Shown here piece after piece: positions 1 to 54,090 of a DNA stretch of 54,090 nucleotides (the stretch's first letter is position 1; every line of letters begins with the position of its first letter). The notes below the pieces were generated by a model, which saw only the letters and a program-made list of their open reading frames with translations, searched no databases and was not told where the DNA came from. Origin of the DNA: Candidatus Moraniibacteriota bacterium (GTDB lineage: Bacteria; Patescibacteriota; Minisyncoccia; Moranbacterales; UBA11712). The position numbers were made by a program, and so were the translations under genes. Where the stretch lies: positions 1 through 54,090 of the forward strand of contig JAQUQQ010000002.1 of the NCBI GenBank assembly GCA_028716005.1. Reading direction: 5' to 3'.

Positions 1-2061
1 GGCTTCGAGAACTTTTTTGAGATTGTTTTGAACGAGAACAATCTGCCCCGCTTCTTTGGCGATATCCTGCGCGCTGCCCATCGCGATTCCAAGGTCGGCC
101 TGAACAAGGCTCGGCGCGTCATTGATTCCGTCTCCGACGAAAACGACTTTCTCGCCTTTTTCCTGAAGCCGCTTTATCTCAAACGCTTTTCCGGAGGGCA
201 GAACTTCGGCCAAAATATTTTTGATTCCTAATTCTCCCGCGATATATTCAGCCGTTTTTTTGTTGTCTCCCGTGATCATCGCGATTTTGAGCCCCATTTT
301 TTTTAGTCCTCCAACGACTTCTTTCGCTTCAGCTCGCAATTCATCAGCCACGACAATCGCGCCGACAACTTCATCGCCATGAGCGACAAACAATTTCGTC
401 CCGATTCCAAATTTATCCGAATCGACAATCTCCCGCGCCCATTTTGTGTCAAAATTGTTCTCCTCCAACAACTTTTCGTTCCCGAGAAACAGCTTTGCAC
501 GGTGCTCAACGCATTCGCCAACCACTCCCTTGCCTCTGATTTCCTTTACGCCCTTTACTTCAGCAAGCACGACGCCTTTTTTCTGCACATAATCCGTTAT
601 GGCTTTCGACAAAGGATGCTCCGAATATTCAGCCAGGCTAGCAGCAACTTTCAGAATCTTTTCTTCCGGATATCCGAATTTCAAATTGCTAATTGTTGAT
701 TGCACTTCCGGCTTGCCCGAAGTCAATGTTCCGGTTTTGTCAAAAACAACCATCGAAATATCTTTTGCCCGCTCAAAGCTTTCTCCGTTTTTGAAAAGGA
801 TTCCGCTCCGAGCGCCGCGTCCCGTCCCGACCATGATTGCCGCCGGCGTCGCGAGCCCCAGCGCGCAAGGGCATGCGATCACCAAAACCGCGACGGCATT
901 GATGATAGCCAGCGTATAATTCCCCGAATATGCCATCCAACCGATCAGCGTGATCCCGGCCAGAGCAATCACCGCCGGCACAAAAATGCCTGAAATTTTA
1001 TCGGCTAATTTCTGGATGGGCGCTTTCGATCCTTGGGCTTCCTCGACGGTTTTGATGATTTGGGCGAGAACCGTATCTTCCCCGATTTGTGTCACTTTTA
1101 TCTTGAGGACGCCATCCTGATTGAGTGTCGCTCCAAAGACCGAGGAATATTTTTTTTTCTCAACGGGGAGCGATTCTCCTGTCAGCATTGATTCGTCAAC
1201 GTCTGATTCCCCCTCAACGACAATACCGTCCAGGGGAATTTTTTCCCCGGGACGGACAACGATCGTGTCGCCAGCCTTAACCTCATAAATATTTGTTTCT
1301 TCTTCGCGTCCGTCCGCCCGAACGAGGCGGGCTTTTTTCACTCCCAGTTCCAAAAGTTTTCTCATCGCTTTTCCGGCTTGGCCCGTGCTTTTGGCCTCGA
1401 AATATTTCCCAAGCAGAATAAAAGTGACAATGAGCGCGGCAGATTCAAAGTATCCTTCTCTCCCGTGAAACAGCGCCCAAAGGCTGAAAAAATAGGCGGT
1501 GAGTGTTCCAAGCGACACCAAAGTATCCATATTCGCCCGAATTTTTTTCGCCTGCATGAAAGCCATCCGGTGAAACCTTGAGCCGAACCAGAAAACCACA
1601 ATCGTTGCGAGGGCAAGATGCAGCCACATCACGAGATCAATTCCCAAAAATGATGTCCTCGACCTCAATTTCACGAACATTTCGATGAGAAGCGGGATAC
1701 TCAAAACCGCCGACCCGAGAAATGTTGTCCAATCTTTCCCAATATCCTCCCCTCCATGTTCATGCTCACCATTTTCCATACGCATAAAGCTTGGCTTTGA
1801 GGAATTGTCCCGATCAGATCGGGACAAGGGAAAAGCCGATCTTTGACTCATCTCAACCTGATAACCATTATTGATAATAACCTGCCTAACATCTTCCTCG
1901 CTCAAAATATCCGCGTCATATTTCACGTAGACCTTTTTGACGGCGAAATTCACGGACGCGTCCAAAATACCCTTCGTTTTGAGAAGAGCTTTCTCATTGC
2001 TCATCGCGCAACTGGCGCAAGTCATGCCGGAAATTTTTATAGCAATTTTTTGAATATTCAT
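1..2061 (-). CDS. copA: Copper-translocating P-type ATPase (C-terminus beyond window start)
   Basis: Manual minus-strand translation from ATG (complement of 2059-2061): [26 protein letters not shown] (HMA domain, CxxC), CPC motif in [36 protein letters not shown]. Absent from the ORF track only because its stop lies outside the window. Confidence 0.93.
1805..1827. repeat. Perfect 23-nt palindrome inside copA coding sequence
   Basis: ttgtcccgatc-a-gatcgggacaa, 11-nt arms. Read in frame as LSRSDRDN in the linker between the HMA domain and the first TM helix. Confidence 0.85.
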
Positions 2062-2118
2062 AATGATCCGCTATATAGTCCTTAGTAACTAGGCTGTGGG
2101 CTGCAAGTCAGGTTGTGA

Positions 2119-2162
2119 GTCATTGGTTGTGGGAAAATTGCCAATGACAAATGACCAAAGAC
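2119..2162. repeat. Intergenic mosaic: 8-bp inverted repeat plus three AATGAC-type heptads
   Basis: gtcattgg (2119-2126) / ccaatgac (2141-2148); heptads caatgac aaatgac caaagac (2142-2162); the 12-mer caaatgaccaaa recurs at 45697-45708. Confidence 0.6.
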
Positions 2163-2201
2163 CAGTCCCACCGCTCACTGCCTTGTTACCCATAATTTTT
2201 T

Positions 2202-3335
2202 TCACTCAATTATGAATTTCCCCCTCACCATCCCCATCCCGCAGCTAAACGGAATTTCGCTCGCGTTGGAAGGGACAAAACTGATTATATTCTCGCCGAA
2301 ATGGATGTTTTTGGCAATATTGAGGCTCGGAATGATTATGCTGTTTGTGCAGCCACTCACCGAAACGCCGTTCACGATCCAGCGCACCGGAACACCCTTT
2401 TTTATCTTCAATGTGCTGGGTTCGAAACCCCGGCTCGTGACGGCCATTTCAATAGTCTGCTCTTCGGCGTCGGCATTATTATTTTCTGTTTTGCCGTCAG
2501 CCGTTTTTTCTTTCTTGTCCGAACTGCTGATCACATTTGTTTTCACGTTTCGAAGAGCCAAAGCCGAATTGAAAGTGAAAACAGCAAAAAAAATAACCAG
2601 TATGCCGGCCGCCTTTTGAAGAGCTTCCGTTTTTTTGAATTTTCCCCAAGAAAATCCCACTCCAAGAGCCAAGAGCACCGGGAGTGTTCCCAGCGCGAAG
2701 AAAAAGAGGCTGGCCGCTCCCGCCCAAAAACTGCCCGACGCGAGTGCCAAAATCTGCATGCTTTGGGTAAAACCGCAGGGAAGGAAAAAAGTGAAACCGC
2801 CCAAAAGAAACGGCGCCGCTTGGCTGCCGGATTCCTGAAGCCGATAGAAAAATTTTCGAAAAAATTTCGGCGGCTGAAGACCGAGCGAAGAAATGGAAGG
2901 GAGGATTCCCAAAATATTGAGGCCGAGCCACGCCATGACAATTGCAATTATCATGGAATAGGCCGAAACAAAACTTCCGCTCAAGTTTATTTTTCCTCCG
3001 ATTGCGCCCAGAAGTCCCCCGAGAAAGAAAAATGACAGCAAACGGCCAATGTGGAAATAAACATTTGGCCGCACGGCGCCTTCAAAAAAGTTTTTTTCTC
3101 CGCTTTTCACTTTTTCGGAAAAAGCAACCACAACCCCGCCCACTACCGCCAGGCACGACGAGACCGAAGCCACCAGGCCGACAAGAAACGCCACGCCCGA
3201 TGTCATGGCCGCCGTTTGAATATTGACCGACCCAAGCCAGCCGGATGCCTGGACCGCGCGGTATAGGATGACCGCGAAAAGCACTACAAAAAGAGCTTTA
3301 GCCCATTCCAGCCACCGATAATTTGATTTTTCCAT
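2202..3335 (-). CDS. Multi-pass membrane protein (DsbD_2/TauE-like TM domain) with C-terminal cupredoxin-like domain
   Basis: ORF 2202-3392 trimmed to the ATG at 3335 (MEKSNYRWLEW). Many hydrophobic helices; C-terminal soluble domain ends ...SGCTNSIIIPSL...PFSCGMGMVRGKFIIE; adjacent to copA. Confidence 0.6.
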   Translation of the reverse strand: MEKSNYRWLEWAKALFVVLFAVILYRAVQASGWLGSVNIQTAAMTSGVAFLVGLVASVSSCLAVVGGVVVAFSEKVKSGEKNFFEGAVRPNVYFHIGRLLSFFFLGGLLGAIGGKINLSGSFVSAYSMIIAIVMAWLGLNILGILPSISSLGLQPPKFFRKFFYRLQESGSQAAPFLLGGFTFFLPCGFTQSMQILALASGSFWAGAASLFFFALGTLPVLLALGVGFSWGKFKKTEALQKAAGILVIFFAVFTFNSALALRNVKTNVISSSDKKEKTADGKTENNNADAEEQTIEMAVTSRGFEPSTLKIKKGVPVRWIVNGVSVSGCTNSIIIPSLNIAKNIHFGENIISFVPSNASEIPFSCGMGMVRGKFIIE

Positions 3336-3451
3336 GAAAACGTTGCTAATTTTCAATATCTTTCTATATTTATACGCTTTCCTCCTATGCAATAATTCTG
3401 ATATAATGAAAACACAAAAAAATAAACAAAATTGGCGAAGGGAGGTGACTT

Positions 3452-3889
3452 ATGGACCCGACATACAATATGCAATATTCGGGCGATGTGCCGGCAGCCG
3501 CCGCGGGCGGAGCCGCTCTTTTCGCGGGCGGAATGTTTTTGTTTATCTTGCTGTTTGTTCTCATCATATACGTTTTGATGGCAATTTCGCTCATGAAAAT
3601 CGCCAATCGGACCAACACTCCCAACGCCTGGTTCGCCTGGATTCCGATCCTGAACCTCATTTTGATGCTTCAAATCGCGAATCGTCCGATGTGGTGGCTG
3701 GTGTTTTTTTTGGTGCCGATTATCAACATCGTCGGTATCGTTCTCACTTTTGTAATCTGGGTTGATATCGCCAAAAGGCTCGGAAAGTCAGCTGTTTTCG
3801 GAATTCTAGCGGCTCTCATTCCGATTATTTTCATGCCGTATCTGGCTTTTTCAGGAAGCGATACTCCGACCGTCCAACCGGCGCAATAA
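3452..3889 (+). CDS. DUF5684-like small membrane protein
   Basis: 145 aa. AWFAWIPILNLILMLQIANRPMWWLV...GKSAVFGILAALIPIIFMPYLAF resembles the DUF5684 pattern; SD gggaggtga lies upstream. Confidence 0.6.
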   Translation: MDPTYNMQYSGDVPAAAAGGAALFAGGMFLFILLFVLIIYVLMAISLMKIANRTNTPNAWFAWIPILNLILMLQIANRPMWWLVFFLVPIINIVGIVLTFVIWVDIAKRLGKSAVFGILAALIPIIFMPYLAFSGSDTPTVQPAQ

Positions 3890-3913
3890 GAGAAAATTTG
3901 CTAGTTCTCACCG

Positions 3914-3949
3914 CACAGCCCCGACGTCACGTCGGGGCTGTGTTTTTTT
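3914..3949 (+). terminator. Rho-independent terminator
   Basis: cacagccccgacg-tca-cgtcggggctgtg followed by T7. Confidence 0.85.
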
Positions 3950-4009
3950 CTCTCAAATTATGCTAATCTTTGAATAGAATCCTGCTGTAAATCGGTAATA
4001 CTTTATAAG

Positions 4010-5092
4010 ATGAAGAAAAAAATTTTCATTATTTTTTCGGTTTTTGCGGCTCTAATTCTCCTCATAGGCCTTGTTTATGTTTTTCTGCCCAAAACTGCCG
4101 CGAATACAGCCGGCCGGGAAGCGAATCCCGCTTTCACAAAACTTGTCTCCTTCCGGGGTGTTTTGGCGGATGTATTGAATGGCATCCAGGGCGAAGTGGA
4201 AAAAATCGAAGAAGCCGTCTCCAGCCCTTTTCCCGGAGACCAGAAAAAACCTGCCGAAACTTCGCCAGCGCCTTCCACCGAAAACAATTTCACCTTTGCC
4301 ATTCTCGGTGACACGCAATATTTCAAACCAAATAATCCGCAAGGAAATTTTCAAAAGGCCATGGCCCAAATCGCGAAACTGAATCCCAGTTTGATCGCGG
4401 CCGAAGGCGATCTCGTCGGAAGCTGCGACGGCGACAGCAAATGCGCGAACAATTATTCCAACTGGAAAAATATCGTCGGAAGCTTTATGCCGAAAACCTA
4501 CGCCGTCCAGGGAAACCACGATCGCACCGGGGACGACAAAACTGACGGCGTCTGGCGTTCAAGCTTCAATTTCCCGACCAACGGCCCCTCCGGATTCAGC
4601 GAACAGGTGTATTCTCTCGATTTCGGAAATTCCCATTTCGTCTTTTTGGACTCCGACAAGCCCAAAGAGCATCTGGTGAACGGCGAGCAGCGCGCCTGGC
4701 TTGAAAAAGATCTTTCGGCGAACAAGAAAGAAAATATTTTTGTCTTTTTTCACGAACCGGCTTATCCGGTCAGTTCCAAGATAAACGAGAGTCTGGATGT
4801 TGAGGCTGCGGAGCGGAACGCCCTTTGGCAGATTCTGAAGAAATACAACGTGACGGCCGTTTTCAACGGCCACGAGCATGTCGTGAGCCGGAGAAAAATC
4901 GACGGAATTTATCAATTTGTTTTTGGAGACACCGATTCCTTCAATCACGAACTCCCGAAACCCGGAGTTGCAGAGTATTCAAATCAAGGCCAGGGCCGCT
5001 TCGGCCTCGTGAAAGTGAGTGGAAAAGAAATAACGGTCGAAACACACGGCCCGGACGGCGCCTTGCTCAACACCTTCACTTTTTCAAAATAA
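4010..5092 (+). CDS. Membrane-anchored metallophosphoesterase (calcineurin-like)
   Basis: 360 aa with an N-terminal TM helix. Motifs FAILGDTQY, EGDLV, GNHD, FFHEP, GHEH. Confidence 0.85.
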   Translation: MKKKIFIIFSVFAALILLIGLVYVFLPKTAANTAGREANPAFTKLVSFRGVLADVLNGIQGEVEKIEEAVSSPFPGDQKKPAETSPAPSTENNFTFAILGDTQYFKPNNPQGNFQKAMAQIAKLNPSLIAAEGDLVGSCDGDSKCANNYSNWKNIVGSFMPKTYAVQGNHDRTGDDKTDGVWRSSFNFPTNGPSGFSEQVYSLDFGNSHFVFLDSDKPKEHLVNGEQRAWLEKDLSANKKENIFVFFHEPAYPVSSKINESLDVEAAERNALWQILKKYNVTAVFNGHEHVVSRRKIDGIYQFVFGDTDSFNHELPKPGVAEYSNQGQGRFGLVKVSGKEITVETHGPDGALLNTFTFSK

Positions 5093-5109
5093 TGCTTTAG
5101 GGCACAAGC

Positions 5110-5334
5110 ATGATTGCTCAATTCGCCTATTCAATATACTTCGGCTTGCCTGTTGTGGCTTATTTTGGCATGATCACGCTCCTTCTTTTACTGACGACGG
5201 CCACGCTTGGCTATCTTTCCCTCCGGGGAAAAATTCAAAAGGGATTTAAGTATCACTTTTTCTTCGCGCGAACAACGATAGTTTTCGCGCTCATTCACGC
5301 TATTCTGGCTCTTTCGGCCCACTTGAATTTCTAG
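5110..5334 (+). CDS. Small two-TM membrane protein, hypothetical
   Basis: 74 aa with two hydrophobic helices; starts 18 nt after the upstream gene. Confidence 0.45.
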   Translation: MIAQFAYSIYFGLPVVAYFGMITLLLLLTTATLGYLSLRGKIQKGFKYHFFFARTTIVFALIHAILALSAHLNF

Positions 5335-5462
5335 CCCTCAAACAGGGCTTGAAATATACATTTTTCTCCCTTGTATTATTATTTAGAGGCAAAACGCTCT
5401 TATTTCTTGTTATATTGAACAGCCTGTTGTTGATATTTTTATATAATAATTAATAAAAAAAC

Positions 5463-5936
5463 ATGGAAGAAAAAATGGAGCAAAATGAGGCCCCAAAAGA
5501 GTCATCAGGCAACACGAATTATTGGGTAATTGGAATAATCGCGCTGGTGGTGGTCGTTGGCATAATTTGGTATGCCAGCAAAGGAAAAAAGGGCGGCCTT
5601 TACGGAACGCCAGCCGCGGCACCTTCTCAAAGTTCGCAGTCAGCCACTCAGCCCGCCCCAAACGGAACGCAAAATCAAACTGGAAGCGCGGTAACCGTCA
5701 AAAATTTCGCGTTTTCGCCGGCTGACCTCACCGTCACCAAAGGCACAACCGTAACTTGGACGAACGAGGATTCAGTCCCTCATCAGATCGCCAGTGACTC
5801 GGGAAGCGCCGTATCGTTCACCGGCACCCAAATGTCTCAAGGGCAATCTTTCAGCTTCACGTTTGACACGGCCGGAGCATTCCCCTACCACTGCGCTATT
5901 CATCCCACAATGCACGGAGTAATAACGGTTAAATGA
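5463..5936 (+). CDS. Cupredoxin (plastocyanin/amicyanin-like blue copper protein), membrane anchored
   Basis: 157 aa. N-terminal TM helix, then a cupredoxin fold with type-1 Cu ligand pattern ...VPHQI... and YHCAIHPTMHG. Confidence 0.85.
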   Translation: MEEKMEQNEAPKESSGNTNYWVIGIIALVVVVGIIWYASKGKKGGLYGTPAAAPSQSSQSATQPAPNGTQNQTGSAVTVKNFAFSPADLTVTKGTTVTWTNEDSVPHQIASDSGSAVSFTGTQMSQGQSFSFTFDTAGAFPYHCAIHPTMHGVITVK

Positions 5937-5967
5937 ATTTTTATTAATAAATATTCATACAACGCTT

Positions 5968-6198
5968 ATGCCAAAAGTTCCTGACACCCAAGAAAACTTC
6001 GAAAAGTGTGTTTGCGACCGGTGTCCGACTTGGACAGCCGCCCCATGTCCGAAAGAAAAAACGGAAAAATTGTATTGCGCCAAAGGCATGACTGCTTGTG
6101 GATTGAAAGAAAAAGGTTGCATCTGCGGCGCTTGCCCAGTGCACGATGAAAATCATTTGACTGGTATGTATTTCTGCATTAAAGGCGCGGCGAAATAG
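5968..6198 (+). CDS. DUF2769-like cysteine-rich small protein
   Basis: 76 aa. CVCDRCP...LYCAKG...KGCICGACPV...YFC, the same Cys pattern as the N-terminus of the 6690-8159 product. Confidence 0.6.
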   Translation: MPKVPDTQENFEKCVCDRCPTWTAAPCPKEKTEKLYCAKGMTACGLKEKGCICGACPVHDENHLTGMYFCIKGAAK

Positions 6199-6218
6199 AA
6201 GAACGAAAAAGGAGAAAA

Positions 6219-6247
6219 CCGGAGCAAACAAATTTTGTTTGTTCCGG
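6219..6247. terminator. Bidirectional hairpin terminator between convergent genes
   Basis: ccggagcaaacaaa/tttgtttgttccgg long stem, T-rich on both flanks. Confidence 0.7.
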
Positions 6248-6283
6248 TAAAATACTTTTCTTTCGGCTCGCGCTATTGCATGC

Positions 6284-6526
6284 TTACCTCAAAGCTTGCA
6301 TCAGCGCGAGTATGGACAGGATGAGCGGCGTTAGACGGGTCGCGATATCCACCGCCATTTTTCCTTTTTGCAGCCTGCCCCGGCGACATTGGAAGAACCT
6401 CATTGCCAGGTCGAATTGCTCTTCCAGGGGCAAATCCTTGTACCCTGGCTTTTCTCTTTTGAGAAATTCGATGTCATCGTTGATGGATTTTAGGGTAAAT
6501 TCGCGGTTTTGAAACAGTCTTCTCAT
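6284..6526 (-). CDS. Hypothetical small protein with C-terminal hydrophobic helix
   Basis: ORF 6284-6652 trimmed to the ATG at 6526 (MRRLFQNREF...), which is preceded by ggagagg. Could extend to the GTG at 6652. Confidence 0.35.
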   Translation of the reverse strand: MRRLFQNREFTLKSINDDIEFLKREKPGYKDLPLEEQFDLAMRFFQCRRGRLQKGKMAVDIATRLTPLILSILALMQALR

Positions 6527-6665
6527 TTTTGGTAGCCTCTCCTTATATATTTTTTGCCTTATGGCCGCAAGAAAAAAACCCGCACGTCCTGCCGTAGGGT
6601 TCGTTGTTTTGTTAAAGAACTTCTGTTCTTCGCCAAAACTGTCTTTATTCACTTATCCTACTGCC

Positions 6666-6693
6666 ATTATACAGGTCTGTTTTTATTTGTCAA
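6666..6693 (-). promoter_or_regulatory. Sigma-70-like promoter (TTGACA-16 nt-TATAAT) on minus strand
   Basis: Minus strand reads ttgaca (6693-6688), 16-nt spacer, tataat (6671-6666). The -35 overlaps the TGA stop of the upstream gene. Confidence 0.45.
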
Positions 6694-8159
6694 GTCAGCC
6701 ATTTTACGCCGCAAACCTCCGCCATTTCCTTTTGCAAAGAGACCAAATCTTCGCTCGATAATTTATTCACGTCGTTTTTTCCGACAATCCTCGCAATCTC
6801 CGCGATTTCTTCCGCGGAAATTTTCACGAAGTTTTTCAGTTTGCGAACGCCTTCTTCGACATCGAGTTGCTTCACGAGCTCGGGGTTGTGCGTCGTCACT
6901 CCGGTTGGGCACAGACCGGTGTGGCAAATGCGGTATTGCTGGCAATTGATGGCAATGAGCGCGGCTGTCCCGATATAAACCGCGTCCGCGCCGAGTGCCA
7001 GGCATTTCCCAAAATCCGCCGAAGTCCGAAGGCCTCCCGCCGCGATAAGCGAAATTTTCTCTTTCACTCCCAAATCTTTTAGCGTTTTATAAGCCCGTGG
7101 AAGCGCGGCAACAATCGGTAGCCCGACATTATCTTTCACATACGCGTCCGTCGCGCCTGTTCCGCCGCCGAATCCGTCAATCGCGATATAGTCGATTCCG
7201 GCTCCGGCCAAAACTTTCACATCTGCCTCAATATTTCCACAACCAATTTTCGCGCCGATAGGAACGCCGCCCGTGAGCTCGCGCAGCCATTTCACTTTCA
7301 CGGCGATCTCTTCCGGCGTTTTCATGTCATGATGGTGCGCCGGAGAATAGGAAGACTCCCCGGTTTTGAGCCCCCGCAGATTCGCGACTTCCTCCGTCAT
7401 TTTTTTGGCCGGCAGATAACTGCCTTTTCCGGGATAAGCCCCCTGCCCAAAGCGAATTTCAACCGCCGCCACTTTTTTGATCACGTCGTCATTCACGCCA
7501 AACCTTCCCGTCGCGTATTGGCCGATCAAAAATTCTTTTGCGCTGTATAATTCGTCAAGAATTCCTCCTTCTCCGGAGTTGAAAGCGATTTTCAAATCTT
7601 TCGCAACTTTTGAAACAACAAGATGGACATTTTTTGAAGTCGCGCCGAAGCTCATTCCCGAAATCATAATTGGAGATGCGACTTTCAAGGGTTTTTTCGC
7701 CGCCGGACCGATAACAACCTCCATATTCACTTTTTCTTCGCGGTTGAGCGGAATTTTTGCCACTTGCGCCGGGACAAACTGCAAATTATCAAGTGACAGC
7801 TCGCAGCCGATTTTTTTGAGTGATCCCATCGGCCGGACAATGCTTTCTCCTGTTTCGGCGAGAGTCTTGATGTCCGCGACTGTCTGATAAAATTCTCCGC
7901 TCTCATTTGATTTCTTTTTCCGCATCACGATTTTTTTTTCGCCAACCACGTCGCGAGTGCAATAATATATTTCTTTGAGTTTGTTTTCCGCCCAAACCAC
8001 GCAGCCCGGACAAAGACAACCCTTGGCATCAATATCGCACCGGCTATGCCCCACCTCCTCCGCGCAATACAAAAGTTCCCCGTTGCAATCATGAGGATAG
8101 GACGGACAACTCGGACAAAGACATTTTTTTCGGTTTTCTTCGGAATTTTGAACCGGCAT
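6690..8159 (-). CDS. FMN-dependent glutamate synthase-related protein (GltB central-domain family) with N-terminal DUF2769 Cys-rich module
   Basis: 489 aa. N-terminus CLCPSCPSYPHDCNGELLYCAEE...KGCLCPGCVV...YYC, then a TIM-barrel GltS-like domain (ISGMSFGA, GEGG, DYIAIDGFGGGTGA, AAGGLRT, CHTGLCPTGVTT). Confidence 0.8.
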   Translation of the reverse strand: MPVQNSEENRKKCLCPSCPSYPHDCNGELLYCAEEVGHSRCDIDAKGCLCPGCVVWAENKLKEIYYCTRDVVGEKKIVMRKKKSNESGEFYQTVADIKTLAETGESIVRPMGSLKKIGCELSLDNLQFVPAQVAKIPLNREEKVNMEVVIGPAAKKPLKVASPIMISGMSFGATSKNVHLVVSKVAKDLKIAFNSGEGGILDELYSAKEFLIGQYATGRFGVNDDVIKKVAAVEIRFGQGAYPGKGSYLPAKKMTEEVANLRGLKTGESSYSPAHHHDMKTPEEIAVKVKWLRELTGGVPIGAKIGCGNIEADVKVLAGAGIDYIAIDGFGGGTGATDAYVKDNVGLPIVAALPRAYKTLKDLGVKEKISLIAAGGLRTSADFGKCLALGADAVYIGTAALIAINCQQYRICHTGLCPTGVTTHNPELVKQLDVEEGVRKLKNFVKISAEEIAEIARIVGKNDVNKLSSEDLVSLQKEMAEVCGVKWLT

Positions 8160-8277
8160 ATGGTTGGCGCTATACTATATACTAATTGAACAATAGAAAA
8201 GTTCCAACAACATCAGGAGTCAACTACATCCACGTGGATACAGACGACTCCTTCCCTTTTATCAATAAAAAAATATT

Positions 8278-9075
8278 TTATCTTTTTTCTGGATACGTCG
8301 GACCGTATTTATCCGCCGCTTCCCAGGCCATTTCATAGAGCGCTTTCATGATTTTCGCAAGCTCGGCGCTCGTTATCAGGATCCCCATCCGGTTTGGCTT
8401 TTTGAGAAGGGCAATCATTATCTTATCTTCGAATATATTCACTTCGCTGTCAAAGAGATAGTTTATTTTTTCTTTCGGCAGAATTTTGTATTGGGTATAC
8501 TTCATTGTCGTCGGATAATTCCGGAACCAATTGATTGTTTTTTCGCTCGCCGGAATGAGAACCCGCTCGTATATTTTCGCCTTTGCCCGCTCCCGGTTAT
8601 ACTGTCTGCCCCAGGCAGCAAGATCAGGTGATTCCCACTCTTCGCAGTCGCCGACCGAAAAAATTTCCGTTTTTGATTTCAGTGTTTCAGCATAAATCGC
8701 CTTGAGGCCCTCCGTCCCCTCAAAAAATTTTATGCCCGGCCTGTTTGGCTCGCAATAAAGCATCTTGAGCTCCGGGATTTTTTTCTTTAGCTCATCCAAC
8801 TGTTTTTCTTCCCTTTTTTGTTTTCGTTCCAAAAAGCTGAAAAGGTTACGCGGCGGCATCGCGGAATATCTTTTTTTTGAATTTTTTCCGGAAGCATAAG
8901 TCACAAGATTGTATTTCACGAGCTTTTCCAGCACATCATAGCAACTGACTCGGTTCACTTCCGCTTTCCGGCTAATTTCCGTGACGAGTGACGGCCCCAA
9001 TTCCAAAAGCGCAAGGTAGACCTTGGCCTCGTTCTCCGAAAGTCCCAAATTAGCGATAAGTTCGATTATGTTCAT
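8278..9075 (-). CDS. TrmB-family transcriptional regulator
   Basis: 265 aa. N-terminal wHTH LGLSENEAKVYLALLELGPSLVTEISRKAEVNRVSCYDVLEKLV. Confidence 0.85.
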   Translation of the reverse strand: MNIIELIANLGLSENEAKVYLALLELGPSLVTEISRKAEVNRVSCYDVLEKLVKYNLVTYASGKNSKKRYSAMPPRNLFSFLERKQKREEKQLDELKKKIPELKMLYCEPNRPGIKFFEGTEGLKAIYAETLKSKTEIFSVGDCEEWESPDLAAWGRQYNRERAKAKIYERVLIPASEKTINWFRNYPTTMKYTQYKILPKEKINYLFDSEVNIFEDKIMIALLKKPNRMGILITSAELAKIMKALYEMAWEAADKYGPTYPEKR

Positions 9076-9264
9076 ATTTACTCTGTATCACATATTCAAG
9101 ATTGTGTAAAGTCATTTCGACAAAAAATTATTAATTGTTTAATAATACTATTTTTAAGCCATATTTTTTCGAGACGTTCAAAAATACTATTTTACATTTA
9201 TAAATTATATTGTTCAATATCTTATCCTGGTCATTAAACCGGGAAATAAAAGGAGGAAATGCTA

Positions 9265-9972
9265 ATGGCAACTTTAAAAAGTCAAATGCGCTCAAGTGTG
9301 GACTCAAATTTCACTTACCCCGCTGAATACAACATAAAGCCTATCGCCGAGCAAATTGCAATATTGTCCGAATTATTTGATCTCGACGGCATCAAAGCGT
9401 TGGCTTTCATCCAAAATCTACCAGACCTTCCCGAAGGAGCAGAAGGTTGCTTCGCCATCCCGAGGTGGCAGTCAATCGCCAAGACATATGGCGAAGCATT
9501 GAAAAAAGCTGTCACTCTTATTGCCAAGAACCGCAAATTTAAGGATTACTTCGAGGGGAAATTCAGCAAGGAATATTTTCGCCAGACAATGAGGACCATG
9601 ACGATGTTCACTAAACTCCAGTTACAACAGGAAAGTGATATTGTCATAGTCCCTGGCCAGTTTGGTTTGCGACACCGTGGAAAATCGCCGCGGTTTGCTC
9701 TCGAAACCTTGGCAAAAGAAGAGTTCGCCTTAAGTTCTTTTCACGTGGCCTGTATGCTTCTTTCCCATCCAAAAAGGGAGAAAGATATACCGGGCGCATA
9801 CAGCCAGCTTCATGCCTACTGCGCGGGAGATAGATTTTGTTACAATGCTGATGGTCAATATGACCGTATCCCTTCTTTTTTCGGGGTCGCCAATATACTT
9901 CATTTCGGTGGAGATAACTGGATGTACACTGTTTGTGATAGATTTGGCGTGGCGACGGGTTTCGTTATGTAA
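9265..9972 (+). CDS. Hypothetical protein
   Basis: ORF 9259-9972. The ATG at 9265 sits 8 nt after the strong SD aggagg (9251-9256); no motif recognised. Confidence 0.55.
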   Translation: MATLKSQMRSSVDSNFTYPAEYNIKPIAEQIAILSELFDLDGIKALAFIQNLPDLPEGAEGCFAIPRWQSIAKTYGEALKKAVTLIAKNRKFKDYFEGKFSKEYFRQTMRTMTMFTKLQLQQESDIVIVPGQFGLRHRGKSPRFALETLAKEEFALSSFHVACMLLSHPKREKDIPGAYSQLHAYCAGDRFCYNADGQYDRIPSFFGVANILHFGGDNWMYTVCDRFGVATGFVM

Positions 9973-9975
9973 CCG

Positions 9976-9998
9976 TTCCTAAAGTTCGACTTTAGGAA
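9976..9998. repeat. 23-nt palindrome TTCCTAA-N9-TTAGGAA
   Basis: ttcctaaagt-tcg-actttaggaa, 4 nt after the stop at 9972; a sibling lies at 35455-35477. Confidence 0.75.
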
Positions 9999-10106
9999 TG
10001 AAGCAGCCCGGCTCCTCTTTCCCGGGCTTTCAATGAAACCTTCCTCGCCTACTTTTTTTCTGGGCGATAACGATCATGGTTCCTGTGTTCCTTGAGCTCT
10101 AGACCT

Positions 10107-10138
10107 AAAAGCCGCCCGGGAAATCCGACGGCTTTTTT
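10107..10138 (+). terminator. Hairpin plus T-run
   Basis: aaaagccg-14 nt loop-cggctttt followed by tt. Confidence 0.5.
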
Positions 10139-10412
10139 CATCTCAAGAAATGAAGGGCCTCAAGGAGTTTTGATTTTTTGGCATGCCAAGTGGGAGCTTG
10201 AGCGCGCGAAAGAAAATCGAACTTCTCGAGACCCGTATATGGGCGGGGCCGAGTCCGGGTATTGTTCCCGAGCGAGCTTTACTTTCAGCCTTTCTCAACG
10301 GCTGAATTGAAGCATTTTTTGGCCCCGTGTAATGAATTACTACACCAAATAAGGCATTTTTATTTTGAAAAAAATTTCAGAAATCCCGCCGCAATCCGCG
10401 GAGCACGAATTT

Positions 10413-11417
10413 TTACTGAAATATCTCGTTCGCGTGGGCTTCGTAGAGCAAGTGTTGAGAATCTATATTTTCAATTTCTTTTTCGATATTCGCAATGCTT
10501 TTGCCATCAATTGAATCGAGGCCGAGAGCTTTGAGACCGTTCACCGTCATCATTCGGATAGCAACTTTGGCGGAAATTTTTCTGGGGTCGTTTTCCGTTC
10601 CTTTCTGGAGAAGCGCGGCGAATTTGCCCGCCTCCCAGACATCCAACCGGTTGGAGCTTGCCGCGCCGTCCGTGCCAATTGCGACTGTGATTCCAGCTTC
10701 ATGCATTTTCGCCACCGGTGCTATCCCTGAACCTAATTTCAAATTGCTGATAGGACAATGCACGACTTTCGACCCTCGTTTGGCGATAATTTGAATATCT
10801 TCGTCCGTGAGCCAGACGCAATGGGCGAGAATTGTTTTTTCGTTCAAGAGTCCGCGCTTATCGGCATAGCCGACCGGCGTCAGCTTGTTTTTGGCCATGC
10901 AATCGTCAAACTCTCTTTTCGTCTCTGCGAGGTGCGCATGAATCGGGGCATCGTATTTTTTGGCAAGTTTTGCCGCCCTTTCAAGTTTTTTTTCACCCAC
11001 CGTGAAGATTGAATGAGGAGCTACCGCCACTTTCACGAATTTATTGTTTTTGTATTTTTTCAACAGGCGTTCCGTGATTTCGAAAGCTTCCTCCGTTTTT
11101 TTGTAGCTCGGCGAAGGAAAATCAAGAATAGCTTCTCCGACAAGAACGTGCATACCGAGTTCTTCGGCGGCTCTCGCGACTTGGTCTTCAAAAAAATACA
11201 TATCCGCAAACGCTCTGATGCCGTTTTTTTTCATCTCGGCTATCGCCGCCTTCGTGTTTTTATAGACAAAATCGTGATTAACATTTTTTTTCTCCAGCGG
11301 CCAGATGTGGTCATTCAGCCATTCATGGAGCGAAAGGTCTTCCGCCACTCCGCGAAACGCCACCATCGCCGCGTGAGTATGCGCGTTGACTAAAGGCAAT
11401 TTTGCGATTTTTTTCAT
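10413..11417 (-). CDS. Amidohydrolase (MTA/SAH deaminase or guanine deaminase-like, short form)
   Basis: 334 aa. Metal-binding LVNAHTHAAM near the N-terminus, HLAET, VHCPISN, GTDGAAS. Confidence 0.8.
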   Translation of the reverse strand: MKKIAKLPLVNAHTHAAMVAFRGVAEDLSLHEWLNDHIWPLEKKNVNHDFVYKNTKAAIAEMKKNGIRAFADMYFFEDQVARAAEELGMHVLVGEAILDFPSPSYKKTEEAFEITERLLKKYKNNKFVKVAVAPHSIFTVGEKKLERAAKLAKKYDAPIHAHLAETKREFDDCMAKNKLTPVGYADKRGLLNEKTILAHCVWLTDEDIQIIAKRGSKVVHCPISNLKLGSGIAPVAKMHEAGITVAIGTDGAASSNRLDVWEAGKFAALLQKGTENDPRKISAKVAIRMMTVNGLKALGLDSIDGKSIANIEKEIENIDSQHLLYEAHANEIFQ

Positions 11418-11612
11418 GAGTTATAATTTACCGTCCTAAATATTCTTCCACAAAAATACGCAGAAGGAAAATCGTATAATATTTAAATATATATAACATT
11501 CTCACATTCTCAAGAATATGAGAATATTGTATTTGTGAAAGCTTTAGCGGAATTGCTCACCTTATCACGTAATTCCGCCCCTATCCTATCCCGAAACGGA
11601 GGTTTTTTCAAG

Positions 11613-11636
11613 AAAAAATGGGGTGTCATCCCCATT
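11613..11636 (-). terminator. Weak hairpin terminator after SHOCT gene
   Basis: On the minus strand, aatgggg-atgaca-ccccatt followed by tttttt. Confidence 0.45.
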
Positions 11637-11661
11637 CCCTTTTTGATCCCGAACAGCTTAG

Positions 11662-11919
11662 TTATTCCAGGTCTTTTTTCATTTTTTCAAAATCCTCTTT
11701 AGAAATCTCCCCTTTGGCGTAACGTTCTTTGAGAATATCGAGAGCTTTATTTTCTTTGCCTTTCTGTTCATCAAGACCATGCCACCCGCACCCGTGGCGA
11801 CCCGAGAGACCGCGGATCAAAGCCATAACCACGAAAAATATCAAAACCCAAAAAATGAGCATGAAAACGAAACCGAAACCAAAGCCGAGCCCTCCCATAT
11901 GTCCATAATATCCCATCAT
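11662..11919 (-). CDS. SHOCT-domain membrane protein
   Basis: 85 aa. N-terminal TM helix; C-terminal ...LKERYAKGEISKEDFEKMKKDLE. Confidence 0.7.
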   Translation of the reverse strand: MMGYYGHMGGLGFGFGFVFMLIFWVLIFFVVMALIRGLSGRHGCGWHGLDEQKGKENKALDILKERYAKGEISKEDFEKMKKDLE

Positions 11920-11992
11920 ATATTTTTATTACTGTTTACCCTATTTAATACGCTTCGGATATTTCTTTTTTTCAAGCGCCATATTCGCCAAA

Positions 11993-12040
11993 CAAAAAAG
12001 CCCCGAAGGAACCGCCCGCTGCCGGGAAGTTCCTCCGAGG
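11993..12040 (-). terminator. Rho-independent terminator of argG-like gene
   Basis: The minus-strand RNA folds cctcggaggaac/gttccttcgggg (12 bp including 2 G-U) followed by ctttttt. The plus-strand version has true mismatches, so it is strand specific. Confidence 0.75.
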
Positions 12041-12050
12041 ATTGAGATTG

Positions 12051-13307
12051 TCAAGGGATCTCGACCTGGCCCGCATGATGCCGAGTTTCAGGCAGAAGGC
12101 ACTCAATCTCGAGCCACGGTTCCGACCAGGCCTGATTGAAGCCACCCCCGCTTTCAAAGGTTACGTTGCCCCGGTCATACAGGGAATATGGCACATCCTT
12201 CATCCCTCTGTATTCCGCATTGCCTTTGAACAGTTCGAACGAAACAGTGCCAGTCACGAACTTGGCATAATAGTCAAAAAAGGCGAGTTTGCCGTTAACC
12301 ATGGGACTGAACCATTCTGCCGAGTAGATCTCCCATGCCAGCGCCTGCGACATGTTATTAAAAGATGCACGGGTCTGACGGTCCATGACGACCTGGAGGA
12401 TGGCGTCGTATACCTTTTGGAGAATTTTTAGAGCCGCGTGCTCATATACGCCGCGACATTTCAGATCCCCGAAATACCGATCCTCGAACATATCCACGAC
12501 GCCATACCCATGGGGGCCGCAGATATCATTCAGCCGGTTAACGAGTTCGAAAAGGTTTTCAATGCGCCGGCCATCGATGTGGGTCGGCCACCCCTTTTCA
12601 AAGGTGATGGTGACTAACTGCGAATGATCCAGGCCGTTCTTGGGATGAACTGACATGGCCAATTTGACGAAATCAGTCGGCGTAAGCGCTTCTCCCAGCT
12701 GCCTCCCTTCCCAGGTGCATCCCCAGACATTCTTGTCGGAGGAACAGGGCTCTTTGGGGTCGGACGTAATGTGCAGACCTTTGCCAACGCAATGATCGAA
12801 CATCTCCTGGCGACCCGGAAATTTTGCACGGAACGGTTCCCAGTTCCAGGGACCAATGACTTTGATGGTGGGGCATAACATCCTCATGCCCTTTTTGAAG
12901 CGCGTCTGGTCATTCCCTTTGGGCGTAGCACCGTGCGCCATGAACCCGCCGTTGTCCATCCCCCTCTTCGTCATTTCCTGCCAGGCAAGATAATCCTTCA
13001 CCGCTCTAGCCAGAGCCGTGGAAAGGCCGTATCCGGAACCATAAACTGCCAAGGGCCGTATGAGCCCGCGGACCCCCCATTTGCAGAGAAGATCACGGCC
13101 GTCGAGGATTATGGCATCCACGGCACCAGCGTCTTTCATGTAGCCGGTTAGCTCTTGCATATCTTCTCCGGCCTGACCGAGATCAACCAGACCCGCTGTC
13201 ACCCTGGCCTTCACTTCTTTGGCCAGATAGTCGATGATCGTCATCGTGTCTAGGCCGCCGGAGGCTAACAAAAAAATATTACGGTTTTCCAGAAATGCTA
13301 GGTTCAT
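12051..13307 (-). CDS. argG: Argininosuccinate synthase family protein (divergent)
   Basis: 418 aa, colinear with ArgG. ASGGLDT P-loop, HGATPKGNDQTRFK, IKVIGPWNWE, SSDKNVWGCTWEG, FEDRYFGDLKCRGVYE, FELFKGN. SD aaggag lies 7 nt upstream. Confidence 0.75.
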   Translation of the reverse strand: MNLAFLENRNIFLLASGGLDTMTIIDYLAKEVKARVTAGLVDLGQAGEDMQELTGYMKDAGAVDAIILDGRDLLCKWGVRGLIRPLAVYGSGYGLSTALARAVKDYLAWQEMTKRGMDNGGFMAHGATPKGNDQTRFKKGMRMLCPTIKVIGPWNWEPFRAKFPGRQEMFDHCVGKGLHITSDPKEPCSSDKNVWGCTWEGRQLGEALTPTDFVKLAMSVHPKNGLDHSQLVTITFEKGWPTHIDGRRIENLFELVNRLNDICGPHGYGVVDMFEDRYFGDLKCRGVYEHAALKILQKVYDAILQVVMDRQTRASFNNMSQALAWEIYSAEWFSPMVNGKLAFFDYYAKFVTGTVSFELFKGNAEYRGMKDVPYSLYDRGNVTFESGGGFNQAWSEPWLEIECLLPETRHHAGQVEIP

Positions 13308-13397
13308 AATCCTGCTCCTTTTGCCAAAGATTTTTCACCCCTCGCTGGGGTGGTTTTTCCACAAGTTTTGAATGTTATCAAAACATTTGGTGCTTAT

Positions 13398-13427
13398 TTG
13401 ATAGCAGAAATTGCGAGTGATAGTCAA
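13398..13427 (-). promoter_or_regulatory. Candidate promoter for argG-like gene
   Basis: Minus strand reads ttgact-18 nt-tatcaa, followed by the 5'UTR hairpin cacccc-agcga-ggggtg. Confidence 0.35.
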
Positions 13428-13428
13428 A

Positions 13429-13462
13429 TAAAAAACCGCAGGCGAACTTCTGCCACCTGCGG
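13429..13462 (-). terminator. Rho-independent terminator
   Basis: Minus strand reads ccgcagg-13 nt-cctgcgg followed by tttttt. Confidence 0.7.
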
Positions 13463-13487
13463 CGCATTCACGAACAATTTGGACGCA

Positions 13488-13997
13488 TTATAGTATTTCT
13501 TTAACGCCAACCACCTCGATCTTGTCCAATTCCCCCGGCGCAATGTGGTTGAAACACGCGGCCAGCTGCTTCAGCCAGAGTTTCTTTTTTTCGACAGTTT
13601 CCTCCGAGGTGTAGACCCACAGCCGATGGAATCCGTTGTAGACTGACAAAGTTGTTACATCCCCGTTTTCGGGGCAGAGCACGTCAACAGCATACCGAAT
13701 CGGTATCATTACCCGGGCACTGACACCAAACTTGTCCAGTTGGTCCTGGACTTTGAGCTGGTTTAATTCAAGAATGTCCCGAGCAGCCTGCCTCTGCCGA
13801 AAAGTTTTCATTTTACGACCCATCGGGCCAAAGTCAATGTCCCAGCCCATCTTTCTGAAGTGTTCGTTGATGTCATGGCCACCCCCGGGAAGAACAACCA
13901 ATGAGTATTTTTCCGAATTCTTACGCATATGTTCGTAAACCCCGGGATGCTCCAGCAATCTCCCACCGATTTTCGCAAAACCATTGAGCTTTGCCAT
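13488..13997 (-). CDS. Hypothetical 169-aa protein with amino-acid-kinase-like N-terminal motifs
   Basis: ORF 13488-14084 trimmed to the ATG at 13997 (MAKLNGFAKIGG), preceded by SD gaggaggg. FAKIGGRLL and LVVLPGGGHDINEHF resemble the AAK N-lobe, but the protein is much shorter. Confidence 0.45.
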   Translation of the reverse strand: MAKLNGFAKIGGRLLEHPGVYEHMRKNSEKYSLVVLPGGGHDINEHFRKMGWDIDFGPMGRKMKTFRQRQAARDILELNQLKVQDQLDKFGVSARVMIPIRYAVDVLCPENGDVTTLSVYNGFHRLWVYTSEETVEKKKLWLKQLAACFNHIAPGELDKIEVVGVKEIL

Positions 13998-14198
13998 AAG
14001 TTCAGCCCTCCTCAAGGCTGTTTTAGCAATAATATATTGGTAAAGAAGTGGATACAAAATAGCGCAGATGGAGATATTTATCAAGAAAAATATTCGTTGC
14101 GAAAGAGGTAATCCTTATCATTGCTATTTGAGTATTCAATCGGTTGTAATCTACGGCTTATTATAGTAAGATTTCAAAAAAGTGCCTGGAGGGACCAT

Positions 14199-14561
14199 AT
14201 GGGACGAAGAATTGCGAGAAGATTGGCTGGCGATCTGACAGTTAAAGATCCCAACGGGAAAAAATTTACCGGTTATATTGACTTCTCTAGACGGGCGAAA
14301 AACCAAAAAGGGCCCTACAACTTGATCTGGGAAGACGGAAAGAGCGGCTGTCTGATTCTCAATGCGAGAACCAGCTTCCGGAGGCCATACCGCAGACTGG
14401 AGTGCCAGGTCAAGCCGCCGGATGGCAGGCAGGAAGACGCCATCTGTTTCTGTCTTCCCTATCCCGAGAATATCGACACCAGCTGGGCAACGGGACAGCA
14501 CCTTACTACGGGGCAGTTTGTGTCATGGTCCGCTTTTCTCAAGGCAGATTATCGGGGATGA
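14199..14561 (+). CDS. Hypothetical basic 120-aa protein
   Basis: ORF 14121-14561 trimmed to the ATG at 14199 (MGRRIARRLAG), preceded by SD ggaggg. Divergent from the 169-aa gene. Confidence 0.5.
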   Translation: MGRRIARRLAGDLTVKDPNGKKFTGYIDFSRRAKNQKGPYNLIWEDGKSGCLILNARTSFRRPYRRLECQVKPPDGRQEDAICFCLPYPENIDTSWATGQHLTTGQFVSWSAFLKADYRG

Positions 14562-14584
14562 CAACATGGCCCCCCTATTCATGC

Positions 14585-14612
14585 AAAGGCGCGCCTTCGG
14601 GTGTCGCCTTTT
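14585..14612 (+). terminator. Rho-independent terminator
   Basis: aaaggcgcgcc-ttcg-ggtgtcgccttt followed by a T/A-rich run. Confidence 0.7.
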
Positions 14613-14617
14613 AATTT

Positions 14618-14659
14618 AATACTAGATACAAGATACTAAATACAATATACTAGATATAT
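14618..14659. repeat. Heptanucleotide array, GTAT/ATAC family, 6 units
   Basis: aatacta gatacaa gatacta aatacaa tatacta gatatat; the last unit contains the lgt ATG (14658). Confidence 0.85.
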
Positions 14660-15494
14660 GCTACAAACCTGGCAAAATATTCCCGCGCATCTGAACCCGA
14701 TCGCTTTCAGCATCGGGCCGATACAAGTTTCCTGGTATGGGATCATGTATGTCGTTGCTTTCGCTGTTGTTTATTACCTTGTCCGCTATCGGATTCGAAC
14801 GGAAAAATTGGGGATTTCCTTTGAAACGGTCCGGGATTTTTTTCCGTGGGCGATTGTCGGACTTCTTGTCGGGGCGCGGCTGGGAGATGTCTTCATATAC
14901 GACTGGGCTTATTTCCAAAATCATCTCTCGCAAATTTTTCTCCCGTTTGATATCCACAACCACTGGCAATATATCGGAATTTACGGCATGAGCTATTTCG
15001 GCGGCCTCGTCGGCCTTGCGATTGTATTTTATATTTTTTGCCGCGCGCGAAAAATTAATCTTTTACAATTCAGCGACCTCTTCGCTCCCGCTGTCCCGCT
15101 CGCCTTCACCTTCGGCCGACTGGGAAACTTCATAAACGGCGAACTCTGGGGCCGCCTCACGAATAAATTCTGGGGAATGTATTTTCCTGCTGATTTTTCC
15201 GCGCGGCTCCGCCACCCATCCCAACTTTATGAAGCTTTTCTCGAGGGAATTTTATTATTTATTATTTTATGGAGTATTCGGAAAATCAAATTCCCCGTTG
15301 GCCATCTCACCGCTTTTTATTTGATAGGCTACGGAACAGCCCGCTTCACCGCCGAATTCTTCCGCGAGCCGGACAACGGCTGGTATTTCTGGTCGCTCAC
15401 TTTTGGGCAGTGGCTTTCTATTTTTCTCGCAATATTTGGGATATCCCTGTTTTTTCGGATAAAATCACCCGAAAATCAGCCGGAACTTCACTAA
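14658..15494 (+). CDS. lgt: Prolipoprotein diacylglyceryl transferase
   Basis: 278 aa multi-pass. IGPIQVSWYGIMYVVAF, FGRLGNFINGELWGR. Confidence 0.9.
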   Translation: MLQTWQNIPAHLNPIAFSIGPIQVSWYGIMYVVAFAVVYYLVRYRIRTEKLGISFETVRDFFPWAIVGLLVGARLGDVFIYDWAYFQNHLSQIFLPFDIHNHWQYIGIYGMSYFGGLVGLAIVFYIFCRARKINLLQFSDLFAPAVPLAFTFGRLGNFINGELWGRLTNKFWGMYFPADFSARLRHPSQLYEAFLEGILLFIILWSIRKIKFPVGHLTAFYLIGYGTARFTAEFFREPDNGWYFWSLTFGQWLSIFLAIFGISLFFRIKSPENQPELH

Positions 15495-15546
15495 AAAGAC
15501 ATTTTGTGCTATACAAATAAAACGCCCCTTTTTCTTGTATAAATCT

Positions 15547-17718
15547 ATGGCGAACAATAAATTTGTAAAGCAATTTCCAGTGACGCGCTTGAGAACCGGT
15601 ATGATGCAAATTGGCCTGGTTTTGGCCATTTTGTTTCTCATTGCCAAATTCAATTATCTCCTTTTCCACGTTTTGGTGGAATTTTCCGGCACGGCGATTA
15701 GCCTCGCAATTTTTCTCTTGGCCTGGAACGCCAGAAAATTCTCGAAAAACAATTACTATCTTTTTTTCGGAATGGCTTTTCTGGCTTCGGGAACAATCAG
15801 TTTGATTCACGCCCTCACTTATCGGGGAATGGGAGTAGTGGCAGAAACAACAAATGACTCCAATATTGCCACCCAACTCTGGCTCGCCAATCAGTATATT
15901 CTGGCCGCCACTTTTGTCATCGCCCCTTTTCTTTTGGGAAAGCGATTGAAATCCCAGTCCATTATCTTGAGTTATTTGGCCGCGTTAGTCTTTGCGCTGG
16001 TGGCTATTTTTTATTGGAAAATTTTTCCTGTTGCCTATGCGGAAGGAACCGGCCTCACCCCTTTCAAAAAAATCAGCGAATATGCCGTGGCCTTTTCCTT
16101 TCTTCTTTCGCTATTTTTTTTCTGGAAGCGCCAAGACCTCATGGAAAAAAGATTTTTTCATCTGGTTGCCGTCACCCTTTCTCTTTTCTTTTTTTCCACT
16201 ATTTCTTTCACGCTTTATGTCGGAGTGTATAGTTTTCCGAACGAACTTGGCCATCTTTTGCGGGTTTTGGCTTTTTACGTGAGTTACCTGGCTTTGGTTG
16301 AATACGGGCTGATGAGACCCTACCATTCGATGTTCCGGGAATTGAGTGAGAGCGAAAAAGTGTTGAAAGAAGCCAAGGACGAGTGGGAGCGGACCTTTGA
16401 CAGTGTTCCGGATTTGATTGCTATTCTCGACACCAAACACACAATCAGAAGAGTGAACCGCGCCATGGCGGAAAGGCTGGGAACATCGGAAGGGAAATGC
16501 GTCGGTCTTCACTGCTACAGCTGCGTGCACGGAAGCAAAGAGCCCATTGCCTCCTGTCCGCATTCGCTAACCTTGAAGGATAAGAAAGAACACATCGCGG
16601 AAGTGGAAGAAGAAAATCTTGGCGGAACATTCCTTGTCAGCACCACGCCTTTTTTTGACGATGACGGCAAACTGATCGGTTCCGTTCATGTCGCCCGTGA
16701 CATCACCGAACGAAAGAAAATGGAAGATAAAATGGCCGATTTGGCCAAATTCCCCGATGAAAATCCGAATCCTGTTCTGAGAATGGATAAATCCGGAAAA
16801 ATACTGTATCAAAACCCGGCCGCAAATAAATTGTTTTCCGGACTGAACGAAAGCGAGAAAAAAAATGTCACGTTCAGCTGGAAAAAAGAGGTGGAAAAAG
16901 CGATAACGCACGAAAGCGAAATGACGTCTGAACTTCTTGTCGGAGAAAAATATTTTTCCGTGATGGTCGCTCCGATAAAAGGATATTCATACGCCAATTT
17001 GTATCCTATGGATATAACGGAGAGGAAGAGGATGGAGATGGCCAAAGACGAATTCATTTCCCTGGCTTCCCACCAGCTGCGAACTCCCCTCGCGAGCATC
17101 AGCCTATCTTCAGAATTGCTTTTGAGAGGAATCAGCGGAAAAATGGATCCCGGGCAGAAAGAAAGCCTTGAAGATATTCACAAATCCATCAAGAAAATGT
17201 CCCTTCTCGTGAGCAACCTTCTCAATGTTTCCCGGGTGGAGATGGGAAATTTCGAAATCAATCCAGAAACGCTGCCCATTTCACATATCGTTGAGGATAC
17301 GATAAAAGATTTTCTGCCCCTCTTCGAGGAAAAAAAGTTGAAGCTCGAAACAAAGATTGGAAAAGAAATCGCCATCCGGAATTTCGACGCGAACAGCTTC
17401 AATATTATTTTCCAGAATCTGCTTTCGAACGCGATCCGGTATACGCCCAAAAGTGGCTCAGTTTCCATTTCCCTCAAGAGAGATGAGAGTGGCATTTTGC
17501 TTTCCGTGGCGGACAGCGGGATTGGAATTCCGGAGGAAGATGCCAAGAAAATTTTTTCAAAATCATACCGCGCAGCCAATGCCCGAAGAAAAACCTCTGA
17601 AGGCGCTGGGCTTGGCCTTTATATGGTGAAAATCGCCTCGGAGCGCGGCGGAGGCAAAATCTGGTTTGAATCCCAAGAAGGGAAAGGAACAACTTTTTTC
17701 GTCTTATTTCCCGAGTAA
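15547..17718 (+). CDS. Sensor histidine kinase with multi-pass membrane sensor domain and PAS domains
   Basis: ORF 15535-17718, ATG at 15547. About 7 TM helices; H-box FISLASHQLRTPL, N-box NLLSNAIRYT, DSGIGI, GAGLGL. Confidence 0.87.
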   Translation: MANNKFVKQFPVTRLRTGMMQIGLVLAILFLIAKFNYLLFHVLVEFSGTAISLAIFLLAWNARKFSKNNYYLFFGMAFLASGTISLIHALTYRGMGVVAETTNDSNIATQLWLANQYILAATFVIAPFLLGKRLKSQSIILSYLAALVFALVAIFYWKIFPVAYAEGTGLTPFKKISEYAVAFSFLLSLFFFWKRQDLMEKRFFHLVAVTLSLFFFSTISFTLYVGVYSFPNELGHLLRVLAFYVSYLALVEYGLMRPYHSMFRELSESEKVLKEAKDEWERTFDSVPDLIAILDTKHTIRRVNRAMAERLGTSEGKCVGLHCYSCVHGSKEPIASCPHSLTLKDKKEHIAEVEEENLGGTFLVSTTPFFDDDGKLIGSVHVARDITERKKMEDKMADLAKFPDENPNPVLRMDKSGKILYQNPAANKLFSGLNESEKKNVTFSWKKEVEKAITHESEMTSELLVGEKYFSVMVAPIKGYSYANLYPMDITERKRMEMAKDEFISLASHQLRTPLASISLSSELLLRGISGKMDPGQKESLEDIHKSIKKMSLLVSNLLNVSRVEMGNFEINPETLPISHIVEDTIKDFLPLFEEKKLKLETKIGKEIAIRNFDANSFNIIFQNLLSNAIRYTPKSGSVSISLKRDESGILLSVADSGIGIPEEDAKKIFSKSYRAANARRKTSEGAGLGLYMVKIASERGGGKIWFESQEGKGTTFFVLFPE

Positions 17719-17749
17719 TATATTTTTCAAAACGATAAAATTGGGAACA

Positions 17750-17778
17750 AAAAACCCCGACGCGACGTCGGGGTTTTT
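17750..17778. terminator. Bidirectional terminator between convergent HK and RR genes
   Basis: aaaaaccccgacg-cga-cgtcggggttttt. Confidence 0.85.
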
Positions 17779-17791
17779 CTTTTTGTTCAGT

Positions 17792-18463
17792 TTATTCATT
17801 CATCCTGTAACCCACGCCCCGCACTGTTTCGATTATTTTTCCCTCCGCGTCGCCGATTTTTCTTCGGAGATTCGTCACATGGACATCCACCACATTGGCA
17901 AAAGAGTCAAAAGCAAAATCCCAGACGTTCGAAAGGATTTGTTCCCTCGAAACTGCCACGTTTTTATTTCGCATCATGTATTCGAGCAGGCTGAATTCTT
18001 TTAGTGTTAGTTTTATTTCTTTTCCATTCCGTTCAATTTTTTTTGTCGCCGGATTCAAAGTTATTTCTCCCGCTTTGAGCTCAAGCGGAAGCGCCGATTT
18101 GGGACGACGGAGAATCGCCCTGATTCTCGCCAAAAGGACATCAAAAGAAAAAGGTTTGGCCAGATAATCGTCCGCCCCCGCGTCAAGGCCGCTCGCGACG
18201 TCCTTTGCGCTGTCACGGGCAGTGAGCATCAGAATGGGCAGGTCGATTTTTTTGGACCGCACCTCGCGGCAAATTTCATCACCGTTTTTTTGGGGCAGCA
18301 TCCAATCGAGAATAACCAGGTCATAGTCTTTGTGATTCATGGAAATCCTTCTTTCGCCCGTTTCTCCGTCAAGAACATAGTCCACCGCAAAGCCTTCCGA
18401 TTCAAGGCCTTTTTTCACAAGCCGCGCCAAATTTTCCTGGTCTTCGACGACGAGAATTCTCAT
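17792..18463 (-). CDS. OmpR/PhoB-family response regulator
   Basis: 223 aa. Receiver domain (ILVVEDQ, DLVILDWMLP) plus winged-helix output (LTLKEFSLLEYMM, VDVHVTNLRRKI). Confidence 0.9.
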   Translation of the reverse strand: MRILVVEDQENLARLVKKGLESEGFAVDYVLDGETGERRISMNHKDYDLVILDWMLPQKNGDEICREVRSKKIDLPILMLTARDSAKDVASGLDAGADDYLAKPFSFDVLLARIRAILRRPKSALPLELKAGEITLNPATKKIERNGKEIKLTLKEFSLLEYMMRNKNVAVSREQILSNVWDFAFDSFANVVDVHVTNLRRKIGDAEGKIIETVRGVGYRMNE

Positions 18464-18513
18464 ATTTTTATTTTATACCTCTTTTTCCCAAAAAATCAAG
18501 GATTTTCTCTTCA

Positions 18514-18550
18514 TGTTCTTAATCTGTTCTTAATGCGCTTTTTATATAAT
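18514..18550 (+). promoter_or_regulatory. Tandem 11-bp direct repeat over the -35 position plus TATAAT: candidate response-regulator box and promoter
   Basis: tgttcttaatc tgttcttaatg (18514-18535), 9 nt, tataat (18545-18550). Lies in the divergent RR / sigma-factor intergenic region. Confidence 0.45.
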
Positions 18551-18575
18551 ACGGGCAAGATTAATATTTTATTTT

Positions 18576-19232
18576 ATGGCCATGAAAACACAACTCCAAC
18601 GAAAAGAAGCAAGAACTTGCCCCTGCGAACTTTCCGAATTCTGCGGAAAGCGCACCGACGAGGAAATAATCGAATTCGCGAAAGTGAACAAAGAATGCTA
18701 TGCCCTTCTTGTCGAAAGATACGAAGCCAAATTGGCGCGGTATATAAAACGCATAAGCAATCCCCCAAAAGAATCCGTCGAAGATATTCTTCAATCCGTC
18801 TTTCTCAAAGTTTATGAAAACTTGAACGCTTTCGACAGCAGCAATAAGTTCTCTTCATGGATATATCGCATCGCTCACAATGAGACCGTCAACTTCTGGC
18901 GAAAAGACAAAAAAAGATCTGAAACTGTTTCACTGGATGCCAATGAATTCTTGAGAAACACCATCGTTGACAGACAGAATATCGGTGAGGAAGTGGCGCA
19001 AAAACTCGACGGGCAAATCATATCGGATATGTTTGGAAGATTGAACCGAAAGCAAAAACAGGCGCTTGACTTGAGATTTGTGAACGAGCTAAGTTATGGC
19101 GAAATAGCAACAAAACTCGGAAAACCCGTGGGAACAGTCGGGACCCTCATCAACCGGGGCAAAAAAATGCTCCGCCTGGAGCTTGAAAAGGTCGGATTTT
19201 CTTCTCGAGTTTCATTCAACAATTCGCAGTAA
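18576..19232 (+). CDS. Sigma-70 family (ECF-like) RNA polymerase sigma factor
   Basis: 218 aa. Region 2 FSSWIYRIAHNETVNFWRK; region 4 LSYGEIATKLGKPVGTVGTLINRGKKML. Confidence 0.8.
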   Translation: MAMKTQLQRKEARTCPCELSEFCGKRTDEEIIEFAKVNKECYALLVERYEAKLARYIKRISNPPKESVEDILQSVFLKVYENLNAFDSSNKFSSWIYRIAHNETVNFWRKDKKRSETVSLDANEFLRNTIVDRQNIGEEVAQKLDGQIISDMFGRLNRKQKQALDLRFVNELSYGEIATKLGKPVGTVGTLINRGKKMLRLELEKVGFSSRVSFNNSQ

Positions 19233-19264
19233 CAGGGAAATATAAAAGAAGGGAGGTGAGAAAA

Positions 19265-19639
19265 ATGAATGGAGAACAAAACATAAAAACAGTAAACTGG
19301 CTGATTGTCATCGCCGGTCTTTGGCTCATTATCGCTCCTTTCACGCTGGGGTTTGGCGGAACGATGCTTAGCATGAACGACGTGATCACGGGCATTATCA
19401 TTGCGATAATATCACTGATTGCCATCGGATTGCCGGAAGAAAGCCGATGGTTGAATTGGGTCAGCGCCATCCTGGGTATCTGGATTTTCATCACTCCTTT
19501 CTTCCTGGCATCGATTGGAAGGGTGGGCATGTGGAACAATCTGATCATTGGTGTGATCACCGTTGTCTTGGGAATTTGGGGAACCATGTCCATATCTTCG
19601 CCTTCTTCCTCCTCTTCTCAAATGTCAAAAGCTGTTTAG
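19265..19639 (+). CDS. SPW-repeat-like four-TM membrane protein
   Basis: ORF 19256-19639. The ATG at 19265 lies 8 nt after SD gggagg. Repeated W..(I/V)..G(L/I)W(L/I)(I/F)I(A/T)PF..(G/A) units; likely cotranscribed with the sigma factor. Confidence 0.55.
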   Translation: MNGEQNIKTVNWLIVIAGLWLIIAPFTLGFGGTMLSMNDVITGIIIAIISLIAIGLPEESRWLNWVSAILGIWIFITPFFLASIGRVGMWNNLIIGVITVVLGIWGTMSISSPSSSSSQMSKAV

Positions 19640-19656
19640 TCCTATGGGGGGACGAC

Positions 19657-19680
19657 AAAAAGCCTTTTTGAAGGCTTTTT
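19657..19680 (+). terminator. Rho-independent terminator
   Basis: aaaaagcct-ttttga-aggcttttt followed by gttttagtttttt. Confidence 0.8.
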
Positions 19681-19782
19681 GTTTTAGTTTTTTATGATCG
19701 GACGTTGGTTTAGTTTCGTGATAAATATTTTCAGGATATAAAAATAATTCCAAAAAAATATTTCCGACACGCAAATAGCCAT

Positions 19783-19820
19783 ATCGACAATAATTATGCT
19801 ATAGCATTTTTATTGTCGAT
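19783..19820. repeat. 38-nt near-perfect palindrome
   Basis: atcgacaataa-tt-atgcta|tagcat-tt-ttattgtcgat; only the two tt/tt positions are unpaired. Confidence 0.8.
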
Positions 19821-19918
19821 ACGATCTTGCTTTGTTGTTTTCTGAAAAATATTTTGTGAAAAAAAACAGGGCCGCCCGCGCATGGCACGAAACGACCCAG
19901 TGAATCTCCTTGGAACGG

Positions 19919-20962
19919 TCAAATGAAGATGACTTCACCGCTCCCCTCGACGACTTGGCCGATCTTATAGACCCCTTCCTCCCGAATTTCATTCGGCGAA
20001 TAGACTATAAATCCGATGCCGTTGTTGAAGGTCTTGTCCATTTCACTCTGGGCCACGTTGCCGCGTTTCTGGATCAGGGAAAAAATCGGCGGGATCGGCC
20101 ATGACCCTCTTTTGATGGCAACGGAACACCCCGGCGGAAGAATCCGCTGGGGATTTCTCGCCAGACCTCCTCCGGTGACGTTGGCCATCCCTGCGATTTC
20201 GTATTTATCATTTAAGTCAAGAATGCCCTGCCGATACAGTATCGTGGGCACGCTTACTTCCTCGAGCAGCGTCCTTCCCAATTCGGGATAATGGGCATTG
20301 AGACGCTCCCCTGCCTGATCCGGATCTTTGAAGTCGATTCCAAAAGTTGCCCAAAGTAGGCTGAAACCGTTGGAGTGCAAGCCGGAGGAGGCTATGCCAT
20401 AGGCATACATGCCGGGAACGATTGACTCGCCCATAATGAGATGCCTGCGGTCCGGAAGGATTCCGACACCGAAACCGGCTAGGTCATATTCTTCCTCCTT
20501 GTAAAAACCGGGAAGCTCAGCCATTTCCCCCCCGCCCAGACCGAATTGCGCCATGTGGCAGCCCCGGATCATTCCGCTTATTATAGCCTTAGTCCGGTCC
20601 GGCTTCTGGACACCTTGGGAGATGTAGTCCAGAAAAACTCCGTGGATGAAGCCATAGACCAGAATGTCGTTGAAGACCATAGCTGCCAGATCGATACCCA
20701 CCAGCTCATGGTAGCCGGAAATAAAAGCGGTCCGAAGTTTGGTGCCAACCCCGTCTGTAGAAAATCCAAGGACGGTCCCGCATGGCAATTCCAGGATGAA
20801 GGCGAATCCACCGATGGCGTTGATTGGTTTACCGCCAAAATACTTGTGCGTGGAAGCCGCATCTTCCCTGATTCGATCAACTGCTTCTTCACCGGCTTCA
20901 ATACTAACACCGGCACCCTCGTAAGTTAGCCCCTCTTTTGGTTCAGTCCCGCCTCCAGCCAT
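19919..20962 (-). CDS. purM: Phosphoribosylformylglycinamidine cyclo-ligase (AIR synthetase)
   Basis: ORF 19919-20977. The ATG at 20962 follows SD gaggtga. FSTDGVGTKL, NDILVYG, ANVTGGG. Confidence 0.9.
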   Translation of the reverse strand: MAGGGTEPKEGLTYEGAGVSIEAGEEAVDRIREDAASTHKYFGGKPINAIGGFAFILELPCGTVLGFSTDGVGTKLRTAFISGYHELVGIDLAAMVFNDILVYGFIHGVFLDYISQGVQKPDRTKAIISGMIRGCHMAQFGLGGGEMAELPGFYKEEEYDLAGFGVGILPDRRHLIMGESIVPGMYAYGIASSGLHSNGFSLLWATFGIDFKDPDQAGERLNAHYPELGRTLLEEVSVPTILYRQGILDLNDKYEIAGMANVTGGGLARNPQRILPPGCSVAIKRGSWPIPPIFSLIQKRGNVAQSEMDKTFNNGIGFIVYSPNEIREEGVYKIGQVVEGSGEVIFI

Positions 20963-21127
20963 ACCGTCACCTCGCAAAGTTTTTATGAAGTTTTAAAAGA
21001 AGGACCCTCCTCCGAAGAGCCCTCCGCGATTCCCTGCCTTCAGGCTAAAGGATATGCCGTTTTTAGGCAAGAAAAATCCCCGAGCCGAGATGGTCCGGGG
21101 AATGCTTCCACAACTTTCTTGAAAAAC

Positions 21128-21457
21128 TTACTTTTTTTCGGGTTCGCGGCCGTGAAGACCGACGTCTCTAAACCGGCCTCCCGGAACGGTTTGGGGATCG
21201 CCGTAGCGACCCTCCAACACTTCGGGAAGTTCGCGGTGCACAAAACCTTCCCCGACCTGGATATGGGTCCCGCCGCCCCGAATGCGGCTAGGCGGATAGT
21301 GGGTTTCAGTGGCCGCTCCTCCCCCCGTAAACACCACGTGGCAGGCATGTTCGCTCTTGAGTCCGTCGAGCATGGCCTTCTCAGATCCATCCGGAGAAAT
21401 TTCCAGAAGAGGAGGAATTTCCTCTTCTTCGGATAACTTACCTTTCTTTTTGTCCAT
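21128..21457 (-). CDS. Hypothetical 109-aa protein between purL and purM
   Basis: Strong SD aaggagg upstream of the ATG, plus its own promoter; no recognisable motif (…HACHVVFTGGGAATETHYPPSRIRGGGTHIQVGEGF…). Confidence 0.5.
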   Translation of the reverse strand: MDKKKGKLSEEEEIPPLLEISPDGSEKAMLDGLKSEHACHVVFTGGGAATETHYPPSRIRGGGTHIQVGEGFVHRELPEVLEGRYGDPQTVPGGRFRDVGLHGREPEKK

Positions 21458-21512
21458 TTAGCAAAGCCTCCTTACGATATAAATGGGTATATTTTCATTG
21501 CTATGACGTTGA

Positions 21513-21541
21513 AATTTAACGAAAAATCCGAATTTTGTCAA
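21513..21541 (-). promoter_or_regulatory. Sigma-70-like promoter for orf109-purM
   Basis: Minus strand reads ttgaca (21541-21536), 17 nt, taaatt (21518-21513). Confidence 0.5.
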
Positions 21542-21548
21542 GAAAAAT

Positions 21549-21578
21549 CCCCGCCAGGTCCTCCAGGTCCCAGCGGGG
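21549..21578 (-). terminator. Candidate terminator after purL
   Basis: Minus strand reads ccccgc-18 nt-gcgggg followed by atttttc; the loop is large, hence modest confidence. Confidence 0.4.
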
Positions 21579-21630
21579 AATTTGAATTTTTTAATTCACG
21601 CGCAAATGTTTCACGCGGGTTTTTGTTGTT

Positions 21631-24600
21631 TTACGCCGCTAGCACGAGCGGCTCTTCAGACAGGTCCTCGGTTTCCATGCACCAAAGGAACATATTCTGG
21701 AACATACGGATCCAGGGAGAATTTTGGATATGCGACCATCCATCTGGCCACCAGCCCCACTGCCATTTGAGCACGGTGCGCTCGGGATGTTCCATGAACA
21801 TCAGATGTCGTCCGGTCCGGTCGCAGAGAGCCGTTATGCCAAACGGAGAACCGCTCGGGTTGAAAGGATATTCTTCAGTTATCCGACCTTTGTCATCAAC
21901 AAACCTGATCGGAGCCAGATTTTCGTCCAGGATCCGCTTCATCACCCCCGGCGTCGGCACGAAGATCCGCCCTTCACCGTGAGCACTGCGAACTCCCAAA
22001 ATGGATCCTTCCATCCCCTTGAGATATATTGATGGGGAATCGAGAATAATGACGCTCGGGTTTCTTGATTCGAACCGCTCGCTGGTATTTTGATAGAGAG
22101 CGGGCTGGAACCGGTCATGGGTCTTCCACGGGGCGATGCCAAGGATTGCCATAAGCTGGCAACCGTTGCAGACGCCAAGCGTGAAAGTGTCCGGACGCGC
22201 GAGAAATTCGTTGAACTCGCGGGCAATTTTTTTGTTGAATTTGATCACTGCCGCGAATCCCACCGCCGAGCCCAGGACATCTTTGTAGGAGAATCCCCCC
22301 GGGAAGAATATTCCACGGAAATTTCGCAGGGATACTCTGCCGCTATCCAGATCTGACAATGTGACTTCCCACGGCTCAAAACCGGCCAGATAGCAGGCGA
22401 TCCAGGCTTCTCGGTTGCTGTTGGTGCCCTCCTCCCGAAGAACGGCAATCCGGGGTTTATCGGCAAAATCTTCGCGTGTCTGGGGATACAGATCGGGATC
22501 GAAGGTTAGCCGATATGGAGGCTTGGCCTGGTCATAAAGCATCTTTTTCTGCTTTTCGACACAGGACCGGGTTGTTTGGTGAAGGTCCATGGAATACGAC
22601 GTCTCGCGCCAGGCTTGCCGCAAATCGCGCATGTCTTTATCGATCACTATCCTGCCATTATGCGCAATGCGGATCTGCTTTTTGCGGGTTGTTTTGCCGA
22701 TGATGCGAACGATGCCTTCCAAACCCGCTTCGGCGAAACGTCCCAGGAGCTGTTCTTCGTGTTCGGGCAGATATTCGACAATAAGCCCGAGCTCCTCATT
22801 GAAAATCATAGCCATGGCTTTGGCTTTTTTGTTGGATAACCGGACATCAAGGCCGCAGTTACCGGCGAACGCCATCTCTGTGAGGGTCTTGGCAAGCCCG
22901 CCCCTGCCCTTTGCATGCCCCGAAAGCAGCATCTTTTCCCGGATGAGTTCTTGCATCAGATCAAACGTTTTCGTGATACTTTCCGGATGATCCGCATCCG
23001 TGCATTTGTTCCCGACTTGTTTGATAGTCTGGGCAAAAACACTGCCCCCAAGACGGGTCTTGCCATGAGCGAGATCAATGAAAATGAGTTTGCTTTCTCC
23101 CGGACGCTTGATGTCGGGAGTAATCCGGGCATTGATATCCGGACAGGCAGCATAGGTTGTCAGGACCAGCGTGCTAAGCGACTTTACCAGTTCATCGAAA
23201 ACCTGGGTGGCCAAAGACATGGAGTCCTTGCCGCCGTCAATGTCGATTTCCAAAATTTTCAGGAAATTCTTGAGAGCCAGAGCGGCATCATACAACCATG
23301 CCATCCCACCCGGCTGTTTCACTGGCAGCATCCAGTTGGCCGACATCTTGATCTCATCTCGTTTTGAAACGGCCACGAACATCAGTTTCATCAAAACTTC
23401 GGCCGCCACCATGCGAGCCATCGCCTCGGGGGAAATGAGGCCAAGGGTTTGACGCTGGGCAAATGAATTGGCTTCACCCACTGTTTCCAGATGACTGGCG
23501 GCGGTCAAGGCATAATCAGAGATCGGCACCTGGAGAGGCCCCGTCCTGCATCCTTGAACGACGAGTCCGGTCACACTGTCGTCGACTTTGTCTTGCGCCC
23601 ATTCCATGGAACCAACTGCCAGATGTTTATAGGATAGCTCCATGGCCTTTTGAACAGACATATACTTGGGAATTTTGAGCGGCTTCAGTTTTAAGCGACG
23701 GCGATTGTCTTTGAAGGTCTTTTGGGGATAGTCTCCCAAAATGTATTTCAGTTCATAGTCGATGATCTTCGTTTCACCGTCATCAACCACGACAATCTTG
23801 CCATCGCCGGTGATCGAACCGATTCTCGCCAGCGGCACATTCTCCCGCTCGCAGATGGACTGCAGTTTTTCCCATCCTTCCGGCTTCACCAGAACAATAA
23901 AGCTTTCCTGATATTCGGCCACAAGAATGGCTACGCGGCGGATAGACTTGTCGCCCACCGGAATCTCGCGCAGATATACTTTCGCGCCTGCCGGGAAGAC
24001 GGCTTCTTTCAGCGCGTTCATAACACCGCCGGCGCCCATATCCGTGATGAACTCGATAGGATTGTCAATGCCGAGGCAAACGCACATATAGATGACGAAA
24101 TCAACTTTCTTCGCCATCTCCCCGTTGGCCCTCTGGACTGAAGCGTGATCAAGTTTTTCGATGTTGGAGCCGCCTTGCATACTTGAAGCGGCACCGCCGC
24201 CCAGGCCAATTTCAAAGGCTTGGCCGCCGAGCTTGGCAACCCACCAACCTTTCTCTGCCAAATTCTTGATTACATGCCGGCTGTCGATGAGGCCTGTCCC
24301 GCCAGAGAACATGATCGGCTTTACGTTTTCAATACGCTCGCCGTTGATTCTCATCCCGAAGGTTTCAAGAAACAAGCCTATCAGGGGCTCGCCGGCTTCG
24401 TTAGCATCACGGAACCCGCCATTGGTGGCGAAGATGAAAAATTCCAGCGGGGATTCAGTCCGCGGGTCGTATTTGAACGACCGGTCTTCCCACGGCAGTC
24501 TTCGCGCCGGATCATTGAGATTTCCTCCCATAAAGCCGGCGATGCCACCAACTGTGATTGCTCCTCTGCCGACAGCCGCATTATCCCTATAGCGCCCGCC

Positions 24601-25575
24601 TCTCCCGGTTGCAGCACCAGGATCAGCCGCCCATAAGCAGGGATGATTGTGCGTCTCGCACGTTAGCACAAAGTGATAAAGTAGCTTGACCATGCGAAGG
24701 CGCGAGGGCATTCCCGGACGTTCGGGTATGAGAGTATTGACTGTGAAACCGCGAATGGCTGAAGCGTTGTCGTGGAAAGCGATGATGCTGTTCTCGCGAT
24801 TTTTGAGCGTGCTCCGGATCAAATCCATGAGCGTGAACGGGACAACTTCATCATCGATAACGAGCTTTGCCCGGAAAATATGGTGCCGGGAATGCTCGCA
24901 GTTCGAATTTCCGATGTCTCGCCAGGCTTCTACGGAAAGATCAAAACCAAAGATTTCTTGGACCAGATGGGCATAGTAGTTCATGTCGAACTCGTCCATC
25001 GCCAATCCATATTCTTTGTTTGCCTCGCGCAGAGCTTCAACGCCTTTTTCCAGAACCGGGACAAAGACAACGGGCTCCAGCTCCTTGGGAACCTCGAAGG
25101 TGTCTATCGGCTGGTTATAGACCGCCTCAACCATGGGGTCGTGAAGCATAGCTTCAACTTTTATTCTTTCCCCCTTCGTGAGCGGCCTCGAAGACAAAAT
25201 TTGGAAACGCCGCCCCTGCTCGAATCTATTGACACTCCCCACGCCGATTTTTTTGCAAATATTCACGGCATTGGAAGAATCTGGAGTTTCGAAAGCAAGG
25301 CGAGGATTGACCTCAATGACGTTTTCTCCTCGGAGAAACGGTTTTTCGGAGAGACTAGCCGGCCGATGGCGGTTTTTCACCAGCCATCTTATCTTTCTCA
25401 TCCGGCTGTTGGTGATCCTCCGGTCCGATTGGAGATAAAAGACTTTTTCGGTTTTTACGCCAGTGACGACGCGAACCCTCTGTTGAAGTTTTTTGCAGAG
25501 ATCCGCCGTCCGTTCTTCCGACAGCAGTGGCTCTCTGTAAAACTTGTACATGTGGTGAACATTGGCCGCCGCCAT
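21631..25575 (-). CDS. purL: Phosphoribosylformylglycinamidine synthase, large single-chain type
   Basis: 1314 aa. N-terminal PurS-like and linker region, duplicated AIR-synthase-like FGAM domains (CETHNHP), C-terminal glutaminase (GVCNGCQLMA, SAHGEGR). Confidence 0.95.
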   Translation of the reverse strand: MAAANVHHMYKFYREPLLSEERTADLCKKLQQRVRVVTGVKTEKVFYLQSDRRITNSRMRKIRWLVKNRHRPASLSEKPFLRGENVIEVNPRLAFETPDSSNAVNICKKIGVGSVNRFEQGRRFQILSSRPLTKGERIKVEAMLHDPMVEAVYNQPIDTFEVPKELEPVVFVPVLEKGVEALREANKEYGLAMDEFDMNYYAHLVQEIFGFDLSVEAWRDIGNSNCEHSRHHIFRAKLVIDDEVVPFTLMDLIRSTLKNRENSIIAFHDNASAIRGFTVNTLIPERPGMPSRLRMVKLLYHFVLTCETHNHPCLWAADPGAATGRGGRYRDNAAVGRGAITVGGIAGFMGGNLNDPARRLPWEDRSFKYDPRTESPLEFFIFATNGGFRDANEAGEPLIGLFLETFGMRINGERIENVKPIMFSGGTGLIDSRHVIKNLAEKGWWVAKLGGQAFEIGLGGGAASSMQGGSNIEKLDHASVQRANGEMAKKVDFVIYMCVCLGIDNPIEFITDMGAGGVMNALKEAVFPAGAKVYLREIPVGDKSIRRVAILVAEYQESFIVLVKPEGWEKLQSICERENVPLARIGSITGDGKIVVVDDGETKIIDYELKYILGDYPQKTFKDNRRRLKLKPLKIPKYMSVQKAMELSYKHLAVGSMEWAQDKVDDSVTGLVVQGCRTGPLQVPISDYALTAASHLETVGEANSFAQRQTLGLISPEAMARMVAAEVLMKLMFVAVSKRDEIKMSANWMLPVKQPGGMAWLYDAALALKNFLKILEIDIDGGKDSMSLATQVFDELVKSLSTLVLTTYAACPDINARITPDIKRPGESKLIFIDLAHGKTRLGGSVFAQTIKQVGNKCTDADHPESITKTFDLMQELIREKMLLSGHAKGRGGLAKTLTEMAFAGNCGLDVRLSNKKAKAMAMIFNEELGLIVEYLPEHEEQLLGRFAEAGLEGIVRIIGKTTRKKQIRIAHNGRIVIDKDMRDLRQAWRETSYSMDLHQTTRSCVEKQKKMLYDQAKPPYRLTFDPDLYPQTREDFADKPRIAVLREEGTNSNREAWIACYLAGFEPWEVTLSDLDSGRVSLRNFRGIFFPGGFSYKDVLGSAVGFAAVIKFNKKIAREFNEFLARPDTFTLGVCNGCQLMAILGIAPWKTHDRFQPALYQNTSERFESRNPSVIILDSPSIYLKGMEGSILGVRSAHGEGRIFVPTPGVMKRILDENLAPIRFVDDKGRITEEYPFNPSGSPFGITALCDRTGRHLMFMEHPERTVLKWQWGWWPDGWSHIQNSPWIRMFQNMFLWCMETEDLSEEPLVLAA

Positions 25576-25625
25576 CTCAACACCTTCCTTTCCCTTTTCG
25601 GGTTTTTCGCGGCTATTAGCGGATC

Positions 25626-26336
25626 TTAATTATCCCGCGCTCCGGCCACGACGTGATATTCGTCTTTTAGCTCAGCGGGAATCATCATACCGCGCAGATC
25701 CCGCGTGGCGTAAATAACTTTTCCGCCCTCGAGTCGCACGTGCCACTGAACCACATGATTCAGCACAAGGGATTGCACCTTGTGTTCCTCATCATTCACC
25801 CGCCGGGCCAAAGTTTCCGGAGTATCCCCCGAACAGATTGGCACCTGCCGAACAAAAATAATCGGCCCGCGGTCATAAACTTCGTCCACGAAATGCATGA
25901 TGACGGCGCTGTGAGTGATTTCCCCTCGCCGATAGGCCGCCAAAACTGCCTCATGGACGCGGTGACCATACATATTTGGCCCGCCAAAGCGCGGCAAAGG
26001 CCCCGGATGAATGTTGATGGTCCGCGCCGGATCAAGTCCGGCCGCCAGTTTCAGCCAGCCGGAGAGCATGAAGAAATCCGCGTTGTATTTCTTCGCGAAT
26101 CTTTGATAGTCCTCGGCTGTGTAGGGTCCCGGCCAATACTCAAATGGGGTCGTGAACTCATCTGCATATCCCCGAACGCCACCGTGTTCATGATTGGAAA
26201 CCACTCCCACGATGTCAGCTTCAAGTTTGGGCGGAATAGACCGCATGGCCCTGACCATCGTCTCGAATCCCGACCCGCCGCCGGTTTTCGTTCCGGAGGC
26301 AAACACCAAAATTCTCGGCTTCGTTATGCTGTTCAT
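25626..26336 (-). CDS. purN: Phosphoribosylglycinamide formyltransferase-like
   Basis: 236 aa. ILVFASGTKTGGGSG, INIHPGPLPRFGG, HFVDEVYDRGPII. SD aaggag upstream. Confidence 0.8.
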   Translation of the reverse strand: MNSITKPRILVFASGTKTGGGSGFETMVRAMRSIPPKLEADIVGVVSNHEHGGVRGYADEFTTPFEYWPGPYTAEDYQRFAKKYNADFFMLSGWLKLAAGLDPARTINIHPGPLPRFGGPNMYGHRVHEAVLAAYRRGEITHSAVIMHFVDEVYDRGPIIFVRQVPICSGDTPETLARRVNDEEHKVQSLVLNHVVQWHVRLEGGKVIYATRDLRGMMIPAELKDEYHVVAGARDN

Positions 26337-26531
26337 AGCATTCTCCTTAGTTTATTACCGCGGAAATTTGAATTCGGTTATCATATTTTTCAGCACCAGA
26401 AATGCTGCTTGATCAGAAATTTACACAAATTTTCAGTTTTCAACGAGCTATATCATAAAAAAGACTAGCCCTCCAAATAGCCAGTCCTCCTGTGCTTTCA
26501 GGCTAACAAATACGGGCTATTATAGCAATCA

Positions 26532-26560
26532 TTGACAAACGCGCTCCCACGTGCTACAAT
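26532..26560 (+). promoter_or_regulatory. Near-consensus sigma-70 promoter
   Basis: ttgaca (26532-26537), 17 nt, tacaat (26555-26560). Confidence 0.7.
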
Positions 26561-26576
26561 TGCCATCAGTTATCGA

Positions 26577-26690
26577 GTTAGGCGTAAGTATCCAAGTATT
26601 TTAGAATATTGGGAATACAAGAAAGTCGTTCGCCTAAGTTAGAGCTATTTTGACCCTGAAAAGTCAAGATTATTAAAAAGTTAGGCGAAC
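26577..26690 (+). promoter_or_regulatory. Structured 5' leader with mutually exclusive pairings
   Basis: Segment 2 gttcgcctaa (26628-26637) can pair with ttaggcg (26578-26584), or perfectly (10 bp) with ttaggcgaac (26681-26690), which ends 5 nt before the ATG. Confidence 0.45.
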
Positions 26691-26695
26691 ACAAG

Positions 26696-26923
26696 ATGTA
26701 CGATCAAAACAGACCGCAGAGGCAGATGCACGATGTATCTTCTCTCGGACTCAAGTGCACAGAGTGCGGCGTGGACATCACGGAACTTCCGTTTGAGCCC
26801 ACCAAGCGCGATGACGGCACTTATGGCCGACTCTACTGCCAGCCCTGCAATCGCAACCGAAGAAAAAGCTTCGGAGGCGGAGGCTCGGGTTTCGGCGGCG
26901 GCGGTCGAAGAGACCGATACTAA
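26696..26923 (+). CDS. Small zinc-ribbon protein with Gly/Arg-rich tail
   Basis: 75 aa. CTEC...CQPC zinc ribbon; C-terminal SFGGGGSGFGGGGRRDRY. Confidence 0.6.
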   Translation: MYDQNRPQRQMHDVSSLGLKCTECGVDITELPFEPTKRDDGTYGRLYCQPCNRNRRKSFGGGGSGFGGGGRRDRY

Positions 26924-26935
26924 GTCGAACAATAG

Positions 26936-26970
26936 CAACCCCCCGCGAGGGGGGTTGTTTTTTGTTTTTT
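26936..26970 (+). terminator. Rho-independent terminator
   Basis: caacccccc-gcga-ggggggttg followed by ttttttgttttttt. Confidence 0.9.
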
Positions 26971-27000
26971 TGGCTTGAATGGTGCTAAAATTAAACCACT

Positions 27001-27795
27001 ATGAAACCCGGTAAAAAAAATGTTTTTTTTGTCATTGTCATTCTTGTCTTTCTCGCGGCATTTTTTGCTTTCTCCGCCAAAAAGCCCGCTAGCAAACAGG
27101 AAAAAGCAAATATTGCCGATAACCAAGCCGAGAGTAGCCTGAAGGGGGAAATAGCGGAAACTGAACAGCCAGAGCCGGCTCCAGAAGAAAATACCGAGAA
27201 ACCCGCGGAAGATCCAAAGCCCCAAATCCCCGAAAAATTTTCGCTCGATACCCCCTTCTATTCCCAGGCCCCGCTTTCCAAGTGGGACGCCTTTCACGAA
27301 GATATGTGCGAAGAAGCATCGGTGCTCAACGCCGCGCTATATCTCGAAGAAAAAAAGCTGACAAAAGAACAATTCGAAGCCGAGCTCCAAAAAATGCAAA
27401 ACGCGGAGAAAAAAGAAATCGGCGAGTGGAAAAGCACAACCGTCACCCAAATCAAGAAAGTTTCCGATATATATTTTGATGGAAAAATAAAGTCAAAAAT
27501 CATCGACAACCCGACTATCGAAGATATCGAGGCAGAAATTGCCGCCGGCCATCCTGTTGTTGTCCCTCTTGCCGGCCGCGACATCGGAAACCCCAATTTT
27601 ACCCCGCCGGGACCGGTCTATCATATGCTGACCATCAAAGGATATGACACCCAAAACTTCATCACCAACGACGTCGGCACGCGGAAAGGCAATTCGTATC
27701 CCTACAAAAAAGGGGTGATTATGAAGAATATGCACGATTGGAATGAAAAAGACATCCACCTTGGAGAAAAAAGATTATTGGTATTGTATAAATAG
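27001..27795 (+). CDS. Membrane-anchored C39-like (papain-fold) peptidase domain protein
   Basis: 264 aa. TM helix, acidic linker, then PFYSQAPLSKWDAFHEDMCEEASVLNAALYL ... HMLTIKGYD ... NDVG. Confidence 0.65.
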   Translation: MKPGKKNVFFVIVILVFLAAFFAFSAKKPASKQEKANIADNQAESSLKGEIAETEQPEPAPEENTEKPAEDPKPQIPEKFSLDTPFYSQAPLSKWDAFHEDMCEEASVLNAALYLEEKKLTKEQFEAELQKMQNAEKKEIGEWKSTTVTQIKKVSDIYFDGKIKSKIIDNPTIEDIEAEIAAGHPVVVPLAGRDIGNPNFTPPGPVYHMLTIKGYDTQNFITNDVGTRKGNSYPYKKGVIMKNMHDWNEKDIHLGEKRLLVLYK

Positions 27796-27841
27796 GGATT
27801 TTGCTATATTATATAAGGAGCTTAAAACGTGAAAATACGCT

Positions 27842-28843
27842 ATGTATTGCTTGGTTGATTTCCGAAACCGCCCCCAATACAAATATACTTTTCCTAAAAT
27901 AGAAAAGGCGCGCGAGTGCCTCCGAAAGATCAAAAACAACCCGTTGGGCGTGACGGTTTTTTTTGCCGACGGCCGGAGAGAATATTTTGAAAACGGGCTG
28001 CCTCGAAGCTTTTTTGCTTCATCCAGAAAAATCACCCGGATCAAAAAGGGCTGCCACGCGAAATACCAAATTCGCGAAATGAACAATCTTGACGGAGTCC
28101 TCAAGAAACAGTCCCGAATGGAAACCGCGAGCGCCGCCAATTGGCGAAAAAAATCCGTCCTCTCTCTTTTTATGCTCGGCAACCGGAAAATTTATGCCGG
28201 CCTGGCTGTCGTTTCGCTCCTTATGTTTTCTTCCTCATTCTATTTCCAAAAACAATCGAGTCTTGGCGCCGCCGCGAATCCGGAAGGCGTCGGGAAAACT
28301 GAAGGGCAAGTCGCCGGCGCTATGGACGCCAAAACGGAAGGGGATGGAGAATCCTTGAATCTGGCTGACGAGGAAATTGTCATGAATCTCATTGGAAAAA
28401 TCGCTGACGCGAAATCGGAAGAATTTGAAACCGAGCTTTTGAAATACGTCAAAGGCCGGCCAATGGAAGATATGGCTCCCTACATTGCCAAACAGCCCCG
28501 GATCGTTGCCGCCTTTCTGGTCGGGATAGCCATGAAAGAAAGCAAGTTTGGAACCTATTCCCCGAAACTCGACGGTCAGGACTGCCACAACTATTGGGGA
28601 TTCAAGGGAGGCGGGACAACCGCTTCCGGCGGATATACTTGCTTTGGAACACCCAAGGAAGCAATTGAAGTAGTCGGGAAAAGGATAGCCAAATTGGTTG
28701 ACGGCGGCCGGACCAACCCGCAGGCTATGGTCATTTGGAAATGCGGCTCGTCTTGCTCCTGGGATAACCCCGAAAACGTCCGCAAATGGATCGCCGACGT
28801 GGGAGTGAACTTCTATAAAATAAATTCAAAGGAGAATTCGTGA
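27842..28843 (+). CDS. Membrane-anchored protein with Cys-containing C-terminal domain (possible GH73/glucosaminidase-like wall hydrolase), paralog 1
   Basis: 333 aa; start uncertain. C-terminal VAAFLVGIAMKESKFGTYSPKLDGQDCHNYWGFKGGG...WKCGSSC...FYKIN. Confidence 0.5.
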   Translation: MYCLVDFRNRPQYKYTFPKIEKARECLRKIKNNPLGVTVFFADGRREYFENGLPRSFFASSRKITRIKKGCHAKYQIREMNNLDGVLKKQSRMETASAANWRKKSVLSLFMLGNRKIYAGLAVVSLLMFSSSFYFQKQSSLGAAANPEGVGKTEGQVAGAMDAKTEGDGESLNLADEEIVMNLIGKIADAKSEEFETELLKYVKGRPMEDMAPYIAKQPRIVAAFLVGIAMKESKFGTYSPKLDGQDCHNYWGFKGGGTTASGGYTCFGTPKEAIEVVGKRIAKLVDGGRTNPQAMVIWKCGSSCSWDNPENVRKWIADVGVNFYKINSKENS

Positions 28844-29033
28844 TTTAGGCTTGTATAAGCCAAAAATACCAAGTCATACAAAGCCCCTTGACGCCCCGGG
28901 CCGCTTCTGCTAGCATAACCCTTGTCAACAATAAATGGAGTAGCTATTAGTGCTATTCTTTTTTTGTTGGTCGCAGGCGAAAAGAGGCTTCAAAAGGTCC
29001 TTTAGCCGAAGATAATCCTTGAAATATCTGCCA

Positions 29034-29897
29034 ATGAGTAGCTGGAGTAAATCCGCTTTTTATGGGGGGGTTTATACCAAAACTCAAAAACAGGAAAATT
29101 GCCTAAGTTGTGATATCAAATACGAGTGTAAATATCGCAAATTCGCTGCCCAGCTTGAAAAATTCAAAGATCTCTCGGAAACCGGCTGGGAAAAAACAAA
29201 GTATTTTTCAAAGGTCTATAACAAAAAACTGAAAAACCATATATGGAAAAAGCAGGAAGTCTACCTGCCGGTTTTGATCGCGGTCACGCTTCTCGCGCTG
29301 GTTTTTGTCTCGAAAACCGCTTTTTCAAAAACCGCTGATCCGACCAACAATCTGCCGGTTGAGGATAAATATAACGTGAAGCTTATCGGAACGAACTTCA
29401 CGAGCCAGACCGGAAAACTGTGCTCAAGTGAAAATGAGGAATATCAGAAAGATCTGGCCAAGAGCGCCGAAGCGCCCGACGCGAACGATCTCAAAAAAGA
29501 CGTTCAGAAAATCGTGAAAAATACACCCATGGCCGCCATGGTAGACCCGATTTCTGAAAAAGACCGGACCGTGGCCGCTTTCATCGTCGGAATTGCCATG
29601 AAAGAAAGCAAGTTCGGAGTCTATTCTCCCAAACTTGCCGGACGGGACTGCTACAACTACTGGGGATTCAAAGGGGGCGGAAAAACCGTCGCTGGAGGAT
29701 ACAGTTGTTTCGCTTCGCCTGAACAGGCTATTGACGCCGTCGGCGGAAAAATCGAAAAAATGGTCGCGAAAGGCGTCCGGACTCCCGCCCAGGCTATTTC
29801 TTGGAAATGCGGATCGTCCTGCGCCGGACACGGGCAGGCAAACGTCCAGAAATGGATTTCCGACGTCGCCATAAACTTCTATAAAATCAATTCGTAA
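29034..29897 (+). CDS. Paralog 2 of the 27842-28843 product
   Basis: ORF 29019-29897, first ATG at 29034. C-terminal VAAFIVGIAMKESKFGVYSPKLAGRDCYNYWGFKGGG...WKCGSSC...FYKIN. Confidence 0.5.
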   Translation: MSSWSKSAFYGGVYTKTQKQENCLSCDIKYECKYRKFAAQLEKFKDLSETGWEKTKYFSKVYNKKLKNHIWKKQEVYLPVLIAVTLLALVFVSKTAFSKTADPTNNLPVEDKYNVKLIGTNFTSQTGKLCSSENEEYQKDLAKSAEAPDANDLKKDVQKIVKNTPMAAMVDPISEKDRTVAAFIVGIAMKESKFGVYSPKLAGRDCYNYWGFKGGGKTVAGGYSCFASPEQAIDAVGGKIEKMVAKGVRTPAQAISWKCGSSCAGHGQANVQKWISDVAINFYKINS

Positions 29898-29907
29898 TAT
29901 ATCGACA

Positions 29908-29935
29908 GAAAAACGGCCCTTGCGGGCCGTTTTTC
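29908..29935. terminator. Bidirectional terminator between convergent genes
   Basis: gaaaaacggccc-ttgc-gggccgtttttc. Confidence 0.88.
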
Positions 29936-29949
29936 TTATCCAAAATATT

Positions 29950-29984
29950 GCGTTACCGGTTATGCGTTATGCGTTATGCGTTAC
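29950..29984. repeat. Heptanucleotide array, GCGTTAY family, 5 units
   Basis: gcgttac cggttat gcgttat gcgttat gcgttac; begins 5 nt after the rpoD TAG (minus-strand sense). Confidence 0.9.
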
Positions 29985-29988
29985 ACGA

Positions 29989-31272
29989 CTAATAATCCTT
30001 CAATTTATCCACCATTCCGCTCTCGCGGATTTTGTCGAGGGCTTTGGCTTCAATCTGCCGGATACGCTCGCGCGTGACCCCAAATTCGTGCCCAACTTCT
30101 TCCAAGGTATGCGTCACTCCGTCCTCAAGTCCGAACCGGATTTTGAGGATTTTTTGCTCGCGGGGCGTCAAATCCTTGAGGACCAACTCCACGTGGTCCG
30201 CCAAGAGCTTTCTGGCCGCGTTGTGGTGGGGCATCACCGTTTCTGTGTCCTCAATGAAATCGCCGAGAATTGAGTCGTCTTCGCTGTCGCCCACCGGAGT
30301 TTCGATCGAAACCGTTTCCTGTGAAATTTTCATGATGTGGCGCACTTTTTCGACTTCGATTCCCATCTCCGCCGCGATTTCTTCCGGCAACGGATCGCGC
30401 CCCAAATCCTGAACAAGACGCCGCGTGGCTTGGGTATATTTGTTGATAGTCTCAACCATGTGCACCGGAATTCGGATGGTTCGCGACTGGTCGGCCAGCG
30501 CCCGGGTGATCGCCTGGCGAATCCACCAGGTGGCGTAAGTTGAAAATTTGTATCCTTTTCGATAGTCGAACTTTTCCACCGCCCGGAAAAGCCCGATGTT
30601 CCCTTCCTGAATGAGATCGAGAAGCGACAGATTCGTGCTGCGGCCGACATATTTTTTGGCGATGGAAACAACAAGCCGCAAATTGGCTTCAGTGAGTTTT
30701 TGCTTGGCCGCCAAATCCCCTCTTTCGTTTCTTTTCGCGAGCTGCACCTCTTCTTCGCCTTTGAGAAGCGGAACCCGGCCGATTTCTCGAAGATACATCT
30801 GGACTGAATCGGAAGAAATATCGCCGAGATCCAGCGGAACATCCATGTCCTCGACTTTCTTGTCCTTGTGGTCATCTTCGTGTTCGGCGTCCTCTTTGAT
30901 CACTTCGTCGGAACTCACCACTTTCACTCCGGACTTTTCCAGTTTTTCATAGAGTTTTTCAAGCTCGGCCACATTTTTCTCCACCTCCGGGATGATCTGA
31001 AGAATTTCGTCCTCCGTGACAAACCCTCTTTGCTTTCCGAGCTTCACAAATTCGTTGAGACTCCCTTTTCCCGTCGCCTCTTCTTCTTTTCCCTTTTTGA
31101 CTGGTTTCTTCGGTGAAGAGGACTTGCCAAAACGGCCGCGCCGTTGGGCGAGCTTTTTTGATTTCCTTTTCTTCGGGACTTTCTTTTTCGGTTTCCTGAC
31201 GGCTGTTTTTTTCTTTCCAACCTTTTTCTTCACAATTTTCTTCTTCGCGTTTTTTTTCTTCTTCTTTGCCAT
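29989..31272 (-). CDS. rpoD: RNA polymerase primary sigma factor with lysine-rich N-terminal tail
   Basis: 427 aa. [33 protein letters not shown]; the N-terminal ~60 aa are mostly K/R. Confidence 0.93.
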
Positions 31273-31289
31273 AAAAACTATTTATAATA

Positions 31290-33089
31290 CTATTCAAGCT
31301 GGCTCGACAAATTTTGGAATTCCTGAAGCAACGCTTTCGCCGCTTTTTTATCGCCGGATTTCTCGGCTTCTTTTATTTTTTTGGAGAATTCAACTGTCTT
31401 TTCTTTGATCCTCATGCTTCTATGCCTTTTCAGTGATTTTTTGAGATCCTCTTCCGGAAAAGGAATTCTGTTTTCATCCCTTTCCACTTCAATTTCAAAG
31501 ACAGCCTCGTCAATCAGCCTTTGGGCTTCAAAATCAAAAACCAAGTTTTTTATTTTCTCGGAATCTTCCCCCGGCTTTTCTTTTTTGATTCTTTCGATTA
31601 TTTTTTCTGTCTTGTCTGAAAATTCTTTCGGGTCGATAGCCGCCTTTTGCCTTTCCGTCTCCCGGGGAAAAGCGAGCAGAAGGCCGATTATTCTTCTTTC
31701 CACCGCTTTTTCTTTTCCCGCGCTTTGGAAAGAAGCGTTCTCCTTTTGCCCGGCAGCCGTTTTCGGTTCGCTTTTGGCTTTTCTCAAAATTTCGACCAAG
31801 GCTCCTTCCCCGACACCCAGTTTTTCGGCCAGCTTCTTGATCCAGTGCCCCTTTTCAACGGGGTTGGAGATATCTTTCAAAACATTCAAAAGTTCTTTGG
31901 CGATTTTTTTCTTGTCGGCCGGATTTTTCGGGTCATGCCGCGAAAAGGCGTCCTCAAAGAAATATTCAACGACTTCCCGGGCCCCTTCGACCGCCTTTTC
32001 CCAAACGGCCTTGTCTTCCCGGACAACATCCGCCGCGTCCTTGCCTCTTGGCAACAGGACTATTCTAACATTCAAATCATTCTCAAGGCAAACTTTGGCG
32101 CTTCTTCTGGCCGCCGTCTGCCCGGCCGCGTCCATGTCAAAGGCCATCTTGATATTTTCCGTATAGCGCCTGATGACTTTTATCTGTTCCGGTCCGAAAG
32201 CCGTTCCGGAAACCGCTATCGTGTTTTGCAATCCCGCCTGCTGGGAAGCAATCACGTCCATGTTTCCTTCCACTAGTACGACTTCATCCCTCTTTTTGAT
32301 TTCAGTTTTGGCAAAATTGAGCCCATAAAGCACTTTGCTTTTGTCATAAAGTTCCGTCTGGGGCGTATTTATGTATTTGGCCGTTTTTTCGTCTCCGCCG
32401 GGAGCCACCCGCGCCGCAAAGCCCACCACCCGGCCCATGATGTCTTGAACCGGAAACATAATTCTATCCCTGAATCTGTCGTAAGCGTTAGTATTTGGTA
32501 TCTTGTATCTGGTATCCGGTATTTTGTTCTCGGAATCCTTTTCGACCAGCAGGCCAGTTTTAGCAATGTCCTCTATTTTATAATTTTTCTTCTGTAGAAA
32601 CTCCAGCATATTCCTCCATCCTTCCGGCGCGTAGCCGAGGCGGAATTTTTTGATTGTTTCGTCCGTGAGGCCACGTCCCCGCAAATATTTCAATATTTTG
32701 TCTTGGCCTTTTCCCTCCCAAAGATTCTTTTCATACCATTTCGCCGCGAGTTCCAAAATGTTATATAGTTTCGGCTTTGCGCTTTCTTTTTCCCTATCGC
32801 CCTTCTCAAATCTTTTCAGCTCAATTCCGGCTTTTTGGGCCAGCTGTTCAAGCGCTTCCCGAAATTCAATTCCTTCCATTTCCATCACAAAAGTGAAAAT
32901 GTCTCCGCCTTTTCCGCAGCCAAAGCAGTGAAAGCTCCGTCGCTCTTCGCTCACCATGAACGAGGGTGTTTTTTCATTATGAAAAGGACAGAGAGCCCTC
33001 CAAGCGCTCCCTGCTTTTTGAAGCCGGACATATTCGCCGACCAGATCAACGACACTTATTCTGTTTTTTATATCTTCAACGTCGGACAT
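31290..33089 (-). CDS. dnaG: DNA primase
   Basis: ORF 31290-33107 (GTG), trimmed to the ATG at 33089 (MSDVEDIKNR). CHC2 zinc finger CPFHNEKTPSF...CFGCG; TOPRIM VLVEGNMDVIA. Confidence 0.92.
   Translation of the reverse strand: MSDVEDIKNRISVVDLVGEYVRLQKAGSAWRALCPFHNEKTPSFMVSEERRSFHCFGCGKGGDIFTFVMEMEGIEFREALEQLAQKAGIELKRFEKGDREKESAKPKLYNILELAAKWYEKNLWEGKGQDKILKYLRGRGLTDETIKKFRLGYAPEGWRNMLEFLQKKNYKIEDIAKTGLLVEKDSENKIPDTRYKIPNTNAYDRFRDRIMFPVQDIMGRVVGFAARVAPGGDEKTAKYINTPQTELYDKSKVLYGLNFAKTEIKKRDEVVLVEGNMDVIASQQAGLQNTIAVSGTAFGPEQIKVIRRYTENIKMAFDMDAAGQTAARRSAKVCLENDLNVRIVLLPRGKDAADVVREDKAVWEKAVEGAREVVEYFFEDAFSRHDPKNPADKKKIAKELLNVLKDISNPVEKGHWIKKLAEKLGVGEGALVEILRKAKSEPKTAAGQKENASFQSAGKEKAVERRIIGLLLAFPRETERQKAAIDPKEFSDKTEKIIERIKKEKPGEDSEKIKNLVFDFEAQRLIDEAVFEIEVERDENRIPFPEEDLKKSLKRHRSMRIKEKTVEFSKKIKEAEKSGDKKAAKALLQEFQNLSSQLE
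32489..32523. repeat. Heptanucleotide array (GTAT family, 5 units) in frame inside dnaG
   Basis: tagtatt tggtatc ttgtatc tggtatc cggtatt; translated as NKIPDTRYKIPNT just before the conserved YDRFRDRIMFP. Confidence 0.88.
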
Positions 33090-33098
33090 TGAATTCGC

Positions 33099-33126
33099 GT
33101 GACGCACAACGCAAAACCTATAACGC
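33099..33126. repeat. Heptanucleotide array, GCGTTAY family, 4 units, inverted orientation
   Basis: gtgacgc acaacgc aaaacct ataacgc; lies 10 nt upstream of the dnaG ATG. Confidence 0.7.
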
Positions 33127-33127
33127 G

Positions 33128-33146
33128 TTTGGAAAATATTTCTAAA
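33128..33146. repeat. AT-rich hairpin between the two inverted arrays
   Basis: tttggaaa-ata-tttctaaa (8 bp including one G-T). Confidence 0.6.
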
Positions 33147-33180
33147 CGTTCTGCGTTACACGTTCTACATTACACGTTAT
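33146..33180. repeat. Heptanucleotide array, GCGTTAY family, 5 units
   Basis: acgttct gcgttac acgttct acattac acgttat; overlaps the TAA stop (33177-33179) of the next gene. Confidence 0.8.
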
Positions 33181-33449
33181 GAGAAGCTGCTCGTTTTCGC
33201 CTTGATCCCTTTGAGCCTGTTCAGCTCCTTCGCGAGCAGATCAATCTCTTTCGCCGTTCCTTCCGCCGCGACAACAATCAGCGCCAGACAATTCGAAACG
33301 CAGTGCCGCTCCACATTCACCCCGAGCCGGGCCATGATGAGCCGCCCGTTCTTCGTCAGAATCCGGTTGACGCTTGCCGAAAGGCCCTTCCGGTCGCTCA
33401 CAAAGATCGTTATGGTCGCAAGATGCAATTTTTCCTTTTTACTCGGCAT
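33177..33449 (-). CDS. TM1266-like ACT-fold small regulator (iron-only hydrogenase system regulator family)
   Basis: 90 aa. Pattern ATITIFVSDRK...VNRILTKNGRLIMARLGV...LALIVVAAEGT...LAKELNRLKGIKAKT resembles TM1266 as I recall it. Confidence 0.45.
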   Translation of the reverse strand: MPSKKEKLHLATITIFVSDRKGLSASVNRILTKNGRLIMARLGVNVERHCVSNCLALIVVAAEGTAKEIDLLAKELNRLKGIKAKTSSFS

Positions 33450-33496
33450 ACTATTACTCTAAACGATAAGAGAAAAATACTCAAATTTATTCCTTT

Positions 33497-33540
33497 TTTC
33501 CAAATTTCCCCAATTTTCCAAATCTTCCTATTTTCCAAAC
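33497..33540. repeat. 9-mer tandem array at a gene junction
   Basis: tttccaaat ttccccaat tttccaaat cttcctat tttccaaac; contains the NUDIX gene stop (33528-33530). Confidence 0.7.
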
Positions 33541-34100
33541 AGCATTTTTTTGAATTCTTTCCTGAATTTTCGGTCGTACCGCGCCCGAACCAGCGTGTTT
33601 TTGAGCTCCCCTTCATAAAAATTTTTATCTTCGCCGAGAGAAAGAAATTCGCCAAAGGTCGCCATCCTCATTTTGATTTTTTCTCCCGTATCCGGATGAG
33701 GATTCTGCTTTTTTACGCAGTCGCGGGCGACGAAATTATGAACCGTCCAGACAATTTTTCCGTAAGGATTTATTTTCTTCCAGAGTTTCCATTTTTTGGA
33801 AACGTATCCTGTTTCCTCCAGAAGTTCCCGTTTGGCCGCCTCGAGAGGCGATTCCCCTTCGTCCACTCTTCCTCCGGCCAAAGTATTTTTGTGTTTTTTC
33901 CAATCCGGCTGTTTCTGCCGGAGCAAAATTATTTTTTCTCCAACGGTGCCAATCACATTGACCGTATCGGCCCTCACGAGTTTTTCGAAAATCGCCGATC
34001 TCCCATCAAACATTTTCTGCTTCCAATGCCACACGTCAAAAATGACGCCCTTGAAAACGCGCTTGGCGTTTTTTGGAAGTTTTTTTCTTTTTCGTGACAT
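33528..34100 (-). CDS. NUDIX hydrolase
   Basis: 190 aa. Nudix box GGRVDEGESPLEAAKRELLEETGY. Confidence 0.87.
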   Translation of the reverse strand: MSRKRKKLPKNAKRVFKGVIFDVWHWKQKMFDGRSAIFEKLVRADTVNVIGTVGEKIILLRQKQPDWKKHKNTLAGGRVDEGESPLEAAKRELLEETGYVSKKWKLWKKINPYGKIVWTVHNFVARDCVKKQNPHPDTGEKIKMRMATFGEFLSLGEDKNFYEGELKNTLVRARYDRKFRKEFKKMLFGK

Positions 34101-34107
34101 AGATAAT

Positions 34108-34482
34108 TTATGATTTCCAGAGCCCGTGCAGGTTGCAATATTCCCGCGCAGTGATGTCTTCCGCCTCGACGCAAAATTCGGCCTCGGGAGCGTCTCCCGG
34201 TTTCAAATATTTCCGATAGGCTTTTCCATCTGCGAGAATTTCGATCCATTCGATATAGTGGGCTTCCTCCATCGGATGCGGCACCGACCCGACTTTCACT
34301 CTGACGCCTTTTTCTGTTTTTTCTATGACGGGCACGTGTTTTTCAACCGCCGCGTCAACCGTATTCTCGATTTGCCGAGCCATCGGCTCGCCGCAACAAA
34401 CGAGCTCCCCTCCGCCCGGATGCAATACCTCGACAATATTCCCGCACTTGGCGCATTTGTAGATTTGGTTTTGTTCGGTCAT
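34108..34482 (-). CDS. dfx: Desulfoferrodoxin (2Fe superoxide reductase)
   Basis: 124 aa. Centre I CAKCGN...CCGEPM; centre [24 protein letters not shown]. Confidence 0.9.
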
Positions 34483-34701
34483 ATATTTGGTTCAGTGATT
34501 ACGTTCTTTATTACTCTAACCTCGTCCAGTTTATTTCTCAACTTCCTCACTCCTATTTTTTTCTCCTAAGAGCCCATTTCGGCGATTCTCGGCACATCCC
34601 CAATTTTCGCTTTTCGAATATGCATATTCACTTGGTTGATTTTCTGACTGCTCTTGGCTGAACGCGAAACCACTCTCAGAAAAGGAGGTTTCTCATATAT
34701 G

Positions 34702-35442
34702 TCACTTATTTTTCCTGTATAACAATTTTTTCAATTTTTCAAAGCAGTTCCAAAATATATTGCTGTCGCAATCATCGTCGCGCCCTTTCTCAACGACGAT
34801 TCTGTATATGGGAGAGAAAAAATTTTTACCGTTTTTCGAATTGATGGTTTTTCTCAGACCGGACCTTGCCACTTCTTTCTGGTGTATCCTTATCGCGTCA
34901 TTTTTCAGCAGCTCCTTGATTTCGGCTGATTTCATCAGAAATTCATACGCCGGGTTGATTCCGAAATTGGAGCGCTTATTTTCTTCGTCCGGAAAAGTTT
35001 CAAACGGTCCGATAAGCGCGATTCCCCCGTCCTTCATCACCCGAAATATTTCCAGAACCATCTCAACAAAGGCTCTCTTTGATGGAAGATGATCGTAAGT
35101 GTTGAGGCAAAGAACCCTGTCAAAACGGTTATCCTTGAAAGGCATATCCTGCCCTATTCCCGCGACCAGGCCGTATTCTTGGGCAAACCGTTTCACCAAT
35201 AACCTATGGTTTTCAATCGAAAAGTCGGGGCTCAAAGAAACAACATCGGCATCAATTTTGGCGTTCTTTAGCCCCCTTGCCAGCTTGATTTCCGGACCGC
35301 ATCCCAAATCAAGAACCCTTATTCCCTCAAGATCTTGCCTTCTGAAGCCAAGCGTCTTCTCATAATCATCCAAACTGCGTCCTCCTTCGGGCATTAGCGG
35401 GTGTTCTATTGTCCCTTTTTTCCATTCCAGATTATTCGCCAC
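34702..35442 (-). CDS. Class I SAM-dependent methyltransferase
   Basis: 246 aa. Motif I VLDLGCGPE; FDRVLCLNTYDHL. Confidence 0.8.
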   Translation of the reverse strand: MANNLEWKKGTIEHPLMPEGGRSLDDYEKTLGFRRQDLEGIRVLDLGCGPEIKLARGLKNAKIDADVVSLSPDFSIENHRLLVKRFAQEYGLVAGIGQDMPFKDNRFDRVLCLNTYDHLPSKRAFVEMVLEIFRVMKDGGIALIGPFETFPDEENKRSNFGINPAYEFLMKSAEIKELLKNDAIRIHQKEVARSGLRKTINSKNGKNFFSPIYRIVVEKGRDDDCDSNIFWNCFEKLKKLLYRKNK

Positions 35443-35454
35443 TGGATTTTTCTT

Positions 35455-35477
35455 TTCCTAATCTCCGAGATTAGGAA
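35455..35477. repeat. 23-nt palindrome TTCCTAA-N9-TTAGGAA
   Basis: ttcctaatct-ccg-agattaggaa, 13 nt upstream of the methyltransferase ATG; a sibling lies at 9976-9998. Confidence 0.75.
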
Positions 35478-35614
35478 ATTTATTTAATAAAAAATTTATC
35501 AACGTTTTTTTCTATGTATATTCCCGAAAACCGTATTTGTTCGGGGCGTTTCTTGCCCGTCAATTCCATTGAGATACTGAACTGGGTCGAGGACGGTCCT
35601 CGACTGAAATATTT

Positions 35615-36202
35615 TTACATTTCCAACTTATCGCTGATCCCCTGCAGCGCCTGAAGACCGATTTCAAGGAAATTTTCGAGTGAGATTCCGGCTTTTTCGC
35701 ATTCGCGGATGAGTTCCCGGTCGCATTTCGCGGCGAAAGATTTGTCTTTGAATTTCTTTTTGAGAGATTTCAACCTGACGCTCGCAAGTTTTTTGTCGGG
35801 TTGCACAAGTGCTGATGCCACGATAATCCCGGTGAGAGTCTCGGCCGCCACAAGACAGTGCTCAATTTTTGTTTCGCGTTTTTTGCTGAGAAGTCCGGGT
35901 ATCATTTCATTCGCGTATCCATGCGACTGGATTGTTTCAATGAGATAATCGCTCGCTCCGGAGCCGCGCAAAATTTCCACGGCTTTCACGCAATGCTGAC
36001 TCTGATTTTCTTTGGTGAGGTCCCAATCAATGTCGTGGAGAAGCCCGATGATTCCCTATTCATCTTCATTTTCTCCCAAATGTTTCGCCACCGCCCGCAT
36101 AATCGCTTCTGATTCCAGAAGATGCATCTTCGTCACGGGGTCTTTGATATATTCGTCAACCAATTTGTCCGCTTTTTCTTTCGTGATTCCAAGTTTTTCC
36201 AT
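35615..36202 (-). pseudogene. HD/HDIG-domain phosphohydrolase interrupted by one in-frame TAG
   Basis: Manual translation from the ATG at 36202: MEKLGITKEKADKLVDEYIKDPVTKMHLLESEAIMRAVAKHLGENEDE*GIIGLLHDIDWD... The TAG is at 36056-36058 and the same frame continues to 35615. Confidence 0.75.
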
Positions 36203-36203
36203 A

Positions 36204-36935
36204 TCAATTTTCCAAAATATTTTTCACATACTCATATTCCGCTTTCATTTGCCCGGCGCTTTCACAGTCGCTTTCGATAATGATCGGCAGATGCTGTTTA
36301 TCTTTCACGAAGTCTATAATTTCATCCTGCAAAGTTTCGACAAGCGGCCGATGTTCATGTTTTGTCACTTGCGGATTATATCCGCTCAAATGGATTTCGA
36401 CGATTTTTTCTTTGAATGCTTCGCATAGTTCCTCAGGCAGATTTTTTCTTTCGCCGTTTGATTCAAAAGCGTGTTTCACATCGAAAGTCATTTTGAAGTC
36501 CTTATTTTTCTCGAAAATACCCTGTAGCTGTTCCGGCAAATAGAACGGCGATGGATTATCCTCACTCATATTTTCCACTGCCAGATCGAAAGAAAATTCA
36601 TCGAAAACTTTCCAATCCTCTATTTCTGACGGGTGAACTACAAGATGTTTGCACCCAAAATGATCATAGGCTCTTTGAAATTTACGTAGAGCGTCACGAT
36701 GTTTCGCGTCTTTTCTGAACATAAAGCCGTTTCCCGGGGTGTGAAGGGAAACATATTCAAAGTCATCCAACTTCTCTCCTGATTCTATCAAGTCGCCAAG
36801 CAGATTGATTTCTTCATCAGTCTTGGCACTAAGTTCAATCACGTTGCATCCAATTTCGCGGCAAATGTCAATTATTTCTCTCGAAATGGACGGGGTTTTG
36901 CGAAAAATCGCTCCTGTTGAAAATCCTAAAAGCAT
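36204..36935 (-). CDS. Xylose-isomerase-like TIM-barrel protein (sugar phosphate isomerase/epimerase family)
   Basis: ORF 36204-37094 trimmed to the ATG at 36935 (MLLGFSTGAI), because the longer form overlaps ahcY. LVVHP, VENM, EIHLSG. Confidence 0.65.
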   Translation of the reverse strand: MLLGFSTGAIFRKTPSISREIIDICREIGCNVIELSAKTDEEINLLGDLIESGEKLDDFEYVSLHTPGNGFMFRKDAKHRDALRKFQRAYDHFGCKHLVVHPSEIEDWKVFDEFSFDLAVENMSEDNPSPFYLPEQLQGIFEKNKDFKMTFDVKHAFESNGERKNLPEELCEAFKEKIVEIHLSGYNPQVTKHEHRPLVETLQDEIIDFVKDKQHLPIIIESDCESAGQMKAEYEYVKNILEN

Positions 36936-36945
36936 ATATATTTTT

Positions 36946-38352
36946 CTAATACCTGTAAAAATCCGGCTTGTATGGCCCGCTTTCGGGAATACCGAGATAT
37001 TTGGCCTGCTCTTTGGTGAGTTTCGTGAGGCGCACTCCCAGTTTTTCGAGATGGAGCCGGGCCACTTCTTCGTCGAGCTCTTTGGGAAGAACATGGACGC
37101 CGATTTCGTATTTTTTCGTCCAAAGTTCGATTTGAGCCAGAACCTGGTTTGAAAAACTCGAGCTCATCACAAAGCTCGGGTGTCCCGTCGCGCAACCGAG
37201 GTTCATGAGCCGCCCTTCGGCGAGAATATATATTTCATGTCCGCCGGGAAAAACATACTTGTCCACCTGCGGTTTGATGTTCATTTTTTTCACTCCCTTC
37301 GCGCTGTCGAGCTTTTCCATTTCGATTTCATTGTCAAAATGTCCGATGTTCGCGACAATTGCCTGGTCCTTCATTTTTTTCATGTGGCCAAGCGTGATGA
37401 CATGCCGGTTTCCCGTCGCGGTGATATAGACGTCAGCTTTCCCGAGCGTATCTTCCACCGTCGCCACTTCATAGCCCTCCATCGCAGCTTGGAGCGCGCA
37501 AATTGGATCAATTTCCGTGACGATTACTCTGGCTCCCTGTCCGCGAAGGGCCTGGGCGCAACCTTTCCCGACCTCGCCGTATCCGCAAACAACCGCCGTC
37601 TTTCCGCCAAGCATCACATCGAGCGCCCGGTTGAGACCGTCCACCACCGAATGCCGGCAGCCATAGATATTGTCGAACTTGCTTTTCGTCACCGAGTCAT
37701 TCACGTTGATGGCCGGAAAAAGAAGTTCGCCTCTTTCAAAGCGCTGATAGAGACGATGCACTCCCGTGGTTGTTTCTTCGGAAACACCTGCGACATTTTG
37801 CGCTGTTTTGTGCCAACGATTCGCGTCTTTGGAATATTCCTTTTTGAGCACTTTCATGAGCTCCTGAAAATCCTGCTCTGAAGAAGTATAATCTTTTTTG
37901 AGAAGCGCGGGATTGTTCTCAATTTCCGTCCCGAGATGAATCATGAGAGTCGCGTCGCCTCCGTCGTCGACAATGAGATCCGGACCCTTGCCGTCCCCGA
38001 AATCAAGTGCTTTTTCCGTGCACCACCAGTATTCTTCGAGTGTTTCTCCTTTCCAGGCAAATACCGGGATGCCCGCCTTCGCAATCGCCGCCGCCGCGTG
38101 GTCTTGCGTTGAAAAAATATTGCAGCTCGCCCAGCGGACTTTTGCCCCGAGAGCCACCAGCGTTTCAATCAAAACCGCCGTTTGGATCGTCATATGGAGC
38201 GACCCCGTTATTTTAGCATCCCTAAGCGGTTTTTCGGCAGAGTATTTTTTCCGAATCGCCATCAGCCCCACCATTTCTTCTTCGGCTATTTTGATTTCTT
38301 TCCTGCCCCATTCGGCGAGTTTCATATCCGCGACTTTGTAGTCTTTTCCCAT
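36946..38352 (-). CDS. ahcY: Adenosylhomocysteinase
   Basis: 468 aa. Full-length match to the AhcY pattern (MPGLMA-like [24 protein letters not shown]). Confidence 0.95.
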
Positions 38353-38353
38353 A

Positions 38354-38409
38354 AAATTTAGAAATTGAATAATTTAATAATTATTTGAAAATTAAAAATT
38401 TAGAAATTG
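38354..38409. repeat. AT-only heptad array, 8 units
   Basis: aaattta gaaattg aataatt taataat tatttga aaattaa aaattta gaaattg; starts 2 nt upstream of the ahcY ATG. Confidence 0.65.
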
Positions 38410-38440
38410 CCACCCTAACGGGTGGTCCCCCGCAGGGGGA
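38410..38440. repeat. Twin GC hairpin element (variant)
   Basis: ccaccc-taac-gggtgg then tccccc-gca-ggggga; lies just after the PfkB kinase gene stop and may act as its terminator. Confidence 0.7.
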
Positions 38441-38448
38441 AAATTATA

Positions 38449-39393
38449 TCAAAGTCGAGCATCTTCTCTGTACGAAGCTTGATATCTTTTTTTAAACTCT
38501 GTAAGCGAAAAATGATGTTCCTGCGTCCCATATTTCTCAATCGCGTAGCTCGCCGCGACGCTCCCGAGCCGTCCACACATTCGAAGATTATATCCCTTAT
38601 CCAATCCGACCAAAAATCCCGCCCGATACGCGTCTCCCGCCCCGGTCGGGTCTTCGATTTTTTTTGGCCGGCAGGCTTCAACCAAAATTTCCTGCCTGTC
38701 GCGGGTTTCAATTCGCGAACCTCTCTCGCTATACGTCGTCACGAGCGTTTCCGCGCGCTTCAAAATTTCTTTTTTATCCCAGCCTGCTCTTTTCTGAATC
38801 ATTTTTATTTCATAATCATTGCCGACAAGAACGTTCGCCTGGTTTATGGCTTTTCTCAATTCGCTGTCCGTGAATGCCGGAATCTGCTGCCCGGGATCAA
38901 AAATTGTTTTGACGCCAAGACCGGCGCATTGCGACAAGTGTTTCAGCATCACGCTTATTTTGGTCGGGGAAATGATTGCCCAGCGGGGCTTTTCTTCTTT
39001 TTTTCTGAATTTTATCTCCGGCGCGGAGCCGAGAGCGCCGTTATAGAACGCGGTGATCTGGTTGTCGTCGAGATCGGTTGTGATATAGCACGAAGCGGTA
39101 AACAGTTTTTTATCTGTTTCAATTCGATCACCGCTTATTTTGATATGGCTTAGATATTTCAAATACTCTCCGCCGTCTTGTCCGACTGACGAAACAATAA
39201 TCGGACTGCCGCTCAGCAATTTTATATTATACGCGATATTCCCCGCCGTCCCGCCTTTGCTTTTTTCCAATTTGTCGACAGTAAAACAGACATTCAAAAT
39301 ATGGATACTGTCCGGAAGAATATGATTTTTGAACCGGTCCGGAAAGTCCATGATATGGTCATAGACCAAGGAACCGGATACGAGAATTGGCAT
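38449..39393 (-). CDS. PfkB-family carbohydrate/nucleoside kinase (adenosine kinase candidate)
   Basis: ORF 38449-39498 trimmed to the ATG at 39393 (MPILVSGSLVYD), because the extension reads through the tRNA. GGTAGNIAYN, DPTGAGDAYRAGF. Confidence 0.8.
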   Translation of the reverse strand: MPILVSGSLVYDHIMDFPDRFKNHILPDSIHILNVCFTVDKLEKSKGGTAGNIAYNIKLLSGSPIIVSSVGQDGGEYLKYLSHIKISGDRIETDKKLFTASCYITTDLDDNQITAFYNGALGSAPEIKFRKKEEKPRWAIISPTKISVMLKHLSQCAGLGVKTIFDPGQQIPAFTDSELRKAINQANVLVGNDYEIKMIQKRAGWDKKEILKRAETLVTTYSERGSRIETRDRQEILVEACRPKKIEDPTGAGDAYRAGFLVGLDKGYNLRMCGRLGSVAASYAIEKYGTQEHHFSLTEFKKRYQASYREDARL

Positions 39394-39408
39394 ATTGTTA
39401 TTTTTAGT

Positions 39409-39496
39409 TGGCGGAAGGGGAGGGATTCGAACCCTCGATACCTTGCGGTATACCCGCTTTCCAAGCGAGCGCACTCGGCCTCTATGCGACCCTTCC
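39409..39496 (-). tRNA. tRNA-Ser (anticodon GGA), CCA encoded
   Basis: Hand-folded 88 nt. Acceptor GGAAGGG/CCCTTCC, D stem GCA/TGC, anticodon stem CTCGC/GCGGG with loop TTGGAAA, long variable arm TATACCGCAAGGTATC, T arm GAGGG-TTCGAAT-CCCTC, then GCCA. Confidence 0.88.
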
Positions 39497-39789
39497 ATTA
39501 TTTTTTATCAACTGCTCAAACGCATTGCCGCCCTTATACGATTTTATCTTTTTCTCCCTCCTCATCGCTTCCTTTTTATCTGAAAATTTTTCTGTATGCA
39601 CAAGCCTAAACGGACGCCGTTTTCTTGTCGATATATTTCTGCCTTCATTATGAAACTTCAAACGCATTTCGACATTACCTGTGTACCCTATATAATAACG
39701 ACCGTCTTTCTTGCTTTGAATTATATAAACATAGTACATAACTTTCCAACCCCGCCGTGGCGGGGACTCGGCCTCTATGCGACCCTTCC
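39473..39789 (-). mobile_element. GIY-YIG cassette bounded by an exact 24-nt duplication of the tRNA-Ser 5' end
   Basis: actcggcctctatgcgacccttcc occurs at 39473-39496 and 39766-39789. GC hairpin ccccgcc/ggcgggg at 39750-39765. Confidence 0.5.
39482..39739 (-). CDS. GIY-YIG nuclease-family small protein
   Basis: 85 aa. MYYVYIIQSKKDGRYYIGYTGNVEMRLKFHNEG...REKKIKS; its last 15 nt, including the TAG, overlap tRNA positions 1-15. Confidence 0.8.
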   Translation of the reverse strand: MYYVYIIQSKKDGRYYIGYTGNVEMRLKFHNEGRNISTRKRRPFRLVHTEKFSDKKEAMRREKKIKSYKGGNAFEQLIKNNGRVA

Positions 39790-39820
39790 TTGCTCATTTA
39801 GAATAACCCACAAATAAAGC

Positions 39821-39846
39821 AAAATCAAGCCGAAAAGCTTGATTTT
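39821..39846 (-). terminator. Hairpin terminator after ppsA
   Basis: aaaatcaagc-6 nt-gcttgatttt; T-rich tail on the minus strand. Confidence 0.7.
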
Positions 39847-39871
39847 TACAACTCAAAAGTATTTTTCATTG

Positions 39872-42313
39872 CTACCTCTCCATCTTCTCAATCGCAATCA
39901 TTGTCTTGATGACCGTATCCGGGTTGAGGGATATAGAATCAATTTTTTCCTTCACTAAAAATTGAGCAAAATCAACAAAATCCGACGGCGCCTGGCCGCA
40001 AATTCCGACTTTGCGGCGGGCTTTGTGGGCTTTTTCTATAACTTGGCGGATGAGTTCTTTCACGGCTTCATTGCGCTCGTCATAGACATGCGCCACTTTG
40101 GCGCTGTCCCGATCCACTCCAAGAGTGAGTTGCGTGAGATCGTTCGAACCGATGGAAAATCCGTCAAAAATTTTTGAAAATTCCGCGGCGAGAATCACGT
40201 TCGAAGGAATTTCACACATAACGTTAACCTGAAGACCTCCTTCTCCGCGCTTGAGTCCATATTTTTCCATTTCAGCGAGAACTTTTTTTCCTTCCTCGAC
40301 CGTCCGGCAAAATGGAATCATGGCTTTCATGTTCGTGAGTCCCATCACATCGCGCACTTTCTTGAAAGCCAGGCACTCGAGGCGAAATCCTTCTTTATAA
40401 TCTTCGTCATAGTATCTCGACGCCCCCCGCCAGCCAATCATTGGGTTTTCTTCAGCCGGTTCGAAACTCTTTCCGCCAATCAAGGTCGCGTATTCATTCG
40501 TTTTGAAGTCCGACATCCGAACAATCACGTCTTTCGGCCAAAAAGCGGCGCAAATCCGCCCGATTCCCTCGGCCAATTTCTCCACAAAAAAATCTTCTTT
40601 GTTTTTATAGCCCTGCGTGAGTTCGTTGATTTTCTTTTTTTCCTCTTTTTCTTTCACTTTCTCGAAATGGATGAGAGCCATCGGGTGGATTTTGATATAT
40701 TCCGTGATGATGAATTCTTCTCGGGCGAGGCCAACACCATCGTTTGGTATAAAACTCAAGTCAAAAGACTGATCGGGATTGCCGACATTCATCATAATCT
40801 TCGTCTTCGATTTTTTGATATTTTTGAGGTTGGTTGTTTTTATCTCAAATTTGAGAAGGCCGTCATAGACATGCCCCTCTTCCCCCTCGGCGCAGCAGAC
40901 TGTCACCGGCTTTGTGTCTTTCACGGCGCTGGTCGCGTTTCCGGCTCCGACAATGCAGGGAATTCCAAGCTCGCGCGAAACAATCGCCGCGTGGGATGTC
41001 CGACCGCCGGAATTCGTGACAATGGCCGAAGCAATTTTCATGATTGGCTCCCAGTCCGGATCAGTCATTTCCGTCACCAGGACTTCGCCTTTTTTGAAAT
41101 CCGCGATTTTAGCCACGTCTTTGATCACATTGGCTTTCCCTTGACCGATTTTTCCTCCCACTGCCGCGCCAGTGCACAAAATTTTGCTTTTTGATTTCAA
41201 AATATATTCTTCAAGGACATTCTTTTCTTTTTGCGACTGCACGGTTTCGGGACGGGCCTGGACGATATAGAGTTTTCCGTCTCGGCCGTCTTTGGCCCAT
41301 TCGATGTCCATCGGCTTTTTGTAGTGCTCCTCAATGATGAGCCCCCACTTGGCCAGTTCCAGCGCTTCTTCATCCGTGAGACAGAATTTTTTTTGGTCTT
41401 CCTGCGAAACCGCCACGTTTTGAGTTGAAGCCCCGCCCCCGACGGAATAAACCAGTTTCGTTTCCTTGCTCCCCAGCTTTTTCCCGACAATTGATTTGAA
41501 TCCCTTTCGAAGAGTCGGCTTGTGAACGATGAATTCATCCGGATTAACCTTGCCCTTCACGATATTTTCTCCAAGACCCCAGGAGCCGTTCAGGATAATC
41601 GCGTCCGAAAATCCCGATTCAGTGTCGATCGTGAACATCACCCCGCTTGAAGCCTCGTCGGAGCGCACCATTTTTTGCACTCCTACCGAAAGAGCGATTT
41701 TGAGATGGTCGAAACCCTTATCCACGCGATAGGATATGGCCCGATCGGTGAAAAGTGAAGCAAAACATTTCTTGATCGACTCAAGAATTTGATATTCTCC
41801 GGTGATGTTGAGATAAGATTCCTGCTGACCGGCGAAAGACGCGTCCGCAAGATCCTCGGCGGTCGCGCTGGATCGCACCGCGACGTCCACTCCGCCGGCG
41901 AAATGATTGGTATGATCTTTTTTGTCCCAGCTTATTTTGAAACTGCGGTGCGGATTATATTCACGGGAAAGTTTCGAGTATGATTCAACGATTGAATTTC
42001 GAAGGTCGAAAGGAAATTCCGCCGAAAGAATAGCCTGGCGCACTTTGTATCCTCGTTCGGCGAGATTTCGCATATTTCCCGTATCAAGGCCCTTCAGAAT
42101 TTTTTTGATTTCCGCGTCCAGATTATTCTGGCGCAAAAAATAGCGGTAAGCTTCGGAGGTTATGGAAAAACCATCAGGAATTCTGATTCCATACTTGCGA
42201 AGATTCCGATGCATTTCCCCAAGCGAGGCGTTTTTCCCGCCGACAAGTTCGATATCTTTTATTCCGGTTTCACGAAACCAGAGAATGTATTTTGTTTTTG
42301 TATTGTATATCAT
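39872..42313 (-). CDS. ppsA: Phosphoenolpyruvate synthase (pyruvate, water dikinase)
   Basis: 813 aa. ATP-grasp N-terminus, swivel His GGRTSHAAIVSRELGIPCIVG, C-terminal PEP-utilising TIM barrel. Confidence 0.93.
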   Translation of the reverse strand: MIYNTKTKYILWFRETGIKDIELVGGKNASLGEMHRNLRKYGIRIPDGFSITSEAYRYFLRQNNLDAEIKKILKGLDTGNMRNLAERGYKVRQAILSAEFPFDLRNSIVESYSKLSREYNPHRSFKISWDKKDHTNHFAGGVDVAVRSSATAEDLADASFAGQQESYLNITGEYQILESIKKCFASLFTDRAISYRVDKGFDHLKIALSVGVQKMVRSDEASSGVMFTIDTESGFSDAIILNGSWGLGENIVKGKVNPDEFIVHKPTLRKGFKSIVGKKLGSKETKLVYSVGGGASTQNVAVSQEDQKKFCLTDEEALELAKWGLIIEEHYKKPMDIEWAKDGRDGKLYIVQARPETVQSQKEKNVLEEYILKSKSKILCTGAAVGGKIGQGKANVIKDVAKIADFKKGEVLVTEMTDPDWEPIMKIASAIVTNSGGRTSHAAIVSRELGIPCIVGAGNATSAVKDTKPVTVCCAEGEEGHVYDGLLKFEIKTTNLKNIKKSKTKIMMNVGNPDQSFDLSFIPNDGVGLAREEFIITEYIKIHPMALIHFEKVKEKEEKKKINELTQGYKNKEDFFVEKLAEGIGRICAAFWPKDVIVRMSDFKTNEYATLIGGKSFEPAEENPMIGWRGASRYYDEDYKEGFRLECLAFKKVRDVMGLTNMKAMIPFCRTVEEGKKVLAEMEKYGLKRGEGGLQVNVMCEIPSNVILAAEFSKIFDGFSIGSNDLTQLTLGVDRDSAKVAHVYDERNEAVKELIRQVIEKAHKARRKVGICGQAPSDFVDFAQFLVKEKIDSISLNPDTVIKTMIAIEKMER

Positions 42314-42332
42314 GTATTTTGTATTATGTATT
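42298..42332. repeat. Heptanucleotide array, GTAT family, 5 units
   Basis: ttgtatt gtatatc atgtatt ttgtatt atgtatt; spans the ppsA start (42311-42313) and the TAA of the four-helix-bundle gene (42324-42326). Confidence 0.8.
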
Positions 42333-42698
42333 TTTTATTTTTTTTAATCCGCAGATCAATTTGTGTGCTACAATTGTTTGATTCGCAATTCTACTAAAAT
42401 CTTCTTTTTGCAAATAGCCCACATCCCGTGCAACAGTTAACTGATTCTGAAGTTCAGTCAAAGAGCCTAACGCTATGGCATAAAATTGTAATTTTTCTTT
42501 GATTGTATTCCGGCTAAAACCCTCTGCGATGTTAGAAGTTATAGAAACAACGCAACGCCTCATCTGAATAGTTAATCCGAAAAGTTCTTCTTTAGGAAAA
42601 TTTTTTGTAACTTCATAAACTAAAAGGACGAGTTTATGTCCTTCTCGCCAAGCATTTAAATCTGTGAAAGATTTTATTTTACTTCCCTCCTTAATCAT
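42324..42698 (-). CDS. Four-helix-bundle protein (23S rRNA intervening-sequence protein family, TIGR02436-like)
   Basis: 124 aa. FTDLNAWREGHKLVLLVYEVTKNFPKEELFGLTIQMRRCVVSITSNIAEGFSR...LQFYAIALGSLTELQNQL. Confidence 0.82.
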   Translation of the reverse strand: MIKEGSKIKSFTDLNAWREGHKLVLLVYEVTKNFPKEELFGLTIQMRRCVVSITSNIAEGFSRNTIKEKLQFYAIALGSLTELQNQLTVARDVGYLQKEDFSRIANQTIVAHKLICGLKKIKNT

Positions 42699-42730
42699 AC
42701 ACTATACGCTATACAAAATACACTATACAC
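42696..42730. repeat. Heptanucleotide array, GTAT family (ATAC orientation), 5 units
   Basis: catacac tatacgc tatacaa aatacac tatacac; the first 3 nt are the start codon of the four-helix-bundle gene, and the last nt begins the pyk TAG. Confidence 0.85.
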
Positions 42731-44208
42731 TAAGAAATTTCCTCTACCTTCACCAAACTCATATGCTCTTTTTTCATGTGCGGGCGTCCGGCGACAATCA
42801 CCACTTTGTCTTTTCTTTTCAGCAGCTTGTTTTTTTTGAGAGTGGCGATTGATTTGTCCAGAAGTTCGTCCAAATCCCGGCAATCCGGAAGAACGAAACT
42901 TTCCGCTCCCCAGACCAAGGTGAGCTGATTGTGAGTTTTTTCTCGGTTGGTCATCACGAATAATCTCTCTTCCGACCGGTGCCGGGCAATTACTCGAGCC
43001 GTAAAACCAGAAACGCTGGCGGCAACAATGGCTTTGGCCCCGCTGTCCTTCACGAGTTCGTGGGCTGATTGGGCAATTGCTGACGAAACTGACATTTTTT
43101 CATCGCTCAAAAATCCATGCTCGAGGTCGTCAAAAGGAGACTCCTCTGTTTTTTCAATTATTTTTCTCATCATCCTGACAGCTTCCACCGGATATTTCCC
43201 GCTGGCTGTTTCCCCCGAAAGCATCACGGCGTCCGCGTGATCAATGACCGCGTTTGAAACGTCCGTCACTTCCGCTCGCGTCGGACGAGGATTCCGGATC
43301 ATGGAGTCGAGCATCTGGGTGGCCACAATGGCCGGCTTTCCGGCTCGCAAGGCTTTCGCTACCATTTCCTTTTGAAGAATGGGGAGTTCTTCCTGGGGCA
43401 TTTCAATTCCCAAATCTCCCCGGGCAACCATAATCGCGTCGGAAACTTTGAGGATTTCATTGAAATTTTTGACTGCCTCCCTTCTTTCAATTTTTGCGAC
43501 CACCTGGGGAATCCTTTTTTCGTCGGATATTTTTTTTCTTATCAATTGCTGGAGATCTTTTATTTCTTTCGCGTTCCGGACAAAAGACATGGCCACAAAA
43601 TCCGCGTCTTGAGAAAGAGCAAAATCCAAAACTTCTTTGTCCTGGCTCGTCAGCGCCCCAAGTTTCGCCGAAATTCCCGGAATATTGACTCCTTTCCTCA
43701 TTTTGATGACCCCGTCGTTTTCAGCGCGACAATGCAAACATTTTTTATCTTTTTTGAAAACCGAGAGCTTGATCAGACCGTCTTCAACCAAAATTTCATT
43801 GCCTACTTTGACAAGCTTCGTCACTTCGGGAAGATCAAGAAAAATGTTTTTCTGCCGGCCACTTTTTTTTGCAAATCTGCGGTTTCTGCCAGCTACCAGC
43901 AAAGTTTCACCTTTTTTGACTTTCACTTCCCGGTTCCCGATTGTTCTGATCCTTGGCCCTTGAAGATCGGCCATTATTCCGATTGGCTTTCTGATTTTTC
44001 GGCTCACCTCGCGGATACTCTTGATTGCTCTTTTATGAGACGCGAAATCTCCGTGCGAAAAATTGAGCCGGGCAACATCCATTCCCTCCCTTGCCATCTG
44101 CCGAAGCACTGATTTTTTTTCTGAAGCCGGACCGATGGTGGCAATTATTTTGGTTCTCTTTCCGCCAGAGGCGGATCCGCCTTTGGCGGACATTCCATCA
44201 TTTGTCAT
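42730..44208 (-). CDS. pyk: Pyruvate kinase
   Basis: ORF 42730-44220 (TTG). More likely ATG at 44208 or 44193. KIIATIGPAS, MVARGDLGIE, C-terminal regulatory domain. Confidence 0.9.
   Translation of the reverse strand: MTNDGMSAKGGSASGGKRTKIIATIGPASEKKSVLRQMAREGMDVARLNFSHGDFASHKRAIKSIREVSRKIRKPIGIMADLQGPRIRTIGNREVKVKKGETLLVAGRNRRFAKKSGRQKNIFLDLPEVTKLVKVGNEILVEDGLIKLSVFKKDKKCLHCRAENDGVIKMRKGVNIPGISAKLGALTSQDKEVLDFALSQDADFVAMSFVRNAKEIKDLQQLIRKKISDEKRIPQVVAKIERREAVKNFNEILKVSDAIMVARGDLGIEMPQEELPILQKEMVAKALRAGKPAIVATQMLDSMIRNPRPTRAEVTDVSNAVIDHADAVMLSGETASGKYPVEAVRMMRKIIEKTEESPFDDLEHGFLSDEKMSVSSAIAQSAHELVKDSGAKAIVAASVSGFTARVIARHRSEERLFVMTNREKTHNQLTLVWGAESFVLPDCRDLDELLDKSIATLKKNKLLKRKDKVVIVAGRPHMKKEHMSLVKVEEIS
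44161..44190. repeat. Twin 15-nt hairpin GC element, copy inside the pyk 5' end
   Basis: tccgcc-aga-ggcgga tccgcc-ttt-ggcgga; translated as SAKGGSASGG at the pyk N-terminus. Confidence 0.85.
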
Positions 44209-44261
44209 TCCCACATTCAATCACATATTATAATACATTTTTACTATTCTAGTATAAACCA

Positions 44262-44292
44262 AAACAGACAACTCGAAAAGCGCTGTCTGTTT
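44262..44292 (-). terminator. Hairpin terminator after the DUF4870 gene
   Basis: aaacagaca-13 nt-tgtctgttt; the minus strand continues tggttt. Confidence 0.5.
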
Positions 44293-44301
44293 GGAAAAAT
44301 A

Positions 44302-44315
44302 CTATTGCGCAATAG
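44302..44315. repeat. Perfect 14-nt palindrome
   Basis: ctattgc|gcaatag, 5 nt downstream of the DUF4870 gene stop. Confidence 0.7.
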
Positions 44316-44319
44316 CAAT

Positions 44320-44658
44320 TTAGTTGATCAGCTTGAATCCGCCGATAAGCGGCAATGCTTTCATATCGCCTTTCGCAGCGTTGATTATTCCCATAATCGC
44401 AACCACGATGAGAAATATAGTTCCCAAAGGCAGAAGAATAAACCAGCCAACGAAAGGTATGATACCGCCGACAATATTCACGACAACCGCAGCGAGAAGC
44501 AGATTGAGCTGCTGATTGGCATGAAATTTGGCGAACGGACTGTTTTTGGCGTCAGTCACGAGCGGAATGAAAAACAGGATCGGAATGATGTAGCCCACAA
44601 TTCCCATCGCTTTGTTTTTTTCCACGTCCTGCGGATCTCCTTTTTTTGCCTCTTCCAT
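44320..44658 (-). CDS. DUF4870-like membrane protein
   Basis: 112 aa. NKAMGIVGYIIPILFFIPLVTDAKNSPFAKFHANQQLNLLL. Confidence 0.65.
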   Translation of the reverse strand: MEEAKKGDPQDVEKNKAMGIVGYIIPILFFIPLVTDAKNSPFAKFHANQQLNLLLAAVVVNIVGGIIPFVGWFILLPLGTIFLIVVAIMGIINAAKGDMKALPLIGGFKLIN

Positions 44659-44716
44659 AAATTCACCTCGCTTTCTTTTTTATTTTGTAGAATTAGTTCG
44701 CTGATACAATTATACA

Positions 44717-45607
44717 TCATACATCCATCCCTCGCAAAGCTTTCACTCGCTGGGCAATTGGCGGATGAGTTTGAAATAAGTTCGATATTTTTTTACCTCG
44801 GAAAGGATTGGCGATGAAAAGATGGGCAGTCGCGCGATTGGCGTGGCGCATTGGCGTCGGGTCAGCGGAAATTTTCTCGAGGGCGCTCGCGAGCCCCTCG
44901 GGGTATCTTGTCAGCAGCGCTCCGTCTGCGTCCGCCAAAAATTCGCGCTTCCTTGAAATGGCCAGCTGGACAAGCATAGCCGCGATCGGAGCCAAAATTG
45001 AAAGTATAATCGCCGCGATGAACAATATGAGGCCGAGCTGCCCTCCTTCCCGGTCATTGTCTCGTCCCCCAAACCAGGCCCAGCGGCGAAACCAATCGGC
45101 CATGAGAGCCACAAATCCAACCAGAACCACAATGACCGTCGAGAGGAGGATGTCCCGATTGCCTATATGCGAAAGTTCGTGAGCGATGACGCCTTCCAGC
45201 TCTTTCTTTTCGAGTTTTTCAATTATTCCCGTCGTGAGACAAACAACCGCGTGTTCGGCGTTGCGCCCTGTCGCAAAGGCGTTTGGTGAAGGATCCTGGA
45301 TAATATAAATTTTGGGGACCGGTAATCCGGCGGTTATGCAAAGATTTTCAACAATATGAAAAATTACTTTCGCGTTGTCGTGCGTCACTTCTTTCGCCCC
45401 GCTCATCGCGAGAACAATCTTGTCGCTCCACCAGTATGAGGCGAAGCTCATCAGCGCGCTGAAAACAACCGCCACCACAAGAATGACAGAATTGTTCATC
45501 GCGCCGGCAAAAATATATCCGACACCGATGACAAATATCAAAAAACCCGTGATATATATCCAGGTAAGACGGGTGTTTTTGTCAACTTGATTGTATATAG
45601 TAGCCAT
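44717..45607 (-). CDS. htpX: Zinc metalloprotease HtpX (M48)
   Basis: 296 aa. TM helices; HELSHIGNRD. Confidence 0.9.
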   Translation of the reverse strand: MATIYNQVDKNTRLTWIYITGFLIFVIGVGYIFAGAMNNSVILVVAVVFSALMSFASYWWSDKIVLAMSGAKEVTHDNAKVIFHIVENLCITAGLPVPKIYIIQDPSPNAFATGRNAEHAVVCLTTGIIEKLEKKELEGVIAHELSHIGNRDILLSTVIVVLVGFVALMADWFRRWAWFGGRDNDREGGQLGLILFIAAIILSILAPIAAMLVQLAISRKREFLADADGALLTRYPEGLASALEKISADPTPMRHANRATAHLFIANPFRGKKISNLFQTHPPIAQRVKALRGMDV

Positions 45608-45612
45608 AAAAT

Positions 45613-45778
45613 TAAAATCCTAAATTCTAAACACTAAATCCCAAACAAATTCTCAGCCAGAGGCTGATCCGCCTTTGGTGGAAAATTATCAAAATTCAAA
45701 TGACCAAACTACTTTTGACTTTCGTCATTTCGAATTTTGATATTATTTAGGATTTCGAAATTAGGATTTAGGATTTTG
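45613..45778. mobile_element. MITE-like composite: inverted CTAAATY heptad arrays flanking a twin hairpin and an AATGAC hairpin
   Basis: Left taaaatc ctaaatt ctaaaca ctaaatc ccaaaca (45613-45647). Twin hairpin at 45653-45682. aaatgac...gtcattt. Right tatttag gatttcg aaattag gatttag gattttg (45744-45778). Confidence 0.45.
45653..45682. repeat. Twin 15-nt hairpin GC element
   Basis: tcagcc-aga-ggctga tccgcc-ttt-ggtgga. Confidence 0.85.
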
Positions 45779-45782
45779 ATAA

Positions 45783-46355
45783 CTAAAATTCAACTTTGAC
45801 CGCTCCCTTTTCGCCTTCCGCTGCTTCAAAAAACTCCCGGGCAGAGAATCCCAGCATTCCGGCAAAAATATTGTTTGGGAAGACTTGGATCTTTGTGTTG
45901 AAGTCGCGCACATTGCCGTTATAGAATCTTCGCGAGGCCTGGATTTTGTCTTCCGTATCCGCGAGTTCCCGCTGGAGCTCCAAAAAGTTCTGGTTGGCTT
46001 TGAGGTCGGGATAGTTTTCCGCAACCGCGAAAAGGCTTTTGAGGGTCTGCGAAAGCATATTTTCCGCTTGCGCCTTGTCCCCCGCGCTCTGGGCTCCCAT
46101 TGCCCTGGTTCGGGCTTCGGTCACTTTCTCAAAAACTTCCTTTTCATGGCTGGCGTATCCTTTCACCGTCGAAACCAGGTTCGGGATGAGGTCATACCGC
46201 CTTTTCAGCTGGACATCAATGTCGCTCCAAGCTTCGTCTACCCGGTTTTTGAGCCGGATGAGCCCGTTATAGACCGCAATCGCCCAAAGAACCAGGACGA
46301 CGATTATCCCCAATATTACCCACATAAACATGGATTTTTTGTTAATAATTACCAA
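45783..46355 (-). CDS. lemA: LemA family protein
   Basis: 190 aa from a TTG; the ATG at 46331 (MFMWVILG) is the more likely start. YNGLIRLKNRVDEAWSDIDVQLKRRYDLIPNLV. Confidence 0.85.
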   Translation of the reverse strand: MVIINKKSMFMWVILGIIVVLVLWAIAVYNGLIRLKNRVDEAWSDIDVQLKRRYDLIPNLVSTVKGYASHEKEVFEKVTEARTRAMGAQSAGDKAQAENMLSQTLKSLFAVAENYPDLKANQNFLELQRELADTEDKIQASRRFYNGNVRDFNTKIQVFPNNIFAGMLGFSAREFFEAAEGEKGAVKVEF

Positions 46356-46387
46356 AAAAAGCTATTTCAACTTATCTCGCGGAATTT

Positions 46388-47377
46388 TTATTTGACTTCG
46401 GCAGTGTTTTTTTCCATCGCCGCTCTTATCAATACGCGCGAGAGCGATACATTTTCTTTTATTTTATCTTCCTGATCACCCAAATAACCAACCGATGAAT
46501 TTTTGAAAACACTCAAACTAACTTTGCTGTTCTCGGCTCCGGCCACGGTCCCTGATCTGACACCGATCATTCCTTTCAGTTCATTTCTATAAACCCAGCC
46601 AAACTGGATGAGCAAAACCAATAGTAGCACCGCTGACATTGAGAAAGCAAATTTTGGAAAAAATCCCGTCCGGGAACCTGTGGAAACAAAATTTGGCGAA
46701 GAATACTCGGACCTCTTCAGCCAATTATCGATAACCGGAGAATGCGCGGTCGGCATAGGCTGGTTCTTTTTTTCTGGAAAGAATTTTTTCGCCTCAAGAA
46801 CGTTCGGAGCCGCTCTTTGAAACACTGGTTTTATGTTTCTTTTTGTTTTTAGATTAATCGTCTCAAGCTTTTTTCCCGCCACGAAAGATTTCTTGAGAAC
46901 TGGCTTGGGATTTATGATTCTCGGCGCTATAATCTTCACTTCCTCGCTTTTCGAACTTATGATTTTATTTTCCTCCTGCGCGGGATCTTTTGTCACGGGG
47001 CGGACAATCCGAAAATTTATCCTACTGTCTGCTTTCGCAATTTTTTCTTCGGACGTTTCAAGCGATTTTGTAATCTTGATTGAATGCTCCACAATTTTCT
47101 CAAGAGGCGCTGTTTCTTTCGCAATGATTTCCTTCTCCAGGCCGATTTTTTCTTTGACGGGCATCGCCGAAAAAACAAGGGGCTTTGCTTCCGCTTTTCT
47201 CGCCTCCGCGTCAGCCAAAAATTCTGAAAACCATTCCATTTTTGTATACCAGCGCTTTCCGATCCGGATTGATCCGATATCGCCGCGGCGCGCCAAAAGA
47301 CCCAAATACTCCTGGGCGTATTTTTTTTCTTTGGCAACGGCGGAAAGCAAAACGACATTTTTCTTGAAGTCCTCCAT
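46388..47377 (-). CDS. Hypothetical membrane-anchored protein with N-terminal HTH-like segment
   Basis: 329 aa. YAQEYLGLLARRGDIGSIRIGKRWYT near the N-terminus; one TM helix near the C-terminus. Confidence 0.5.
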   Translation of the reverse strand: MEDFKKNVVLLSAVAKEKKYAQEYLGLLARRGDIGSIRIGKRWYTKMEWFSEFLADAEARKAEAKPLVFSAMPVKEKIGLEKEIIAKETAPLEKIVEHSIKITKSLETSEEKIAKADSRINFRIVRPVTKDPAQEENKIISSKSEEVKIIAPRIINPKPVLKKSFVAGKKLETINLKTKRNIKPVFQRAAPNVLEAKKFFPEKKNQPMPTAHSPVIDNWLKRSEYSSPNFVSTGSRTGFFPKFAFSMSAVLLLVLLIQFGWVYRNELKGMIGVRSGTVAGAENSKVSLSVFKNSSVGYLGDQEDKIKENVSLSRVLIRAAMEKNTAEVK

Positions 47378-47432
47378 GATGAAATAATAACATAAAACGA
47401 AATTTTAGGCCACTGCCAGCAACCCGATATTC

Positions 47433-47504
47433 ACCCCGCACCACAATAAACATTGTTCCAGCCAATTATTATAAAATCAAAAATATCGGATTGTGGTGCG
47501 GGGT
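47433..47504. repeat. 15-bp GC-rich inverted repeat around a 42-nt AT-rich loop
   Basis: accccgcaccacaat (47433-47447) / attgtggtgcggggt (47490-47504). A crossing 7-bp pair ccgatat (47424-47430) / atatcgg (47483-47489) is also present. Confidence 0.75.
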
Positions 47505-47568
47505 TCCTTTCTCCTTTCATAAAAAAAGAAAATTTGCGAAAAATATGCTGTTTTGGTAAAATTCATCC

Positions 47569-48012
47569 ATGGACTGGAAAAACTATATAGTCATAATCGT
47601 TCCAATCGCCGTCGGGCTTTTCACTCAAGCTTTGAAATTTTTTCTTTATTCACTGAAGCACGGATTCAGGTGGGAATATGCCTTCACGCATGGCCACATG
47701 CCCAGCGCTCATACGGCTTTCGTCATTTCAACTCTCACGAGTATCGGCTATTTTGAAGGAACAACCTCCGGAGTTTTCGCTCTCGCTTTCATCTTTGCTT
47801 TTATTATTATTGACGATGCTGTGCGCCTCCGGGTATTTCTCGGAGACCAGGGAAGATACCTCAACATGCTGGTTGATCAGCTCCCCGTAGACAAGAAAAA
47901 ATTCCCTCGCCTGAAAGAGAGAATCGGCCATCGCATTTCCGAAGTTATTGCTGGCGGCGCTATTGGTCTTATTTTTTCATTTGTTCTGATAAAATTTCTC
48001 GAATCACTCTAG
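47569..48012 (+). CDS. Divergent PAP2 family protein (DUF212)
   Basis: 147 aa. HGHMPSAHTAFVISTLTSIG, IIIDDAVRLR. Confidence 0.75.
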   Translation: MDWKNYIVIIVPIAVGLFTQALKFFLYSLKHGFRWEYAFTHGHMPSAHTAFVISTLTSIGYFEGTTSGVFALAFIFAFIIIDDAVRLRVFLGDQGRYLNMLVDQLPVDKKKFPRLKERIGHRISEVIAGGAIGLIFSFVLIKFLESL

Positions 48013-49267
48013 GGTCGTTCCAGGGAATCCTTTTTGCGCCGACTACCATTATCTCTTCCGCCCCTTTCCCGGTGACGGCGACTATATCTCCCGACTTTGC
48101 AATCTGCAAGGCTTTTTTGATGGCTTCGCGACGATCAAATATCCGCCAGGCATTTTCGTTTTCTTTTTTGTGTTTCAAAACTCCAGCAAAAACTTCGTCA
48201 ATAATTTTTTGAGGATCTTCATTATACGGATCTTCATTGGTGACAAAACAATAGTCAGCATGTCGCGCCACAATTTCTCCCATAATCGGCCTCTTGCCCC
48301 GGTCTCTTTCTCCGCAAGAGCCAAAGACGGCGATTATTTTCGCGTTTTCTTTTTTTAGCTTGTTTATATAATTATATAATTTTTCGAGCGAATCCGGTGT
48401 CACGGCGAAATCAACAATGATTTCGAGTCCCCGGTCATTCTCAATATGCTCCATCCTGCCGGACACGCCTTTTATTTTCGCGAGAGCCTGTGAAATTTTC
48501 GGCAGCGCTATATTTTGTGAAAGTCCCACGCACGTCGCGGCCAAAGCGTTTTCGACATTAAATTCCCCCGGCAAATTAATTTGGAAGCTAGTATCTTGTA
48601 TTTGGTATTTGGTATTTTCTGTCCCTAGTTCAATGTTTTCGGAAATAATTTCGTGGAACGTATTGAACTGTGTTATGCGTTCTACGTTACGCGTTGCAAG
48701 ATGATATCCGTATTTATCTTTTACTCCATACTTTAAAAAATCCTCTGCTTTTTCCATTGCTAAATTAACCACTGTTGCTCCATTTATATTCTTCGCTGTC
48801 ATCGCAAATAGCTTTTCTTTCGCTTTCGCATACTTTTCCATCGTTTCGTGGTAATCAAGATGTTCCCGCGTTAAATTCGTTATCGCCGCCACATCGAAAT
48901 CGGTGCCCCAGACGCGGTTTTGGTCAAGTGAATGCGAAGATATTTCGAGAACGGCATAACTGCAACCCGCTTTAACGGCTTCGCTCAGATGTCTTTGCAA
49001 TCGCCAGCTGGAAAGCGTCGTAAACTTTGTGTCGTTCACCCATTCTTTTTCGCCGATCTTGAAATTTATGGTCGAGGCTACGGCGACCTTGTCGCCGGCC
49101 TCTTCCAGAATTTTGGCTATCATCTGCACCGTCGTCGTTTTGCCGTTCGTTCCCGTCACTCCTATAGCTTTCAATTTCCTTGACGGAAAACCATGCCAAA
49201 CATTCGCGAGAACCGCTTGGAAAAGATGATATATGTTTTTGACGGATTGGGGAATGATCTTTTTCAC
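47969..49267 (-). CDS. murE: Mur ligase, MurE-like (UDP-MurNAc-tripeptide synthetase)
   Basis: 432 aa. IGVTGTNGKTTT, LEISSHSLDQNRV, NLTREHLDYH, DRREAIKKAL...GKG. The 3' end overlaps the convergent PAP2 gene by 44 nt. Confidence 0.82.
   Translation of the reverse strand: MKKIIPQSVKNIYHLFQAVLANVWHGFPSRKLKAIGVTGTNGKTTTVQMIAKILEEAGDKVAVASTINFKIGEKEWVNDTKFTTLSSWRLQRHLSEAVKAGCSYAVLEISSHSLDQNRVWGTDFDVAAITNLTREHLDYHETMEKYAKAKEKLFAMTAKNINGATVVNLAMEKAEDFLKYGVKDKYGYHLATRNVERITQFNTFHEIISENIELGTENTKYQIQDTSFQINLPGEFNVENALAATCVGLSQNIALPKISQALAKIKGVSGRMEHIENDRGLEIIVDFAVTPDSLEKLYNYINKLKKENAKIIAVFGSCGERDRGKRPIMGEIVARHADYCFVTNEDPYNEDPQKIIDEVFAGVLKHKKENENAWRIFDRREAIKKALQIAKSGDIVAVTGKGAEEIMVVGAKRIPWNDPRVIREILSEQMKK
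48589..48616. repeat. Heptanucleotide array (GTAT family, 4 units) in frame inside murE
   Basis: tagtatc ttgtatt tggtatt tggtatt; translated as NTKYQIQDT. Confidence 0.85.
48670..48697. repeat. Heptanucleotide array (GCGTTAY family, 4 units) in frame inside murE
   Basis: gtgttat gcgttct acgttac gcgttgc; translated as ATRNVERITQ. Confidence 0.8.
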
Positions 49268-49343
49268 CCCGTTAGAAATAATATTTAATGATTTTATTTT
49301 CTTGTTAAATTTCTATCTCCCGTTAGTGGATTTCTAGCGAGGT

Positions 49344-50378
49344 TCACGGCTTTATTCTTCTTAGTGTTTTATATATCCAATATTTCGTGGGATTCAAGAT
49401 TATATCATAGCATCCAGGAAATTCAATAGTCCTTGTCTCCGGCGCAAAGCCGGTTTTGAATTTTGTGATTCCTGCCCAGTTTTTGTATTTAGTATTTGGT
49501 ATCTGGTATTTGGTATTTACTCCTCCGAGATCGTATTTTATACAGCCATTCTTTTTTGCATCGATAATCGTTTGCCATTGGAGAAGATACGGCGCCATCG
49601 CATCGCGATGCGCGTTATCCGACGCCCCGTGCATATACGTCGCCGTTTTTCCAAAAAACAAAACCAAGTTCGCGGCAATAATTTTCCCCTCATATTCGGC
49701 AGCATATAGTTTCAAAATTTCCGGTGGAATTGTTTCGAACATTTTTCGATAATAGTTTTCGGGATGTGCCGTAATCTTATCCCGCTGACTGGTGATTTTC
49801 ACTAGTCTCAAAAACTCTTCGATATTTTCCTGCGCTATACGTTCCACGTTATGCGTTATGCGAACGCCTTTCTTTTGAGAAAGGCGAATATTGTACCGCG
49901 TTTTCTGCTTCATTCCTGCCAAAATTTCTTCTTCGCTCTTCGAAATATCCAAAACCAATATTTCCCTCGGCTGCATATTCACCGGTGATTTTTTCATTTT
50001 TTTCTCTTTCGACAGACTTTCTTTTATCATCTCCAATCCTTCCGCGCTATTCGGCTCAACCCGAATCCAACCAACATTATTTTCTTTCGACAGACTAATT
50101 AAATTATCAAGAAAAATTTTTATTTTCCTCTCCGCGTTTTGCGTTATGCGTTTTGCGTTGTGCGTTACCGGTCCCCGTGGCACATAAAAATAATTCCCAA
50201 CAAGAGGAAGCGAATGCGCTATCGCATATGCATATATGAAAGCATTGCCATTTTCCTTTTCCTCCAGCTCAAAAGTTTTTCGACCGACACTTTCCTGAAA
50301 CTTCCGCCAATAAACTGATTGCAAAAAGCCCCCATGAGGGGAATTTTGTTGAACAAAATCAAAAAAATTCTTCTCCAT
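49344..50378 (-). CDS. femX: FemAB-family peptidoglycan bridge-forming aminoacyltransferase
   Basis: ORF 49344-50420 trimmed to the ATG at 50378 (MEKNFFDFVQQ), because the extension is encoded by a heptad array. FLQSVYWRKFQ, YMHGASDN...APYLLQW, KFKTGF. Confidence 0.8.
   Translation of the reverse strand: MEKNFFDFVQQNSPHGGFLQSVYWRKFQESVGRKTFELEEKENGNAFIYAYAIAHSLPLVGNYFYVPRGPVTHNAKRITQNAERKIKIFLDNLISLSKENNVGWIRVEPNSAEGLEMIKESLSKEKKMKKSPVNMQPREILVLDISKSEEEILAGMKQKTRYNIRLSQKKGVRITHNVERIAQENIEEFLRLVKITSQRDKITAHPENYYRKMFETIPPEILKLYAAEYEGKIIAANLVLFFGKTATYMHGASDNAHRDAMAPYLLQWQTIIDAKKNGCIKYDLGGVNTKYQIPNTKYKNWAGITKFKTGFAPETRTIEFPGCYDIILNPTKYWIYKTLRRIKP
49483..49517. repeat. Heptanucleotide array (GTAT family, 5 units) in frame inside femX
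   Basis: ttgtatt tagtatt tggtatc tggtatt tggtatt; translated as NTKYQIPNTKYK. Confidence 0.9.
49832..49866. repeat. Heptanucleotide array (GCGTTAY family, 5 units) in frame inside femX
   Basis: gcgctat acgttcc acgttat gcgttat gcgaacg; translated as RITHNVERIAQ. Confidence 0.85.
50134..50168. repeat. Heptanucleotide array (GCGTTAY family, 5 units) in frame inside femX
   Basis: gcgtttt gcgttat gcgtttt gcgttgt gcgttac; translated as VTHNAKRITQNAE. Confidence 0.9.
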
Positions 50379-50412
50379 ATACCAAATACTAGATACTAAA
50401 TACCAGATACTA
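50378..50412. repeat. Heptanucleotide array, GTAT family, 5 units, filling the ruvA-femX junction
   Basis: tatacca aatacta gatacta aatacca gatacta; the last 3 nt are the ruvA TAG, and the first nt is the last base of the femX ATG. Confidence 0.9.
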
Positions 50413-50979
50413 CTTCCCAAGATTCTTGAGCGCCGCCCGCACTCTCTCTGAAATGTCTTTTATTTTTTCTGGAACATTTTTCAAGGCTTCACGAGACTGG
50501 GTATTCGTGTATCCTAACGAAATCAGCGCTTCTATCGCTTCGGAATCGGCTTTAGCCGAACCTCCATCTTCCCCCGGAAGCTCAATGATACGATTCTTGA
50601 GTTCAAGGATCACCCGCTCGGCCGTCTTTTTTCCAACTCCCGAAACGCGCGTCAGAATCGATGAATCGCCCGATATCACCGCCGCCCGAATTGTTTTCGG
50701 CTCCGCGATGGAAAGGATTCCCATCGCAGCTTTCGGCCCGATTCCGGAAATGGAGATGAGCAGTTCAAACATTTCGAGTTCATCCAGAACCAAAAACCCG
50801 TAAAGCGACAGAGTGTCCTCGCGAACATAGGTATGGGTGTATAATTCTATTTCCTCTTTCCCGGCGATTTTCCCCATTGTAAAATCAGTGACGAATATCT
50901 TGTATCCGACTCCGGAAACGTCCACGATGACGTAGCTGTCGCGAAAAAAAGCGATTTTTCCTGTTATTTTGGCAATCAT
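50410..50979 (-). CDS. ruvA: Holliday junction DNA helicase subunit RuvA
   Basis: 189 aa. MIAKITGKI..., two HhH motifs (ISGIGPKAAMGIL, VSGVGKKTAERV). Confidence 0.92.
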   Translation of the reverse strand: MIAKITGKIAFFRDSYVIVDVSGVGYKIFVTDFTMGKIAGKEEIELYTHTYVREDTLSLYGFLVLDELEMFELLISISGIGPKAAMGILSIAEPKTIRAAVISGDSSILTRVSGVGKKTAERVILELKNRIIELPGEDGGSAKADSEAIEALISLGYTNTQSREALKNVPEKIKDISERVRAALKNLGK

Positions 50980-50983
50980 ATGT

Positions 50984-51018
50984 TTGTATCTAGTATATAG
51001 TATCTGGTATTTGGTATA
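50984..51018. repeat. Heptanucleotide array, GTAT family, 5 units
   Basis: ttgtatc tagtata tagtatc tggtatt tggtata; begins 5 nt upstream of the ruvA ATG. Confidence 0.88.
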
Positions 51019-51120
51019 TTTTTACAATACCTCGCGACTATTTACAAAAATAACTAACTGTGTTAGAAATATAGAGTGTTTTCAACCATTTTAAATTTTC
51101 AATTGTAATTTTTAATTTTT

Positions 51121-51150
51121 TCAGCCAAAGGCTGATCCGCCTCGGGAGGA
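51121..51150. repeat. Twin 15-nt hairpin GC element
   Basis: tcagcc-aaa-ggctga tccgcc-tcg-ggagga; lies between the divergent ruvA and rpsT. Confidence 0.85.
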
Positions 51151-51183
51151 CATTTTAAATTTTACACTTGAGCGATAGCGAAC

Positions 51184-51450
51184 ATGCCAATCAAGCAGAG
51201 TGCGAAGAAGTATCTGCGCGCCTCAACAAAACGGACCGCGCAAAATCTTTCGATCAAAAAAGATTTCCGAGACGCGGCGAAGAAACTCAACGAACTCGCG
51301 AAAGCCGGAAAAATTGAGGATGCCAAAAAAATGTTCCCGACCGTCCAGAAAGCCCTCGACAAAGCCGCCAAAGTCGGCGTCATCGCCAAAAACACCGCCG
51401 CCCGAAAAAAATCGCGGTTGGTGAAGATGATGAAAAAAGCAACGAAATAG
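51184..51450 (+). CDS. rpsT: 30S ribosomal protein S20
   Basis: 88 aa. MPIKQSAKKYLRASTKRTAQNLSIKK... Confidence 0.92.
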   Translation: MPIKQSAKKYLRASTKRTAQNLSIKKDFRDAAKKLNELAKAGKIEDAKKMFPTVQKALDKAAKVGVIAKNTAARKKSRLVKMMKKATK

Positions 51451-51466
51451 TTTGTCCGGATATTGA

Positions 51467-51496
51467 AAAGCCCCGACGTATGCCGGGGCTTTTTTT
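51467..51496. terminator. Bidirectional terminator
   Basis: aaaagccccg-8 nt-cggggctttttt; the GNAT TAA stop lies in the T-run. Confidence 0.85.
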
Positions 51497-51944
51497 ACTT
51501 CTTCTTCAATTTCCTTCTATAAACGCTCGTATCTCTTCTATCAAATTTCAGTTTTTTATAAAATTTATGGGATTCGGCACGATCATTACGACTGGAGAGA
51601 TCAACGTGCTTGGCGCCGTTTTTCTTGGCCCGGGATATCATATGGCTTATTATTCTCTTCCCGTGCCCTTTTCTTCGATGTTCCGGACAAACAACGACAT
51701 CTTCAATCCATGCCGATTTTTTTACAAGAGTTTCAAAATAGTGAAGGCTTCCCATGCCAATTATATCTTTTCCAAACTCCAACAGATATATCTCTAAAAG
51801 ATGGTTATTCAATAACTCCCGAAATCTCTTCTTGTTGACTGTATAATTGTTTGGTGATAAATGCCCTAACAAATTATTGATTGAGCTAATCAACTCATTC
51901 GTCAGTTCCGCATTTCTCTGAATTTTATATATCTTGTGTTTCAT
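51495..51944 (-). CDS. GNAT family N-acetyltransferase
   Basis: 149 aa. VVVCPEHRRKGHGKRIISHMISRAKKNG. Confidence 0.85.
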   Translation of the reverse strand: MKHKIYKIQRNAELTNELISSINNLLGHLSPNNYTVNKKRFRELLNNHLLEIYLLEFGKDIIGMGSLHYFETLVKKSAWIEDVVVCPEHRRKGHGKRIISHMISRAKKNGAKHVDLSSRNDRAESHKFYKKLKFDRRDTSVYRRKLKKK

Positions 51945-51975
51945 TTTGCGTTATGCGTTATTTGTTGCGCGGATC
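51941..51975. repeat. Heptanucleotide array, GCGTTAY family (degenerate ends), 5 units, filling the holA-GNAT junction
   Basis: tcatttt gcgttat gcgttat ttgttgc gcggatc; GNAT ATG at 51942-51944, holA TGA at 51974-51976. Confidence 0.65.
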
Positions 51976-52960
51976 AAACTCCCGCAATGAACTTATCCAG
52001 CGCCAATCCAACCTCAACTTTTCCCGTTTTCGCTTCGAAATCAATTTTGCAGAGATTGTTATACAACTTTTTTAGCTCGGCCAGCGAGAAATTTCTCCCT
52101 TGCTCGACGCTTTTTCGGGCGACATAAGGATGAATCTTGAGCTTGGCGGAAATTTCATGCGGCGGCGCGTTTTTTTCCGCAAGCGGTTTCACTTTGAGAA
52201 GGTTCCGGAACTGGAAAAAATACATTGAAAGAAGATAATAGGGATCTTCACCCGCCTCGAGATGATCGTGGAGCAGTTTCACGGCTGATTTTTTGTCTCC
52301 GCGGGCCATCGCGTCGATTGTTTCGAAAATATCCGTGTCAATTTTCGATTTCACGAGAAGTTCGACATCTTCTTCGGAAATTTCTCCTTTGCCCCTGAAG
52401 GCAACCAATTTTTCGATTTCTTTTGAGAGAAGCGCGAGATTGTTCCCGACAAAAATTGAAAGTTTCCCGGCGGCTTTTGGGCTGATGGATACTTTGTCTT
52501 CCCCAACTTGCCCGCCGAAGCCTTGGCAAAGGCGGGTCTCTTCAATCACCCAACTTTTCAGTTTCACTCCATCCAAAAGGCCGAACTCCTGTTTTTTCGA
52601 TTTTTCAAGAAGAAATTTCGTCAGCTTCAATTTTTTGTCGATTTTTTCTTTTTCCCAAAATACGAAGGTGAGATCTTTCATTTCTCCCTTTTCCGCCTTT
52701 TTTAGAAAACCGAGAAGCTCCAAATCTTGCGCCGCTGTTTTATTTTGAAGAATGTTTTTCACGATTGCCAATTTTTTGTTCGAAAACAATCCACCCGAAG
52801 AAAGCTTGATGAGCATTTCATTGATTTTTTCTGTCGGTTCGGCAAAGTCAAAAACAAAAAGGGTGCTGCCCTCTTTGTAATTTTGGAGAAATTTGTCTTT
52901 TACCTCGGCGAGTTTCCGGTTCGATCGAAATTCATCCTCGCCATATAGAAAAATTATCAT
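51974..52960 (-). CDS. holA: DNA polymerase III delta subunit
   Basis: 328 aa. MIIFLYGEDEF..., overall HolA-like layout; weak family, called by pattern. Confidence 0.72.
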   Translation of the reverse strand: MIIFLYGEDEFRSNRKLAEVKDKFLQNYKEGSTLFVFDFAEPTEKINEMLIKLSSGGLFSNKKLAIVKNILQNKTAAQDLELLGFLKKAEKGEMKDLTFVFWEKEKIDKKLKLTKFLLEKSKKQEFGLLDGVKLKSWVIEETRLCQGFGGQVGEDKVSISPKAAGKLSIFVGNNLALLSKEIEKLVAFRGKGEISEEDVELLVKSKIDTDIFETIDAMARGDKKSAVKLLHDHLEAGEDPYYLLSMYFFQFRNLLKVKPLAEKNAPPHEISAKLKIHPYVARKSVEQGRNFSLAELKKLYNNLCKIDFEAKTGKVEVGLALDKFIAGV

Positions 52961-53014
52961 GGAACGTGAAATGCTGAACCCAAAGCGCCAATGATTTTAT
53001 TTTTGGTTATGTTT

Positions 53015-53049
53015 TCGTTCCACGTTGTGCGCTATGCGTTACGCGACTA
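53015..53049. repeat. Heptanucleotide array, GCGTTAY family, 5 units
   Basis: tcgttcc acgttgt gcgctat gcgttac gcgacta; the last 3 nt are the TAG of the DUF3048 gene. Confidence 0.8.
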
Positions 53050-54090
53050 CGGCGTCGGTGTCCATTTCAGCGCCTGTCCCGGCTCCAAAACTTCCACCCA
53101 GATTTGTCCCGGCACGAATTTCACTTCCTGTCCGGACTCGTCATACATGAAAAGCTTTGACGCCCATTTCGATTTGTCTTTTTTCCAGCGGCCCTTCATT
53201 TCTTTTCCGTTGAAATAGTAGAACGCGTCTCCCTCGCTCACGCTGTCAAACTGCGGATCGCCGATTTGAACGTTGTTGTATTGACCTTCAATCTGCTCGG
53301 AACTGGCGATGACAACCGCCACATTTTTCGGCGCGAGCCTTTGCCCGTTGTTGGCATCAGTATCCTCCACTTTGTTCCAGGTGCGAAGATATGCGTTGGT
53401 CGCTTTGTCATAGTCATAATCCACCGCGAAAGGTCCCGCAAAACCAACTCGGAGATGCCCGCCGCTTGGCCTTTGATCGACTGATGCTTCCGCCTGATGG
53501 GCATAACCGGTAAATTTGTCCTCCATTCTGTAACCGGCTTTTTTGGCGCAATCGAGAAGCGTCGAAAAATTGGCAAATCCGTTGTCCGGCGCCGGAACTC
53601 CGGCTTTCCGAAAACCGCACTCGGGAGCCTTGTGGCCGAAACTTCCGTTGAGATCGAGGTTGTCTATCACGCCTTTGTCCAATATTTCGCCGGCAAAGTG
53701 TGAACCGCCCCAGTGGGTGAGAATGGCGTCCCATCCGGCGGCCAAGGCGATATAGTCATGTCGCGTGGAACGGATTGATCCGACCTCTTTGGGATCATTG
53801 CAAACATACACTCCCATCAGCCGCGTGATGCTCGCCGTGATTGCCGGCATTTCAAGAACCAGATCCGCGTCCGAAAATCCACTGTCGGGTCTGACAGAAA
53901 GATCAGCCGCCTCCATCACCGCAATCGGGCGGCGGTTCCAGTTGGCACAGGGAAGATTCGTGAAAGGGCTCACTTCTCCGGTATTGAGCGGCGCGCCTGT
54001 TTCAACGTCTCCTTTCATTGAATTTAGGTTCAGGGGTCCGGCTTTTCTTCCGCCAAACCAACCGAGAAAATATCCCGCAACCAAAATGAC
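53047..54090 (-). CDS. DUF3048-domain protein (N-terminus beyond window end)
   Basis: Frame stays open to the window edge. N-terminal TM helix, PIAVMEAADLSVRPDSGFSDADLVLEMP, GSIRSTRHDY. Confidence 0.75.
   Translation of the reverse strand, partial: VILVAGYFLGWFGGRKAGPLNLNSMKGDVETGAPLNTGEVSPFTNLPCANWNRRPIAVMEAADLSVRPDSGFSDADLVLEMPAITASITRLMGVYVCNDPKEVGSIRSTRHDYIALAAGWDAILTHWGGSHFAGEILDKGVIDNLDLNGSFGHKAPECGFRKAGVPAPDNGFANFSTLLDCAKKAGYRMEDKFTGYAHQAEASVDQRPSGGHLRVGFAGPFAVDYDYDKATNAYLRTWNKVEDTDANNGQRLAPKNVAVVIASSEQIEGQYNNVQIGDPQFDSVSEGDAFYYFNGKEMKGRWKKDKSKWASKLFMYDESGQEVKFVPGQIWVEVLEPGQALKWTPTP

Follow-up and report, generated by a model that had tools for sequence, protein, structure and literature searches.

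A four-helix-bundle gene between inverted heptad arrays at a pyk-ppsA junction: a probable operon counterpart of ORF-bearing 23S rRNA intervening sequences

Genes and arrays between pyk and ppsA

In the window (the whole stretch of DNA analysed, one entire contig of 54,090 nucleotides from a Candidatus Moraniibacteriota bacterium), pyk and ppsA are separated by a small four-helix-bundle (4HB) ORF enclosed by two arrays of tandem heptamers, with all three genes on the minus strand (Table 1). At period 7, Tandem Repeats Finder (TRF) reports 5.1 copies at 42697-42732 (score 51) and 8.1 copies at 42286-42341 (score 63); the two arrays are mutually inverted, with 74% complementarity over 34 nt (inverted repeat I1).

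Table 1. Host genes, cargo ORF and terminal heptad arrays at the pyk-ppsA junction
Feature	Coordinates	Strand	Evidence
pyk (pyruvate kinase), upstream host gene	42730..44220	-	Pfam PK and PK_C
5' terminal heptad array, TAGTGTA x5, G/T-rich and C-poor (coding strand)	42696..42732	-	TRF, period 7
4HB cargo ORF, 124 aa, 23S rRNA IVS protein family	42324..42698	-	PF05635, TIGR02436
3' terminal heptad array, ATAC-type, A/C-rich (coding strand), inverse of the 5' array	42286..42341	-	TRF, inverted repeat I1
ppsA (PEP synthase), downstream host gene	39872..42313	-	Pfam PPDK_N, PEP-utilizers, PEP-utilizers_C

Read along the coding strand, the 5' array has the sequence TAGTGTA TAGTGTA TTTTGTA TAGCGTA TAGTGTA TG, in which the opening TAG serves as the pyk stop codon (42730-42732) and the closing ATG as the 4HB start codon (42696-42698). 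As in Coxiella-type intervening sequences (IVSs), tandem heptamers therefore stand directly upstream of the ORF, here as five TAGTGTA-type units ending in ATG. The 3' array contains the 4HB stop codon TAA (42324-42326) and, 10 nt beyond it, the ppsA ATG (42311-42313), so that both the KNT* end of the 4HB protein and the MIYNTKTKY start of PEP synthase are array-encoded, with the codons for IYNTKTK lying in the 3' array. To the cassette ppsA owes its start codon and its first ~8 codons. The first-pass annotation had described inverted GTAT-type heptad arrays around a 4HB gene, a unit wedged between the pyk stop and the ppsA start, and array-encoded termini of the two proteins; repeat detection and a reading of the sequence bear out all three, with arrays that span slightly more than the 35 nt given earlier and contain both bounding codons. 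An SD-like AAGGAGG just after the 4HB ATG hinted at a start further downstream, but that region lacks an in-frame ATG, GTG or TTG, and an array-embedded ATG is common to the homologs. No promoter-like or terminator-like site was found within 42100-42900.

The ORF product was previously assigned to the 23S-IVS protein family and related to Avd, the accessory protein of diversity-generating retroelements (DGRs). The family assignment stands, as PF05635 (23S_rRNA_IVP; E 6e-35, 120.1 bits, cutoff 33.8) and NCBIfam TIGR02436 (109.9 bits, cutoff 24) are both matched above their cutoffs, and the similarity to Avd is weak and sub-threshold; Pfam matches are limited to PF05635 and weak bAvd. Avd itself is a nucleic-acid-binding pentamer. 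By homology, the 4HB fold was assigned through a match of residues 12-111 to PDB 2GSC (XCC0516; E 6e-22), a PF05635 family member that is a pentamer like Avd and whose homology to Avd has been noted (PMC10053308). The gene is present as one copy in the window and, with a dN/dS of ~0.06-0.13 against homologs, its protein is under purifying selection. It belongs to a very large family with no known function, known mainly from 23S rRNA IVSs and through its kinship with DGR Avd; this query alone matched more than 7,400 non-redundant clusters at E <= 1e-10. PADLOC gave no anti-phage defence match at E <= 0.01. A scan of viral contigs returned only two matches, at 46% identity, which argues that the cassette is not mainly phage-borne.

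The cassette at other sites and in other phyla

The first-pass annotation had proposed looking for relatives with an uninterrupted pyk-ppsA junction, and we found such empty sites in the closest relatives (ppsA 86-89% identical), including L082 and L083 (ppsA 88-89% and pyk 67-68% identical). There, pyk and ppsA are adjacent and co-directional, with 13-17 nt between the pyk stop and the ppsA ATG, and neither a 4HB gene nor arrays are present. The pyk product ends in VEEIN* or VEEIK* in the relatives and in VEEIS*, followed by the array, in the window, while PEP synthase begins with MKQKYILWF in the relatives and with MIYNTKTKYILWF in the window. Since both junctions are uninterrupted, the presence of the 4HB gene at pyk-ppsA is not ancestral synteny, and the alignments indicate that the cassette is a real insertion into an ancestrally tight junction. 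As judged from the same alignments, the arrays supply the upstream stop codon and a new in-frame ATG downstream, so that the insertion leaves the operon unbroken. Aligning the window to the two empty sites revealed no target-site duplication; A-rich microhomology (AAACAAAA) alone was seen, at the right junction. The Pfam domains of the cassette include no transposase or other mobility enzyme, and the absent transposase domain, together with the lack of a visible target-site duplication, argues against an IS element or a MITE.

A close homolog (L162; 4HB 83% identical) carries the same array dialect on both sides at an unrelated site: the AGTGTAT... dialect lies upstream of its 4HB gene, behind a different, unrelated and non-pyk gene, and the near-identical 3' array string ATACATAATACAAAATACATGATACACAATACAAAAACAAA follows it, which shows that the 3' array DNA belongs to the cassette. 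Because nearly the same arrays flank this homolog elsewhere, gene and arrays can be said to travel together. Three further loci (P0003, P0062 and P0054) encode 4HB proteins 72-75% identical to that of the window and place them between porD and porA, with gaps of 10-46 nt. In three por-operon loci, as in the window, ATGATAC from the 3' array provides the downstream start codon. Three diverged 4HB proteins are encoded at the porD|porA site. Some cassettes thus seem to be old and to have been inherited vertically, a pattern as compatible with a resident element as with a mobile one. Two other loci from one MAG with identical arrays (L003 and L004), considered as independent insertions, proved to be variants of one porD|porA-type locus. 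In X. campestris, 6 nt separate bccP (XCC0517) from a GGGAATC x4 array that overlaps the XCC0516 start codon, XCC0516 being the crystallised family member (PMC4692102 supplement). Many homologs lie on contigs of ~1 kb, and in both L001 and L162 the contig breaks off within the 3' array; a practical point is that the arrays break short-read assemblies.

We surveyed 80 homolog loci from many phyla, using ORFs in the same loci as controls, and thereby also addressed the earlier question of whether other family members carry flanking inverted heptad arrays. Many do: an inverted flank match of at least 14 was found for 60 of the 80 homologs versus 8 of 480 control ORFs (Fisher p = 5e-54), and our strict test, which asks for a period-7 array on each side and for consensus units that are reverse complements of one another, was passed by 23 of 80 homologs versus 3 of 487 controls. 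The heptad sequence varies between protein clades while the inverted arrangement is kept, as is period 7 in most loci. The G/T-rich arm usually lies 5' of the ORF (positive G-C skew in 42 of 46 upstream arrays), and the upstream array touches the ATG in 24 of 46. In 73 of 78 loci the gene upstream runs in the same direction as the 4HB gene (baseline 79%), with a median gap of ~45 nt. These loci show that the family retains, in many phyla, the bracketed layout, its polarity and a co-directional position just behind a host gene. Arrays contain 2 to 9 units, most often 4 and not the 5 expected if each pentamer subunit took one heptad, an idea that is therefore not supported. In Rfam searches, neither the cassette nor any of 20 homolog loci matched a family, rRNA included, and the sole match in the window was a tRNA. 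A full-text search, covering few subscription journals, found no paper that links PF05635 genes in general to heptamer arrays. The single exception that we found in the literature is the description of the Coxiella IVS.

Heptad arrays, proposed mechanism and rival explanations

In the MFE and the centroid fold alike, the two arrays pair with each other around the ORF, in an AU-rich, weak predicted stem that takes in both downstream start codons (4HB and ppsA); the fold of the whole region has a z-score of -1.5. The duplex energy of the arms, -23.8 kcal/mol, was reached by 0 of 1000 composition-matched shuffles but by 27% of random segment pairs from the window, so that, being significant against the former and not the latter, it is not evidence by itself. 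The inverted-match score in the window is 12.5, which is also attained by 4.8% of control ORFs. To tell an RNA stem from a terminal inverted repeat acting as DNA, we classed the mismatches between arms: 33 are sense-wobble, 45 antisense-wobble and 107 transversions, with no sense-strand G-U bias. The significance of the cassette comes from the correctly oriented paired arrays and from the comparative data; complementarity within the window alone is modest.

We consider it probable that 42286-42732 (~420-450 bp) is one discrete, promoterless selfish insertion cassette of the IVS type, the operon counterpart of the ORF-bearing 23S rRNA IVSs, made up of (i) a 5' G/T-rich heptad array; (ii) the 4HB ORF; and (iii) a 3' A/C-rich inverse array. 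The cassette would be transcribed by read-through from pyk, and in the transcript the arrays may form an interrupted stem of ~27 bp, with the ORF enclosed by it and the 4HB and ppsA start codons buried in it. By analogy with rRNA IVSs, the stem could be a substrate of RNase III, and/or it might couple ppsA to 4HB translation across the 10 nt from stop to ATG. Tandem heptads may be used because they would allow pairing in multiple registers as well as growth and shrinkage by slippage. Most speculatively, the 4HB protein, as an Avd relative, might act on arrays of its own dialect. The predictions are RNase III processing of operon mRNAs, dialect-specific protein binding and donation of a start codon to the downstream gene.

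Heptad arrays are not confined to the cassette. Among short periods, only period 7 is enriched in the window: counting scores of at least 12, five arrays were found at period 7 and six at its multiple 14, none at the other periods from 2 to 15, and none in ten shuffles. Of ~14 period-7 arrays in the window, eight have a GTAT core, and the solo GTAT arrays share this core with the cassette arrays. Heptad arrays could be a general intergenic feature of the genome, with an ordinary small gene that happens to sit between two of them; ruvA is bracketed too. We judge such a coincidence very improbable, given the excess of inverted flanks in homologs over control ORFs, the movement of the arrays with the gene to other sites, the absence of junction arrays from gene-less relatives and the polarity of the ruvA arrays, which is opposite to that of the cassette. 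Least probable of all is that the 4HB gene is the Avd accessory gene of a DGR: the similarities to bAvd (PF22296, 25.9 bits) and DivGenRetAVD (22.5 bits) that would favour it fall far under the cutoffs (40 and 80, respectively), the genes immediately on either side, pyk and ppsA, include no reverse transcriptase, and PADLOC gave no match. Arrays and 4HB gene might instead have been domesticated by the host to tune pyk versus ppsA, for instance through mRNA processing or phase variation by repeat number; the cassette does lie exactly between antagonistic enzymes, the predicted stem includes both downstream start codons, and a part in translational regulation has been proposed for heptamers that lie directly upstream of start codons (PMC4679880). 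This seems improbable, however, as the same cassette type occurs in unrelated operons (porD|porA, behind bccP in Xanthomonas, and behind the non-pyk gene of L162) and the closest relatives run pyk-ppsA without it.

A further possibility, one that we regard as doubtful although not negligible, is that the 4HB protein acts in trans to recognise, maintain or spread arrays of its own dialect throughout the genome, analogous to RAYTs and REPINs, the bracketed gene being autonomous and the solo arrays its non-autonomous products. Many window arrays lie far from any 4HB gene, inside coding sequences (in-frame in dnaG, a Mur ligase gene and a FemAB gene) or around host genes with opposite polarity, and so are not merely cassette ends, which weighs against the cassette reading and against an exclusive link to 4HB genes; the 4HB gene sits between inverted copies of a repeat that is also dispersed elsewhere in the window, as in REP/RAYT systems. 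Outside cassettes, the density of period-7 arrays in 4HB loci (0.096/kb) and in the window (0.092/kb) exceeds that in ppsA-centred CPR loci (0.014/kb) and in the closest empty-site relatives (approximately zero), making arrays ~7-fold denser near 4HB genes. Heptad dialect tracks the 4HB protein clade, and two copies on a single contig (L061 and L067) differ in dialect; agreement between solo arrays and the 4HB-flank unit was seen in 28 of 86 same-locus pairings versus 36 of 430 cross-locus pairings. The strong purifying selection on the 4HB protein and the nucleic-acid binding of its relative Avd also favour a trans-acting role. On the other hand, plain co-inheritance of gene and array is likewise expected to make dialect track clade, and the second and third dialects of the window, GCGTTAT and CCTAAAT, have no cognate gene within the 54 kb. 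GxxExxY genes (TIGR04256) in related loci are similarly bracketed, so that the architecture is not specific to 4HB genes, which argues against the 4HB protein as the exclusive partner of the arrays. Moreover, the unit count peaks at 4 and not at 5, the 4HB family has no known catalytic motif, and the comparison covered local neighbourhoods.

We hold still more tentatively the generalisation that 4HB proteins, and possibly GxxExxY proteins too, are the missing partners of bacterial heptamer arrays, each clade recognising its own dialect and driving or maintaining its spread through the genome, including in-frame into essential genes such as dnaG and those for the Mur ligase and FemAB. If true, this would explain together the function of the 4HB family, the origin of STRR/TAACTGA/GGGAATC-type repeats and the ORF-bearing rRNA IVSs, and it would describe a RAYT/REPIN analogue built from a non-enzymatic pentameric nucleic-acid binder and tandem 7-mers. 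Lineage-specific heptamer arrays have for decades been on record from Xanthomonas, cyanobacteria, Beggiatoaceae and Bacteroidetes; in the window and the 80 homolog loci, such unexplained heptamer repeats and the PF05635 family are physically linked.

Comparison with known systems

Like REP/REPIN elements with their RAYTs, the cassette presents a single small gene between inverted short repeats that are dispersed genome-wide and whose type tracks the protein clade. However, REPs are palindromes of ~20-40 nt, while the cassette arms are tandem heptads, and RAYTs are HUH/Y1 transposases of known chemistry, while the 4HB protein is without a known catalytic motif (its Pfam matches being those given above) and its action on the arrays is putative.

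Among bacterial heptamer repeats are the cyanobacterial STRRs. As in the cassette, bacterial heptamer repeats consist of tandem 7-nt units in 2-14 or more copies, are mostly intergenic and often lie directly upstream of start codons; convergent inverted pairs occur among them, those inside ORFs take a stop-free orientation, and their dialects are lineage-specific. Described examples include TAACTGA in Beggiatoaceae, Cyanobacteria and Bacteroidetes (PMC4679880), and GGGAATC in Xanthomonas and GGGGAYT in Nostoc (PMC4692102). The main texts of these two papers contain zero occurrences of 'S23' or 'helix bundle', and neither connects the repeats with PF05635; a table in PMC4692102 nevertheless puts the repeat over the XCC0516 start codon.

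DGR Avd (bAvd, PDB 4DWL) has a homologous four-helix-bundle fold, and 2GSC shares its pentameric state, but the 4HB protein of the cassette scores below the Avd family cutoffs and has no reverse transcriptase, template or variable repeat among its immediate neighbours. GxxExxY/PDDEXK_3 genes (TIGR04256, PF13366) resemble the cassette in lying co-directionally inside operons (porA|porB) between inverted short tandem repeats, with the G-rich arm upstream. They differ in their unrelated PD-(D/E)XK nuclease-like fold, in a less regular period of roughly 7-13 nt, and in that none is present in the window.

The ORF-bearing 23S rRNA IVSs of Coxiella burnetii, Leptospira, Brucella and Haemophilus (Warrier et al. 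2016, PMC4990558) share the PF05635 'S23p' cargo family with the cassette and, like it, consist of a sense ORF inside a host transcript, with enclosing terminal inverted repeats and no promoter of its own. In the Coxiella IVS, three to four tandem GACAGAT heptamers, strain-variable in copy number, stand just upstream of the ORF for S23p, a 28-bp stem is formed by the terminal inverted repeats, and RNase III cuts at the first repeat (PMC4990558). The cassette differs in that it lies between the operon protein genes pyk and ppsA and not in rRNA, in that both of its arms are heptad arrays and in that these arrays supply stop and start codons to its neighbours. RNase III excision has been shown for IVSs, whereas for the cassette it is suggested by analogy; the Coxiella IVS ORF is decaying, while the 4HB ORF of the cassette is under purifying selection. 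If the cassette is indeed their operon counterpart, rRNA IVSs would represent one niche of a broader class of transcript-embedded selfish cassettes.

The pyk–ppsA cassette and its insertion

The gene between pyk and ppsA encodes a member of the PF05635/TIGR02436 family of four-helix-bundle (4HB) proteins. It scores 109.9 bits against TIGR02436 ("four helix bundle protein", NCBIfam; cutoff 24), and its nearest match of known structure is Xanthomonas campestris XCC0516 (2GSC; E 6e-22). Coordinates and sequence confirm the first-pass annotation in describing it as bracketed by two heptad arrays in inverted orientation to each other; the array length of 35 nt given there was slightly short, the real arrays reaching further. 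The 5' array, read along the coding strand, is TAGTGTA TAGTGTA TTTTGTA TAGCGTA TAGTGTA TG; pyk stops at its first TAG and the 4HB gene starts at its last ATG. The 4HB gene stops within the 3' array, which is of the ATAC type and also holds the ppsA ATG, 10 nt beyond that stop codon. Promoter-like or terminator-like sites were not found in the window's cassette. The cassette is a discrete promoterless unit (array, ORF, inverse array) that was inserted, in the direction of its neighbours, where two operon genes lie close together, and it provides the front gene with a stop codon and the rear gene with an in-frame start codon.

Coordinates of the cassette, of other arrays in the window and of GxxExxY genes in homolog loci
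Feature	Coordinates	Strand	Basis or remark
pyk (pyruvate kinase)	42730..44220	minus	Pfam
124-aa 4HB ORF	42324..42698	minus	PF05635 23S_rRNA_IVP, Pfam E 6e-35
ppsA (PEP synthase)	39872..42313	minus	Pfam
3' heptad array	42286-42341		period 7, Tandem Repeats Finder
5' heptad array	42697-42732		period 7, Tandem Repeats Finder
In-frame arrays, dnaG	32491-32525		
In-frame arrays, Mur ligase gene (47969..49267)	48591-48618, 48672-48699		
In-frame arrays, FemAB gene (49344..50378)	49485-49519, 49834-49861, 50134-50167		
ORF-less inverted pair between lemA and htpX	45619-45647, 45745-45776		third dialect, CCTAAAT ... ATTTAGG
Inverted GTAT-type arrays bracketing ruvA (50410..50979)	50376-50410, 50986-51020		
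GCGTTAT dialect arrays	29952-29986, 33146-33179, 51947-51970		also intragenic copies in dnaG, Mur ligase and FemAB genes
GxxExxY/PDDEXK_3 genes	L172 5624-6052, L173 3613-4041, L071 2472-2888, L052 5325-6131		TIGR04256

Close relatives for comparison of the junction came from metagenomes searched with the N-terminus of ppsA. Uninterrupted pyk–ppsA junctions, which the first-pass annotation had proposed to look for, are present in two of them (contig loci L082 and L083; ppsA 88–89% and pyk 67–68% identical to the window), where the pyk stop codon is followed after 13–17 nt by the ppsA ATG (MKQKYILWF), with neither 4HB gene nor array between; in total, pyk lies immediately 5' of ppsA, without the 4HB gene, in eight close relatives. 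The nearest 4HB homolog (P0002, contig L162; 83% identical) has an AGTGTAT-type 5' array, as in the window, and a 3' array that equals the window's almost base for base, including ACATGATACACAATACAAAAACAAA; the gene 5' of it is unrelated to pyk. Because this near-identical 3' array stands at an unrelated site, the ppsA start codon and the IYNTKTK codons that follow are cassette DNA. Judged from these sequence comparisons, gene and arrays move as one unit.

The 2-oxoacid:ferredoxin oxidoreductase operon is the site of three more 4HB homologs (72–75% identical), placed between porD and porA with only 10–46 nt to either side. An ATGATAC unit from the 3' array has been taken by gene callers as the porA start, and the stop-to-ATG spacing is 10 nt, as in the window, in two of the three lineages. 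In different Patescibacteria (L163 and L166–L174, porGDAB operons) the identical junction holds three mutually different 4HB proteins. The shared site indicates either long vertical residence of the cassette or a recurrent hot spot. In a distant relative (L097, 185-565; ppsA about 60% identical) a divergent TIGR02436 gene with inverted flanks lies directly 5' of ppsA, which suggests repeated colonisation of the ppsA 5' junction.

At the pyk–ppsA junction itself, several relatives have repeat arrays of other dialects (heptad sequences) with no ORF: L087 (1483-1763, TACGAAT), L096 (2169-2360, an inverted GTCAAAT/ATTTGGA pair), L094 and L084. Cassette-bearing short-read contigs tend to terminate in the 3' array (L001, L162), and many 4HB homologs are known solely from contigs some 1 kb long. 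Assemblies probably break at the arrays, which could conceal how many copies of the family there really are and in what context they stand.

Inverted arrays across the 4HB family

Since arrays occur in the window beyond the 4HB gene, chance juxtaposition had to be excluded via other loci. The sample comprised 80 homolog loci (43–74% identical) from Patescibacteria, Bacteroidota, Atribacterota, Nitrospirota, Omnitrophota, Sericytochromatia, Campylobacterota and others. A period-7 array was located within 100 nt upstream in 45 of the 80 homologs and downstream in 46, and both arrays with reverse-complementary consensus heptads were found in 23/80, against 3/487 control ORFs from the same loci. 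At any period, an inverted-match score of at least 14 was reached by 60/80 homologs and by 8/480 controls (Fisher p = 5e-54), so that the inverted flanks which the first-pass annotation had proposed to look for at other 4HB genes are borne out. Together with the empty sites and the recurrence of the same arrays at another site, this family-wide layout supports its interpretation of the unit as a cassette.

The inverted arrangement is conserved across lineages despite different heptads (GTATTAT, GAATTAT, GATTTAA, GGAATAT, TAGCGTA, TAGTCGT, TAGTGAA, TAGGGTA, GGTTGTT and others), as is its polarity, with the G/T-rich arm 5' of the 4HB ORF in 42/46 loci. The dialect follows the 4HB protein tree, and second copies on one contig (L061, L067) have their own dialects. 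Most loci have period 7; at least two flanks, in Bacteroidota and SAR324 loci (L054, L073), have inverted tandem repeats of 8 nt (AAAGGCAC, TAGTCGTT), and therefore the periodicity is not absolutely fixed. The ATG lies in the array or directly against it in about half of the loci. In 73/78 loci the gene upstream runs in the same direction (baseline, 79%), and the gap to it, about 45 nt at the median, is made up almost entirely of array. With dN of 0.2–0.3, dS saturated and dN/dS about 0.1, the protein is functional and not decaying.

Arrays beyond the cassette: partner or passenger

Besides its multiple 14, period 7 is the sole enriched short period in the window, which holds about 14 such arrays belonging to three or more dialects (GGTATYT, GCGTTAT, CCTAAAT); shuffles yield none. 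Arrays within the conserved dnaG, Mur ligase and FemAB genes take the stop-free orientation every time, encoding peptides such as NTKYQIPNTKYKN and THNAKRITQNAERK, and the Pfam domain spans of these genes exceed the profiles by 12–16 residues, which is consistent with insertions. The lemA–htpX pair reverses the cassette's polarity, its A/C-rich arm following the lemA stop and its G/T-rich arm abutting the htpX ATG. Polarity is likewise opposite around ruvA, and glycosyltransferase genes adjoining 4HB cassettes (L028, L034, L035) show the same inverse bracket. GCGTTAT arrays read so on the plus strand in every case and flank no gene in the window. A conserved motif of about 26 nt, CAGCCARAGGCTGATCCGCCTYKGG, occurs twice (~45655-45680 and ~51125-51150), each copy adjoining heptad arrays; it comprises a small hairpin and then a G/C-rich tail, and has no Rfam match.

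The 4HB protein might act in trans on arrays of its own dialect, in the manner of a RAYT/REPIN-like partner. The tracking of dialect with protein clade would fit this, as would the match of same-locus solo arrays (those outside cassettes) to the cassette dialect in 33% of pairings, versus 8% across loci. Period-7 arrays outside cassettes also reach about 0.09/kb in 4HB loci and the window, some 7-fold the density in ppsA-centred CPR loci (0.014/kb), and are essentially absent from the closest empty-site relatives. However, units per array peak at 4, not at the 5 expected of a pentamer, two window dialects are without a cognate gene in the 54 kb, and an unrelated small-gene family, GxxExxY/PDDEXK_3, is similarly bracketed by inverted short tandem repeats, which argues against exclusivity. 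We regard a partnership of the RAYT/REPIN kind as rather unlikely. The GxxExxY genes are wedged co-directionally into operons (porA/porB); in L172 and L173 this is the por operon that also hosts 4HB cassettes. Their G-rich arm lies upstream and their period is less regular, about 7–13 nt; they form a second cargo family of similar architecture.

Proposed mechanism and known systems

Transcription of pyk would read through the cassette, and the two arrays would pair in the transcript. MFE and centroid folds predict an interrupted stem of about 27 bp that encloses the 4HB ORF, with the 4HB AUG at its top and the 4HB stop codon and ppsA AUG in its 3' strand. The stem might then be cut by RNase III, like the intervening sequences (IVSs) of rRNA, or be opened by ribosomes on the 4HB ORF, in which case the 10-nt spacing would link initiation at ppsA to translation of the 4HB gene. 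The AU-rich stem (-23.8 kcal/mol) is better than composition-matched shuffles but not than random window segments, and arm mismatches lack a sense-strand G-U bias; the modelled folds thus hint weakly at pairing specifically as RNA, and the inverted arrays may act at the DNA level.

An Avd protein of diversity-generating retroelements was rejected (DivGenRetAVD 22.5 against a cutoff of 80, Pfam bAvd sub-threshold, no adjacent reverse transcriptase), as were a known defence gene and an IS element or MITE (no transposase; no target-site duplication seen).

As for the arrays, they are bacterial heptamer repeats, a phenomenon already known. TAACTGA repeats have been reported from Beggiatoaceae, Cyanobacteria and Bacteroidetes, with no tie to the 4HB family made (PMC4679880). 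In the Xanthomonas GGGAATC table, repeat #15 (four units, minus strand, 6 nt after bccP, XCC0517) extends over the start codon of XCC0516 (-17; PMC4692102), the protein whose structure defines the 4HB family, which is independent literature confirmation of the array–4HB link; the authors are silent on the overlap, and their main text mentions neither S23 nor a helix bundle (PMC4692102). In the full-text literature searched, no paper on a general association was found, which is not proof of novelty; the family-wide link appears undescribed.

Among ORF-bearing rRNA IVSs, that of Coxiella 23S rRNA has 3–4 tandem GACAGAT heptamers ahead of its ORF and is cut by RNase III at the first repeat (PMC4990558). 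The cassette works like such an IVS but does not lie inside an rRNA gene, the defining feature of an IVS; it is an element of the IVS type that sits in an operon of mRNA genes.
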